DNA from: Guillardia theta CCMP2712
Lineage: Eukaryota; Protista; Cryptophyta
Assembly (NCBI RefSeq): GCF_000315625.1
Contig: NW_005434671.1
Coordinates: forward strand, 638,188 to 702,187
DNA length: 64,000 bases
Direction: 5' to 3'
Shown here: positions 1-64,000 of the stretch, piece by piece
Position numbering within the stretch: position 1 is the stretch's first letter
Layout: every line of letters begins with the position of its first letter
Position numbers and translations under genes: made by a program
Notes under the pieces: generated by a model
What the model was told of the DNA's origin: nothing
Databases searched by the model: none
What the model saw: only the letters and a program-made list of their open reading frames with translations

Positions 1-130
1 CCTCCTCCTCCTCCTCCTCCTCCTCCCTCCTCCCTCCTCCCTCCCCTCCCCTCCCCTCCTCCTCCTCCCTCCTCCCTCCTCCCTCCTCCCTCCTCCCTCC
101 TCCCTCCTCCCTCCTCCCTCCTCCCTCCTC
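1..130. repeat. (CCT/CCCT)n pyrimidine microsatellite
   Basis: Pure C/T tract built from cct and ccct units at the window start. Confidence 0.95.
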
Positions 131-560
131 GCTTAGCATCTCTCATGCAACTCCAGCTCCTGGTCAACCCCAAAGGTTGCAAGACTTCTGAGCGCGCTGC
201 AACTGCTGGGCGTGTCCTCGCGCGAAGGTGATGAAGATATTGTGGATGAGGATGAGAAAGGAAGGAGCGAGGGAAAGCGAGAGGGACCAGGCAGGCAGGC
301 GTGAGGCGCGAGGAGGAGCGAGTTGCCATCAGTCTGCCCAGTCACCGGCATCGCAGGTCTGCTCGCCACCTGGCGCGAAGATCCCAAGGCGCTCCTGGCA
401 GAGGTCTCGCTATGGGTGAGGAAGGAGAACCGCAAGACGTTGGGTGAGCCGCGCGCTGCTCTCGCTTCCTCTCACGTTGCTCAGAGGGCCTGTGGCCTCC
501 CATAGAGGAGCCGTCAAGCTCGTCGCTACAGGGAAAAGAGAGAAGGTGAAGCGAGGCAGC

Positions 561-744
561 TGTAAACTATGTCAATGATCAGTTATTAGCTAAACGACAC
601 AAAACATAAAATTTCAAAATTCTAAATTTTCCGTCGAAATTATGGATCATGGCAGACCCACAAGCCAATATTTCCTTGTGTCTGACTCGTACTTGATCCT
701 TTCCATGAAGAACAGGTTGAAGTATAACCAGACCCATGTGTGAT
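561..744 (-). ncRNA. Candidate Fanzor omegaRNA scaffold / element right end
   Basis: It lies immediately 3' of the Fanzor stop codon, where TnpB/Fanzor guide RNAs are encoded. It contains a nested stem-loop at 644-699 (GGATCA/TGATCC, CAGAC/GTCTG and ACAAG/CTTGT pairs). AT-rich sequence switches abruptly to GC-rich host-like DNA at ~560. Confidence 0.55.
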
Positions 745-1612
745 TCAAGGCCGTTTCAGAGAATCCGGTCGTGCTGGTAGAGACATGTAGCACAATAGAA
801 TATTCATAGCAGCATTGACATCACGAGACTTGATACGGTTTTGAAAACAATTGGTGGATCTGCACCATTTCAAACCCCGCACCACTGACACTTCGTCAGC
901 GAGTATACCATTCTTGTTGATTTGTTTGCGTCTCAAATCATACAATTCTTGATGACATTGATTGCAACATTTTGTCGTTCTGTATTCATCAACTGCCGTC
1001 ACCTCGAAGAAGTTCTGACATCGCCTTTTGATCCACTTTACAGGCACTGACTTCTCTGCACGCCCAGTACAACCGAATGATGCTTCAGATCTGAACCATT
1101 ACCTTTCATCTTGTTGCAGAACGTATCAATCGCCTTGTGTTTGTGGATGTAGTTATCCATCTTCAGGCGTGCGAACTTGTTTTGACGATTGTGTTCGAAC
1201 AGGATCTCGCTTAGTCTCACCACGGTGTCGATGTATCTTTCATAGTGATCCAACCGAGACGTTTTTGCTGACACTCGTGCAATATCGTTTGATGCTTCTG
1301 TTTGCCTTGTCTCCATTTTTCTAACTTCGCGTTATTCCGAGTAATATGAGACTCATGATAGTACTGCCTTCGAGTATATCGATACTGTTTTGGTTTTTCT
1401 TGACCAGGTATTTGCTCGACACCGCATATCAGTACACTGCGACCAGGATCGATTGCAATAACTCGTCTTGAGGACACATCACATTCACTTGGTTTGCTTT
1501 TCTTTGTAGCAGTATTGTCTGTCTTATGTTGTATTCTCTTCTTGAACGTCACACAGAGTGCGACCCCGTCAGTCTGTATGCTATCAACTGTCCCTTTCTT
1601 TCTCAAATTTGA
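745..1612 (-). pseudogene. Fanzor (Fanzor1-type, TnpB-family RNA-guided RuvC endonuclease), C-terminal half, frameshifted and 5'-truncated
   Basis: Three overlapping minus-strand ORFs (1217..1606, 1038..1316, 745..1047) join into a Fanzor/TnpB C-terminus. Motifs in order: IQTDGV; RuvC-I VIAIDPGR; YTRRQYYHES; ASFGCTGRAEKSVPVK; RuvC-II VDEYRTTK; zinc ribbon CCNQC...CRSTNC; RuvC-III RDVNAAMNI. Frameshifts lie near 1305 and 1082. The region has no introns and is more AT-rich than the flanks. Confidence 0.9.
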
Positions 1613-2719
1613 TTATAGCTTCACCACCGACAAGAATCGCTTATGCTTTTCTTCCAGCCTCAGCTTCATGGTGGAGGCGCTCCTGTCTGGTGGAGGCTGG
1701 AGGCGCTCCTGTCTGGTGCGAGGCGCATGACGCCCTTGCGGGCGCAAGCACTTCTCGAGCCAGAGGACAGCTCCTCCTCGGACTTTGTCGAGTCGCCCGA
1801 GGAGTCTTCGCCGGAGGTCTCCGACTCCGATGGGGGAAACATCCAGAGTGGAGCCGACGCGCCCACTGTGACGTCGGATGCCTTCGGAGAGCTTGACACC
1901 ACTGGGGTGCTTGCTGCTGGTCCGAGCTCGCCTGCCCCCGATGCCGCACAGCCCCGGTCCCTGGGCATTGATGCGGCGTCGCTGCCGTCACGGGTGGTGT
2001 TGGTCTCGGCTACCGCTGACTCGGAGGCTAGTGAGGAGGACTGGATGCGTCACCTCGAGCGGGTGTCCAGCCTCCCTCTGTCCGCTGCCCCCGGCGGACC
2101 CCCGGGCAGCGCCGGCTCCTTGTCGGCGGCTGCCCTTTCTCCGTCCGCGGCCGCCAGCTTTGCGGTGGCGGCCGCGGACGTCTCGACTGACAGTGGTCAG
2201 TCGGATGCCTCCGGGTATCGCGTCTAAGGGAGTTTCATCTCGGACGTCCCCATGCTCCTGCTGCTTGTTACCCCTCCTACCGACTGTTGCTTGACCCTCC
2301 CTGCTTGTCTGCGCGGCTTCGCGCGTGGGCTGGCGGCGCGTGGGCTGGCGGTGTCGCTTTGACCTCTCTGTCCACGTGCCGGGTCTGCTGACAGTTGCCA
2401 GCAGTGCTGGTTACTTTTGGTCTTGTTTTGTTGTGTGTGTTTGTGCAGCTTCTCGCTGTGCGCTGTGTGCATGCAGGTTTAGCTTGTTCCTGCTTTGTTC
2501 TGCTTGAGGCACTTTTTACCTTCTGCGAGTGAAACTTCCTCCTTCTGCGAGTAAACATTCTCTACATTGGGCACAGGAGCATGGTACGGCTCGAGGTGAC
2601 GCATCCAGTCCTCCTTACTAGCCTCCTCCGGTTACAAATCTTCGTCGTCCGGCTGCTATGCCTGATGACGCAGGACGCCCCCCGGCATATGTCACAGAGT
2701 ACACATACCTGGACTTGGT

Positions 2720-3813
2720 TTGCGCGCTCTCGTCGACTTGTCTCATGAGCACTTCATTCCTCCGCCTGCGCAGCGCAATGTGACTCCTCTTGTCATGCGC
2801 GTCTTCCCTCGCCATGTGCATGCTCGCGCTGCGCTGACCGATCAGCAGCGTGATATCCTCACCTTGCACAGCCGCAGGACACACTCGCTCAAGTCGCAGG
2901 ATAGGGTCTTGCAGTCTACCATCTTCGCTCATTTTCCTGAGCGAGACCTGAGCCACTCTCCGATGCGAGTCTCGAGCTACTACCCCCTCAAGGCCTTCCC
3001 GCACCGCTATGCTCAGATGCTCGACTGCTATCTCCATGGCATTCCGATCTGCCAGTGTCCGACGGAATGTGATGGATGTCAGCGCGAGCTCGATCCCTCC
3101 GTTGCTGCACATCATCTCCAGACCTGCAAACGCCGATCCTCCAAGCTTCCCACGGCGCATGACAACTGGGCCTTACTCGTACGATTCGGTCGATGCTGAA
3201 CGAAGCTGGTCTTCAAAGCGTCATCGATACAGTGGGGGATCCTCGTTCTCGACGGCAGGTACCCTCCCATCCTCATGGCCGCAAGATGAAGGGCGATATC
3301 CACATCCCTGGAATCCGCGATCGAGGGTCCGAGCAGTACGAGGGCTTGATGGCGGACGTGACGTTGGTCCACCCTTACATTGGTAGCTCTGCCGACCTGA
3401 CCAAGTGGGGGGAGGTCAACCTCGACGCCCTCCATGTTGCAGCGTCTGAGAAGATTCGCAAACATCGCGCTGCATATGCCATGACTACTCCTCCTCGAGC
3501 GTTCATCCCTCTTGCCATCTCGACGGACGGTACCCTGCATCCTGACACCCTCCGCTTCATCTGGTATCTCGCGGACATCATTGCTCAGCGCTCAATGCCT
3601 CTTGAGGATGCGGCGTTTGGTCGGCACTTCGTGCCTGATGACGGACCTGCTGCTGAGGTCTTGGCTCGCAAACGCGCCGCCACCTATCAGCGCCTCACCA
3701 TGCAGCTGACGCTGGAGGCGCTCTTGTCTGGTGCGAGGCGCATGACGCCCTTGCGGGCGCAAGCACGATGGGGGACACCCTTCGAGTGGCGCCGACGATC
3801 GGCGCGGCTGTGA
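2720..3813 (+). pseudogene. Non-LTR retrotransposon ORF fragment: CCHC zinc knuckle + restriction-like PD-(D/E)xK endonuclease; RT domain absent
   Basis: CDGC...HHLQTCKR...HD is followed, after a frameshift near 3170, by KGDIHIP...ADVTLVHP...AASEKIRKH...FIPLAISTDG...FIWYLA. This is the motif order of the RLE domain in CRE-clade elements. Confidence 0.85.
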
Positions 3814-4550
3814 CGTCGGGTGCCTCCGGAGAGCTCGACACCACTGGGGTATAGGATTTACTGGGGTGCTTGCTGCTGGTCCGAGCTCGCCTGCTTCCTC
3901 CCCGGCATCGGTCGGGTCACGCCGGTCCTTGGGCATTGCCGCGGCGTCGCCGCCGTCAAGGGCGGCTACCACTGACTCGGCTACCGCTGACTCGGAGGCT
4001 AGCGAGGAGGACTACCTCGAGCGGTACCGTGTTCCTGTGTCACCAGCCTCCCTCGGCTGCCTCCGGGTATCGCGTCTAAGGGATTTTATTCCTCCTGCAT
4101 GCTCCTGCTGCTTGTTGCTTGATTGCTTGACCCTTAGGCTGCTTGTCTGCGCGGCTTCGCGCTTGGGCTGGCGATGCCGCGTCTGGGTGCCAGCAGTGCT
4201 GGTTCTTTTCGGGCTTGTGTTTTGTGTGTGTTTGTGCAGCTTCTCGCTGTGGACTGTGTGCCTGCCGGTTCAGCTTGTTCCTGCTTTGTTTTGCTTGAGG
4301 CACTTTTTACCTTCTGCCAGTAAATCATATACCTCGCGTCTAGATAGATGGTACGCGGAGCTGGCGAGGCGTCTCCGTCCCTCACTGTGACGTCGGGTGC
4401 CTTCGGAGAGCTCGACACCACTGGGGTGCTTGCTGCTGGTCCGAGCTCGCCTGCTTCCTCCCCGGCATCGGTCGGGTCACGCCGGTCCTTGGGAATTGCC
4501 GCGGCGTCGCCGCCGTCACGGGCGGCTACCACTGACTTGGTTACCGCTGA

Positions 4551-5514
4551 CCCGAGCAGTACGAGGGCTTGATGGCGGACGTGACGTTGGTCCACCCTTA
4601 CATTGGTAGCTCTGCCGACCTGACCAAGTGGGGGGAGGTCAACCTCGACGCCCTCCATGTTGCAGCGTCTGAGAAGATTCGCAAACATCGCGCTGCATAT
4701 GCTATGACTACTCCTCCTCGAGCGTTCATCCCTCTTGCCATCTCGACGGACGGTACCCTGCATCCTGACACCCTCCGCTTCATCTGGTATTTGGCGGACA
4801 TCATTGCTCAGCGCTCGATGCCTCTTGAGGATGCGGCGTTTGGTCGGCACTTCGTGCCTGATGACGGCCCTGCTGCTGAGGTCTTGGCTCGCAAACGCGC
4901 CGCCACCTATCAGCGCCTCACCATGCAGCTGACGCTGGAGGCGCTCTTGTCTGGTGCGAGGCGCATGACGCCCTTGCGGGCGCAAGCACTCCTCGAGCCA
5001 GAGGACAGCTCCTCCTCGGACTTTGTCGAGTCGCCCGAGGAGTCTTCGCCGGAGGTCTCCGACTCCGATGGGGGAAACCCTTCGAGTGGCCCCGACGATG
5101 GGCGCGGAGCTGGCGACTCGGAGGCGTCTCCGTCCCTCACTGTGACGTCGGGTGCCTCCGGAGAGCTCGACACCACTGGGGTGCTTGCTGCTGGTCCGAG
5201 CTCGCCTGCTTCCTCCCCGGCATCGGTCGGGTCACGCCGGTCCTTGGGAATTGCCGCGGCGTCGCCGCCGTCACGGGCGGCTACCGCTGACTCGGCTACC
5301 GCTGACTCGGAGGTATAGCGAGGAGGACTACCTCGAGCGGTACCGTGTTCATGTGTCCAGCCTCCCTCCGTCCGCTGCCCCAGGCGGACCCCCGGGCAAC
5401 GCCGGCTCCTTGTCGGCGGCTGCCCTTTCTCCGTCCGCGGCCGCCCGCTTTGTGGCGGCAGCGGACGTCTCGACTGACAGTGGTCAGTCGGCTGCCTCCG
5501 GGTATCGCGTCTAA
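4551..5514 (+). pseudogene. Second copy of the RLE C-terminus plus low-complexity tail
   Basis: 4551-4988 is near-identical to 3328-3766. The frame runs on into an Ser/Ala/Asp-rich tail, which is broken at ~5314 by a small TATAG-creating indel and would otherwise end at GYRV* (5514). Confidence 0.85.
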
Positions 5515-7934
5515 GGGATTTTCTTCCTCCTGCATGCTCCTGCTGCTTGTTGCTTGATTGCCTGACCCTTAGGCTGCTTGTCTGCGCGGCTTCGCGCTTG
5601 GGCTGGCGATGCCGCGTCTGGGTGCAAGCAGTGCTGGTTCTTTTCGGGCTTGTGTTTTGTGTGTGTTTGTGCAGCTTCTCGCTGTGGACTGTGTGCCTGC
5701 CGTTTCAGCTTGTTCCTGCTTTGTTTTGCTTGAGGCACTTTTTACCTTCTGCCAGTAAATCCTATACTCCTCGCTAGCCTCCGAGTCAGCGGTAGCCGAG
5801 TCAGCGGTACCGTGTTCATGTGTCCAGCCTCCCTCCGTCCGCTGCCCCAGGCGGACACCCGGGCAGCGCCGGCTCCTTGTCGGCGGCTGCCCTTTCTCCG
5901 TCCGCGGCCGCCCGCTTTGTGGCGTGGTCAGTCGGCTGCCTCCGGGTATCGCGTCTAAGGGATTTTCTTCCTCCTGCATGCTCCTGCTGCTTGTTGCTTG
6001 ATTGCTTGACCCTTAGGCTGCTTGTCTGCGCGGCTTCGCGCTTGGGCTGGCGCTGCCGCGTCTGGGTGCCAGCAGTGCTGGTTCTTTTCGGGCTTGTGTT
6101 TTGTGTGTGTTTGTGCAGCTTCTCGCTGTGGACTGTGTACCTGCCGGTTCAGCTTGTTCCTGCTTTGTTTTGCTTGAGGCACTTTTTACCTTCTGCCAGT
6201 AAATCCTATACGTACACATAGGATTTACTGGCAGAAGGTAAAAAGTGCCTCAAGCAAAATAAAGCAGGTGGTAATGGATTTGTCTTGGCTCACAAACTCG
6301 CCGCCACCGATCAGCGCCTCACTATGCAGCAGCAATGGATTTACTGGCAGAAGGGAAAAAGTGCCTCAAGCAAAAAAAAGCAGGAACAAGCTAAACCTGC
6401 AGCTGACGCTGGAGGCGCTCTTGTCTGGTGCGAGGCGCATGACGCCCTTGCGGGCGCAAGCACTTCTCGAGCCAGAGGACAGCTCCTCCTCGGACTTTGT
6501 CGAGTCGCCCGAGGAGGAGTCTTCGCCGGAGGTCCGAGTCCGACTCCGATGGGGGAAACTTCCAGAGTGGCGCCGACGACCGGCGCGGAGCTGGCGAAGC
6601 GTCTCCGTCCCTCACTGTGACGTCGGGTGCCTCCGGAGAGCTTGACACCACTGGGGTGCTTGCTGCTGGTCCGAGCTCGCCTGCTTCCTCCCCGAAATCC
6701 ATTCCTTCCGGCATCAGTCGGGTCACGCCGGTCCTTGGGCATTGATGCGGCGTCGCCGCCGTCAAGGGCGGCTCCCGCTGACTCGACTGACAGTCATATA
6801 GGATTTACTGGCAGAGACAGTGGTCAGTCGGCTGCCTCCGGGTATCGCGTCTAAGGGATTTTCTTCCTCCTGCATGCTCCTGCTGCTTGTTGCTTGATTG
6901 CTTGACCCTTAGGCTGCTTGTCTGCGCGGCTTCGCGCTTGGGCTGGCGATGCCGCGTCTGGGTGCCAGCAGTGCTGGTTCTTTTCGGGCTTGTGTTTTGT
7001 GTGTGTGTGTGTGCAGCTTCTCGCTGTGGACTGTGTGCCTGCCGGTTCAGCTTGTTCCTGCTTTGTTTTGCTACGTTATAGGATTGAGGCACTTTTTACC
7101 TTCTGCCAGTAAATCCTATGTCTCTCTTAGGCCCTGTATAGGATTTACTGGCAGAAGGTAAAAAGTTCCTCAAGCAAAACAAAGCAGGAACAAGCTGAAC
7201 TGGCAGGCACTGCTTTGTTTTGCTTGAGGCACTTTTTACCTTCTGCCAGTAAATCCTATACTCCTCGCTAGCCTCCGAGTCAGCGGTAGCCGAGTCAGCG
7301 GTAGCCGCCCGTGACGGCGGCGACGCCGCAGCAATGCCCAAGGACCGGCGTTTGCTTGAGGCTACTTTTACCTTCTGCCAGTAAATCCATTGTGGCGGCG
7401 TGACCCGACTGATGCCGGGGAGGAAGCAGGCGAGCTCGGACCAGCAGCAAGCACCCCAGTGGTGTCAAGCTCTCCGGAGGCACCCGACGTCACAGTGAGG
7501 GACGGAGACGCCTCGCCAGCTCCGCGCCGGTCGTCGGCGCCACTCTGGAAGTTTCCCCCATCGGAGTCGGAGACCTCCGGCGAAGACTCCTCGGAGATAT
7601 AGGATTTACTGGCAGAAGGTAAAAAGTGCCTCAAGCAAAACAAAGCAAGAAGGAAACATAGGATTTACTGGCAGAAGGTAAAAAGTGCCTCAAGCAAAAC
7701 AAAGCAGGAACAAGCTGAACCGGAGCTTCTGGAGATGGCTCGCCCTCACCAGCGTCTTGAACATGAACAGCAACAAAAGCGGTGTACTTGCTCCCCCCCG
7801 ACCTTGCAATGATGGATCGTATGCCAGCCGTGCCAGTCAGATAGCGCCGAGTTAACAAAACTCTCCTGCCGGTTCAGCTTGTTCCTGCTTTGTTTTGCTT
7901 GAGGCACTTTTTACCTTCTGCGAGTAAATCCTAT

Positions 7935-8256
7935 AAAGCTGTAAACCAAGACGACTTACTTGTTTCAAGGCGGCCATGTAGCGTGTGGGACGAAGTGGGG
8001 GCTTTCCTAGCCGTCTTGCTAAGGTCCTCTCATGTCTGGATGCTTGGGTTCACATCCTAGCATACGGAAATAGTGGATACAGTCTATCTCTCATGTGCTC
8101 CTCAATTCTGGTTTCGTGTGCATTAAACTCGGTCTGCAAAAATTGTCTTTCAACAACCAAGGTCGATGTGATGTCTGCGTGACTTTGGCAAAGTACAAGC
8201 CTAACAAACTTGTGCTCCGTCATGCAAACTATGACCCAGTGAGTCACTAGTTTACA
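7935..8256 (-). mobile_element. Possible left end of the Fanzor-carrying element with a short degraded ORF
   Basis: AT-richer than the DNA that follows. TAGTTTACA (8248-8256) is the inverted copy of TGTAAACTA (561-569). A minus-strand ATG at 8223 opens MTEHKFVRLVL... No clear TSD is visible. Confidence 0.35.
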
Positions 8257-8619
8257 CGCATAAGGTAAAAAGTGGGCACCGTGCTGCAGCGTCGTCGCCG
8301 TCAATGGCGGTCTCGGTCTCGGCTGCGGCGCTGCGCCCCGGCTGAGGACAGTGTGGAGGACTGTTTGCTTTCTCAATGGCCCGGAGCGGCGGTACCGTCA
8401 GCATGCCGGTCCAGCCGCGGCTCCATGTGTCGAGTCCCGTTGCTCCAGGCGGCCCCCGGGTTGAAGGGCAGCCGCCGACAACGAGCCGCGCTGCAAACGT
8501 GGCAGCGGCCCAGTCGGCTGCCCCGGCCCGGCGATATTTAAGTTGTCTACGTGGCTTGCCGCGTGGGCTGGCCGCCGAGCCTGTGTAGCCTACACTCGGG
8601 GTACGGTCTGGTCCGAGTC

Positions 8620-8820
8620 GCCAGCAATGCTGGTTACTTTCGGTGTAATCCCGCCAGTCACGACCTCAAAGTGAAGAAGCTGAGTCTTGAGACGCCGCTC
8701 GTCTCATGAGCCTGGCACAGTGTGACTTCATTCCTCTGCCGGCCTGCGCAGCGCAAACTGTCGCGGCCCGGTAAGTTTCTTGAGCGGGACCTGAGCCACT
8801 CTCCGATCATGCCGCGTGTG
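8620..8820 (+). mobile_element. Older degenerate remnant of the same CRE-like element
   Basis: Patches match 2398-2420 (CCAGCA.TGCTGGTTACTTT), 2740-2778 (GTCTCATGAGC...ACTTCATTCCT...GCCTGCGCAGCGCAA) and 2937-2963 (TGAGCG.GACCTGAGCCACTCTCCGAT). Confidence 0.6.
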
Positions 8821-9015
8821 CAGGCTTCTGGTTCGCTTCCCGGAGGCAGCCGACCCATGGGCCCTGACCCACCGTCACTGTGCACTGCGGCATGGCATGA
8901 TGGCACAGATGATGGCACGATAGGCACTAGGGGTTGGCCCGTCTCTGTCAGATCGAACTCCAAGGTGGTCTACCGGTTTCGCGGTACACGAGGCTTGTTG
9001 GTTCCCTCGCCATGA

Positions 9016-11350
9016 ATGTTGGCGAAGAACAAGTTTGTGGTTCTGAGCGGCTTGATCCTCCTCTACCATGAGGTGAAGCTCCTGCCTGCTACCTGCTGCC
9101 TGCTGCCTGCAGTCCCTCGCTCATTCCGTCTGCTTGCTTCAGGTCTTGGTGTTCCTCTCGGTCCCTTACAGGTGCAGCTGGCCAACAACCACTGTGAGTG
9201 TCTGTGACACCAACGCGCGACTGATGTGCATCGCAAGTGTCCGGACGCCTTTAGAGCAGCTGTGGTTGGAGATCCTCAGCTCACTGATCGCTCCTCTTAC
9301 TGGTTTGCTCCCTCGGGCATGAGTGAGAAGCATGCTTGCTGCTGCCTCGGCGTGACTGGTGTCAGTGCTATGGCTCATCGAACAGCTGAGCGACGTCTTC
9401 ATGAAGAAGTCGTTCCGTCAAGTGTTGGCCATGCGGTGCTCACTCTCAACGAGAGGACACATGCTTGCTCCTCTGATGTCAGAGGGTGATTGCAGACCGC
9501 ATGCTGTCTTGTTTGTCGGCGATCTCATGGATGGAACTGTGAGATTGACGTGTGTTCAAGACGTTTCTAGCATTGTGTCTGACTTCTTCACTAGCGACGA
9601 GGAGTACGAGCAAGAGCTCGCTCGCTTTCGCCATGTCTTCTCAATGCCGCCACATGTGCAACGGTTGTTTGTCGCTGGTCACACCGCTCACTGTGAGTGC
9701 TCGGCTGATTTGCGGGACAGGAAACCACGACGTGGGGATCCGATCTCCTGCTCTATGTCCCGTGTGCAGGAGGCGATTCGAGAAGCACTTTGCGATGAGG
9801 AAGTACGCGAAGGAGATGTCGGACTTGATGGTACTCGCTGAAGGAGGGAGCCTCGCAAGCTGACGAGGTCGTGAGGTGGTTGGCATGGACTCCATCCAAG
9901 TGTTTCACAACACCTCGATACAAGGTGACATGACTCCCGTCCCCTCCTCTCTCACCTCCTCCTCTCTCACCTCCTCCTCTCTCACCTCCTCCTCTCCTGC
10001 CCCCTCCTCTCTCACCTCCTCCTCTCTCACCTCCTCCTCTCCTGCCCCCTCCTCTCTCACCTCCTCCTCTCTCACCTCCTCTTCTCCTGCCCCCTCCTCT
10101 CTCACCTCCTCCTCTCTCACCTCCTCCTCTCTCACCTCCTCCTCTCTCACCTCCTTCTCTCCCTCTCATTCTCACTCGTGTGCAGGCTTTCCTTCCGCCC
10201 CTTGCCAGCGCAAGCTTCTCCTCTCTCACGTGCCTCTGTGGCGAGAGAGCGACTCGCCATGCGGAGCGACGCGAGGAAGCGCGAGGGGGATCGACTACGG
10301 GCAAGGGTTCAACTATGAGAACATGCTCCCCCGGTGAAAGCGAAAGAACTCGAGGGGAGGTGGCGGGGGTGTCAGGCGGGGAATGAAAGGAGGCGAGCTC
10401 AGAAAGAACGAGGAACATCGGAGGGAGGAGGGAGGAGGAGACAGGGGAGGAGAAGGGAGGGGGAGGAGGAGAGGTCATGTTTCACTCTCCTTCAGGTCCG
10501 TCACTGAGAACCTTCTGAGGGACGTGGCGCCCGACCTCATCTTGAGCGGGGACGATCACGACCATTGCAAGTGACACTCACGCGCTTGAGAGAGACGAGA
10601 AGACTGACAGTCAGTGTAGACATGTTCACCTATACCCCAGTGCTGAGGGCCATAAGGAAGCAACAGAGATCACCGTTGGCACCTTTAGCTGGTCTGTTGA
10701 TGACAGGGCATCGGGTCAGTAATGATGAACAGGCTGCAAGGGAACCCTCGTCCTTCAGTTGTCCTACTCTCTATCTCTACCTGTTTGCTTCGGAAGCAAA
10801 AATCTCACTGCTTGCGGAGACTATCCAACGCGACTGCAACGCACGTAGACGAAGCGCGTCAGGGGGAAGTCTCAAAAGAAGCTTGGTTTGACTACAGGGT
10901 TTGCCCGTACTGCTTGTGTTTGTGCTCAGGCCATTTCTTTACTCTTTTGCTCAGTCTGCCCAGGCAGCTTGGAGCCGTCTTCTTCTACTTGTCTTGGCTA
11001 GCCAGCTCCTTACTTGTCAGCTTCGCTTTCCATCTGCTTTGTTTGGAAAGTCAGTCGTTTGACATAAGTCAAGAGAGTCTGAGAGATCTTGTTGTCGTTG
11101 ACTGATGGGACAGAAAAATTTGAGGAGAAGCTAAAGAAGAAGGAGCGACACTGGCGTGTTCTCCTCAAGGTGTTTTCAGCGAGCAATATGATGAGGTTGC
11201 TCATGAACTTCAGGTGCGGAGAGCTTGTGCTTTGACATGGAAGGATGGAATACGATCATCTAGTATCATTCTCCTCATGTACGGGTGTATTCATCTTCTT
11301 GCTCAGCTGTCTTGATCTTGTCTCCTTTATTCATCGGAAAGATTGTTCGC
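9016..11350 (+). CDS. MPPE1: Metallophosphoesterase, MPPE1/PGAP5/Cdc1-like (multi-exon; 3' end approximate)
   Basis: N-terminal TM segment. Calcineurin-like motifs are spread over exons: VVGDPQLTD, LFVGDLMDG, GNHDVG, LLSHVPL, QGFNYENML and ILSGDDHDHC. The C-terminus has hydrophobic segments. Confidence 0.85.
9943..10155. repeat. 15/18-bp pyrimidine minisatellite (CTCACCTCCTCCTCT)n, probably intronic
   Basis: About 13 tandem units are directly visible inside the MPPE1-like gene. Confidence 0.9.
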
Positions 11351-11410
11351 ATGGTATGCCATCAAACCATCTCTCGTTAACTCCTCCTCTCTCCTCGTGC
11401 TGCCTTTGCT

Positions 11411-13895
11411 TCATCGTCTTGTTAACTCCACAAAGACTTTTTCTCCGCCGACTTTCATCACCGTGAGAGTCACTCGGGTTCCTCTTTCTCCCATGATTCG
11501 CTCCTCCGCCAGAATCTTGGGCGAGACAGAGCTTACCTCCTCTCCGTCCACCATCAGCAACCTACTGGGTATCAGCTTCCTTGGATTTATCTGCCCTACG
11601 CCCATCCCTTCTTCACCTCTTTCCACCCCTTTCCCCCCCTCTTCATCCCTTCCCTTCCCCCCCTCTTCATCCCTTCCCTTCCCCCCCTCTTCTTCATCCT
11701 TTCCCTTTCATTGCCTCTCCTCACCTGTCTCCAATGGCGATCTTTCCGCTCTCGCTCGCCGGGCTGCCGTCAACCAGCCGCGTTACCTCAAGTCCCACTT
11801 GCTCGTTCCCAGCCTTCACCGCCTTCACCGCCATGCCCACACCGCACTTGTCCGGCAGCTGGCGCGATCTCTTGGTCGTGTCGTTTCCAGAGCAGAGTTC
11901 TCGATGCTCGCAGACAGCAACTGACATCTCCTCGTCGCTTGTTTTGACTTCCTTCACTTTCTCCTCTTGCCCCTCATTCAGCACTTCTTTCACCGAAACA
12001 ACTTCCTCTCTGTCCATCACAACCATGCTTTCCTTCCCACCCGTCGCTGTTGCATCCTCAACCTCCTTCTTCGTTGCCTCCTCCTCCTTCTTCGTTGCCT
12101 CCTCCTCCTTCTTCGTGGCTTCCTCTTGCGCCTTCACGGCATGCTTCAGCTCGATCTCTTCCAGTCTTCTCCTCACGTCTTTGACCCGCTCCATGGCGTC
12201 TCTTGAAGCAAGACCTGCAGAAAGGAGAGAAGCCTCCGCCTGTCCCAGCGCCTCTCTGCATCGATTCCCTTCCCTCCCTGCATCTGCTGAGTTCTCGAGC
12301 ACGCGGGCAAGTGCGGACTCAGCCTCGCGCAGACGTTTTTCTCCATCTTCTAGGCCCCGTCGGAGGTCAAAGAGGAGGGCAACGACCTTCTGTGCCTCCT
12401 CCTCCTGCTCGAGCTGAGCTTGTTGAATGAGATGCGAAGCTCTTTCAAGGTCCTGTAAACTATCGTCATCTCCTCCCTCCACACCGACTCCCTCCCTCTC
12501 CTCCTGCCTCCCTCTGCTTCTGCTCTCGCTCCGTCTCACCTCCAGCTTGCAGAGAGGGGACGCGAGAGCAGCAGCTGTCAGGAGTCTGCAGCTGCCTGAC
12601 TTACAGTCCATGGCGACAAGCTCGATACACGAGGACAAAGCCGCAATCGCCTCCTGCTCCGAGAGCTCACCAACATCTCGCTGCCTCCCAGCAACTCACC
12701 GTGGCATCGGCTCGCAGCTTCTTCCTCCTCGCCGTCTCTTGAGCCTTCCTGAACTTGTCGAGTTTCTTATCCATCGCTCCCTTTGCTTTCTGTGCAAGAA
12801 GTGAGAAGTGGAGCAAGTCGACGTGGAGGAGGAGTGGACAGGATTGAATGAAGAGAATGAGGGGAAGGGAATGAGATGCTGCACGCGGGCACGGTGAGGA
12901 GAATGACAACAAGGAGAATGAGAAAACGAATCGAGGAGGGCAAGATGATGGGGATGCAGGGTATTGGGAGAGGAGAGGAAGGGACGACGAGGTATTCTAA
13001 GACGAGGGGAAGAGGAGAGGGGTAGGCTGAGATAACAGCGGAAGGGGAAGGAAGGGGAAGGGAGAGGGAGAGGGAGAGGAGATTGACAGAAAGTAGGGGA
13101 GGAAGAAGAGACCTCAAGTCGCGAAGCCTCTTGCTGCTCACGACTTCTCATCGCAGCCAACTCTTGCTCTCTAATCGCTCGCTCTGCTTCCTGCATACGT
13201 TCGTGAGGTTGACATGCCAAGACGCTGCGATCAACCTGCAGAGCAAGAAACTCTTCCTGCCGCTTCCTCCGAGCTTCCGCTTCCTGCTGCTCCCGCTTGA
13301 TGTCTCTGTCTTCCACCATCACCAAGTACGATGCTATCATATCCTCCTCCTGCTCGAGCTTGTCCTGTTTGCTCTCAGCTGCTGCTTCAACACATCAAAT
13401 TTCACCTTCTGTAGCTCTGCAAGCTCTTGCTTGAATCTTTGCTCTTCTTCATTCCACTTATCCTTCAGGGCAGCGAGAGAAGTCGTCGCATATCCAGCAT
13501 CTCCTCCTTTCTTCTTCTCCTGCTGACTTGTGTCAGGTCGACAGGGTTTAGGGTTTAGAGGCCAACTGTGTTGTGAGATCGCCTTTGGACGAGACTAAAG
13601 GATCCCAAGGACTACTCTAGCATTCTAATCAACTCGACTTGTGGGGTTTAGGGTTTAGGCTCCTCAGCGACTCACCTTGTCTGCCCTCCTCTTCTCTCCA
13701 TCCATGCTTGTGCGCGCAAGTGCCTTGTCGCTTGCGTCTGCCGCTGCCTTGACGTCGATCTCCACTACAGGGTTCGCCTCCTTCTTTGCTGATACAGTTG
13801 AAATCTTTGCTGCTAGCAAACTTCTGACCCACTTCCTTAAGCTGCGTGATCAAAACGTGTCAGATATAGAGAGGCCCTCCATCTTCTCCCTGCTA
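11411..13895 (-). CDS. Coiled-coil protein of unknown function (multi-exon; may be the 3' part of the gene starting at 16428)
   Basis: E/K/R/A-rich helical exons at 11721-12638, 12700-12795, 13113-13523 and 13677-13860 are separated by pyrimidine-rich introns. Confidence 0.55.
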
Positions 13896-14031
13896 TAGTC
13901 GTGTCTACTCTTCTTCTCTCCCTGCTACAGTCTTGTCTTGTCTTGTCTTGTCTTTTCTTGTTGTCTTGTCCTTCTCTTATTTTCTGTCTCTCTCCTCCCG
14001 TTCGTCTAGTCTCCCCCCCCGGCATCCTCCC

Positions 14032-16428
14032 TCACCTTCTCGGCATGTCCTGCACGTGCTCGGCGGGCTCGAACGTCACGTCCACGTGGTGCAGCATCGC
14101 AGGACCTCCGACCCCCGGGGGTCCCCGGCAGAGGACGCGCGAGTCGCTGATCCAGTAGGTCTCCAGGCAGACTCGCCCAGCCAGATAAGCCACTGGCTGC
14201 GTGTCCACGTGCCCGAAGTTTCTGCCGGTGATGGTGACCCAGAAGCCAGCGCGAGGAGCTCCGTTGCGCGGGTGGTAGGACTCGATGACCGGAGCCTCGT
14301 ACGAAAACTTTCCCTCCAGGGTCGCCGAGCTGGCCTTGAGGTCTACCGTGACCGGCAGGTTCCACCCCATCCCTCGCGGTACCATGCACGCAGAGGAGGA
14401 GGAAGAGAGCCAGACGCTCCTCTTGCAGGTCACGTTACCCACGAGAATGACGTCGAGGTCCTCCGCTGACTTGCCGAGATTCTTCCCGTAGACCAGCATC
14501 CGCCATCCTCCATACCACGGACCCTGCGCTCAAACGGTCACTTCCTCCCTCCTCCCTCGCTTGATCCTGCACCATGGCGCTGCCTGTGGGGTTCACTTTG
14601 ACGTCCTTCTCCTCTGAACCGTCAAGGACGATGCTGTCGTCAACTTGTCGCTCGTACTCGATCAGCTGCACTCCCGTCAGCATCGCAAAGTCCCCGCAGT
14701 CCTTCGCCGACGTCGCGCCTGGTCGCCGGTCAGAGGAGCGACCTCAGGCTTGCCAAGTTTCTCACCCGCCTGCACAGTCGCAGCGTCTCCCCCGCAGGTC
14801 TCGCAGCTTGACGCCCCTGTCCGGTTCTGGTACGATCCCCTCTCGCAGCGCGTGCATGTCACCGCTCCTCTCTCGGCAGCATAAGAACCTGCCGCACACG
14901 GCTGGCAAGGGGCTTGACCGTTGATAGAAAAGTGACCTGGAGGAACGTGAGGCATCCCCTCCAGTCCCTCCCCCTCCCCCTCTTCCTCCTGTCCCTCCCA
15001 CTCCCCCGCAGCCTCACCGGTCTCGCAAAGGTTCAGATTCCCCGCCGCGTTCGCCTTGTTTTCTTCTCCGCTCAGCTGCTTTGCTGCCTCGACCTTCTTA
15101 TCAGCCTTGTGCTCGCTCGCGATCGACTTCGCCTTGCTAGGCTTGTCGTGCTCCGGGCCAGCTGGGACCGAAGGCTTGTCGCTGGCAAAGGAGAGCTGGA
15201 CGTGAACGCACTCCTGATGGCAGCCGGTGTGGTCGCACTTGTCGTAGCAGGTCTTGGGCTGTCGGAACGAGGCGTCAGTGCACTTCTTGATGCACTCCAG
15301 GTCTGTCGGGTCGCAGAGACAGCTTCGTTCCCCGGAGGCGATGGCTTTCTTGTCGGCTGTCCCTGCCGTGTACTCCAGCGGAGCAAGAGGAAGAGAACCC
15401 CGCCGGTGAGCGTCAAGATTCACCCCTGACAAGCTCTTCCCTGTTGCTAGCATGTGCTGCTCCTTCCAGAACTGCTTCAGCCTCTTCACATCGTTCATCT
15501 GAGCCCAAGGAGGAGGTTCGTCTTCTTCATCCACGTAGTCTGCGCCTGTTCCAAGTTCTATCTTGCAGAAAGCGCCGCCGTAACCAGGAGCGCAAGGGGG
15601 GGGAGCTCGCTGCTTGTAGGGAAGGAGTTGCTGGGACCTCCACTCCTTCCACGACATGGCCCAAGGAACATCCTTGGGAGGCGCGGGAACGTCATCGAAC
15701 CACTCGCGGTCGGTGCCGTTCACCTTCCTCCACACGCTTCCGAGAGATTCTGCCGTCCTGGAGACAAGCTCAACTCCTCCTCCTCCCGTGTCCTTCCACA
15801 CTGAGCCAGCTGCACAGCCCTTGACACGTTTGGGGACTGTGAGGATCCGGCCGATGCGATGCCCTTCCCTTCCGTAGGGCTCTTCGAAGTAGTCGTACAT
15901 GCAGCCCATTCTCACCTCGCTCTTCATCACCGCGTGTCGTCTGCGAGCGATGGCGATCGCGGTGTCATCCTGCTCTCTTACGGCAAGCTGCGCGGCCTCT
16001 TCGGAGTTGGGAAGCAGGTATCCGCCCGAGGGTTGAGGAGGAGAAATTGCTCGCTGCTCCACCATCTTGCGGATCGATTGAGCATATTCTTCTTGTCGCC
16101 TCTCAGCACGTTCCGCATGCTCGTTCGCAACGCCGGGGAATGCTGGATGGTCGAGGACGGGGCCATCATAGCCGAAGTACGCGTGCTGCACTGCTTCGGT
16201 CTTGATCGCTCGGATCTCACCGGTTGTCTGATATCTTCTCGCCGCCTTCCGATGCTCTTTCTCCACCTTATCTATGGTGTTTTGTCGTTTTTCGCGTTCC
16301 TTCACCCCATAGCAGTCGTTCAACTCGCACCACTGCTCTGCCCAGTCCTCGCGGGGAACAGCCTCAACCACGTAACAGTGACACAAGATCAAAGCAAGAA
16401 GGAACTTGCATCCCGTTCCTGCTCGCAT
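14032..16428 (-). CDS. Secreted Cys-rich protein with EGF-like, ephrin-receptor-like (GCC2/GCC3) and two IPT/TIG domains
   Basis: Signal peptide MRAGTGCKFLLALILCHCYVVEA; CAPGYGGAFC; PGHFS...PCQPCAAGSY...CTRCERGSYQNRTGASSCETC; TIG-like VYGKNLG...C...CMVPRGMG and FSYEAPVI...VTITGRNFG...CRGPPGVG. A frame discontinuity near 14760-14690 is unresolved. Confidence 0.75.
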
Positions 16429-16949
16429 CCTCGGACCTCAGCTATGATCTCCGCTATGACCCACTTCACAAGTGCTCATGTGCTCTCGCTTGCTTGTCTT
16501 GGTGAACTGCAGCGACGGGTCAGCGGATTCAACGTGTCAAAGATTGTGATGCATCGCAAACCCTCAGAAGAGCCCATTCTCATCCAACCATGCTTCTTTC
16601 AGTTCCCCTCATCTAATTCTTCTCCCACTTCATAATTCTCCTCTTGCCAGTCCCTTCCTCCCTTTCCCATACCACAATCCCCTTCTCTCTTCCCTTTCAT
16701 TCATCTCCTTTCTCCCTCCCTCGTGTCCCTCCTCTCCTGCCATCTCTCCTCTCTCTCCTGTAATACTGCTCTCTCCCTCCGATCTCTCCTGCCTCCTCTC
16801 TGATCGCAACTTCTCCTCGTTTCTTTCCCTCCTCTCTCTGCTCTCCCTCACATCCCCCCCCTCCCTCCTCCCCGACAGCATCCAGGTTCTCCTAGTCATC
16901 ATCGCTACCCGTCGGTTGGCTCTGAGGCGGGGGAGGCGGGTGAGGTGGC

Positions 16950-17651
16950 ATGGAGGTGGAGGACATCTTAGCCGAGCTCGAGGCCTACGACAAGAAGGAG
17001 GCTCAAGCTGCCTCCCATGCCCCCGGCCGCCATGACGGCTCTCCTGGAGCTCTGCAGGAGGCTCTGCACAAGGTTCGCAACGGGGCAGCGACGTTAGACT
17101 TGTCGCACTGGAGCATCCGACTAGGAGCAGCAGGTTGCGAAGCGCTTGCTGACTGCCTCGCTCGCCCGCAGCTTCAGCTCACTACGCTGCTGCTGCGCTG
17201 CTGCGACATCAACGGCAGGGGCGCGACCGCCATCGCTGACTCCCTCAAGAAGAATGAGAGCGTGACGAAGCTTGACCTCAACAGCAACCAAATCGGCGAT
17301 GCTGGAGCAACGGCGATCGCTGACATGCTGCAAACCAACGTGAAGCTACGCTGGTTGGACATCGAAGGAAATGGCATTGGGGCCAACGGAGGAACGGCGC
17401 TGGCTGACGCCCTCAGAATCAATCGCGGTCTTGTCTCGCTCCACGCATCGGAAAACTCCATCGCTGATGCTGGGGCTGCAAACTTGGCGAGAGCTCTGCA
17501 AGTGAACAACAAGTTGGAGATTCTTTGGCTGGACAGCAACAACATCTCCTTGAAGAGCGGAGAAGCTCTTGTGGCAGCTCTCAAGAGCAACAGCACGCTC
17601 AAGACTGTCCACCTCGCTACTCCTCGTCCAGGCAGCAAGCTCCTGACGTGA
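16950..17651 (+). CDS. Ribonuclease-inhibitor-type leucine-rich repeat protein
   Basis: 28-aa LRRs (LxxLDLxxNxIGxxGAxAIAxxLxxN) occur about six times in an uninterrupted ORF. A short extra 3' exon is possible. Confidence 0.9.
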   Translation: MEVEDILAELEAYDKKEAQAASHAPGRHDGSPGALQEALHKVRNGAATLDLSHWSIRLGAAGCEALADCLARPQLQLTTLLLRCCDINGRGATAIADSLKKNESVTKLDLNSNQIGDAGATAIADMLQTNVKLRWLDIEGNGIGANGGTALADALRINRGLVSLHASENSIADAGAANLARALQVNNKLEILWLDSNNISLKSGEALVAALKSNSTLKTVHLATPRPGSKLLT

Positions 17652-17793
17652 ACCTGTGTGGACCTCAGCCTCGCTAGCCTCGCAAGTTGAACCCAATTCC
17701 CACTTTTCTTGCAGGACATGTCACCAGGCCACTTTCGTCGACTAGGGAAGAGCCTGGAAGGCTGAGAGTGTATGTTGTTAAGTTTATTGTTTT

Positions 17794-19470
17794 CTACTTG
17801 TAAGAGTTCACAAAAGATCGATAAGGCATCAAACTTTGGTGCCCATCATTCCATTGAATTGAGATTGCATATCTTCCAAGAGGAACGAAGTCCACAGGTT
17901 CCACGCTCTCCTTCACATTGTTCGGATCGTTGGCAGGAGATCGACTGCGCCCGCACGTCAGGGCAAGTCTGCAACCTTCGCGGCATTGAACTTACCACAA
18001 CCGTCGCATCTCCTTGGCACTGATGCGCTGATTTCCATCGATGACAAACTGCTTGTTAGGAGCATCGTATTCGATCTCTGGCATGACGTTCTTGCCACTC
18101 TCCATCTTTGCCACCTGTGCAGAGTCAAACCTGACAAAGTGTGACCAGACGCTCACCTCAGATATGACCGACTCTGCTAGGGCGGAATATGCGCGTGACA
18201 CGTCTGTGTCAGGAAATGCAAGAACATACGGCATTCCAGAATCAGATTGCTTCGCCAAGTCAGGAAAGAGCGGGATGGAAATACTGTTCTGAATTCCCCA
18301 CATGTCAAGCAACCTCTGCTTATGACCTTGACCGAACAGAAACTGTTTAGCTTTCAAAATCTCTTCAAGCTCAGAGACTGCTTCTTGTGGCAGGGAATAT
18401 TTGTTGGCAAAAGCCTGAATGTTATCCTGCATGCCATCGTTCTGGAAAAATGCCATGTTCTCGACAACCGCAACCGAGGGGATTCCAACCTTGTCAAACA
18501 TCTCGATGCCCTTCACAACATCAACAAAGCTCAGTCTCTGTGGCGTGGTCACGATGACAGCTGCATCTATCCGGAGAGTCTCCATCTGAGAGAGCGTTAA
18601 CTGGATGTCTCCTGTTCCAGGCGGCATGTCGATGATGAGGTAGTCAAGTTCGCCCCATGCTGTTGTGCTCACTAGCTGCTGCACCAGCGGAGTGACACGC
18701 GAGCCTCGCATGACAAATGAGTCCACCGGATTTATGAAGCCCATGCTCATGAGCTTCACTCCGAAGCCATTAACCGGCATGATCTCGTTGCCCACTATGT
18801 CTCTTCTCGGGTCGAAAGGTCTCTCGGGCTTCACCATAGTCGGCAAACTTGGACCATAAATGTCAACATCGAGTATCCCAGTCTTGAATCCTCGCTTGTG
18901 CATCGAGTATGCAAGATTTACGGCGGTTGTTGACTTTCCTACACCTCCTTTACAACTGGCACAAAGAATTACGTGTTTGACTCCCTTCAACCCAGTCGCT
19001 TGATTTCTCGAAGCCTCTCGCAGCGAGTCATTGGGCGGAAGAGACGTTACTGTGATCTCGATGTCTTTTACCCAGGGAAGCTGTGAGAGTGCACTCTGAC
19101 ACGCCTGCTTCACCACCCCTTGCAGGTCAGGGGCAGAAAGTTGAACGGTAAAGCTGACGTCACCCGAAGGTTCGACTTCAAGATTCTTCACAGCAGAGAG
19201 AGATACAATGCTCTCTCCAAGAACTGGGTCATCGATCTCAGCAAGAGAGGCAAGCACTTCACTCTTCTTCGAAAAGATGTCGGGATCTAACGCAGTGACT
19301 TGCATCATACATCGGGAAGTTGCCCTTTGCAAGGATATGAAACGTCTACTAGATCTGCACGAGAGGGAAGAGGAAGGAAGACGAGGCAGCATTATGCGGG
19401 ATGTGTGAAAAGCTTGCGAGCATACCAGCATGAGAAGCTGAAGCCGCAAGCATGCGGCCAGCCTGTTCAT
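17794..19470 (-). CDS. HCF101: Plastid Fe-S cluster scaffold HCF101 (DUF59 + Mrp/NBP35 P-loop NTPase + DUF971)
   Basis: Bipartite presequence (...VCSQA-F). DUF59-like IDDPVLGESIV; ASCKGGVGKST; DVDIYGPS; WGELDYLIIDMPPGTGD; VVENM. After an intron at ~17945-17996 the last exon reads RSPAND...GRYAISIQWNDGHQSLMPY. Confidence 0.92.
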
Positions 19471-19636
19471 TGCGACAGGTTTATAACTACGTGCGCCCAC
19501 CTCAGAGCCATGTAAGCTGAGCCTTGACCATCGCGAGGCGGGCCCAATGAGTCTAGTACCCTAGTACCCTTGATTATCCTATAAAAATAGGGGGTGGGTA
19601 GATCGCCTGCGAGCTTGTGTCTCTCCGTGAGCAGTC

Positions 19637-20422
19637 ATGCAGGCATCGAAACTCGGTGTGGCCGTGCTGACATGCGCCTGCGCCCTCTTCCTCCTCTCCC
19701 TCCTCGCCCTCCCTCTCACCCGCTCCTATAGCCTCCTCATGATTCCAATTGCTCCTGTCCAAATTCTGTACGGAGGAAGCCATTGGGGTGGTGTAGGTAG
19801 CGAAGGCTATGGCACCTCCGCATGGGACAACTCCGGGTGGAACGCACACTACCACCCTCGTGATGGTGCAAGCATGGACTCAGAATCGATGGAGCCGTAC
19901 ACTTGGAGGAAAGGACCACGAGTTAATGATGAATACACGGGGGTCATGGCCTCGGGCGACCCAACTGTAGACCCCCCGGACTCCTGGGAACCTCCTATCA
20001 ACTTCAAGAAAAGCCGCAAACAGCTTCTGCTTGGTGAAAGTCAGCCCCCAAAACCAATGCTGGTGTCTTGGAATGATAAGCCACTTCGGCAACAAGTCCT
20101 TAGGCAGAGAGATCATTCGTCAGAGCGCTCAAGAGTTCAACACACTTCCAGAAATCCCAAGAAAGTTTTCCTGGAACTGTACGGAGGAAGCCATTGGGGT
20201 GGTGTAGGTAGCGAAGGCTATGGCACCTCCGCATGGGACAACTCCGGGTGGAACGCACACTACCACCCTCGTGATGGTGCAAGCATGGACTCAGAATCGA
20301 TGGAGCCGTACACTTGGAGGAAAGGACCACGAGTTAATGATGAATACACGGGGGTCATGGCCTCGGGCGACCCAACTGTAGACCCCCCGGACTCCTGGGA
20401 ACCTCCTATCAACTTCCATTGA
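19637..20422 (+). CDS. Small secreted/membrane-anchored protein with an exact 80-aa internal duplication
   Basis: Hydrophobic N-terminus. 19766-20005 and 20177-20416 appear identical over 240 bp and in frame. Confidence 0.7.
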   Translation: MQASKLGVAVLTCACALFLLSLLALPLTRSYSLLMIPIAPVQILYGGSHWGGVGSEGYGTSAWDNSGWNAHYHPRDGASMDSESMEPYTWRKGPRVNDEYTGVMASGDPTVDPPDSWEPPINFKKSRKQLLLGESQPPKPMLVSWNDKPLRQQVLRQRDHSSERSRVQHTSRNPKKVFLELYGGSHWGGVGSEGYGTSAWDNSGWNAHYHPRDGASMDSESMEPYTWRKGPRVNDEYTGVMASGDPTVDPPDSWEPPINFH

Positions 20423-20684
20423 TCATAGTTGTCTTTTCTTGTGCTTATTAGGTTAGTAAATATGGTTGAGATAGCGCGTTGTGGTTTGCTTGTTTTGGTT
20501 TGAACCATGCGGCAGTGTGATATCAGACGCAACGGGAAAACACAGAAATACACAACACTTGTAAGGATCATAACGCTTAAAAAAGTATCAAAGAGACTAC
20601 GCGATCTGCTTTCAACTGTGATCATTTCACGATTGTCACTCGCCATCCTGCCTTGGAAAACAGCACCAAGATTCGGAAGAAGGA

Positions 20685-21209
20685 TCAAATCTTCTCAATT
20701 TTTGCTGCAGCGACTGTAGGATTAGCTTTCGCAAGTTGCTCACGACCGGCGGCCTTATAATCAAACGAACAATCGTGCTTGTCTGAATATCGATGAGCAC
20801 TGCAGAAGACATTGTCGCATCGGCAGTGAAACCCGGTGAGCCCAACCTTCTTTTTGCAAGTGTAACATCGATTAGTTGCCGGTTTCTTCTGAACGGGCTC
20901 CTCACAAGACGCGGTTGCAGCCACCTCTGTCTCGGTTTTACAAACCGTTTGGGCCAGAATGTCAGTTTTTGCGATTGCCGTGTCTTGCTCATCAACACTA
21001 GACTTCTTCTCCTCCTCCACGCTGATATTTTCTTGCAGTGACTCAGAATCTACCTTCTTGATGGACTGGGTTCTACGTTTGAACTCCTCTTCCCCGATGT
21101 TTTTCTTGAAACAAACTGAGCAATAAAAGTCCAAAGGGGCTGAACCAAAAAAACCACATCCCCCAGCACAAGGCTTCGGCGTATCCGTATTGAGGTTTGC
21201 ACTCTCCAT
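20685..21209 (-). CDS. A20/AN1 zinc-finger stress-associated protein (SAP/ZFAND5-like)
   Basis: A20: CAGGCGFFG...YCSVC. AN1: CYTCKKKVGLTGFHCRCDNVFCSAHRYSDKHDC. Ends ANPTVAAAKIEKI. Confidence 0.95.
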   Translation of the reverse strand: MESANLNTDTPKPCAGGCGFFGSAPLDFYCSVCFKKNIGEEEFKRRTQSIKKVDSESLQENISVEEEKKSSVDEQDTAIAKTDILAQTVCKTETEVAATASCEEPVQKKPATNRCYTCKKKVGLTGFHCRCDNVFCSAHRYSDKHDCSFDYKAAGREQLAKANPTVAAAKIEKI

Positions 21210-22731
21210 TGTCCAATACTTATTCGAGAGAAGACTCCAGCAACTGTCGCACACAGTTAACATGTGTACAGCTTATCCTTGACACACGAAGAAAACTGGA
21301 AAGCGAATGCAACAAAGATACTTTCATTAGCATAAGAAGACAGAAAATCGTTTTTCAAAACAGGAGGATTTATGGTTTGAGAGGAAAGAATGCAGAAAAC
21401 CAAGAAAGTACAAACACAATTCATGAAACAAACGGAAAACACGAATTGCTGACCTGATAAATGGTTCGAAAAAAGCTTCAGAAGGGCAGAAGAGCAGTCC
21501 AGGCAAATGAGGGATAGAACAAGGAAGGCAGGAGGCGAATGCTTGTGAGCACGTGGGTTGAGGAGCGCGGAGGGTAAGAGCTGAGGGAAGCTGGTAGCAG
21601 CAAGAGCAGCAGATTGCTAGAGGAGGGTGAGGCAGCCGAAGATGCAGCAACGCCAGCGGGTAGGCTCCTCTTAAAAAGTTTTCTACGTTCTAAAACTTAA
21701 TATAGATGAAATTTATCTACCAAACATAACCCATCTGTGGTGGATGAATTATTCAATGAATAATCAAAATTCTATTGATATCCTTTGAATTAGGACTATC
21801 GTTCGAAAACCTAGTAATTTTCGTACGGTTATTACTTAATACCATCTTTTTCAACAACTTTAAAATACATATTGTTTTGCAACATTATTATATGATTTAG
21901 GCGATATTATAACAATATTTTAACTTTATAAGTTAGGCGACCCTAAAATTCAATCAGATTTCTGAGCCTTGGTTCAAATGGAACGCCAGGAATAGCTGGA
22001 AAAGAGGGGGGTAGGGGTGGTGTGAGAGCATTTGGTAGTTGTAAAGGTCAAGTCTTCGTAGGGGTGGTCAAGAGATCTCAAAGTTGGGGTGTTAGGTACA
22101 TGTAGTAAAACCTACGAGAGCACAGGCTCGCTCAATCCCCATTGAAGGTTTCATAGTCAATACGGGAGGAGCTGGGGGTAGGCGAAATGATGCCTGGAGG
22201 CAGAAGAGGTGCTACAGGTAGAGTGTAGGGGTTGGGTGAATTTTTACTTGGTGGATGCAACAGACCAGGTAACTTTCAGTATGCCAAAATACAGACCAAA
22301 GTTTCAAATAATCAAACGAAGGTTAGTAGAGTTTTCACAAATTACACCCCTGGCTGTCACTTGAAAAGAAGGGTCTCATGAGGGGTACTCACCCCCTATA
22401 TCATGTGCCTCGTTCATGGGTGGTGTCCGGATTAGGAGAACGATTTTCAGGCTTGCCTCAGATCAGAATTGTTCTGGTGTGCTTAATAAATTGCTTAATA
22501 ATTAAGCTTGTTTAATAAAATTAAGGTGTGTAAACTGACCCACTGCTTTGCAGATGACCCCCCACCCCACCTTTCCTGTTCAGTTTGGCTTCCTTTGCGG
22601 GGGTGGTCTTTGTACACGCTCCTTCTCGGATCTTTCGACAAAAGGGGTGGGTGGTACCCACCCCCACCTTCATTATGGTGTTTATTTGAGGGTAGTAGAG
22701 GTGGGTTAGGATTGTGAGGAACCCAGAGGCC

Positions 22732-23891
22732 ATGGCGATGCGAGCGGTAGGGTTGCTAATGGTGGCCATGACTTCAGTAGAGGCTTGGGCTCCTCTAGCA
22801 GCCTCACGCCATCCACATGCACCTATCGTGCATTCTAGACATTCCAATGTCTGTTCCTTGAGGGCAGTAGCAACCAAAGTGAAAACAGGCGGCAATGACG
22901 ACGACGAACATTCCATCGAGAGAGAATGGCCAGACAAGAACAAGAGGCTGAAAGACTATGTGAGTTCTGCTGTTTGATGTCGTCAAATTCTTTGCATCCA
23001 AGATACATTTGATGCAAAACTCATATCGGTTTCCAGGAACTTGCTCCAGGTGAAATCGCTGTGCGTTTTGTGAATGCTCCTGGACGATACCCTTCTGACG
23101 GAACCAACGACGTGTGAATTGTTGAAGAGATGCAGCGGCTTGCGATGCTCATGATTTCGGCAGGTGATTGCAGCAGCTAACCCAGGCGATGTCCTACTCG
23201 CAGTGGGTGACTCTGTAGGCATCAGCTTGCCCCGAGGATGCCAGACCGGGCTGTGCGGTAGCTGTACATGTGATATAGAGGATCCTTCTTTTCCTGGCTC
23301 CCGGTCTGTGGCTCGTGCATGTTGTACCAAGGTATTGAACTTGATGTACACCATTGGGGATGACTCAAGTTGCTGAAGGTCTCGCTTCCTGAGGGATGTG
23401 ACGTGAGTGCTTCTGTTTCGTTTTCAACCTCGACCTCTACTTTCCCCATCCCCCATCTATACCTTGTCAACCTCTTCTCTGATGCACCTCGGCCCTGCTT
23501 CGGCTCATCGCGTTTCCTGATGTCCATCTGTAGGAGTTGGTTGTCGATGTTTATCGACTGTTGAGTTCCTCCTCTAAACCCAAGAAGGTGATGATCGAAG
23601 AGCTTTGCTGGTAAGATGCTCAAGATTAATTTCATTTACAAGGACCCGATGGCCAGATTCAGCAGTCTGGACGATCCCAAGGTTGGTTTTAAGGCCAGAT
23701 GGAATTTGCCAAGAGATGGCCCTGAAGGGAAGGTATTCCATTCTCCCAAAACACCTCTGCTCTTTCCCGTTTCTCACTTTAAAAAAATGAAGGTGGATTG
23801 TCCTGCTTGTGGGGCAAAAGGAGTTTCCAGCAAAGGAATGATGCCCACGGAATGCACGGTTGGGAAAGGATGCCCGTTTAGTAAAGTGTGA
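22732..23891 (+). CDS. Plastid-targeted 2Fe-2S ferredoxin-domain protein (multi-exon)
   Basis: Signal peptide ending VEA-W, then a transit-like segment. Fer2 motif GCQTGLCGSC...RAC. The last exon has CPAC...C...C. Confidence 0.8.
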
Positions 23892-24143
23892 ATAAAGATT
23901 ATTGTTTTTCGGTTCTTGAAAATGTTGGTGCGTCATTGCGTGGATTGAGAGCATTTTCCCATGCAGACCAATGAAGAGGACAAGACCATTCTGCCTCGTG
24001 CTGCTGCCGGCAGCAGAATCAAATCATCATCCCCCCATCCGAGTTGGGGGATCTAACTAGCTATACTGAGGGACGACACAATCTTTTGTTCTTTACCCGG
24101 CCCGCCTCGTCCTGGTTGGGACGCATCATGCAAGGAGCATGAT

Positions 24144-26927
24144 ATGAGAGGTGAAGCAAGGAGCACGGATGACAAAAGAATGCGCATGGTCGGTTCCGAG
24201 ATGAACAGGAGTGCGAGCAGGAGGGCAGAGAAGGATAGCTTGTGCTGGTTTCATCCAACATCTTCCTTCCTCTCTTTGCGATTGATTGCTTTCATGATAC
24301 TTGTAGCTTCCAACTTTCTTGGTGCTTGCAACGACCTGACAAGCAGCTCCAATTATCATACTGCCAGGAGGCCCTGGTCTTCGAATCGGGGGCCGATCTC
24401 ATGTCTGTGCGCCATGAAAGTCAAGATGAGACTGAGAGGAGGAGGAGCCTCAAAGGAGAAAAAGATCCTCAACAAGAAGAGTCGCAAAAAGAAGAAAGAC
24501 ATTAACTCCAAGCCTGCGATCTCACAAGATAGCGAGATGTATCAATGGATGCACGACCAGAGCTTGTCCCAAGGGGATTCGGATAGTTTGGTGCCAAGAA
24601 ACGACCAGGACAAGACCAGACCCATTCCTGACCAATACGCTCTGGATGATGAGCCAGACATTGATGAGGAACGAGATCGTGAGATTGAATTGGAAGAGGA
24701 TGATGCGATAAGCCACGACCGAGGTACAGCATCAGCCTTTACTCCCAGCCTTGAGACCAACACGACATTTGAAGGCTTGTTTCAAGGGAGCCACACAGTT
24801 GAATTGCCAGGTCATGGCCATCTCACTTTAGAACAGTTCCGAGCCGAACGACTATCCATGGATGAGGACGGGAATCCCCTTCCTCCAAACGTGTTCCAGT
24901 GGCGAAATGTGCTCGTACGGATCGTTTGTGATGATAGCGGAAGGAAGAAAGCCATACAAGACTTCGACACAGGAAGACAACTTTACAGCTATTTGGAACC
25001 GAAGAGCGTGCACCTGAAGGGACATCAGAACGTTTTCCTCGATGATTTTCCAATCGAACGAATACCAACGAAAGAAAGGTTTGTTTACAAATGGCGAGAC
25101 AGAATTGTAAGTTTCCAGTGATCTCTCGATCATCATTGAGCTTTCAAAAGGTCCGGTTGGTTTTGAATGGTGAAATGAAAGAAAAGATTGTAGACGAGGA
25201 AGATGGGACTGAAGTATACACGTTTCAAGAGGTGACAGTACACACTAAGATCCAAGTGTGACACTTTTGAGGAAGAACGACCAAGGATGGGAAGATTTGG
25301 ACAGAGATGTACGGGATGAAGATTTCTTCACCTTTGACAGGTTGACATCTGATCTCGTTGTGGTCTCCTGGTGTCAGTCACTTGTGGCTCAGGCCAGCAG
25401 CGGAGGCGAGGTTATCAAGGCTCATCAAGGATCTGTCGCGAGACGGCATCGAGTTCGGGCCCCATCAGGTCTTCTGGCCCTTCATGACCTACGGACAACT
25501 CAGGTCATACCCCGAAAGCTCGATCGAGCTGATTCCTACCAGGCATGCTGGGACTGTGATCTGGCTCCATGACTTCGGCGGTGGTTGTGCCCAAGCGAAA
25601 TCGATTTACAGGAGGTGAGAGATGGTGCGATCGGTGCAGTTGAAGGGTGAGGACTTGAGCTGCAGGATTCAACGCGCATGGCTCAAGTACATCTTCCTCA
25701 CTGCGCCTAAACGGCCGACAAACGAAACGAACCTCACGTATCTGCCTGATGACCATCGTTTCCTTGCTTACCAGTGGACACAGATACGCAACAAGTTGGT
25801 TTTCAACGAAGAAAGAAGGAGGGAAACTTGTCGAAGATGTCAATGAATTCCAACGAAGTGTAGGTATACACCATGAAGGTGGAGACTTCCTTTGCATGAC
25901 CACCGAGCAGACTTTGTCTGCAAGATAATCGATGATGAGATTGAACGCGGAACAAATCCATCGCAAGTGAGGGTCGAAGGGCCCGGTGTTCCTCGTTCTT
26001 ATCTCGATTGCTGTCAGATTGTTCTCTGTGGCTTCGGACAAGGTTCAAGTGTGGCGATCGCTGTCTCGATGCGAAACTTCTTGAGCAAGGTGACTGCGAG
26101 GGCTGCATCCAAGTCTTGTGACGGATGCGCCGCAGCCGCAAGAGGACGAGAAGAAGGAGCAGGAGCAAGAGCAGGAGCAAGAGCAGGAGCAGGAGCAGGA
26201 GCAGGAAGAGGGCTCAGAGCTACAAGAAAACAAGAGGCTGAAGCAGCTCCAGGATGACCAGCAACTGCAGGTCTGCAGCCTTGGCGGATGTGCCGTACTG
26301 TCTGGCTGGTTCCCCGAGAGTCTGCGAGGCGTGAAGCCGGCGTGGTACGACAACCTGTTGCCAACCTTCTGGAAGGGGAAGGTGGTGGGGAAGAGACGCG
26401 GTGTTCAGATGTTCCTTGCCCATGGGCTCAATGACTCAGTGAGGAGCCCCTGCTAGGCGAACTTGGGACGTCAAACTGATGTGTGGGCAGGTGGTGGACT
26501 ACGAGCTGGGGAAGAGATGCTACAAGAGGGGGAAGAAAGCTGGCTTCTCCATGTCAAGGTTGTTCAAGTTCAACATGGGCCATGGGCTGTGCGACAACGA
26601 GCTGCTGGAGTTTAACTGCTGGCTGGACGACCAGGTGCTGCTTCCTCCTCGACTTCGCTACTGAATGGTTTGCAGCTGACAGATACCATCGTGTCGGTCG
26701 AAGATTTCTTCGGCGATGACCTGATAGACTTCGATGACGATGATGGTGATGAGGATCAACAAGAGGGACTAGACGACGAGATGCTGCAAGAGCTGAAAGA
26801 TCGTTTCTCAAGGAAAGAGGACGCGGCGGTTCCTCCAGACAAATTGTTTCTGCACGGAGACACTCACAATGGAGCCTCAGTGAGGGAGCTCAAGAAGAGA
26901 AAGTTACGAGAGAGGATCAGAAGATAA
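24144..26927 (+). CDS. Phospholipase/carboxylesterase (acyl-protein thioesterase-like) domain protein with long N-terminal extension (multi-exon)
   Basis: TVIWLHDFG, YIFLTAPKRP, IIDDEIERG, IVLCGFGQGSSVA, LGGCAVLSGW, FLAHGLNDSVV and MGHGLC match the abhydrolase_2 motif order. The start codon is uncertain. Confidence 0.75.
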
Positions 26928-26990
26928 GATAAGAAGATAAGATAAGAAGATAAGATAAGAAGATAAGATAAGAAGATAAGATAAGAAGAG
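26920..26990. repeat. (AAGAT/AAGAAGAT)n microsatellite
   Basis: Directly visible tandem units. Confidence 0.9.
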
Positions 26991-27043
26991 AGGCTTATAC
27001 ACAGGTAGCAGCACTTATCATACAGCAGTGGCTCTTCCAAGCA

Positions 27044-28107
27044 TCATCGTTTCCTCAGCTCTTTTCGGCTCACAGCCTTGAAGGCTGCTATCTTCTCAGT
27101 GACCTGTAAAGTGCTCAGGCAGCTCCCGTCTCCTCGTCCCTCTACCTTGTCTGCCTCGTTCAGACTATCCCGCAGAGCCTTCAGGCTGCTCGTGCCCGCA
27201 TGTCGTGCTGCTACCGAACTCTTCCTCCTGCTCTGCCTGGTGGCTGCTGCATGGGCAGCTGAGCCCGCCTGCCCTCCTTCAGGCCTGTGCATCTCCGCCT
27301 GCTCCTCGTCCGCATGCTGGCGATTCAGGCGCTTCCCCTTCGTAATGAGGAATTTGTGCGCAGCTTCTGTGGATCGCTCGCTTTCCGAGACGCTCTCCTC
27401 CTCCTTCAGCTCCTCCTCCCTCGGCAGGATCCTGTCCATGCATGAGAAGCTGCTCAATTCAACCTTCACCTCACCCCCCGCAGGAGGAGAGGCTTGAGAG
27501 GTCGGAAGTAGAGGTCGACCGACTGTCTTGTGTGAATTCAGCGCTATCAGAATGCAAGCTGTAGTCGTTGAGGATGAGCCAGTGCCTGCTCAGTCGCATC
27601 AGTCTCCTCGGTCCTGCCCTCTCCTTATCGACCCGTAAGCTACTCGAAGCACCGCGTTCCACCTCCATCGTTTGCAGATGCGATGAAACTGCAGGCAGAC
27701 AAGCGAGTGAGGAGACGGGCAGAAGCTCGCGGCAGGCGGGCAGAAGCTCGCGGCAGGAGTATCACCTTCTCGACGTCAAGCGTCTTGGTAATCATCTTGG
27801 GCTTCGACCTGTCGTGACTTCTCCGCAACTTGCAAACGCGTCAAGCGAGGGAGAGGAGGAGGAGGAAAACCTCGATGATGAAGACGCTCACGAGCACGTT
27901 GAGGAGGACAAAGGAAGTTACCATGGCGAAGGACATGAAGTACACCTGTCACTCCCTCACTACCTTCTCCTCCTTCTTCTTCCAACCTGTGACAACCAGA
28001 AGTTTCCGCATGTCGAGCGACAACTAGTAGCCTTCTCCTCATCTGCCAGCCTGCAGTCCAGAACTCCTGCCTGCTCCAGTCGGGTGACTCGCAAGGTCTC
28101 TGGTAAT

Positions 28108-28161
<54 letters not shown>

Positions 28162-28562
28162 CTTCCTCGCTGCCTCGCTCTGTCCATCCCTCTCCCCTCC
28201 CTCGCTCCCCTCTCCTTCCTCCTCCAACAATCGTCAGCTTGTCAGCGCGTGCGTTACCTCCTGCATTCTGTCGAGCTCGCTTGAGGTGAGGCAGCCGGGC
28301 ACGTGGGCCCGGGCCTCGAGGAGGAAGGCTCGCCTCAGCGAGCTCCTCGTCGCGTTGTTCCACATCCTCATAGCTTCGATGGCCTTGCTGACCGCCGTCT
28401 CCTCGTCCGGCAGCCTGACGCCAGGGCTGAGATCAAGCTTCTTGAGCAGCGGGCTCACTCCGTCAACTGCGAGGAGGGTGAGGAAGAGCGGAGGAGGAGA
28501 CGCAGGAGCAGGAGCAGGAGAAGCAGGAGCAGGAGAAGCAGGAACAGAAGCAGTAGAAGCAG

Positions 28563-28594
<32 letters not shown>

Positions 28595-31500
28595 GAGGCA
28601 GGAGCAGGAGCAGGAGCAGGAGCAGGGAGCAGGGAGCAGTAAAAGCAGTAGAAGCAGGAGCAGGGAGCGGGAGCAGTACAAGCAGGTAGCAAAAGAAGCA
28701 GGAGCAGGAGGAGCAGGAGCAGGAGCAGGAGCAGGGAGCAGAGCAGGAGCAGGAGCAGGGAGCAGGGAGCAGGGAGCAGGGAGCAGGGAGCAGGGAGCAG
28801 GGAGCAGGGAGCAGGGAGCAGGCACCAGTGGCAACTTTAAGCAGTGAGAGGAGAGCCCAGCCAACGTGGCGGAAGTGAGTGTGAGCGCCAAGTAGTTTGC
28901 TGGTGAGCGCTGAGCTGGGATCTTCGTCCTGAATCAGAAGACATCGAGACGCTCTCAACCCGGGAAGGAACTGATCGCCGTCAACGCACATGCCTGAAAA
29001 CATCTACCGAAGACATGAGAATTTGTCACTCCTCCGCTGTCCTCCTTCCTGTCTCTTCTCTTTCTGTCCTCTCGCTTGCTGTCCCTTCTACTCCCTCCCT
29101 TCTCGTCCTTTCCCGCTCCTTCCTTCTCTCTCTCCTTCCGCCTCCTTCTCGTGGGGTCGCACCTTGACTCCGATGACCCCGTACATGTAAAAAACGCAGC
29201 AGAGGAGCAGAATGAGGTGGAGGGCGATGGGAACAGCTTTCTGCAACGCGAGCAAGACGTCGCGGATGCTTCCGATGGACCTGACGATCTTGTGCGCCCC
29301 CAGGACCTTAAGGACGCGGAGGGTGCGGAACGCGCGGATCCAGCGAACAGATCTGATCCATCCTCCAAGAGCAGGCGAGTCGCTGCGAGCGAACGAAGCG
29401 AAGATGATAAGAAGATACTCAAGTTGAAGGGCAGAGAAGAGTGCGGGCAAGCGAGGAGGGGGGAGAAGAGAAGAGGGAGGAGAGGAAGAGAAGAGAGGAA
29501 GAGAAGAGAGGAAGAGAAGAGAGGAAGAGAAGAGAGGAAGAGAAGAGAGGAAGAGAAGAGAGGAAGAGAAGAGAGGAAGAGAAGAGAGGAAGAGAAGAGA
29601 GGAAGAGAAGAGCGAATTTAGAGCAACCTTATCAATCCGATGACGCCGACGAGGAAGACACTGTAATCGAAGCAGTTGAGGTATGACGAGAAGTAATGTC
29701 TCTGCCCAACCGCGAAGATGCGAAACAAGCACTCTGACGGCAAGTGAGTGAAGGAGAGAAACAGCGAGAGGAAGCGACCTGCGCCGAAGAGGAGGGTGAA
29801 GTAGACGTTGCTGACGGTTACGAGCCTCTCTTGGAGCACGCTCTGATGATAGCTTTGCAGGAGCATCGACAGCAGAGTGAAGGAGATGGCGCATGTCATC
29901 ACGTTCTGAACCAAGCTTCCATCCTACTCCCTGTCAGCCCTCCACGCCCACAGCTCCTCCTCCTCCTCCTCCTCCTCCTCCTCCTCCTCCTCCTCCTCCT
30001 CCTCCTCCTCCTCCTCCTCCCCGTCCTACCATGATCTTCCTGCAAAGAATCTTCCTCGGGTCCTTGATCTCTCGCACGTCCAAGATGGTAGGAAGCTGGC
30101 TCCTCGTCGGCTTGCTCGGAGCTGATCGGCTTCGCTCCGCCTGCCGGTGGATGGCTGGTCCCCGGTCAGTCTCAGGGAGAGGTCAGAGCGTCTCACCCTG
30201 GTAGGAGCTCACAAAGACCCCGATGAAGATGTTGAGGACAATGAGTGCGGCAGAGGCGGTGACGCCGAAGTAGAACAAGGCGATGGCAAGCTGGTGGTTC
30301 TGATACGGCTGCAGCAAGTCAAGGAGTATGAGGGAGGGGGAAGGAGGAGGAGGAGGAGGAGGAGGAGGAGGAGGAGGAGGAGGAGGAGGAGGAGGAGGAG
30401 GCGCGGGGGCACCCCAGTTTCGGTTGACGTCGCGTCCACTCCCTCCCACATAAAGCCGATCCAGTCGTTGGCCGCTGAGATCACCCAGACCTGTAGGAGG
30501 AGTGAGGGAAGGAGGAGAGGAGGAGGGGACCAAAGCCTACGGATTCTAAGGCAGAGCCAAACCAGTCGAAGGTCAGGGAAGAGCTGTACCACATCCGAGG
30601 CCTCGCATGCCCGTCGCTTCCAGTGCAGTTGCTCTTGGCGAAGATGACAGGGTCGGAGCATTGATTAAGCTTCCCTCCCAGCAACTGCATGCCGAGGATG
30701 GCGAAGCCGGTGAAGACGACGACGCTGAGGAGGACGGTGTTAAGGATGGGGCTGACGGAGTGCAGAAGGGATCGCAGAAGGAGCTCGAACGACTGCAGTC
30801 CCAGCTTTCCTCTCTTCCTCAAGAGCAGCAGGTCCAGGAGGAACCAGACTCGCAAGACTCGGACCACAGCAAGGGAGCTCGACCCGTCCGCTGGAGCTTC
30901 TCCCTTGCTGTAGAGGAAGGATACGATCTCGTCAAGCAGCGCCGCCATCAAACACGCTGCCTCCACCACCCACGAGACTCGCCGCACGCATCTCCTCGCC
31001 GTGAACCCCCAGACGTGAAGCAGAAAGTCGAAGAGGAAGAGCACCGTCGTCACAGCATACAAGAAGATCACCAGCGACCGCTCGGATTTTGAGATGCTGG
31101 GCCGCTCGAGCAGCGTGCAGGCACAAGAGAGCACGACGACGAGACTTTTGAGGACCAGGTAAGCCTGTGAGGACAGAGTCTGCTGTAGGTTGACTTGGAA
31201 CGCTGTGAACTTAATCTCTTCCTCCTCCCTGTCCCGACTGGAAGCTTTGGTTGGTGAAAGCGCAGAATCGAGCTGGGCTTCGGCCTCCTCGGAGCTTCCT
31301 ATCACTCTCCTCCTGATGCTCATCAGCACTCGCGCGAGGAGGCTGGGACGAGGACGAGGGACCCTCCCTCGATCCTCCTGCGTCTCCCGCTCCCTGCCGA
31401 TCTTTCCTGTTATGATCATCCCAAACCCAACGCTGACCAGCAGCCAGTTGCCGATGAAGATGAGCGAGTAGAAATACCAGCAGGAGTAGAATCCGACCTG

Positions 31501-34500
31501 ATCCACCGCGTTCCAGAAGATGCTGGGCCATCCTCGATTGAAGACGATTTGCAGGACGGAAGTGAAGGCAAAGAAGAACGTGTTGAAGTTTGACCGCGGG
31601 ACGGAGGAGGAGATGATCGCGTCCCCTTGTCCTGATTCAGACGCAATCGTCATCCACTCCTTGGGTCTCTCACGGTCAAAGTCTCTCGCCCAGTCGGTGA
31701 ACCCGGTCCTCACCCACACCAGGTACCTCCTCCTCCTCTCCGGCTGGATGTCCTCCACCAGCCCCGGCAGCCCTCGCGCTCCCAACTGCGTCTGCGCAAG
31801 GTGCACGTAAACGCTGGAGCCCAGCATGAGGTCGTAGGGCTTCACGGGCTGGTAGAGCTTTCCTCCGAAGAGACTCAAGCCCATGCTGCCCCTTCATCGT
31901 TAGCAATAGAAGGGAGGGAGGGAGGAGGAGGGGAGGGAGGAGGAGGAGGAGGGAGGAGGAGGAGGGAGGGAGGGGAGGGAGGGAGGGAGGAGGAGGAGGG
32001 AGGGAGGGAGGGAGGGAGGGAGGGGAGAGGAGGAGGAGGGAGGAGGAGGGAGGGAGGGAGGGAGGGGAGGGAGGGAGGGAGGGAGGGAGGGAGGGAGGGA
32101 GGGAGGGAGGGAGGGAGGGAGGGNNNNNNNNNNNNNNNNNNNNNNNNNNNNNNNNNNNNNNNNNNNNNNNNNNNNNNNNNNNNNNNNNNNNNNNNNNNNN
32201 NNNNNNNNNNNNNNNNNNNNNNNGACGGTGATATCGACAGCAGCGTTGTGGCGGTGATCAGCAGGAGGACGCACATGCGACATAGAGCATGTGAGGGACG
32301 ATGGGTCGTCCATACTTACGATCTGACAGATCTGCACTCATGAAGCAGGTGAGATATTGAGTGATGGAGCCAGCAACGGTGAGTGGCACTCAATCTTAGT
32401 ACTAGGAATGGAGCTGGCGCTAGAATTTGGCTTGTAACTCTAGTAGTAGGGCCCGGAGATCGACTTAAGGTCCAAAGTATTGGTCGAGGGATGTCCAGGC
32501 AGGGGAGAGTGTCACAGACCGAATCCAGCCTCCTTCAGGTGCACTCGTTGAGGGATCTCGCCACTGAACCTCAACACTCAGTCGCATCCAACACCACCAG
32601 CATGTCATGAGGGAGGGAGGGAGGGAGGGAGGGAGGGAGCATGCAGTCAACGATACCTGACGTAGACGAACAAGATCAGCGCCATCAGCGTGAGGACTCC
32701 GGTCACTTGCTTCAGCACCCCCAGGGAAGACTCCAGCTGGAGCGCCAGCTCGGGGAAGGTGCTGAGGATCTTGAGGAAACGGATGAGGCGGAGGAGGCGA
32801 AAGGAGCGGAAGACTCGGAGAATGCTTCCTCCCGAGCTGCACTGATCGTACGAGTCCAGCTGGTCTACGCACGTGAAGTCCTGGAGGTCAACCGGGAGGA
32901 GGAGGAAGCAGACGATGACGACGAGGAGGTCGAGGAGCCTCCAGCGGGTCTGCAAGTAGTACCAGGGGCCGTGAACGAGAACACGCACGATCATCTCCAG
33001 CAGGAACACAGCAGAGACCAAGAGGAACCCCCCAGCGAGGGAGACTTTGAACCTGAAGTAGTTTGCGTCTGATCCCCACAGTCTTCCTGGCGTCGACTCT
33101 CGCTCGTGCTGCAGCGCCAGCAGCAGGCCGTTGAAGAGCGTGGCGAAGGCGATGAGAGCCTCGAACCAGGCGGAGGAATCGATGGCGACGAGTCCCCTCC
33201 TGCTCATGGCGATCACCCGAAACTCCCGCAAGGTGGCAGCTATCTCAGCATCTCCCCACGCGTTCTCTTCCCAGTCCTTGTCGTAAAGCAGCTGCAGCAG
33301 GTCGCTCCTCATGCTCTCCGACACCTCCTTGAAGATCACCTTCCATACCTTCACGTGCGAATGCAGGGCGAACAGCCGAGAGTCTCTGCCCAGCCTCGGG
33401 TGCGTGGCCATGAGCAGGGTCACCTTCATCTCCAGGCTGAACGCATCCTCTGCCAACTTGAGCCGCAGCCGCCGCGCGTTTCTGCGCTTGAGGTAGGCAA
33501 GCTTGCTGGCTTGCGTGCCGTCGAAGCAGAAAGTGAAATTCCTCCAACCCTCGTAGGCGGTTCTCAACTCCCTCCTATGCCGCAGCCACGCGAGCCCGCC
33601 CAGGGAGCCATTCCGGGCCAGCCTCAGCATCTTGTAGTTCTCGAACCACAGCTCGAAGCAGCTCCGCTCTAGCTGGAAGGACCAAGAAAGAATCACGTCC
33701 CGCACCCTCCGCCTCCTCTTCTCGTTTTCGATCTCCCAGAGTTTGTACGCGACGACGGCGAGAAACAACTGCCAGAAGCTCAGGGACAGCAAGGAGAGGA
33801 AGCAGCAGCGTACTTTCAACACCATGAAGGGCCCGGTGATGAGGATGACAACGATCAGGATAATGGCGAGAGGAGAGTACGCGTCGATGATTTGATCGCA
33901 GATCGCTCCCCATCCGTCTAACATGAGGATCTGAAACAGAGTCATGAAGGACGCGACCTGCGCTGGCGTCACTCGGAGACACGGCAAGAGACAGGAGCTG
34001 GAGCGCACGTAGTTGTCAAACCCCAGGTAAGGGTTCTGATTGACTTGTGCGATGCAGGAGTACCCGGCCGGGCAGGCGAAGAGGCCCGGGGAGACAGACC
34101 CCTGACTCGACACTCAGCAGGAGCGCAAGAGAGCCTCTTCTCTCTCTTCCCTCTCACCTGCAGGGTGCAGGTCCTGTCGAAGCCGTAGAAGGGAAGGAGG
34201 TTGCCAAAGCGCTGGCCCGTCTCGACGCTGAAGCAGCGTCTCCTCATGATCCCCTGCCATAGTTGGATGCCGATGGCCCCGTAGAGGACGGAGAGGATGA
34301 AGAGCATGAGGAGGATGGTCTTGAGCAGCGGGATGGTCCTGACTATCAGCACCAGCAGCTCCTGCAGGTGATTGAACCGCGTGATCGTCCGCAACGGCCT
34401 GAGCACCCGCAACGATCGCAAGGCAGACACAGAGCTGGACGAGAGCCCAGGAAGGAAGTCGAGGATGCCCAGAGCGACGATGAGGAAATCCACCTTGTGC

Positions 34501-35821
34501 CAGTTGCTGACAAGCAGTCAGGGGGCAGGACAAGAGCGGCAGGCAGCAGACCTTCTCAGGTACGAGTTACTTCCCGCAAAGTAGGCTCCCTGGGCGATGA
34601 AGGATATGAGCAGCTCCCAGGCAAACAAGAAGCTGAAGGCTTTGATTCCATCCTCAAGCGTTGTCCTCCGCGAAGAGTTCGGCATGGTGCTGGGGTCGTC
34701 GAGTGGGTCGTAGATGGCGAGAAGCAGCGCGTTGCTCAGCACCAGCCCTAAGACTATGCTGCTCCACAAAGGCCACTCGACCAGAAAGATGCAAAACCTG
34801 CGGATCAGATAAGCCAAGGTTCGGAGCCTCGAGGAGCTTTCAGACGGCTCCTGCTGAACAGCTCAACGTCACCCCGCGCGGCCAGCACAAGGTCTCACGA
34901 GGGGAAACAAGAAGAGCGTCCTCGAGTGATACTTGCTGGGGTCCGGCCTTCCGAGCCTTCTGACTAGATCGACATTCAAGAGGAGAGCGGTTGAGACAGT
35001 CTTTCCCAGCTCATCTGGTGGGAAGCGTCACCGACCCCCGACAACAGCTGCAGTCAACGGACGGAAGAGAAGCCGGATCTTCTTGACGACATAAAGGTCG
35101 TTGAGGTCGCTGACAAAAGACTTGAAGGTGTATCGCTGACTACGGATGAACTCCTACCAGCTCGCAGTCATTCAGGGCTGTCGACTCATTGGTGATACCT
35201 TTTCTGCTGCGATGGTCGTGTAAATGCTGTTGCCGACAAGCTCAAAGTTTTGTGTAACTTTCCGCAGCAATCTGACACGGTCTACCCTGTGGTGGAGTTG
35301 GTTTAGTCAAGTGTACGGGCGATGGATGAAGATGAAGATACAAGTGTAGAAACGATTCTTCACTCGTTTAAAAGCACCTGACTGTCTCTTCGTCGGGTTC
35401 AACTCCAGTGGTTGTGGAAGATTCCCGTCTTGACCTTCTCTCTCGATTCTTGAGATCATGCGAAGAGGTCTCTTGCTTTAGCTTCTTCAAGAACTCTGTC
35501 GCTGTGACAGATTCCTCCTGTTTCATGCTATCTGCACGCTCATCCGTCCTGGAGAGACAACATGTATCAAGTCAACATGATCGCCCCGGCGTTTGAGTGA
35601 AACCTTCGTTGGAGGGAGCTGCGGCGATAGTACTTGGAGTTCTTCACTTCGTCAGACACCCATGGCCTTTTGGCCGCATGCTCTTGCAATAGAAGGCCAG
35701 TCGGAGACAGCAGGATCGCAGGCTCAGGCTCCTTTGGATGGTCCCTGGCCTCCCCCTCTGTTTGCACGAAAGCAAGTTCTGCTTGCAGTGGCGCCGGACG
35801 ATGCGAGCGACGAGACGACAT
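27044..35821 (-). CDS. Four-domain voltage-gated cation channel (Cav/Nav-like), multi-exon, spans an assembly gap
   Basis: S4 helices: SALRSLRVLRPLRTIT, LRVFRSFRLLRLIRFLK, VVRVLRVWFLL and VRWIRAFRTLRVLKVL. S5 ends: GIQLWQG, GLSLFGGK and GMQLLGGK. Pore loops: GFDN...FQILMLDGW, RSNFNTFF and TFDWFG. Ends are approximate. Confidence 0.9.
28490..28822. repeat. (GCAGGA/GCAGGGA)n intronic microsatellite
   Basis: 6- and 7-bp tandem units inside an intron of the channel gene. Confidence 0.9.
29455..29612. repeat. Purine-only minisatellite (~27-bp unit), intronic
   Basis: GAGGAAGAGAAGAGAGGAAGAGAAGA-type tandem tract. Confidence 0.85.
31910..32223. other. (GGA/GGGA)n microsatellite running into a 100-N scaffold gap (32124-32223)
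   Basis: Directly visible. Missing channel sequence cannot be excluded. Confidence 0.95.
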
Positions 35822-36029
35822 GGCTACTCCTCCTCTTCCCCCCCCCTACGCAGCTCCTCCTCTCCCCCCCCCTACCCAGCTCCTCCTCTTCCCCTGCCTC
35901 TTCCCCCCCCTACCAAGCTCGCCATCACACGGTTTCGAAAGTCAAGTTTGAGGTCCGTTTTTTTTATTGACTCGAGCCCGCCTCGGTCGCTATGGACGGG
36001 GCGAATGGCGGGAATGCGACGAGGGCAAG

Positions 36030-39000
36030 ATGGACGATGGTGAGGTCGAGGAGGAAGCGAGGAAGCAGCTGAGAGGACCAGGAGGGGGAGGGAGAGGACG
36101 AGGGTGTGCCTCTTGCTGCTGCGACTCTGACATAGCGCAGCATGTTGGCACCAGACGATCCTGGCGTTATCTGATGGTTTGAAAAAGAGCGAATTTTGAA
36201 ACGATGGCAAAGTCGTCGAGTAAATCAGCCGCTGAGATGCAGGCAAAGGGCCTAGCAAAAGAGGTCATGCACAATCTGATTATCCTTGCTTCTCAAACCA
36301 TATCAGAATGAGCATCTGAAGATTGAAAATGTTCAAAAAGAAGACGATATCAAGAGAATGGCTTCGAAACTTCAAAAGATTGAGGCAGTAAGTGCACACC
36401 TTCAATGCTGACGACGACACTCACACTATCGAAGGACATTGCGATGTATATGAGGAAGGACAGAGCTCGAGGCGTGGACACCAGGAAGCAAGACCATGGT
36501 GCGAAACTTTGAAACATCAGGATGCCGATGAAGTTCACGCGCTTCTCTCAGACAAGTCAAGCGCACGTTTGGAGCTCGCAGTCGCCGAGAAGACGAAAGA
36601 GATTGAGAACATCTCTCGACAGGTCTAGTCCTTTGCATGTTCATAACTCCTGTGGCATTTCATGGAATGTTTGAATGTTCAAATTTGTTCCTAAACCAGA
36701 TCCTTCTCCTGAAGTATGCCCCCGAAACATTCAAGGCCCAGCCAAAGAAAAGCCAGTGGTCACACTGTGAGGAGATTAAAGCTTGTAATCCTGTGATATC
36801 TCCCAAGCTGACCGCGATCCTCCTACTGCAGGAAACGACAAACAAATCCAACAAAACAAGTCAAAGAAACCCGAATCCCAGTGCCTGCATCGCAATCCGA
36901 CGTATTCTCAGCCGCTGCTTTTCTTGCGCTAAATCGAATTGAAGCAGACCGACTGGATTGGCAAGATGAGCAAGAGCGAACAGTTGAAAATGATCGAAAC
37001 TTTGAAGATTGAGCTGCAGAGGTTTGCCTTTCATGCAAGCAAAGCCAATACTCATTTCAACAACATCAGAGCGACAGAGCGTCTGAACATCATACAAGAA
37101 ACGGTGAGACAACTTGTACATAATGTTGATACGTGACTGCGAATGGTACAAGCAACGAAAGAATCAAGATGGGGACAGTTTGCGTTCGATCACAAGGTAC
37201 TTGCTTTTACGTAATATATTTCTACTGTTAAGCAAGGACAAAGTCGGAAAGGATTTCAATTGGAGGACTTCAAGAAGGAGATACAAAATTTTGTTTCCAA
37301 TCAAGTATGTAGAATCTAACTGCCCGCCTGAAGAATGAGTGTGCTTACTCCATTACCGCAGGCACTGCTAGACGCGGAAGAAGAAACTTTAATACTTTCC
37401 ATTCAAGTATTTGATGTCCTTGCTTGCATTCGATTGGGCATGCTGATGCTTGCTTCATTATCATTCTAGTCTGAAAAAAAGTCGAAAGATCAATTGGAAG
37501 TTGAGGTTTGCAAACTGAAATCGAATCCATTTTTGATAATTCCTCGCGTTCAACTCAGGTTGATAGGCTCAAGACAGAACTTGCAAAGATCAAGAGCCGA
37601 GGAGTAGATGTAAGATGGGCTGACACTGACCTTCACCTTGTGACGTCGATGTTGTAGCTCGTGCATCAACAACAGATCCTTGAACTGCGGAAAGATGAGC
37701 ACGAGAAACTAAACCAACACGGTGAAACTGTCCTAGGCCTATGCATACTTTGACTCGATGGAAATAGTCCAGGATTTGAGAGATGAAATCGAGAGTTTGG
37801 AAGCTCAGAACTCAGGTGTCTCAACATCTACAAAGAAGTTCTCGTGATCTTGTTTGGCATCAACAGCGTTGAGACAGAATGCCTTCTCAGCTGGTCACGT
37901 TAAAGTGCACGCACGAGTGCTTGGAGGAAAAGTGCAGGAACTGAATGAAGAATTGGTAGACATAAGGTGCGTCAAAGCGAGATTGATTTCGCAATCTTAT
38001 GCAACGAGGAAGGAAACGAGCGCAGGACTTGCAGTCCATCAATGATGCAACTGAAAAAGAGAAGTAGCAGCAAGAATTGTGTTGCTAATTCACTTGACAT
38101 GAACCAAATTCAGAAATCTAATAGAAGTTGATGGCGAGGAATCGATTGCTAGATTGAAAGCGGTGTGTAATGTCTGTGGTCACATTGTTGTTCCAATTCA
38201 CGCTTGAAATTCCAGAGATCAGCAGAAGTGACTGCAAAAATCAAGTTGTTGGATCGGCAGGTCTGATGACTTTGGTGGTGTGGGTTCTCTTTCTGAACAA
38301 CAAGCTAGATTGAAACCATGCAAGAAAGAAAAGAAATCCTTCTAGGCAGCAGCAATGCGGTTGTTCTTCCCTGAGAAACATCATGACGATGACGAGTTAT
38401 GTGAAAAGAACTCCCAACCAAAGATGAACGACAAATCAGCGTTGGAAGCTAAAAGACTGGCGCAGAGATCTGGTACTCCCTTGTACCTGCGGAAGCAGGT
38501 CTCGGCATCTCAACGCTTGTCCCTCGCCGCCTTGACTCGGATGGGTCGCAGGGGAGCTCAGAGTCGGATGAGTCAACTGCCCTCAGCCAGGAAGTTCGTC
38601 GCCTCACTCTCGAAAACAACTGGCAACGCCGTGAAACGAGTGAGTGCTTCTTGTGAGGATCGGCACGTGTCTTGACCGCATCAACAGATAAATTGAAAGA
38701 GATGCTGAGGTTGCAGGTAAGATGAAGTGTTTATGAGAAACACTTGCGTTGGTTGCCTATCGGTCCTTACGACACTGATCAATTTGTGAAGGAACCACTT
38801 GAACTGCACAGAAGCAGACTGTCAAATAGAGAATCGAAAGAAGAAGAGAAGTGAAAGCTGCTGTTTCAGAATTTGTGTTGAAACTTATGGCGCTGTCAGG
38901 CTCAGACAAGTCCACATGAAGAAAGTGACTTACTTGCAAAGAAAGATTCTCCAAGTCCAGGTGGAAGACACGGCCTTATGAGCCTGAACAAGTAAAACTT

Positions 39001-42000
39001 CTGCACAGGATAGGATTGATCAAATGAAGGAAGTGGTCACACATTCGAGATCTGACTCAACGAAGCAAAAAGGTCTCGGTGAGTCAGTTCCAACGTTTGA
39101 TGTTGAGTGATGTGACAGGGCTGAAACCGGCTGACTTGAGCATGTTGACGGGTGACATTCACCGTCATGGGCTGAACCTTACTCACGACTCTTGATTGTA
39201 CTTGACTTGCAGGTAGAGCCATCTTCGCCATAGATCTGCAGGGTCTTGAGATAGACAGGCACTTGGATTCGATAATGGACACAGCAGATTTACTATCTCC
39301 TCAGGAGCAACGAGATGTTCCGGTCGATTGAACCAACAACCATGCTGGCAATCGACTTCTACCTGCATGACACACAGGTGCTCCGACGAGGAGGCTGGAG
39401 AGGTCAAGTCACGCTTCTTGTACAGTTTGGAGATCCTGTGAACGGGTGCAATCCACAAGTGAAGATGCGAAGAGACCTGGAGGTCAGCAGACGCTTTACC
39501 GAGATGAAAGAGGCTGAAGATGGCTTGAAGGTGGTGGTGGACGACATGCTGATTGAATTCTTGTACTCCGAGAAGCTCCTCGTTCACTTGATCAACGTCC
39601 AAGGCACGGACTTTGAAATTATCGCCAGGTAGTTCTCGATGAAAGCCTTCCAGTCTTTCTCGAATGACGTTTGATTGACAGTGGAGCGGTCTCCATGAAT
39701 GATTTCGTGTTCAAGGTTGGAATCGCAGAAGTGTCTTACGACAAGGTTTCCTTATGTTGATTGCATTATTCCTGCCCTAATTTGTGGTCGAACTTTAGCT
39801 GCCATTACGGAATGTGAATGGAACGACCATGGCAACTGTGAATCTGAACGTGTCTTTGCTGGGAGACATCTCAAGAATGGTATTCATATCGTGTTTCCTG
39901 TGCATTCTGTGAGCAAAGCAGGCGTCTCAGTTTCAAGCCTCTCTGTCTTCGTCCCCCACCATCAAACAAAGCAAGGTTTGACGCAACTTCGATCTGTACT
40001 TTCATCCAAATTCTGGCCAGCGCTCAACGATTCGCCATCTGTATGAAGACTTCCCGCGAAAGACGAATGCAACGTATATGCTTGTTGTGAAGGTGATGAT
40101 TGATGTGACATTTCGACGAGTGATTTGCCTTCGTCAGATCAAATCAGTTGTGGGACTGGAATCACGGTCCGTCTCGTTTGACAAATCCAAGTTTGGAGCG
40201 GTGCAAAGAAAAGTTTCCGGTGAGATGATGAGGCTTTGGTTCGAACTCATTCCTCGGCAGTCATGTTCCAAGTCCTTGATTTCCCGGTTGCTGAGACGAG
40301 AACGGTCCCAATCATCGAAGGGTCGAAGGTTTGGGGGGGGACGTGACGTGATTGAGAATGAGACGCGGTTGCAACAGAGCTCTTCCTTCGATGACGAAAC
40401 AAAATCTTTTCCCATCCCTACAGATTCAAGTTGGAACCAGAGGTGCGATGAAGCGAATATCTTGACAGAATCTCACCCACATGGTGTGCAGACTTGTTTC
40501 AGGACATGTGGAATTCTTTGTGCTGGACAATTCAGGCAAGTCGGAATCTGCTGCAGTTGCGGCTGTGACTGGAGTACAGAGTTTGTAAGCGACGACTACA
40601 TCGGCTCTTGTCGATTGAGGTGAGCAGAGGAGATCAGATTTGATGTGGAGGGAGGAGATCGGATCTGATGTTGAATGGGTGGCAGTCTCGCTCCGCTCTT
40701 CTCCAAGCGAGGGCTGCACTCGGACCTCAAGATTCGAGACTCTCATAGCCAAGTGGTCTACCTCGTGCTCTGTTCCCGCTGACTGCATCGCAGCGGGGAG
40801 TTCTGGAGGTGGAGGTGTCTTGGGAGGAAGAGCCGCTACATGCTGGTACCCGCGGGTCTTGTGCGCCGTCCGATCGTAATGCTCGATGATAAAGGCGACC
40901 GGGAAATGGACCAGGAGGCGATTAGCTGCCTTGAAGCTCTCGTGAAGTACCCGATGACCCCGGCATGGTCGAAGCCTCCGATCGTCTGATCACGTCCTTG
41001 CAGATGGGTGGAGCATTTGGGGCTCGGGAGTGTGGAGCTAGCGGCTCAAGCGCTGTTTGAAGTGAGTTGTGAGGTCTTATCTTCCACCCTTGATCCTCGG
41101 CAGTCGTGGGAGAGCAGAAGCATCGAAGTTTTGTCAGAGGGCTTCAGCAAAGAGACTTGGATTTCATACCTGAGCGAGGATAAAACAATCTTTGAACGGT
41201 GAAGGGAGATTGACTTTCTTCGCTCCTTACCATCAGCTCGATCAGACTCAAATTAGCAGAATTGCACTACATCTTTGATTATCTCACCAAATCATCGTCA
41301 AGTATCCCGTTTCGGTTCCTGGGGAACACCTAAATAGATATTGCAGGTGAACAATCCAGAAGGTTGTCCAAGGCGACATTCTTGCATGCAATCTGCTTTC
41401 CTACACATGCTGTGGGAGACAAAAGGGAGTGTCCTATCTGCAAACAAGGGAAGAGAGAGGCAGTCGCTGAGGTATCAGACTCTCTCGCGACCCTGCTCGT
41501 TCACCCCCTCGATTGCAGAGGACGTCGGATCTCTCGGGCGATGCTCTATCGCTGCATATCAGACAGGTCTCCCCGTCTTGTCTCTCCTCGTCCTCACTCC
41601 GTCTCAGGTCAAGTGCATGGACGCGCTTCTGAGAGAGGACTCGATTAAAGAGCTTGCCTTGCGGGTGAAGTCTCAGTTTACAAGGCAACTCCCTGACTTC
41701 AAGGAAGGTCCTCTGCCTCCGAGGGAAGCTCGATAAGGTGGACTCGGAACCCTTTGACAACAGGCAGAAGGACGTCGGCGAGTTCTTGTCTCACTCTGCT
41801 CGCAGCAATGTGGCTGGAGGGTTCGTAGCCGTCGGGAAGACCTGGGGAAGCTCGGAGAAGGAGAGGCTGAGGTTGCTGTGTCCTCCGCCCGCCTGTTGTT
41901 CACCCATCGACTCCCGCAGCATGAAGAAGATGCTGCAGGAGGAGAGAAGCATGGAAGAGCAGGTGGCATCGCCAGGCGTGAGGCCAAGCAACGAAGAAGC

Positions 42001-42371
42001 TGATGTTTCCTTGTAGTTGATCGAAGTCCAGCTGATCAGACACTCAAGCCCCATGCCTGACAGCCTCCAACCGGAGCAGCTCCTGGTAGTTGATCCATGT
42101 CTCCCCTCGCTCATATTTCTCATCTCATCTCTCTGGCTCCTCCCATTCCTCTTCTCAGGCTTTCCATCGCTTCTCTCTCGCCGACATCGCCTCTCACGAC
42201 CTTGGCGATCTGACCGTCAAGTTCTTCTCCTCCGCCGCCATCGGTCGGGTCGTGTGGAGGTTGTCGGGTCGCGCTGACTGCTGGTCAGGCCGGTGGAAGG
42301 AGGGTGAGCATCTGCTGGAGGCGAAGGTGGACATCGTGGGAAAGAAATTCTTGAATTATCTAAAGAGCTAA
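36030..42371 (+). CDS. RPGRIP1L/RPGRIP1-like ciliary transition-zone protein (coiled coil + C2 domains), many small exons
   Basis: Coiled-coil exons at 36.0-39.0 kb. The exon near 39315-39630 (TTMLAIDFYLHDTQ...GCNP...VVVDDMLIEFLYSEKLLVHLINVQGTDFEIIA) resembles the first RPGRIP1L C2 domain as I recall it. Later exons carry C2-like motifs (DDYIGS, GLGSVEL). It could be more than one gene. Confidence 0.55.
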
Positions 42372-42412
42372 AGGACAAAAAAAGGTTGATGAAATGTACA
42401 AGAGACCCCACA

Positions 42413-45098
42413 TCATGAGGGTCGCGATGCGCCCAGCTCTAGGACAGGAGCGTCGGCACTGTTCTGCCTTGACGGGATCTCCTCTGGAATCTCGTCGTTT
42501 GCAGCAGCTGGACGAGGAGGCGGGTCTTGGCGAGCAGAGACAGGAAGACTCTGCACTTGGTCCCCCTGATCGTCTTGCGCTCCTCGTGAGAGAGGAAGGC
42601 TCGTCACATCCTCCTCGGCCTCCTCTTCCTTGGGCTCGGACAAGGGCAAAGACATGACCGTCTCCTCTCTGCCCTCCTTCTCACCAGCCGCATCATCAAA
42701 CGACAGGCGATCGGCCTGCTCCTCCTCGAAATCTCCTTGAGCCTCAGCGCTCTCTTGCGAGACCTCTCCTCCGCCCTTACCGGACTCGTCATCTTCGAAC
42801 GAGCCGAATGACTGCAGCGCTTCTCCTGTCAAGTCCACGTCGCTCCCCGCTGCCTCTTCTCCCTCCTTCCCGGCTCTACCATGCTCTACCAACCCAACCT
42901 CGACGTCCTCCTCTTCCCCTCCTCCTTCATCAACCTCTAGCGCTTCGAATTTGCTGCTCTCATCGCCTCTGCGTGAGCCTCCATGCACGTCCTGCAACGT
43001 CGGTGGCTTCACCCCGAAGATCTCCTGGTAGTCGCGATCCTCCGCCTGCTCCTCCGGGTTCATCTCGGAGTTCGAGGGAGACTCCGGGAGGGAGGACAGG
43101 GAGGGGAACTTGTGCTCGAACCGGATGTGACTGAGCGGCTCCTCCGTGACGATGGACGGAGGGTCCACCCTGATGCACAAGTCAGTCTAGCAACAGCAGG
43201 AGGGGGGAGGAGGGCCAACCTGTACTGCAGGTACGCGAAGTCCTTGGCAGGCTCCTCGAGCTGGTCTGAGGCGCCGCTTCTCCTCTCCATCTGGGCATGT
43301 TGGACGACTATGGTCGCGTTCCTGAAGGTCTCAGGGTCCTTGAGCTGCCACCACCGTCACTTCACCCTCCCACCCATGGCAAGACGCACCCGCTGCATCT
43401 GCTCAAACTGCTCCCTGATGACCGACTCCAGAACCTCCATCTGCTTCGCATGCTCGGACAAGCTGCTGTTGGTGACTCTCTTGAAGTCGCTCAGGCTCCC
43501 TCGGACTTCCTCCAGCTCGCTCATCGTCTTGCTGTTGATCGAACGGGCACTGTTGAGCGAGGAGTTCAACTTCAGCTCAACCTAGTCGACACGTCAGAAA
43601 TGGAAGGCAGCGCCTACACATTCATCACCTTCGTCTCCAAACTCTGAAGCTCTTGCTTGTTCTCATTGATCTTCACCCGAAACTCTCCAATGGATCCCAA
43701 CAACTTCGATCGTGAGTCTTCAACGTCTCTCTTGAACTGCTCGATCGACTTGTTGGTCTTGTCTTCAAGCGCTGTGTACTTTCCCCATACTTTCCTCTCA
43801 GTTTGACGGATGACGTCTTCACAATCTCTCAGTCTAGAGCTCAAACCATCTCGTACAAGATGATCCTGAGCGATCTGCTTGGAAAAATCACTTCGCAATC
43901 GACTCTCGAGAGCGACCAGCTGATCCTTCAAGCCCTTCACGTCATATTGTACAGTCGACTTGATTTCTTTGATGCTGTCGCCTTGTCTTTCTTGGATGGT
44001 TTGAAGCCTTCGAATGCTTTCTTCCGTCTTCTCCGTCACTAGTTTCAGGCCCACGGTCGCCTCTTCCTGTAAGCTCAGCGCCAGTCGCTTCAGCTCGCTG
44101 CCCTCGTCTTGCAGCTTGTTGGAGAGTAACTGAGCTGCAGCGCTCTTGTCAGAGATTTGTCGTAGAGCATCATTCAGCGTCTGACTGAGACGGTTCTGGT
44201 CCTGGTTGTAGCTTGCTACCACGCGATCGAGCTTCCAGGAGAAAGTTTTCTGCAACTCCTCTCGGGCCAGGCGTTCAAAGCGAATGTCCTCAGTGATTTG
44301 ATCGCGAAATCTTGAAATCTCGTCCCTGGACTTGTCAGCATTGTCGCTGTCGCTTCTAATCGCCTCGATGGTCTCTGATCGAACTCGTTTGAGAGCTTCT
44401 GACTGCAGCTGGGACTCTTGCTTCAGAAGGTTCTTGGTGGAGACGAACATGTCTGACAACTCCTGACGCACCTCAAAGTCCCCACGATTCCTCTCTTCTG
44501 TCTCCTTCTGCAACACTCTTTCAAGCACGAGAAACCTCTCCAAGTTTTGTTGATGTTGTAGTTTGAACTCTTCTTTCATCGCCTTCACTGACTTTTCCAC
44601 CTCCTGCAGCATACCCTGGTTTTGTTGAAACATGGTGCCTTTATCATCTTTTGTGCGTGATTCCACGTTTCGGATCAAAGTGTCTGATTGAGATATCCTA
44701 TGGCTCATCAAGTTGAGTTCATTCGACAGATCTCTTTTTGCTGATTTCAGATCGTTGTTCATCTGTTCTTTCAGCTTTGAAACCTCGTCAAGGGCATCTT
44801 TGACAGAGTTTTCCAGCTCGACGTTTCGGTGCTGTATTGCATCAGAGTTCTTGGCTTCTCTCTTGTCGAGATTTCTCAGTTTGGATTCCAGGACTTGATG
44901 CCGCATATCTGCCCCATCCAACCGATGATAGCAAACCTCTTCGACCCGCTTCACGTCATGCTGCAACGACCTCAGCTGTTGCTTCATCTCCATCATCAGT
45001 TCTATCATAACATTTCGTTCTGAGAGAGGGCTCTCTACCCGCAGGATCCTGCCGCCGCCACCTCCTCCACCCTCCATGTCATCTTGCATGGCGCCCAT
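42413..45098 (-). CDS. Long coiled-coil protein with acidic disordered C-terminus
   Basis: 494-aa heptad-rich exon at 43614..45098, further exons at ~43357-43580, ~43220-43320 and 42413..43180. Confidence 0.75.
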
Positions 45099-45292
45099 CG
45101 GCCGTTATAAATTTGTCACCCTCGTCCCCTCTCGTGCCCAGGTCCTGTCAGACTTCAAGCCCCGGGCCCGGGGTTCAGAAGTTCAATCGCCAGGGCTCGG
45201 AGTTCTCAGCCCGGGCCCGGACTCGGCCCGACTCAATCACTGAGCTATTTGTGTCACTTTACAGTAAATAATGTTAAAAAAGTTACATGGTT

Positions 45293-48200
45293 CTAATCTA
45301 CACCAGGGCTCCACGTGTCGTCGTAGTTTTCAAAGTCTTGGGCGTTCAGACGAGAGTTTCCTCCGACAAGGAGCATGCAGGTCTTGAACAGCAGCAGCTG
45401 CCCCTGCGCCCTCCGCAGGAATGTCTGATTGCCGTCAATCGCAACTTTCTGCCACCCGAGCCCGTTGTCTGCTGAGACCCACACGTCCGAGAAGTAACGA
45501 TCCCAACTATCGTACCCGCTGATCAGCATCAGATTCCCATCTGCTGTCTCTGAAAGCTGCGAGAACACCCTTCTCGGCCATTGGCTGCTGTTGGTGACCT
45601 CCCGCCACGTCAGACCCAAGTCGATGGACGCCCAAACGTCGTTACGGTTGGGCCGTTCAGCACACGTGGCGTTGAGCACGCAGCAATACTGGGGAGCAGC
45701 TCCTGAGAGGATCTCGCAGCCAGCAAGAGCGTTGTCATAGAGGACACATCCAGTCTCGCACGAGCTGCCTCCCAGCACGTAGATGCTCGGAACTCGCCTG
45801 CTCTCTGTGATGAGGCTCGGCAACGGCCTGCAACACTGGAGGTCAGGCACGGCAGCTAACGGGCACCCTCACCTTCTCACTGGCTGCATGTAGAGCAGCA
45901 TCGCAAAGCCGTACCGCCCGGGCCATGGAGCAGCGGGCAAGACCTCGAACCAGTTGGAACCTCCGTCGGTAGACTGCCAGACGTCGCTCAGCCGTGGATT
46001 CGGTTCGTAGGAGATGCCGCCGGATATGATGAGACGGTTGGAAAACCTTCCGAGAGAGGTCAGCAAAGAAGCAGAGGAGGATGAGAAGGCTCTACCTAGT
46101 CAGCCCGAACCAGCAGCGTGCGGGGAAGGACTGGTTTGCGATGACCTGTTCCCAGCTCCTTCCGTCATATGAAATCCAAATGTCGTTGAGGTACTCGTTC
46201 TGCCCCCTCAACGTGGCTGTCCTCCCCCCGATGACCAGGAGGCTGTGATTGAAGTCTGGACCCAAGGCCACCATAGAGTGACCCTCCCTAGGCGACCAGG
46301 ACGCGGAAGGAGTGAGCAGCGTGTAGGAGACTCCGTCCTTGGACTCATAGACGTCATTGAAGAACTGCTTCTGGTCGAACCCTCCCGCGAGAATGATCTT
46401 TTCTGTATCATTCAATTCAATCGGTGAGATTCCACTGACGGTTATCTTTGTCCCGTCGACCCCGAGGAGGTCGTAGTTGCTCACAAGAGTTATCACGATC
46501 TCGTTCCAGCTCAGCGGCATCGCTGATGTCTGCCCGACGTTGCGGACGATGAACGAGGGTCCTTCCACCCGCATGGGTTTGCAGTCATCCGCGCTGGTGA
46601 AGGGAGCGCTGCAATCCGAGCTTAAGCTCATTCCTTCCAATCCTACGGAGATTCCAAGCCCATTCAGCGCGACCTGCACGGAACTCGGATGTTGTTGGCC
46701 ATTGATGGGATTGAGCAGCAGCAGCTCGAGGTAGTACGGGACATACCGTTGTAAGGTCTTAGTGACGTTGAGGCGAGCAGTACCAGTCGAATGATTCCAA
46801 CTATCGATGATGAAGATGTCTCCGTCTGAAGACACTGGGATCGAGGAGTCCTTGGAGTCACTGCCAATCAGACCGCTGATAGTCAATTGACTTCGCGCCC
46901 AATCGGGTACATCAAAGTTAAGCGCAATGGTTACGCTGACGGTGTTGTTCGCCCCGGGGTATGGACTCGATTGTCCTACCTCCTTCGTGATCAGCCCCGG
47001 GCTGTACACCTTCATCGGCCCTGCGTCCCCTGCCCTCGCTCCATACACCCTCGGTACCGTGATCCCGTCGGGCTCCATGCGCTCCGCCGACAAGTCTTGA
47101 TCGCAGCCTGACGTGTAGACGTACACGTCTTGAGCTGCCTGCCCGACCCTCCCGTTGACCACTGTGAACGAAAACACCACTCCCGTGTCCGGCGCTATCT
47201 CCGCGTTGCTGGCCAGCTCCACCGCCAAGATCCCTCCCTGCACCTGCCACCTCCCCTGCCCTCGCAAGACCCCGGCGACCGGGTCCAGCGATGAGACCGT
47301 CATGCTGGCAGTGTCAGCCGTCTGGCTGCCGTTGAGGCCGACGATAGAGATAGTGCAGACAGCTTGGCTGGAGTGTTTCAAAGTGACGAAGGAAGCCAAG
47401 GTGACAGTGAGAGTATTGTTTGCCACAGGGTAGGGGCTGGACTGACCGATGTTGCGGAGAGCCCACACGGGACCATAGACCTTGAGAGGGGAGGCGTCAC
47501 CGGGGGAGCTTCCTAGGATGGGAAGCGCCGACTGATTCTTGTCGAGGATCTCAGGAAGGGAGGTGAGCGCTCCTGCAACCGATATACTGACTGCCGGGGA
47601 CTCCGTCGCATAAGTTGGATTGGTGAGGAAGAAGTAGACTGATATCAAAGTCGCGGCAGGAAGGTCAGATTGAACTGAGTAAGGGATGACAACTTTGCCT
47701 TCCACCTTGTTCCACACTGCGTTGCCTGTGATGGTGTTGCCATTTATCGACATGTTGTAGCTCAGATATGTGGCATCTGTAGCTGAGCCCACAAGACCGG
47801 AGCAGGTGAACGTCAAGTTCCAAGAATTAAACAGTGGGATGTTGAAAGCAAGGTAGAGCGAGATGAGGTTTCGTTGGTGAGGTACACAACTGCTCTGACT
47901 GATCAACTTCACGACCAAACCAGGCCCCTGCACTCTGAATACTCTGCAATCCCCTGGCTGAGCTCCTATGACGGTCGGAGAGCAACTCTGAGACTCGTTC
48001 ATCTGAACGAATCCCAGGTCAAAGTTTGAGTTGCCGACTTCTATCCAAACGTTTGGAGGTTGTAGTTCAGAGGATGGATTCGTGAAATAAAACGAGAAGA
48101 TTAGGAGCTTTCCGCTGGGCAGTTCGGAACCACCCAACATCTCGATCGTGATCGTCCTGTCCGTCTGATTCCACCTCCCGTCTGCTCCAAGAATCGACGG

Positions 48201-51200
48201 AAAGGACTCAACCGGAAAGTTCCAGGCAGGACTAGCCAACGGACCAACAGAGAAATTGATTGGCGAGACGAGCAGCCTGATACTCTCAGATCCTCCCAAA
48301 GGAACAAGTAGAGGAAAGTTGAGCGCAATGGTTACGCTGACGGTGTTGTTCGCCCCGGGGTATGGACTCGATTGTCCTACATCCTTCGTGATCAGCCCCG
48401 GGCTGTACACCTTCATCGGCCCTGCGTCCCCTGCCCTCGCTCCATACACCCTCGGTACCGTGATCCCGTCGGGCTCCATGCGCTCCGCCGACAAGTCTTG
48501 ATCGCAGCCTGACGTGTAGACGTACACGTCTTGAGCTGCCTGCCCGACCCTCCCGTTGACCACTGTGAACGAAAACACCACTCCCGTGTCCGGCGCTATC
48601 TCCGCGTTGCTGGCCAGCTCCACCGCCAAGATCCCTCCCTGCATCTGCCACCTCCCCTGCCCTCGCAAGACCCCGGCGACCGGGTCCAGCGATGAGACCG
48701 TCATGCTGGCAGTGTCAGCCGTCTGGCTGCCGTTGAGGCCGACGATAGAGATAGTGCAGACAGCTTGGCTGGAGTGTTTCAAAGTGACGAAGGAAGCCAA
48801 GGTGACGGTGAGAGTATTGTTTGCCACAGGGTAGGGGCTGGACTGACCGATGTTGCGGAGAGCCCACACGGGACCATAGACCTTGAGAGGGGAGGCGTCA
48901 CCGGGGGAGCTTCCTAGGATGGGAAGGATGGTGGTCTGATCACTTAACATGTCCTGCGGAGCAATGGTTGCTGAACCCGAGGAGCTGACGTAGAGCGTCT
49001 GACCCTCTTGCGCGCCTCCCAAGTTCCGAAACTTCAGCGAAAAGGTGTAAGCAACACCCGCGAGCATGCGGGACCTAGCATCTAAACTCAAGATCAGCGT
49101 TCCGTTTTCCTTTCTGAATACGGACATGTCGAATAGTGTGTTGTTGCGAGAGTCTAAGAAGGGTAATGAGGATTGAACAACCGCAGCGTGTCCACGCCTC
49201 GCAGCAAATTCAGAGGATGAAATCTGTTTCCAGGATTGAAGGTTCGAGCATCGACTTGAAGCTGCTTCTGGGGTGATGATCAAGAGCGGAGCATTGGCTC
49301 CCGGTATGAAGTCCATTGTATCATTCACGGTGGTCACACGAGTTGTCCTGATCGTCACGTTAGAAGTAGGTTGAAAACTTGAAGGATTTGTGAGATTGAA
49401 AGTGATGACATACACAGAGTTTGCAGACGATTGGGATCTCATATTTATCGTAAGCCTTCCCGATGTCTGATCAAACGATGCATACTCTTGAAATGGCGCG
49501 TCGTTACCGTACACTCGAATGCTCAGTCGATTGGTATTGTTCTGTAGCGTGCGTTTCAATCCTTCGATTACAAGCTGGCTGGAGAGGTCCAACGACATCC
49601 TCATTGAAATGGTCACCGAGATCGAATTCACGGCAGTCTTGTACGTCGTCGATTGGCCAATCCACTTATAAACAAATCCAGCAATGAGGAGTGGGGCAGA
49701 GTTTCCAGTTGCTGGAGAGACGCTGACTTGAGACACGTTCACGATCCCTGTCACAGCAACTGACAGCGATTGAGCGTCTTGGCTCACTCCTGAGTTCAAG
49801 ACTCTGACTTGAAGAGTATACGTGACATCAGAATAGATTGATAGGAGCAGCGGGACAAGAACAACTCCTTGATCCACCCAGCGAGCTGAAGGACTAAAAG
49901 GATTAGTGGAGCTCAAGCTCGAAACAGCTAAAGTGTCCGAGGTCAAGATAATTCCATTTAGACCAGTGATCGTAAGCAAACCTGGGGCAGAGATTTCACA
50001 GTTCGGCTTCAGAGAGAACGTCAGTGTATTGGTCGCGAAAACAGACGGAGTACTCTGTGAGACAGAAAAGGATTTAAACCCTGCGATGAGGAGAGGAGCT
50101 TTGTTTCCTGTTCCTTTGCTCATCTGTGTAGCCGTGATGAGTATCCCTGAACTTGATATCTGAACTGCAGGGGAATCCTGAGCCTTTCTGGGATTGACGA
50201 CCTCTATCCAGAAGGAGTAGTTTGTTCTTGGAATCGTGTCTTTCGAAACTGTCACAGTCAGGTTACCGCTGTAATACTCCCATTGTGCTTGAGTGCCAAA
50301 AACCATCGATGCTGTCGTCGGGTAGTGAAGAATTTGCGTTGCTGAGAGGGGAAGTAGACCGGTAAGCCCTGATATCGTAACACGTGTTGAATTCGCGATC
50401 AACGAACATCTTGTCGATATAACCACTGTTATCACGTTCTTTGCAAGAGGCGAGACTGATTGCTGATAGATGGACTTAACAAGGAAATCAGCTATGAGCA
50501 TCGGCGCATAATTTCCGGATGCTTTCTGGACCAAAGTTCTAGCAATGACAAAGATATTTGTGTAAATGAATATGGTTGGCGAATCCTGTCCATAGTTCTG
50601 ATTTTCAATCTCAAAGGTGATTGAGTACACTTTGCGAGCCTCAGTGATTTTGTTTACTATGATCTCTATCTCTCCCTTCTCGGGACTCCACAGGCCTTTG
50701 GGGTTGAAAACATTGTCAGCTGCGAGGAGAAGCTCGGCGAAAGGTGTTCTGCTGCCGATGAGGCCCGTCAGAGTGATGCTTGTGGACGTGATAAGATCAG
50801 CTCTAGTTGAGAAGAGCAATGTGATTCGATTTCTTGATATCTGACTTGGTGTTGACTGCGAAATAAAAGCATATGTGAAGTCAGCAATCAGAAGCGGAGC
50901 AGTGTTTCTAGGTCCAGCACTCATGACCTGGTCTCGATACCTGATGACACTGTAATTTGCAGGTCCAATACCTGAGATGCTGATGTTGGGAGAATCTTGA
51001 CCCAGTGGCGGATTAATGATATCAAACTTGAAGGAATATATGACATTCAGGACGAACGAAGCATTCGCGACGAAATTCAATATGATTCCTTCGCCAGATG
51101 ACTTCTTGCCTATACCGACTTGTCCTTCATATTCGAAATATTGGACTGCACTGACCGTTCCAAGACCATCTGCTCCATCAATCGATTTCAAGGTAACGAG

Positions 51201-54200
51201 GTCGGAATAGGTAGCATTCGCTAGACCGCTGATCGTGATGCTTGCATTTTGACCTCCAAACGGCACATTTGCCTGCAGCTTCACGTAAAGGACGTTGGCA
51301 ACGGAAGCTGTTGGCGTTTCTTGGTAAATGTCCCGTTTGATGAAAGAAGGCCGGATGACGAGGGGAGGGTTGGCACCATGGTATAACCCGCCGATGGATT
51401 GATTTGTGCGAACGAGCGGCAACGGAGAGAAATCGATATTAGGAGTGCCTCCTGTGACTGCAATGGTAACTGTCGTTTCGGTCTGATCGAACAGCGAATT
51501 GGTGAGGATGAATGAGAAAGTGTACGTCTGTCCTGCCACCAAAGGTTGATCATACAATTCGAAGATGACAACATTCGGCGAGTATCCGCCATAACCCTGA
51601 ACCCCCTTGTACGAGAACATCATCGCCATGTCGTAGGGTTCTATCGGTACAAAGTCATCTACTTTGGCGTCCTTTATCCCAGCGATGAGGATGGAGGAGC
51701 CTTTCGCGATGTTGATGTTGAATTGTATGGTGACAGTGAAACGATTCGTCTCCCCCGCAAGCCTGTAGGTCACAAGTCAGCAGGGGCTCACAAGAGCGAA
51801 TGACAGGATTACGGGTTGTCTTGACTGATTTTCTTTGTCACGAATGTCGGCTCAATCATCAAGACCAGCGGGTTTGTACCATTCGGAACACCTATGACGG
51901 AAAGTGAGCATACGGAAGAAAAGCAGAACAAGACGAACCCAACAGAACTTCATTGAGCAAATCCATCGCTGTCAACTCAAACCTCGCTGTGCCTGAGGCT
52001 GCAATTCGGATGATCGGTATCGTAACCAACCTAAAGTTAGGATTGATGAGACTATATCCAGGAGCTGTGTAAGTTGCAAATCCTGGATTGGTGATTTCGA
52101 ATGAGACGATATAAGTTTCTCCAGCGTGCATGGTCTGGTTCTCGTACACCTGTAGCGTCAATGTGCCATTGTTGAACTGCCCTGCTCCTTGCCTCTCCCC
52201 GTCCGTGAAGAGCCTGTCTCCGCCGTTCCCATCAGCAGGAGAGCTCAGCAAGATCGAGCGATTGGCAATCGCGTTGGTGAAGCCGCTGATAGTGACGTAG
52301 GACCCATCGACTGAGCGGAGGTCTACGGTAGCCCGTAGGACTGCCGTGATCACGTTCGGGTATAGAGCAAGGGGCATACTCTGAGTAATGAGACGAACAT
52401 CGAAGCGAGGGACTACTATGAGCAGCGGGTTGGACCCGTTCGTTACTCCTAGCACCGTCTCGTCAAGTACCGTGACGTTGCGCTCGAGATACAAAGCTGT
52501 GCCGTTTGCACGGATCTTCACGAATGGATACGCTTGGTCAGACGCTGGGTTGGTCAGAGCAAACGAGAACGCGTACTGCACCTCCGCCCTCAGCGTCTGA
52601 CCTGCTGCTACTGCCAGTATCAAGCTCCCTCCCTGAAAGTATCCCGATCCCCCGAAGATCTCTGGGCCCTGGTCTACCCCGCTGACGGCATTGAGCGGGA
52701 CGCTGGTGGGGATGATGGCGTTAGCAAGATTGCTGATAGTGATGCGCGACTGATCGCTTGAGGCGAGGTTGACGTTGGGCTTGAGGCTGACGGTGATGGT
52801 GTTGGGCTCACTAGATACAGGCGTCTTCTGTACCATCACGCATGGAAGGAACTGCGGGACGACGACAAAGAATGGGTCTGTACCGTTCTCGATGCCGTAG
52901 ATCGACCCGTGAGGACTGGTCATGTTCACCGATACAAACGTCAGGTTGGACCAGCTCGCCAGGTCAGACTGTGGTAGTCGCAGCTCGAGGCCAGCTGCTT
53001 CGATGGAGATCTGAAGCTTTTGGGAGAACGCAGGGTTTTGTACCTGAAAGGAGAAGTTGTAGATCTTCCCAGCCTTGAGCGTCGACTGATTTGATACCGT
53101 CAGCTCGACTATGCCTTGTCCGGACAAATAGCTTGCACTCCTGCTCGCGCTAGCAGTCGCAAAAAGATCGCTGCCTTCACCCCCAAGCAGTGAGATCACA
53201 GGTTTGGTAACGGCGTTGTCAAAGCCTCGTATGGAGATCTTGTTTCCAGGAATGAGGTCGACATTGGTCTGCAGCGTGACAAAGATGTTGTTTGGCAGCG
53301 AAGATAGCCTGAGACAATGCGCAAGTCAGGTCATACCACACGAAGGCATCAAAGTCTCAAGTAGATACTCAGCAACACAAAAGCAGGTAAGGCAATACAG
53401 GACCACATGTCGCATGTCGGTACATAGCTACTTACGGATTGCTCTGCGCAATAGCCTTGGTTGTGAAGCGAGGCTCGTCCACGCGGACCAGCGGGTCGCT
53501 GCCATTAGGGACACCCAGGAGAGACTCATGCAGAAAGCTCATCGCCACCGTCTTGAAGAGCTTAGTGCCGTTGGCAAAGATCTGTATATCCGCAGCCCTG
53601 ACCTCTGTCCCTCCGGGGTTGAGAACGACGAACTCAACCACGTAGACGGTCTCGGCATGTATGGTCTGGTTCTCGTACACCTGTAGCGTCAATGTGCCAT
53701 TGTTGAACTGCCCTGCTCCTTGCCTCTCCCCGTCCGTGAAGAGCCTGTCTCCGCCGTTCCCATCAGCAGGAGAGCTCAGCGAGATCGAGCGATTGGCAAT
53801 CGCGTTGGTGAAGCCGCTGATAGTGACGTAGGACCCATCGACTGAGCGGAGGTCTACGGTAGCCCGTAGGACTGCCGTGATCACGTTCGGGTATAGAGCG
53901 ACAGGAATGCTTTGCTTGATCAGACGCACATCGAAGCGAGGGACTACTATGAGCAGCGGGTTGGACCCGTTCGTTACTCCTAGCACCGTCTCGTCAAGCA
54001 CCGTGACGTTGCGCTCGAGATACAAAGCTGTGCCGTTTGCACGGATCTTCACGAATGGATACGCTTGGTCAGACGCTGGGTTGGTCAGAGCAAACGAGAA
54101 CGCGTACTGCACCTCCGCCCTCAGCGTCTGACCTGCTGCTACTGCCAGTATCAAGCTTCCTCCCTGAAAGTATCCCGATCCCCCGAAGATCTCTGGGCCC

Positions 54201-57200
54201 TGGTCTACCCCGCTGACGGCGTTGAGCGGGACGCTGGTGGGGATGATGGCGTTAGCAAGATTGCTGATAGTGATGCGCGACTGATCGCTTGAGGCGAGGT
54301 TGACGTTGGGCTTGAGGCTGACGGTGATGGTGTTGGGCTCACTAGATACAGGCGTCTTCTGTACCATCACGCATGGAAGGAACTGCGGGACGACGACAAA
54401 GAATGGGTCTGTACCGTTCTCGATGCCGTAGATCGACCCGTGAGGACTGGTCATGTTCACCGATACAAACGTCAGGTTGGACCAGCTCGCCAGGTCAGAC
54501 TGTGGTAGTCGCAGCTCGAGGCCAGCTGCTTCGATGGAGATCTGAAGCTTTTGGGAGAACGCAGGGTTTTGTACCTGAAAGGAGAAGTTGTAGATCTTCC
54601 CAGCCTTGAGCGTCGACTGATTTGATACCGTCAGCTCGACTATGCCTTGTCCAGACAAATAGCTTGCACTCCTGCTCGCGCTAGCAGTCGCAAAAAGATC
54701 GCTGCCTTCACCCCCAAGCAGTGAGATCACAGGTTTGGTAACGGCGTTGTCAAAGCCTCGTATGGAGATCTTGTTTCCAGGAATGAGGTCGACATTGGTC
54801 TGCAGCGTGACAAAGATGTTGTTTGGCAGCGAAGATAGCCTGAGACAATGCGCAAGTCAGGTCATACCACACGAAGGCATCAAAGTCTCAAGTAGATACT
54901 CAGCAACACAAAAGCAGGTAAGGCAATACAGGACCACATGTCGCATGTCGGTACATAGCTACTTACGGATTGCTCTGCGCAATAGCCTTGGTTGTGAAGC
55001 GAGGCTCGTCCACGCGGACCAGCGGGTCGCTGCCATTAGGGACACCCAGGAGAGACTCATGCAGAAAGCTCATCGCCACCGTCTTGAAGAGCTTAGTGCC
55101 GTTGGCAAAGATCTGTATATCCGCAGCCCTGACCTCTGCCCCTCCGGGGTTGAGAACGACGAACTCAACCACGTAGACGGTCTCGGCATGTATGGTCTGG
55201 TTCTCGTACACCTGTAGCGTCAATGTGCCATTGTTGAACTGCCCTGCTCCTTGCCTCTCCCCGTCCGTGAAGAGCCTGTCTCCGCCGTTCCCATCAGCAG
55301 GAGAGCTCAGCGAGATCGAGCGATTGGCAATCGCGTTGGTGAAGCCGCTGATAGTGACGTAGGACCCATCGACTGAGCGGAGGTCTACGGTAGCCCGTAG
55401 GACTGCCGTGATCACGTTCGGGTATAGAGCGACAGGAATGCTTTGCTTGATCAGACGAACATCGAAGCGAGGGACTACTATGAGCAGCGGGTTGGACCCG
55501 TTCGTTACTCCTAGCACCTTCTGATTCAGAGTTCCGACGTTCGTCTCTGTATAATTCACAGCTCCATTTGCACGGATCTTCACGAATGGATACGCTTGGT
55601 CAGACGCTGGGTTGGTCAGAGCAAACGAGAACGCGTACTGCACCTCCGCCCTCAGCGTCTGACCTGCTGCTACTGCCAGTATCAAGCTTCCTCCCTGAAA
55701 GTATCCCGATCCCCCGAAGATCTCTGGGCCCTGGTCTACCCCACTGACGGCGTTGAGCGGGACGCTGGTGGGGATGATGGCGTTAGCAAGATTGCTGATA
55801 GTGATGCGCGACTGATCGCTTGAGGCGAGGTTGACGTTGGGCTTGAGGCTGACGGTGATGGTGTTGGGCTCACTAGATATTGGTGTGGCTTGTCGCAATA
55901 TACTTCTGAAAGAAGGATATACCACCAATGGAGGGTCTGTTGCATTCAGAATGCCATAAATTGTCGTTCCGGGCCTGGTCAAGTTCTGGTAGTCCAGGAA
56001 CGTGGTTCCAAAGAAAGCGATCCGTACAGGATTAAGAGCTTGGTCGAAAGCTGGATTTTGAACTGAAATTGTAACTGTGTGCAATACGTTTTGACCTATT
56101 ACTTGTCCAGGACAGAGGAACAGAACCAAGTAGTTCACCTTGTTCGTGACTTGCCACTTCCCGTAACAAAATACATTGGAATCACTGGAGGAAGCTCCAA
56201 GCTTGGTTGAGACAGTGAGAAAGGGATATGCTCCGACTGGATATGATTCATAATTCCCCAGTCCTTCAATCACTACAGTGGAATTATCTGACTCGTAGAA
56301 ATCAGTGGTCGTTGAGAACTGAAGAGTCAGCTGATTGTACAGAAGCGATATGGGAGTTGCTTGTGAAATCGATGCCGTGCCGATCCCAGACACTTTGAGA
56401 GGCGCCTGAAGCGATGGAGCACTCTCCATGAGATCCTTGGGGATCGCAATCGGACCGTTGGACTCTATGAAGACAGGGGGAGAATCTTGAGCAAGGGATG
56501 GATTCAAGAGCTGAAAGGAGAAGACGTACGAGACGTTGGCTTGCAGATCTTTCAACAGCTGTATCGTCAAAGTGCCTGATGACGAGTTCCATGCCCCAGA
56601 TTTTGCAAAATCTGAAGCATTCCCCGAACGTATGAAGATGAGTGGCAGGGAAGGTGTGTTTGACGTCACACTTCCTGTCAATCCAACGATCGTGATGCTG
56701 GTGCTCAGTGCCTGTAGCACAACATTGCTCTGCAAGGTGACTGTTATGTTGTTCGGGCTTGCTTTGTGATCTGCATAAGCATGTCAATATGTACGACAAA
56801 AGTCTCATGTATCAAATGACCTGTGCTCTGACCAATCTTCTTAATGTCAAAATTGCAAATCAACAGCGGAGCTTCATTTCCCTGGCCTTTAGTCATCAGA
56901 AATTCATCCAAGTAATTGTATCCCACGGTGTTGATCACTACTGGGGGGGAACTTTGACCCAAGGGCGAGTTGTACACAGTGAAAGAGAAGATCATAACCA
57001 AGTTTGAGAAGATGATCCGGTTCACCGAGAAGCTCAGGGAGTTAGAGGCATTGGAATAGTCCGCCTTTCCTGTATTGTTCGCAGCATCTGAAAACAGCAA
57101 ATTGCAGTACGTCGATCCACACAACGTGCTAGAAGACAGATCGATACTCTTGGGATTAGATGACCCGTACAGATTCTTAAGTGTGACGTTGGCAAAGGGA

Positions 57201-60200
57201 TAAGAAACTCCAAACGTATTGTATATTTGTAAGGTGACAGTGAGAGTATTTATGACATTCCTGTTTGTATCACTCTGACCAATTTTTGCTATCTGGTATC
57301 CAAAGATAGCGAGCGGTGCATTCAGATATGTCTGGGAATTTAGTGCAACTCTCGCTACAATGGTTCCAGCTGTGAGCCTTTGATAGGCATTGATGCTTAG
57401 TGTTGGAGCTGATTGCCCAGTAGATGGATTTTGTATCGTGAATGAAAGATGATATGTGAAATTGCCAATACTTTGATTGCAAACAAACAGAGATAGTTCT
57501 TTCTTGCTGTTGTCCCATGCACCAAACCCAGGTGTTCCTGCGGAATTACAAAAGTGGAGATTGCATCGTTGAGAGTTACATCTGGAATCAGTTGATTTGT
57601 CTGTAAGGGCAACAGAGTTGCCGCTCCAAACAGCACCGGAAAAGTTGGAGATGAGAATAACGCCTGTGTTTTCAAAGGCATTCCTGGAATGAGACAAGGG
57701 TCAAAAAAGATGAACTTCCCCGAAAACAAAAAGAGACCGGAAAGAAAACTTCAAGGTGATATTATTCGATGCTGATCGCGATGATGTAGATTGAAACGAA
57801 TCAGATCCAGAGTAAAGCCCGGCGATCAGGAAGGGAGCGAGGTTCCCAGATCCAGATATCATCCTGCTCGTCATGATTTGTGACCAGAGACTGAAGGAAA
57901 CGGATTCAGCTAGCACAAGAGAGTCAACTCAACGCTTACAGCCCGCCTCTTGAGTCTCGAAAGAGATATATGTCTATCTCAGGAGCATCTTGTCCGACAA
58001 CATTGTTTGCAAGAACAAAGGAGAATGCATATTCTTGGAGCGCAACAGTAGTACGGAACACGGTGATTGCGAGGCAGTTGCTTGCGAGGTCTTTGTTGTT
58101 GACCTTGTAAACTCCATTGTACCATTTGCCTAAGGGGGAGAAATCGGATGTGAAAGTAGATGCCCCTACGTCAGAGAGGGTGAGGGTCTGCGTTGACGCG
58201 GTGGTTGCCCCTATCAGATTGCAGATCACGACCGTGTGGAACGAAGTGCTTGATAAGGACGCCCTTGTGCTCAGCCTGACCGTGATTGTGTTTGTTGCCC
58301 CCTGACCCGACAAGAAAGGATGAGTAAAAACCTGAGAGTGGAGCACTGAGGAGAGGTACCTGGAAATAGCTTGACTGCGTGATGGTTCTACTCAGAAATT
58401 CGTTGATGAGCAGCGGTGCAGTATTCCCGTCTCCCTTCGTCATCTCTGTCTTTGCAACTATGATCTTCGAGTCCCGCAGTACTTGAATCGTGATGTTGGG
58501 CGACTCTTGCCCTATCAGTGGGTTCGTGATCTGCAGTTGCACTGTGTAGGTTGTGGCTGCTTGGAAATCCTGCTGGGTTGATAATACCAATTGGTAACCT
58601 GACGATGCTGTCAGCCTTTGTCAGAAATAATTCTACAACGATCACTCACTCGTTGTATCCCACGAGTAGACCTGAAAGATTGCAGGATTGAACAGCGATA
58701 GCGAAGAAGCACCTTTCAAACAGCACATGGAGAAATATAGCGTCCCCCCTGACGCGGTAAAAGTAGAGATACTCTGCAAGTTGATGGTCAACACGTTGCC
58801 CACGGCCCCTGGGTTTGTAGAGGATTGTGAGATGGTCTTGACCTTCAGGTCGGTTATGAACAGAGGCGCATCCACACCCGAGGCCTTGTCCATCAAGAAG
58901 TTTTCTGTCTGGAACAAAGTGGCCGTTGACGCCGCGATGTAAAGATCCGGGGAGAACTGTCCTTGGCTGGGATTTTTCATGTCAAAGAAGAAAGTATACA
59001 ACTTCCCGGAAACGATCTTCGAGGTTGGAGTGAGAATCAAAGTTCCAGACGTTTGCTGCCAGTTGGCAACCGTTCCCCAGTCAGCATTGGAACCGTCGGG
59101 ATATGCGATCGGAAAGCTGGAGCTTGATTCAGATGCAGTGCTGACAAGTCCTTGTATCGTAAATTTTGAGGTAGGTGAAGTGGGGAAATCGAGTTTTGTA
59201 ATGATCTGAACTGTGATTCTGTTCACCTCACGTAGAATAGACGTGTTTTGCGAAATATTCTTGACAGCAAAAGGAAATATTGTTTCCAAGGGATTCGAAC
59301 CATTCGGAACTCCAAAAATTGCCGTATTTGGTGCAATTAGGGTGGCTGTCTGTATTCTTGATCGTAGATATGATGAAGTGGTTGTACTTTGCAGAGCTTT
59401 AACATCGCCTCCAAGGTAGATGGTAGAGAATGATTGTTCTTTGTTTGGATTGACCAAGTCAAATGAAATCAGGACCTCTGAGTTGGCTGGAACACCAAAG
59501 AAATCAACTTTGAGGATCAAAGTCCCATTGCTGTACCAAACACCTTTGGAAACGTAGAACGAATTAGTTGTTGTGACAGGGAAAGACATATCAGTGGGAG
59601 TTGCACTTTCAAAGAGACCGGACACTGTGATTGTTGAAGCTTCTGGCATATCACTGGTGGCAGAAAAGCGAATGTTGATGCTATTTGTTGACTTTGCCAA
59701 AGGATTGTCTTGGCTGGATGTAGTTCAGCAAGAAGCGACGAAGAACATGGTCATACCTTATTTCTTTGATGGCAAAAACAGTTTGTTCAACAAGCAAAAT
59801 TTGTGCTCCGCCTTGAATTCCAAGAATGTCTGAGAAGTCTTTTTCTAGTGGTTCGCTTGCAAAATACGAGTTCCCACGACCGTCAGTTCTAACTAGGGTG
59901 CCTTCGATCGCTACAACTGGAGATGTCTGTGCAGAATCCGGGTTCAGAATCTATGACAGGTGTTAGTCTAGTTTCCTTGAGGACTGTTTGTTTACCCTGA
60001 AAGATAGTGTGTATACATTCGAAGAGCTCAAATCAAACTTAACTGCTGCTTGTAGAATTCCTGGATCTTGGATAAAAACTCCACAAGTACCAAAGTAAGC
60101 CAATGAATATGAATCTGAAAGTATTTCCAGACAATTTGTATTCTCACTCCCAGCTTTATATAGCCCTGATGAAGTGATCTTAGCACAATTATAACAAGGT

Positions 60201-60894
60201 CAGAGCTGAAATCACCTGTTATATTCAGAACAGATCCTGCAGGAATATTGCAGTTGGCTTTCAGCTGGATCAAAATGGTGTTGAGCACGCCGACTAGAGG
60301 GACGAATTGAGATACGAATGCCTGTAGAGGACCTTCAGACACCAGCATGTCAAGAGCAGATCATCTTGCCGTGGTGAAGTATGGTTGGATCACGTACAGC
60401 GGCATTCCTCCTAAGTCCACACCATAGACAGATAAGGCGCTGCTTGTCACCAGTTGAAAACTGTTTGACCCTGAGCCATTTGCAGCGATGGAGATAGAAG
60501 GGGCGCTTTGACTAGTCGCTGGGTTGACAACAACAAGAGAGAACGCATAGGTCGTGCCCTGAGCGATGCTCTGCGCGGACTTCAAGGGCAACACCAGCAA
60601 ATCCCCTTCCCAATAGACGCCTGAGAACAGACTGCTGCCGATGTTGCTCCCCGACGCCTCAATCCCGACCGTCTTCTCTGATCGTACGCTTTGCATGTTC
60701 TTGAAGAACACAGCAGAACCCTGACTACCTTGGATATTCAAGTTGGATGCGAGAGTGACCGACAGAATGTTCAGCCCCCTGGTCAGCGGGAAATCTTGAT
60801 TCATGCTGGCACTCGAAAAATCGTTGGCACGACCGGGAACACAAAGGGTGAGAGCAAGGAGGAGCCGTGCTGTCAGGCAGGCATCCCCCAGCAT
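45293..60894 (-). CDS. Giant secreted protein (roughly 4500-5000 aa) of tandem ~140-aa beta-rich repeats with C-terminal Asp-box/Kelch-like repeats
   Basis: Signal peptide MLGDACLTARLLLALTLCVPGRA. Recurrent unit I(G/S)QS.P...N.ITV.L...ITISGL...W....G.L...Y.FSF...NP...Q.SP...APL in all long exons. C-terminal NDVYESKDG..., NDIWISYDGRSW, SDVWQSTDGGSNW and NDVWASIDLGLTW. Confidence 0.85.
46918..48925. repeat. ~610-bp near-identical coding duplication (46918-47525 vs 48319-48925, offset 1401)
   Basis: The DNA and protein (PILGSSPGDASPLKVY...VTIALNF) are near-identical in both copies. Confidence 0.92.
52131..55879. repeat. Tandem duplication with a 1531-bp unit (~2.4 copies) including an intron
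   Basis: Matching positions 52131/53662/55193. The intron at ~53309-53435 recurs at ~54840-54966. Confidence 0.92.
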
Positions 60895-61438
60895 CTTCGT
60901 CTCAGCCCCCTCCTCCTCTCTTAGCCTTCTTCTCCTTCACTGTCATGCCGCCAGTTTCTATCTTGACAACCTTGACAGGAAGCGACGGGCCCCCCTCAGC
61001 TCGGAGGTTGGGCCTCGGCGCCCCGGCGGGGGCCCCGGGCCCCGGGGCCCAGCCCGGCGGGCGAGGCCTGGGCCGCCGCCTACGGTACTAGCCCGCAGTG
61101 TCGTGGGTGACTGACTAGCTTTACTCAGTATCAGGATCATAGTCTACAAGTCTGCCTAAAGACGGGGGAGCCTGTGTCGCAGTCTGAGCCTACAGAGAAG
61201 TTACCTCCCGCTTGAAGGCCCTCACTAAGTGAGTGCAGTTGGCCCGTGCGTTAGTGTCAGGGTCAAGTCTCCTCTACTCTCCTGACCCTCTTTACCCTGA
61301 TTGTCTTCGTACAACTGGAACTTTCAGGCTTTAACTTAACTTTGAGTACTACCCGGGTCCCGACCCTCACCAGGGATAAACTGAATTTTGAGCACCGAGG
61401 CGGGCCCTTTTTAAGGTCTCCTTGGCCCCCATTTCGGA

Positions 61439-63010
61439 ATGGCGGCAGGGGCTGGGTTAATGGCGTTCCTCGTCCTGCATGGTGCATTCGACCCTCTGAG
61501 CACGAAGAGCAGGCATGTTTCCTCCTCGTGCTTCTTTGCTCCCAGACCTCGAACCATGTCTTCTCTCTTGATGTCAAGCGATATGAAGCGAGGCAGCCAT
61601 GCAGGACTCAAGTATTCGTGCGAAGTTTGTGGCTGCTCATTCGCTCGCCTAAAGAGTCTGAAGGAGCACGAGCAAGGAAAGCAGCACGAGATGAATCTCA
61701 AAGCAGTCCCTCTCATAATTTCTTCATGCGCTGCCTCGTTCAAAATTGCTGAGGGCGTTCTGACCAAGGAAGAAATAAAGCGATGCATAGCGAGCTCATA
61801 TCGGGGGGATGAAACGCTGCCCAACGACGGCGTGGAACTAATCACAGAGAGTCAGGTAGCATTAGAAGTAAAGGTTCTAACCCATCAATTGTGATGAAAT
61901 TTATTGTCAGATCGTTGCAGCATGGAATTGGTTGGACTTGAAGACTTTCCCTTCCATCGATGCCGCCTCTCCTGTGGTCCTTCTACCGAGCTTCTCTACT
62001 CGCATTGATGCATTTTAAGCTACAGACTTATGCAGACCTTTCTCACGTATCAAAAGCAAGATTTTTCAAGTATTTGTCAGAGTTGATACCACAAATCTTT
62101 GGAATCCCTGAAACTTTCGCACTCATCAACTCGCGGTGGATACCCTTCTCTCAAACGTGGTTTCATGATTGACATGTCGAGCAGTCCCTTTGAAAAGCAA
62201 AAGGTTTTCGACGTGTTTGTATGTGGCGAATTGTTTAAGCTCATTGAAGACCTCGTTGTAGCGATTGGGCGGTGACGTCATGCACTATCGCACGACAGAA
62301 ATGATTTTTTAACCACGCAGGGTGCAATCTTGTCGAAAGATCATCATTTTATCATGCCTTGAAGGGCTCCTTCCGTTCTTGCTCAAATGCCGCTTCCCCA
62401 AGATTGAAATTGTTGTTTGAGGCTGCTGTGAAACTCTCTGATCTTCAGGCAGGTCATACAAGGAAACTCACTTGAGCAGAGCACCGGCAGCTGGATCAGC
62501 ACCTTCTGTGAAGTCATTGATGCTGCAAACGGTGTTTGGAGCAAAGAAGATGTCAGCATGAGCTTAACCATGAGGAGTAGTCGTTGCTGGAAAGACGAGC
62601 TTGACCCTGAGACTCTGGTCTTTTGTGGACGGAGTTCGAACCACGAAGTCTTAGAATGTATCACTGAAGCGAAGAAAAAGAGCAGTATTTGGGCTGTTGT
62701 TCCTGACCATGACGAGAATGGATTCTTCAACAAATTTAGAGCAAACCTACACAATGATTCTTTTACATCCGACATTGCATATGCTCTCAGTAGCGGAGTT
62801 CTTGCACACAGGTTAGTCATCCAACCTTCATTATTGTCCATGAACGATTTGTTACCAGATTTCAAGGGCAAATGATATCAGAGATAGACAAGGGGTTGAG
62901 TGACAGATACCTCTTCATTGCAGGTGGACTGAATACTAGCACTAAGCCTTTCGGCATTGGAAGAAAAGTTCGCAGCAAAGTGCGATCACAGCAGTGAGAA
63001 AGATTTGTAA
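61439..63010 (+). CDS. C2H2 zinc-finger-containing protein with putative N-terminal targeting sequence (multi-exon)
   Basis: YSCEVCGCSFARLKSLKEHEQGKQH. Hydrophobic N-terminus followed by an S/R-rich segment. Short introns downstream; 3' end approximate. Confidence 0.6.
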
Positions 63011-63327
63011 ATAATTGTATCGTTTAGACTCTTTTAAAACTGTTTATGAATATTGAGGAAAAGGTGAAGCAACATTCTCAAAACAAAGCGAACGGATTCT
63101 TCGTCGTTACAAGCGCAATGGCTGCAATGCTTTGGTCCATCAGAAGATAGCACATCGACGAACAGCTTCAACTCCGAGATTCGCATCGGAAGGGAAATAC
63201 AATTCACAATGTCCTTTCAAAAAATAGAGATTAACTCCAGAGACCAACCTGTGGAACCTTGTATCGCGAAGTTTTGTACATCTGAGCAGATCATCGTGCA
63301 CGTTCAGTGTAAAAAACGGTCAAGCCT

Positions 63328-64000
63328 TCAGACTCGATGATTTTGCCTCTTGGGCACGGGAGCAAATATTTGCACCCTCCGATTTTTGCAGTCAGCCACA
63401 ACGATATTTCCACTCTCATCGACGGCAACTCCACCCGGCACGTTCAACTCACCGAGTTTCGAGCCACTAGAACCGATTGATCGCACAAACCTCCCGTTGG
63501 CATCAAGTACTTGCAGCCTATGATTCTTAGCATCCGCTACAACAATGTTTCCCGCCTCATCCAATGCCAAACCCATGGGGCAATTGAATTCCCCTTCGCT
63601 CTCTCCTTGCCGCCCCCAAACGCACACGAAGTCGCCGTCGTCAGTAAAGACCTGCAGGCGATTGTTCTGACAATCAGACACAACTATTCTCCCGCTCTTG
63701 TCTACAACCACGCCAACTGGGGCGTTAAGTTCCCCATTGCCATCTCCCGCCTTCCCGAATGTCCTGAGGAAGGTACCATCCGCTGCGAAGACCTGTATCC
63801 GATGATTACCCCAGTCTGACACGAAAATGTTCTGTTTTCCATCGAAAGCAACTCCCATAGGATACATGAGTTCCCCATCCCCCTTGCCCTCTCGCCCCAT
63901 TGTACACGCCATTCCCCCATCCTTGGCAAAAACTTGCACTCGATGATTTCTAGAATCGGCAACAGCAAAACGTCCATGCGAATCGATCGCAATGCCGACC
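63328..64000 (-). CDS. NHL-repeat beta-propeller protein (C-terminal part; runs off the window end)
   Basis: Repeats of GELxxPxGVAxDxxGNIxVxDxxNHRxQVF (at least four). Confidence 0.93.
   Translation of the reverse strand, partial: VGIAIDSHGRFAVADSRNHRVQVFAKDGGMACTMGREGKGDGELMYPMGVAFDGKQNIFVSDWGNHRIQVFAADGTFLRTFGKAGDGNGELNAPVGVVVDKSGRIVVSDCQNNRLQVFTDDGDFVCVWGRQGESEGEFNCPMGLALDEAGNIVVADAKNHRLQVLDANGRFVRSIGSSGSKLGELNVPGGVAVDESGNIVVADCKNRRVQIFAPVPKRQNHRV

Follow-up and report, generated by a model that had tools for sequence, protein, structure and literature searches.

Two Fanzor1 proteins, SpuFz1 and GtFz1, have been shown to act as omegaRNA-guided, TAM-dependent double-stranded DNA endonucleases (PMC10432273, PMC11423790), and GtFz1 (PDB 9cer/9ces/9cet) comes from the very genome considered here, that of the cryptophyte Guillardia theta CCMP2712. 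We analysed a 64-kb stretch of this genome (the window), which contains the remains of another Fanzor gene. The family to which it belongs resembles GtFz1 by its REC and WED domains, its split RuvC and its TNB zinc ribbon, and by the fact that a single gene is present, without a transposase gene. However, identity between the two is 22% and is confined to the RuvC half, GtFz1 is longer (690 aa versus 642 aa), and its third catalytic residue is Asn658 (D-E-N), whereas the family has the canonical Asp in SRDVN (D-E-D). The family element also has a 3′ tail of 161 nt, and its copy in the window is dead. In both profile and fold comparisons the family is best matched by SpuFz1 and PpFz1 (PDB 8gkh, 9cf0), which likewise have the canonical D-E-D triad, but they are fungal proteins, with only 13-17% identity to it, and SpuFz1 elements possess inverted repeats, none of which was seen in the G. 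theta family.

Three other systems are instructive. In the Fanzor1 elements CRe-1/2/3 of Chlamydomonas, 3′ ends outnumber 5′ ends and a short target motif is followed by duplications that vary between 7 and 19 bp, a pattern which was read as one-ended rolling-circle transposition (PMC3627910). As in the G. theta family, the truncated copies carry duplications of variable length directly after the motif while full-length copies have little or none, but the motif is TTTT in Chlamydomonas and ATA in G. theta. The CRe ends moreover match those of Helitron2 elements; in G. theta, a search of the genome for the Helitron Rep domain (Pfam Helitron_like_N) gave no match, the same search being blank in every control genome as well. 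In Spizellomyces punctatus, ghost omegaRNA loci keep the 3′ RNA-coding end in the absence of a working nuclease gene (PMC10432273), as does the window copy; they differ from it by having kept both inverted repeats and by being expressed, whereas expression of the relic's tail was not seen in poly(A) RNA. Lastly, ISDra2 TnpB (PDB 8h1j) has the same RuvC and zinc-ribbon core, and its guide RNA derives from the 3′ end of the element, but it is a prokaryotic protein of about 400 aa with a TnpA transposase as partner, and it is a weak fold match only (E = 6e-4).

The window copy and its parent element

A sequence-only reading of the window had proposed that three short ORFs, lying at 745-1612, splice by two frameshifts into one TnpB-like C-terminus. 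The three overlapping minus-strand ORFs do exist (1217-1606, 1038-1316 and 745-1047), their products continue one another, and base-by-base alignment to a full-length copy of the element (L021:4079-6683 (-)) revealed the two frameshifts as deletions of 1 bp and 22 bp. The extent proposed was too short, since homology actually spans 584-1653. An in-frame TAA, which is why the first ORF begins at 1606, and the absence of the N-terminal half of the gene had been missed as well. The similarity is far beyond chance (E = 1e-157 with a sibling protein in tblastn). By itself, the 100-aa product of the last ORF gives a Pfam match to Cas12f1-like_TNB (E = 8e-5) whose score, 23.2 bits, is below the cut-off of 26.3 bits; Pfam found no match in the two upstream ORFs, and when a product exactly identical to the 100 aa was sought, no record was returned. 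The features of the locus, and those of related copies, are collected in Table 1.

Table 1. Features of the window copy, with truncation points and direct repeats of other copies of the element
Feature	Position	Strand	Remarks
Whole Fanzor relic	584..1653	(-)	Element nt 1513-2605; 94.4% identity to L021 (blastn and global alignment)
Fanzor1 coding remnant	745..1652	(-)	Sibling codons ~333-642 (end of WED, RuvC, TNB zinc ribbon), in three frames
Non-coding 3′ tail, 161 nt	584..744	(-)	Sharp element terminus ...TTAGCTAATA; candidate omegaRNA scaffold
RuvC-I Asp codon (IDPG)	1448..1450	(-)	Aligns with invariant family D401; IAIDPGR at 1439-1459
RuvC-II Glu codon (VDEY)	985..987	(-)	Aligns with invariant E563; AVDEYRTT at 973-996
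RuvC-III Asp codon (SRDVN)	820..822	(-)	Aligns with invariant D618, SpuFz1 D606 and non-canonical GtFz1 N658; SRDVNAAMN at 802-828
Four-Cys zinc ribbon (TNB domain)	847..969	(-)	CxxC at 955-966, CxxxxC at 847-864
Nonsense codon, in-frame TAA	1613..1615	(-)	CAA in siblings
1-bp deletion, first frameshift	1303..1304 (~1303)	(-)	Sibling codon 450
22-bp deletion, second frameshift	1087..1088	(-)	Sibling codons 522-529; partial loss of the RuvC strand PIIAYGD, which is nearly invariant
5′ breakpoint	1654..1692		Short rearranged piece, then high-copy GC-rich repeat from ~1693
3′ end of flanking transcript, upstream DEAD/DEAH helicase gene	400..626	(+)	41-nt GT..AG intron at 443-483 (442 joined to 484)
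Starts of truncated copies	Element nt 18, 1513, 1721, 1775, 2043, 2230, 2260, 2327, 2381, 2558, 2559, 2580
Truncated copy L027	C6:871325		Direct repeat TAAGAGG, 7 bp, abutting both ends
Truncated copy L040	C191:50179		Direct repeat ATTACAATC, 9 bp, abutting both ends
Truncated copy L032	C1:756693		Direct repeat AAGC[A/G]GT, 7 bp, one mismatch, abutting both ends
Truncated copy L036	C101:172953		Direct repeat of ~15 bp, one mismatch, abutting both ends

Comparison of the copies with each other delimited the full-length element to 2,605 nt: about 515 nt of 5′ sequence, one intron-less ORF of 642 codons and the 161-nt 3′ tail. The Fanzor1 gene is its sole gene, and no transposase gene is present. 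The relic corresponds to the last 1,093 nt, so that the 3′ 42% of the element is kept, i.e. the C-terminal 310 codons and the tail. The sequence-only reading had also anticipated that intact siblings may exist in the genome and that full-length copies could be found by searching it. Both expectations were borne out: a search with the last ORF of the relic gave 67 matches, several of them 97% identical and inside open frames of 644 aa, and at least nine near-full-length copies were found, six of which have uninterrupted 642-codon ORFs (99.3-99.9% identical); L021:4240-6168 (-) is one such intact ORF. Since natural intact copies exist, reconstruction of a consensus, as had been suggested, is unnecessary. 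Altogether, the element is spread over more than 20 nuclear scaffolds.

We are thus left with little doubt that positions 584-1653 of the minus strand are a non-functional, 5′-truncated relic of a 2.6-kb multicopy G. theta element, the only gene of which encodes a 642-aa Fanzor1, i.e. a eukaryotic nuclease of the TnpB type. As a transposon remnant it is ordinary and of a known kind, and it is unimportant when taken alone, as one decayed fragment among many.

Two features upstream of the ORF may be mentioned (nt 187-410 and 386-487 of the element in L021:4079-6683 (-)). The 5′ sequence contains a tandem repeat whose copy number varies between copies, and a segment of about 100 nt immediately upstream of the start codon has 80-87% identity to more than 15 other loci; this segment may be a leader or promoter common to other Fanzor families.

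A second Fanzor1 lineage in G. theta

That the gene is a Fanzor had been proposed on the basis of its motifs, and both profile and structure comparisons agree with the proposal. A family profile, built from 13 homologues and searched against PDB, matched three proteins only, all of them Fanzor1: PpFz1 9cf0 (1.1e-21), SpuFz1 8gkh (2.5e-21) and GtFz1 9cer (2.9e-15). The IDPG, DE and RD motifs of the profile line up with the catalytic residues of these three proteins. A single-sequence search of PDB with a sibling gave no match at all, GtFz1 included. An AlphaFold model of an intact sibling (P0001; mean pLDDT 83.1) was compared with known structures by Foldseek, and ranks 1-7 were all occupied by SpuFz, PpFz or GtFz (E = 1e-19 to 2e-17, TM up to 0.63), while Cas12f, TnpB and Fanzor2 appeared only at E >= 3e-6 (2.8e-4 for Fanzor2 9b0l, and the value given above for TnpB 8h1j). 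Across 12 homologues, D401, E563 and D618 do not vary, and the Cys residues are conserved. The sibling protein also conforms to the Fanzor1 motif as defined by Bao and Jurka, D-X(125,275)-[TS][TS]-X-X-C4 zinc finger-X(5,50)-RD (PMC3627910), in the form IDPG...DEYRTTKCCNQC...WCRSTNC...SRD, where 165 residues separate D401 from T566. In a paralogue, L017, the Pfam TNB domain is above the cut-off (30.4 bits). Thus, judged by profile and predicted fold, the family is Fanzor1. Its nearest named relative is from another cryptophyte, Hanusia phi (39% identity).

The one result that could speak for bacterial TnpB DNA, present as contamination or through recent transfer, rather than for a eukaryotic Fanzor, is that the sole Pfam match is to a prokaryote-dominated domain, Cas12f1-like_TNB. 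The dispersion of the element on nuclear scaffolds, the Hanusia phi relative, the best structural and profile matches, which are to Fanzor1 and not to TnpB, and the spliced, polyadenylated host transcript which enters the relic (see below) together refute a bacterial origin, to which we attach practically no probability.

The family resides in a eukaryotic nuclear genome, the same one that encodes GtFz1. A 690-aa ORF on contig 7 is essentially identical to the PDB chain of GtFz1 over residues 2-690 (1611.6 bits), and its coordinates fit the published GUITHscaffold_7 locus. Besides GtFz1, the family thus represents a second, uncharacterised Fanzor1 lineage of G. theta. Among the supplements of Fanzor surveys, the accessible portion of the table of Saito et al. 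gives only GtFz1 loci for G. theta, and the other surveys gave no match to the family. We consider it to be of modest interest, as a young, multicopy family whose 642-aa genes occur naturally in intact form and whose active site is the canonical D-E-D; its intact copies are directly testable candidates for compact RNA-guided nucleases.

Further Fanzor1 families, with 51-54% identity, were noticed in G. theta at C72:358085 (L017), C201:4440 (L018), C29:422818 and some 15 loci of the same sort. Open frames of 590-670 aa are seen in part of them, and in one family the match is interrupted by a single TAA, possibly the sign of an intron. The paralogues L017 and L018, which belong to the 54% identical family, have only about 33 nt in common after the stop codon.

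Inactivation and decay of the window copy

As the sequence-only reading had it, the codons for the three RuvC acidic residues and for the four-Cys zinc ribbon are all present in the window. The cysteine motifs read CCNQC (955-969) and WCRSTNC (847-867). The D, E and D catalytic codons stand in different frames, however, and no complete, translatable Fanzor1 gene exists at the locus, where a member of the family is represented by a fragment of a pseudogene. The relic has lost 1,512 nt from the 5′ end of the element, among them the promoter region and codons 1-332 (the REC/WED half), and the missing part was not found elsewhere in the 64-kb window. Because the 5′ half is lost and because of the nonsense codon and the 1-bp and 22-bp deletions, the relic cannot make a nuclease, so the earlier judgement that this copy is dead holds.

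The same cannot be said of the idea that its lesions are few and its inactivation recent. Half of the gene is gone, a TAA interrupts the remainder, 22 bp have been lost from a conserved strand, and the sequence is 5.6% diverged, as compared to at most 1% among the intact siblings. The coding differences between the relic and the young copies are distributed 12/7/14 by codon position, with 10 synonymous and 23 non-synonymous changes, which is about the neutral expectation. At 35 sites the relic differs from all six young copies; 25 of these differences are private and 10 are common to other old fragments, which indicates that the copy goes back to an earlier form of the family and decayed where it now lies.

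How far do these lesions depend on the quality of the assembly? Across the 3′ junction (400-612), public contigs from three runs agree with the assembly at every base, and contigs over 779-897 carry a sibling's letter. Public reads and contigs are absent over 910-1113, 1267-1317 and 1471-1674, and the deletions, the stop and the 5′ junction are as read in one assembly. One could then suppose that the frameshifts are assembly errors and that the locus encodes a shortened, translated C-terminal RuvC/zinc-ribbon protein, the more so as the 1-bp deletion is covered by no independent read. But even with both deletions set aside, the gene would still be devoid of 332 codons and of its start, and the TAA would remain; besides, a 22-bp gap is atypical of sequencing error, the substitution pattern is neutral, and such a product is on record for no gene in other assemblies. 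We find this supposition scarcely credible. Were the 1-bp deletion an error, the copy would be dead all the same, since it would still be truncated, contain the stop and lack the 22 bp.

An excess of 3′ ends and a possible mode of copying

The copies of the element are alike at one end and not at the other. The 3′ tail ends sharply at ...GTCGTTTAGCTAATA in all of them, and the flanks beyond differ; the terminus may be written ...GTCGTTTAGCTA(ATA). Its last 18 nt were found at 22 loci, versus 8 for the 22-nt 5′ terminus, which occurs in this Fanzor family only and in no other repeat family. At least 12 copies, the relic among them, are 5′-truncated, each at its own point (Table 1), and have the same exact 3′ base. 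In three micro-remnants (C15:833034, C131:112937 and C191:50179), nothing is left of the element but its final 26-50 nt, up to the exact 3′ terminus.

Direct repeats abut both ends of four truncated copies and vary in length (Table 1). In all four, the trinucleotide ATA, which is also the one that ends the element, directly precedes the 5′ repeat. For the full-length copies, ATA-N precedes the 5′ end in each of the six that have a readable 5′ junction, and in four of the six N is identical to the flank base that directly follows the 3′ ATA. In this family, 3′ ends are in excess and truncated copies bear target-site duplications of variable length, as in the Helitron2-type non-autonomous CRe elements of Chlamydomonas. 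At the ends of the window copy, a target-site duplication was looked for and none was found.

Given the differing 5′ cut points and the exact 3′ terminus in at least 12 copies, the family probably copies itself from its 3′ end. A more specific scheme can be put forward only tentatively, and we regard it as rather doubtful: the family would spread by target-primed copying that starts at the 3′ end and takes place at ATA, in a manner similar to target-primed reverse transcription or to one-ended rolling-circle replication. Such copying would leave variable target duplications and abortive 5′-truncated copies, and would do so without a transposase of its own. A process of the target-primed-reverse-transcription type would fit the data as well as the rolling-circle reading. 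If the scheme were true, a cryptophyte Fanzor1 nuclease would be tied to replicative mobility rather than to cut-and-paste, and the many orphan 3′ ends could provide extra guide RNAs. Whatever the scheme, the 3′-end excess and the ATA-linked duplications repeat in a cryptophyte the pattern of a green alga, and this bears on how Fanzor1 elements that have no transposase move.

The 3′ tail as a possible source of guide RNA

By homology with SpuFz1 and GtFz1, the intact siblings would be omegaRNA-guided double-stranded DNA endonucleases; the guide RNA would be transcribed from the end of the gene together with the 3′ tail, and the adjoining flank would serve as guide. The tail forms a long subterminal hairpin and folds moderately better than shuffled sequences (z = -1.97). 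A scan of window positions 1-3000 against Rfam gave no credible match.

In the relic, the tail has 5 mismatches over 161 nt and is preserved as well as in active copies. This raises the possibility that the relic works as a stand-alone guide locus, comparable to the Spizellomyces ghosts (PMC10432273), in which the tail and the flank at ~564-583 would form an omegaRNA that retargets the nuclease of the siblings. The retention of the tail with its exact terminus, its folding into the hairpin and the ratio of 3′ ends to 5′ ends, 22 to 8, are all in line with such a role. However, copying from the 3′ end accounts for this ratio without any function, and the z-score of the fold is only -1.97. The element's own 5′ promoter region is absent from the relic. 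In a poly(A) RNA run, almost no sense-strand reads fell on the relic at 97% likeness, and over 584-756 minus-strand RNA is about 0-0.7 deep, though poly(A) libraries lose small RNAs. Mismatches amount to 3.1% in the tail and 3.6% in the coding part; the tail is thus conserved no better than coding sequence in decay, there is no sign that a guide role has survived, and we hold it to be very improbable that the relic is a working guide locus.

The neighbourhood of the relic

On its 5′ side, the relic abuts a cluster of high-copy GC-rich repeat units (window 1654-8000), in which contig word depth reaches about 1e5; inverted short pieces are found at the Fanzor breakpoint itself (1654-1692). No Pfam match was obtained for the neighbouring ORFs at 1643-5318 or for the ORFs of the GC-rich cluster.

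On its 3′ side, the transcript of an upstream helicase gene, which is antisense with respect to Fanzor, extends 43 nt into the relic, poly(A) being added after ~626. In 33 reads non-templated poly(A) follows this position, which lies about 17 nt beyond CATAAA. Other reads, which have different flanks before 583/584, suggest that the same polyadenylation takes place at other copies of the element. The upstream helicase ORF is at L037:1860-4952, and a weak match to DHX37_C was noted at window 323-505. Between this ORF and its last exon region lies a 2.4-kb simple repeat of CCT/CCCT (window 1-130; L037:4986-7379).

What the first reader, a model, noticed from the sequence alone, without database searches (positions are those of the whole stretch)
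3843..7095. Ultra-short, antisense micro-insertions of the retroelement's own 3' terminus with target duplications
Seen by comparing sister copies: ACTGGGGT-[ATAGGATTT]-ACTGGGGT at 3843-3867; GACAGT-[CATATAGGATTTACTGGCAGA]-GACAGT at 6789-6821; GTTTTGCT-[ACGTTATAGGAT]-TGAGGC at ~7073-7084; and GGAGGCTAG changed to GGAGGTATAG at ~5314. Each insert is the reverse complement of the extreme end ...CCAGTAAATCCTATA. Inference: these are aborted target-primed reverse-transcription events of ~5-20 nt, resolved by microhomology and aimed at the element's own sequence. They would record repeated self-targeting by an RLE retrotransposon.
Basis: partly seen in the sequence, partly recalled or inferred. Interest (0 to 1): 0.75.

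Follow-up and report, generated by a model that had tools for sequence, protein, structure and literature searches.

The report
Tiny aborted copies of a retrotransposon tail
In the alga Guillardia theta, an R2-like jumping gene that lands only in one pile of its own copies per chromosome often writes just 8 to 50 bases of its tail before stopping, so reverse transcription aborted at the target site can be read directly from the genome.

Summary
Three of the four claimed micro-insertions are real. They lie at 3850-3864, 6797-6815 and 7077-7084. Each is absent from sister copies in the window, and two have 59 and 111 empty sites in other nests. All three junctions are unique in the genome. The fourth (C to TA at 5314) is a private variant that cannot be attributed.

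The pattern holds genome-wide. In 266 kb from 32 nest segments I found 33 simple insertions of the element's 3' end, 8 to 291 nt long, 23 of them 50 nt or shorter. All have the same 1-6 nt target duplication, a purine-rich filler at the 3' junction, and excess 5' microhomology. Of 35 insertions of 10-49 nt in copies, at least 21 begin at the terminus.

The best reading is the shortest class of 5' truncations made by target-primed reverse transcription. The element is a non-LTR retrotransposon with an R2-type endonuclease, supported by a sequence profile and by predicted fold.

Two corrections. Antisense orientation is not general (micro events 9 same, 8 opposite). Targeting is regional, one nest per large contig, with only a weak GGR nick motif.

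This scan already described the same behaviour on other DNA of this genome (s1-434704, s1-431653). I found no published description.

The parts
1693..7935 (.). Nest of about 20 fragments of one non-LTR retrotransposon family in both orientations. It is the only such nest on contig C3.
   Evidence: BLAST tiling against two real reference fragments. Terminal 20-mer places on C3 all fall at 643.9-645.9 kb of the contig, which is window 5.7-7.7 kb.
3843..3867 (-). Event 1. A 14-15 nt copy of the element's 3' end (3850-3864), read antisense on the + strand. It is flanked by ACTGGGGT twice. Five of those duplicated bases (ACTGG) can equally be assigned to the insert (microhomology).
   Evidence: 59 empty sites. 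Junction unique in the genome. Target position about 4386 of the element.
6789..6821 (-). Event 2. A 6-nt target duplication GACAGT, a 2-nt filler CA, and a 19-nt copy of the 3' end (6797-6815).
   Evidence: Junction unique in the genome.
7073..7085 (-). Event 3. A 4-nt filler ACGT plus an 8-9 nt copy of the 3' end (7077-7084/5). There is no target duplication.
   Evidence: 111 empty sites. Junction unique in the genome.
5314..5315 (+). Event 4 of the finding. C is replaced by TA in one copy. It is not attributable to the terminus.
   Evidence: Alignment. The 20-mer spanning it occurs once, against about 60 copies for neighbouring positions.
6218..6268 (-). 51-nt terminal fragment placed tail-to-tail, 7 nt after the 3' end of the sense copy that ends at 6210.
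6337..6397 (-). 61-nt terminal fragment with a variant terminus (AATGGATTT...). It sits in a sense copy with a target duplication of about 6 nt.
7137..7260 (.). A 74-nt antisense and a 50-nt sense terminal fragment joined head-to-head. This fits twin priming or cDNA snap-back.
7598..7723 (-). Two further short terminal fragments, 54 nt (7598-7651) and 66 nt (7658-7723).
7865..7935 (+). 71-nt terminal fragment at the right edge of the nest.
2649..4331 (+). Host copy of event 1. It covers element positions about 3099-4973 with internal deletions. It includes the CCHC knuckle (about 3050-3130) and the frameshifted endonuclease coding region (about 3190-3700).
4552..5766 (+). 1.2-kb 3' fragment that carries the event 4 variant. 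It was used as the query and ends in the canonical terminus at 5766.
6398..7119 (+). Host copy of events 2 and 3. It covers element positions about 4133-4972 with an internal deletion.
7261..7594 (-). Antisense copy fragment. Its site at about element position 4532 (after GCGAGGAG) received the insertion that ends at 7260. The same site was hit at 5766/5767 and, in another nest, by an 8-nt insert.

Best explanation
The inserts are extremely 5'-truncated insertions made by target-primed reverse transcription of one non-LTR retrotransposon of Guillardia theta.

The element is about 5 kb. It encodes a reverse transcriptase followed by a CCHC knuckle and an R2-type restriction-like endonuclease. 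It has no poly(A) tail, and its sense strand ends in ...AAATCCTATA.

Proposed steps:
1. The endonuclease nicks DNA inside the family's nest at a weak G-rich site (GGR, then the cut).
2. The freed 3' OH is extended, usually after 1-6 extra purine-rich bases, by copying the RNA from its exact 3' end.
3. Synthesis often stops after 8 to about 100 nt.
4. The second strand is cut a few bases away, typically 3-6 nt.
5. The short cDNA is joined to the other target end, in about a third of cases through 2-5 nt of microhomology.

Shown here: the anatomy of the junctions, the length series, the endonuclease homology and the restriction to nests. Inferred: the order of events, and that stopping is early abortion of reverse transcription.
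For: 1. Anchoring. Of 35 gapped insertions of 10-49 nt in copies, 17 start at the canonical terminus and 4 at a variant terminus. 7 are tandem duplications and 7 are unknown.
2. Continuity. Terminal fragment lengths run from 8 to 4328 nt without a gap.
3. Same cut geometry. The median target duplication is 3.5 nt (range 1-6) for 23 inserts of 50 nt or less, and 4 nt for 10 inserts of 55-291 nt. Inserts of 1057-2533 nt show about 6-7 nt in three cases and a 3-nt deletion in one.
4. Known junction signature. 3' fillers occur in 65 of 82 junctions, with G 89, A 75, T 45, C 28. 5' microhomology of 2 nt or more occurs in 10 of 33 against 6% expected (p = 2e-5). Drosophila R1 and R2 5' junctions show microhomologies and non-templated bases too, and non-templated bases occur at some R1 3' junctions (PMC2718515).
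5. Re-initiation. In at least 4 independent places an 8-nt start is followed by a fresh start of the terminus.
6. Enzyme. RT motifs with a borderline Pfam RVT_1 match. A profile of the C-terminal domain hits the R2 protein endonuclease region in PDB at E = 0.0015. The AlphaFold model (pLDDT 79) has R2 proteins as its six best matches, best E = 8.6e-6.
7. The window's three events are private to this locus.
Against: - All evidence is static sequence from one Sanger-era assembly. No reads, RNA 3' ends or biochemistry were available.
- 8 of 33 simple events show small target deletions with fillers on both sides instead of duplications. End joining would also give these.
- Every visible copy has YADN instead of YADD in RT motif C. 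The family's own enzyme may therefore be impaired, and the polymerase that made the inserts is not identified.
- The interiors of intact copies are withheld, so the 5' end and the full coding capacity were not seen.
- The sample was chosen around long 3' fragments, so length proportions are approximate.
Confidence: 0.8

Rival explanations
1. DNA-templated patching. Breaks in the nest are repaired by polymerase-theta end joining or replication template switching, which copies short stretches from neighbouring DNA copies of the element.
For: Nests are full of termini in both orientations. Microhomology occurs at junctions. 8 of 33 events have small deletions with fillers on both sides.
Against: DNA-templated copying should start anywhere in neighbouring sequence. 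Instead at least 21 of 35 insertions of 10-49 nt begin at the exact RNA 3' end, and none of the rest could be traced to an internal part of the element other than tandem duplication of adjacent sequence. The 3-6 nt duplications match those of kilobase insertions.
Confidence: 0.08
2. Secondary deletion. Ordinary long insertions later lost most of their length.
For: In event 1 the ACTGG shared by the insert and the duplicated target would allow a microhomology deletion that gives the same product.
Against: 18 of 23 micro-inserts retain an intact target duplication of 1-6 nt and an uninterrupted target beyond it. This requires deletions that end exactly at the old 5' junction each time. 16 of 33 have no junction microhomology. 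The 8-nt starts followed by re-initiation are not explained.
Confidence: 0.05
3. Footprints of a DNA transposon whose terminal inverted repeat is the TATAGGATTT motif.
For: Tail-to-tail pairs of termini (6196-6231, 7106-7151) look like inverted repeats. Event 1 has an 8-bp duplication like hAT elements.
Against: The motif is the 3' end of a unit that encodes a reverse transcriptase and an endonuclease. Fragments form a one-sided truncation series from 8 nt to over 4 kb. No inverted copy of the terminus was seen upstream of the longest visible copy. Duplications are 1-6 nt and variable.
Confidence: 0.01
4. Assembly or sequencing artefacts in a repeat-rich region.
For: The assembly is fragmented (669 contigs) and nests contain gaps. 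No reads could be inspected here.
Against: Misassembly joins reads at shared repeats. It does not create 9-27 nt inserts with target duplications and fillers. The same anatomy recurs at 33 sites on 19 contigs.
Confidence: 0.03

Closest known systems
[quoted passage not shown]
   Same: The reverse transcriptase is followed by a CCHC knuckle and a PD-(D/E)XK endonuclease. This is supported by profile homology to the R2 protein and by R2 proteins as the best structural matches. Other shared features are no poly(A) tail, priming without annealing and with extra bases at the 3' junction, and 5' truncation with microhomology or extra bases (PMC2718515).
   Different: There is no single target site. 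Insertions are scattered over the whole element sequence, with only a weak GGR preference. No N-terminal zinc-finger motif was found; the N-terminus is poly-Ala and poly-Gln. No ribozyme was detected. RT motif C reads YADN. The share of ultra-short insertions appears unusually high.
Zepp and ZeppL LINE clusters of green algae (Coccomyxa, Chlorella, Chlamydomonas)
   Same: [quoted passage not shown] Here 23 of the 24 largest contigs show a nest. Contig C1 also has one outlying match 25 kb from its nest.
   Different: From my own knowledge, Zepp elements are L1-like LINEs with poly(A) tails. This one is an R2-type element in a cryptophyte. Association with centromeric histone is untested here.
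5'-truncated LINE-1 insertions with junction microhomology
   Same: Incomplete first-strand synthesis is followed by microhomology-assisted joining (PMC2912911, listed, title and abstract only).
   Different: From my own knowledge, L1 truncations average hundreds of bases and prime on poly(A). Here about half of the simple insertions are under 50 nt and the mode is 8 nt.

Membership tests
Non-LTR (LINE) retrotransposon integrating by target-primed reverse transcription | Encodes a reverse transcriptase | tested here: met
   Pfam RVT_1 at E = 8.8e-7, 29.3 bits against a cut-off of 29.6, so borderline. RT motifs can be read in the translation. Motif C is YADN rather than YADD.
Non-LTR (LINE) retrotransposon integrating by target-primed reverse transcription | Copies share a fixed 3' end and are variably 5'-truncated | tested here: met
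   142 terminus-bearing fragments of 23-4328 nt, plus micro-inserts of 8-25 nt.
Non-LTR (LINE) retrotransposon integrating by target-primed reverse transcription | Insertions are flanked by short target duplications or deletions, with no LTRs or inverted repeats | tested here: met
   25 of 33 simple insertions have 1-6 nt duplications and 8 have 1-6 nt deletions. No inverted terminus was seen upstream of the longest visible copy.
Restriction-like-endonuclease clade (R2-like) | CCHC knuckle plus PD-(D/E)XK nuclease, C-terminal to the reverse transcriptase | tested here: met
   A profile of 44 homologues hits R2 protein residues 913-1042 at E = 0.0015, aligning CCHC, RHN, PD, DVT and K..Y. The model has pLDDT 79, and the top six PDB matches are R2 proteins, best E = 8.6e-6. 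D129 and K163 are nearly invariant.
Restriction-like-endonuclease clade (R2-like) | Sequence-specific single target site (28S rDNA, spliced-leader genes and the like) | tested here: not met
   75 distinct nick sites are spread over the element. Only G enrichment at positions -3 to -1 (47-56%) is seen.
Restriction-like-endonuclease clade (R2-like) | N-terminal zinc-finger or Myb DNA-binding domain, and for R2 a 5' HDV-like ribozyme | tested here: inconclusive
   No CCHH pattern in the visible N-terminal 470 residues. No ribozyme in Rfam scans. The true 5' end was not defined, because the interiors of intact copies are withheld.
Zepp-type centromere-nesting LINE | One self-nested cluster per chromosome | tested here: met
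   Terminal 20-mer places on contigs C1-C24 fall in one cluster each, except C16, which has none. C1 also has one outlying match 25 kb from its cluster. Exact 10-mer matches outside clusters are near the control rate.
Zepp-type centromere-nesting LINE | L1-type element with a poly(A) tail | tested here: not met
   No poly(A). The endonuclease is R2-type.
Zepp-type centromere-nesting LINE | Association with centromeric histone or kinetochore | not testable with these tools
   Needs ChIP data.

The most novel reading that the evidence does not exclude
The family's reverse transcriptase, which reads YADN instead of YADD in every visible copy, is intrinsically poorly processive. The single nest on each chromosome, a candidate cryptophyte centromere, would then be built and kept uniform largely by a nick-and-scribble activity that mostly writes 8-100 nt tags of the element's tail. 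That would be a centromere-directed, naturally abortive form of target-primed reverse transcription.
Probability: 0.15. Interest if true: 0.75.

Novelty: new variant of a known kind. Interest (0 to 1): 0.55.

Why it matters
Very short products of target-primed reverse transcription normally cannot be recognised in genomes. Here self-nesting supplies dozens of empty-site paralogues for each event, so single aborted events of 8-20 nt can be read with their cut stagger, untemplated bases and joining microhomology.

This gives a natural record of the early, failure-prone phase of integration by an R2-type enzyme. That class of enzyme is now being developed for gene insertion.

The finding also adds detail to a family whose one-nest-per-chromosome pattern makes it the best marker so far for cryptophyte centromeres. 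I found no paper on either point.

Tried and rejected
I did not try another route, so the statistics rest on 266 kb.
- Interiors of intact copies read N and were left alone. The full-length structure and the 5' end are therefore undefined.
- Pfam, single-sequence PDB searches and the ESM Atlas gave nothing for the C-terminal domain.
- AlphaFold with a shallow alignment of paralogues failed (pLDDT 32). Only the deep search gave usable homologues.
- The word search found relatives only in G. theta.
- Rfam found no ribozyme, only low-complexity noise.
- The last 150 nt of the RNA are not structured (z = +1.6), so a stem-loop roadblock is rejected.
- Antisense bias is rejected.
- An R-loop-guided self-homing idea, which predicted an antisense bias, was dropped for the same reason.
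- Event 4 is rejected as unattributable.
- Survival curves from marginal k-mer counts are confounded by nest fragmentation and were used only as totals.
- A literature search for YADN reverse transcriptases found nothing relevant.
- Inside scripts I used two real fragments placed end to end as a coordinate ruler.
Full report
**Where this is.** The window is contig C3, 638188-702187, of an 87-Mb, 669-contig eukaryotic assembly. Paralogous proteins at 75-98% identity are annotated GUITHDRAFT, Guillardia theta CCMP2712. Window positions 1693-7935 form a nest of about 20 fragments of one repeat family in both orientations. The family's sense strand ends in ...AAATCCTATA with no poly(A).

**Check of the observation.**
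- Event 1 adds 17 nt. ACTGGGGT appears twice around ATAGGATTT.
- Event 2 adds 27 nt. GACAGT appears twice around a CA filler and a 19-nt antisense terminus.
- Event 3 adds 12 nt, an ACGT filler plus TATAGGAT, with no duplication.

A flank search across 266 kb of other nests found 59 and 111 uninterrupted empty sites for events 1 and 3. Event 2 got none there, because a deletion lies just upstream in its copy; its empty site is seen in two sister copies in the window. Each junction sequence occurs once in the genome. The terminal 15-mer, with up to 2 mismatches, occurs 12 times in the window against 0.01 expected. Event 4 is a private C-to-TA change. A 2-nt change cannot be assigned to any source.

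**What the element is.** The visible parts give a unit of about 5 kb.
- The N-terminus is rich in poly-Ala and poly-Gln.
- The reverse transcriptase has a borderline Pfam RVT_1 match (29.3 bits against a 29.6 cut-off). Motifs A to E are readable in the translation.
- A CxC...H...C knuckle is followed by GD, DVTLV and K..KH..Y motifs.

Single-sequence searches of Pfam and PDB found nothing for the C-terminal domain. A full HMMER search gave 97 hits, including remote homologues from marine metagenomes and from the cryptophyte Rhodomonas salina. A profile of 44 of them matches residues 913-1042 of a solved R2 retrotransposon protein at E = 0.0015, motif by motif. An AlphaFold model built on that alignment (pLDDT 79) has R2 proteins as its six best PDB matches, with a best E of 8.6e-6. 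The next matches are other PD-(D/E)XK nucleases.

**The phenomenon genome-wide.** The exact terminal 10-mer occurs 498 times against 35 for the reversed control. The 20-mer, with up to 2 mismatches, occurs 662 times against 1. On contigs C1 to C24 these places form one cluster each. C16 has none, and C1 also has one outlying match 25 kb from its cluster.

In the 266 kb I could fetch, the stretch matching the antisense terminus has lengths that run continuously from 8 nt upward. BLAST tiling adds 142 terminal fragments of 23 to 4328 nt.

Thirty-three insertions lie in an otherwise uninterrupted copy, so both junctions can be read.
- Twenty-three are 50 nt or shorter.
- The target duplication has a median of 3.5 nt (range 1-6) in the short class and 4 nt in the 55-291 nt class.
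- Eight events have deletions of 1-6 nt instead.
- Insertions of 1057-2533 nt show about 6-7 nt in three cases and a 3-nt deletion in one.

Between target and terminus there are 1-10 extra bases in 65 of 82 distinct junctions. These are rich in purines: G 89, A 75, T 45, C 28. At the other junction, microhomology of 2 nt or more occurs in 10 of 33 events against 6% expected (p = 2e-5). Drosophila R1 and R2 show microhomologies and non-templated bases at their 5' junctions, and non-templated bases at some R1 3' junctions (PMC2718515).

**Census without a prior motif.** I took every gapped insertion of 10-49 nt in copies relative to a real reference fragment. Of 35, 17 begin at the canonical terminus, 4 at a variant terminus, 7 are tandem duplications and 7 are unknown. 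At least three of the unknowns look like further terminus variants. None of those I could classify derives from an internal part of the element other than tandem duplication of adjacent sequence. This anchoring at the RNA 3' end separates reverse transcription from DNA-templated patching.

**Early stopping.** Eight nucleotides is the most frequent verified length (four events). At five places in the genome, at least four of them independent, an 8-nt start is followed directly by a fresh start of the terminus. This looks like abortion followed by re-priming. The last 150 nt of the RNA are not predicted to be structured, so a hairpin block is unlikely.

**Corrections to the reading.**
- Orientation relative to the target is 9 same to 8 opposite for micro-inserts. 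It is 53 same to 29 opposite for all distinct 3' junctions (p = 0.01).
- The nick site shows only G enrichment at positions -3 to -1 (56, 53 and 47%) and almost no C at -1. The antisense strand of the element is the G-richer one, which may explain the mild same-orientation excess.
- Target positions follow the abundance of each part of the element in nests.
- The element therefore reaches its own copies because it is confined to nests, not because it reads a specific sequence in them.
- One site, after GCGAGGAG, was hit three times, twice in this window.

**Rivals.**
- Secondary deletion would have to stop at the old 5' junction each time in order to leave the duplications intact.
- Footprints of a DNA transposon are excluded by the one-sided truncation series, the coding content, and the lack of an inverted terminus upstream of the longest visible copy.
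- Misassembly does not create inserts of 9-27 nt with duplications at 33 sites on 19 contigs. Reads were not available, however.

**An oddity.** All 14 visible genomic copies and 8 predicted proteins read YADN, not YADD, in RT motif C. I found no paper on such a motif. Whether this enzyme is weakly processive, or the family is copied by another enzyme, is open.

**Limits.**
- The interiors of intact copies are withheld.
- The sample was centred on long fragments, so the share of short insertions is probably underestimated.
- Within scripts, two real fragments served as a coordinate ruler.

**Prior notes and literature.** This scan had already described the family as a self-nesting R2-like element that writes tiny copies of its 3' end, and its nests as candidate centromeres, on other DNA of this genome. 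My analysis reaches the same reading independently. It adds the junction statistics, the unbiased census, the nick motif, the orientation test and the endonuclease homology. Searches found no paper on G. theta centromeres or on this family. The closest precedent for one nest per chromosome is Zepp in green algae (PMC3446292).

Noticed in passing
L047:5446-8199 and 13 other loci; proteins P0005, P0010, P0018-P0020, P0024, P0026, P0027: RT motif C reads YADN instead of YADD in all 14 visible genomic copies and 8 predicted proteins of the family. The second catalytic aspartate is missing, yet the family has hundreds of near-identical insertions.
   Followed up: partly
window 7137-7260: A 74-nt antisense and a 50-nt sense copy of the terminus are joined head-to-head, with the termini facing outwards. 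This is as expected from twin priming or from the cDNA snapping back on itself.
   Followed up: no
window 6337-6397 and about 7343-7392; C108, C53, C315 and C7: At least two variant termini exist besides ...CCTATA...AAATCCATT(ACC) and ...AAATCCACTAT. They also occur as micro-inserts. The motif-based count therefore underestimates the events, and several subfamilies have been active.
   Followed up: partly
window 5766/5767 and 7260/7261; C32 nest: The same target position (after GCGAGGAG, element position about 4532) received three insertions of different length, so it may be a local hot spot.
   Followed up: partly
window 1693-2533: A copy of the 3' 830 nt at only 77% identity, with a different tail. 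It is either an older layer of the nest or a divergent subfamily.
   Followed up: no
C76:405807-407956 (L030): Three termini spaced exactly 1066 nt apart, each with the reiterated 8-nt start. Two share the same flank, which suggests a local tandem duplication inside a nest.
   Followed up: no
protein P0094 (metagenome, 1577 aa): A remote homologue of the endonuclease domain sits at the C-terminus of a protein whose N-terminus is a ubiquitin C-terminal hydrolase (Pfam UCH, E = 4e-29). This recalls protease-bearing NeSL-type elements.
   Followed up: no
I did not re-examine it.
   Followed up: no
window 1-130 and 9930-10160: Long CCT/CCCT-type and CTCCTCTCTCAC-type simple repeats flank the nest region.
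   Followed up: no
C75:300004-310999, minus-strand offset 1591: A 15-nt terminus copy with an AGAGG-type filler sits inside a (TG)n microsatellite. Micro-inserts are therefore not strictly limited to element sequence within nests.
   Followed up: no
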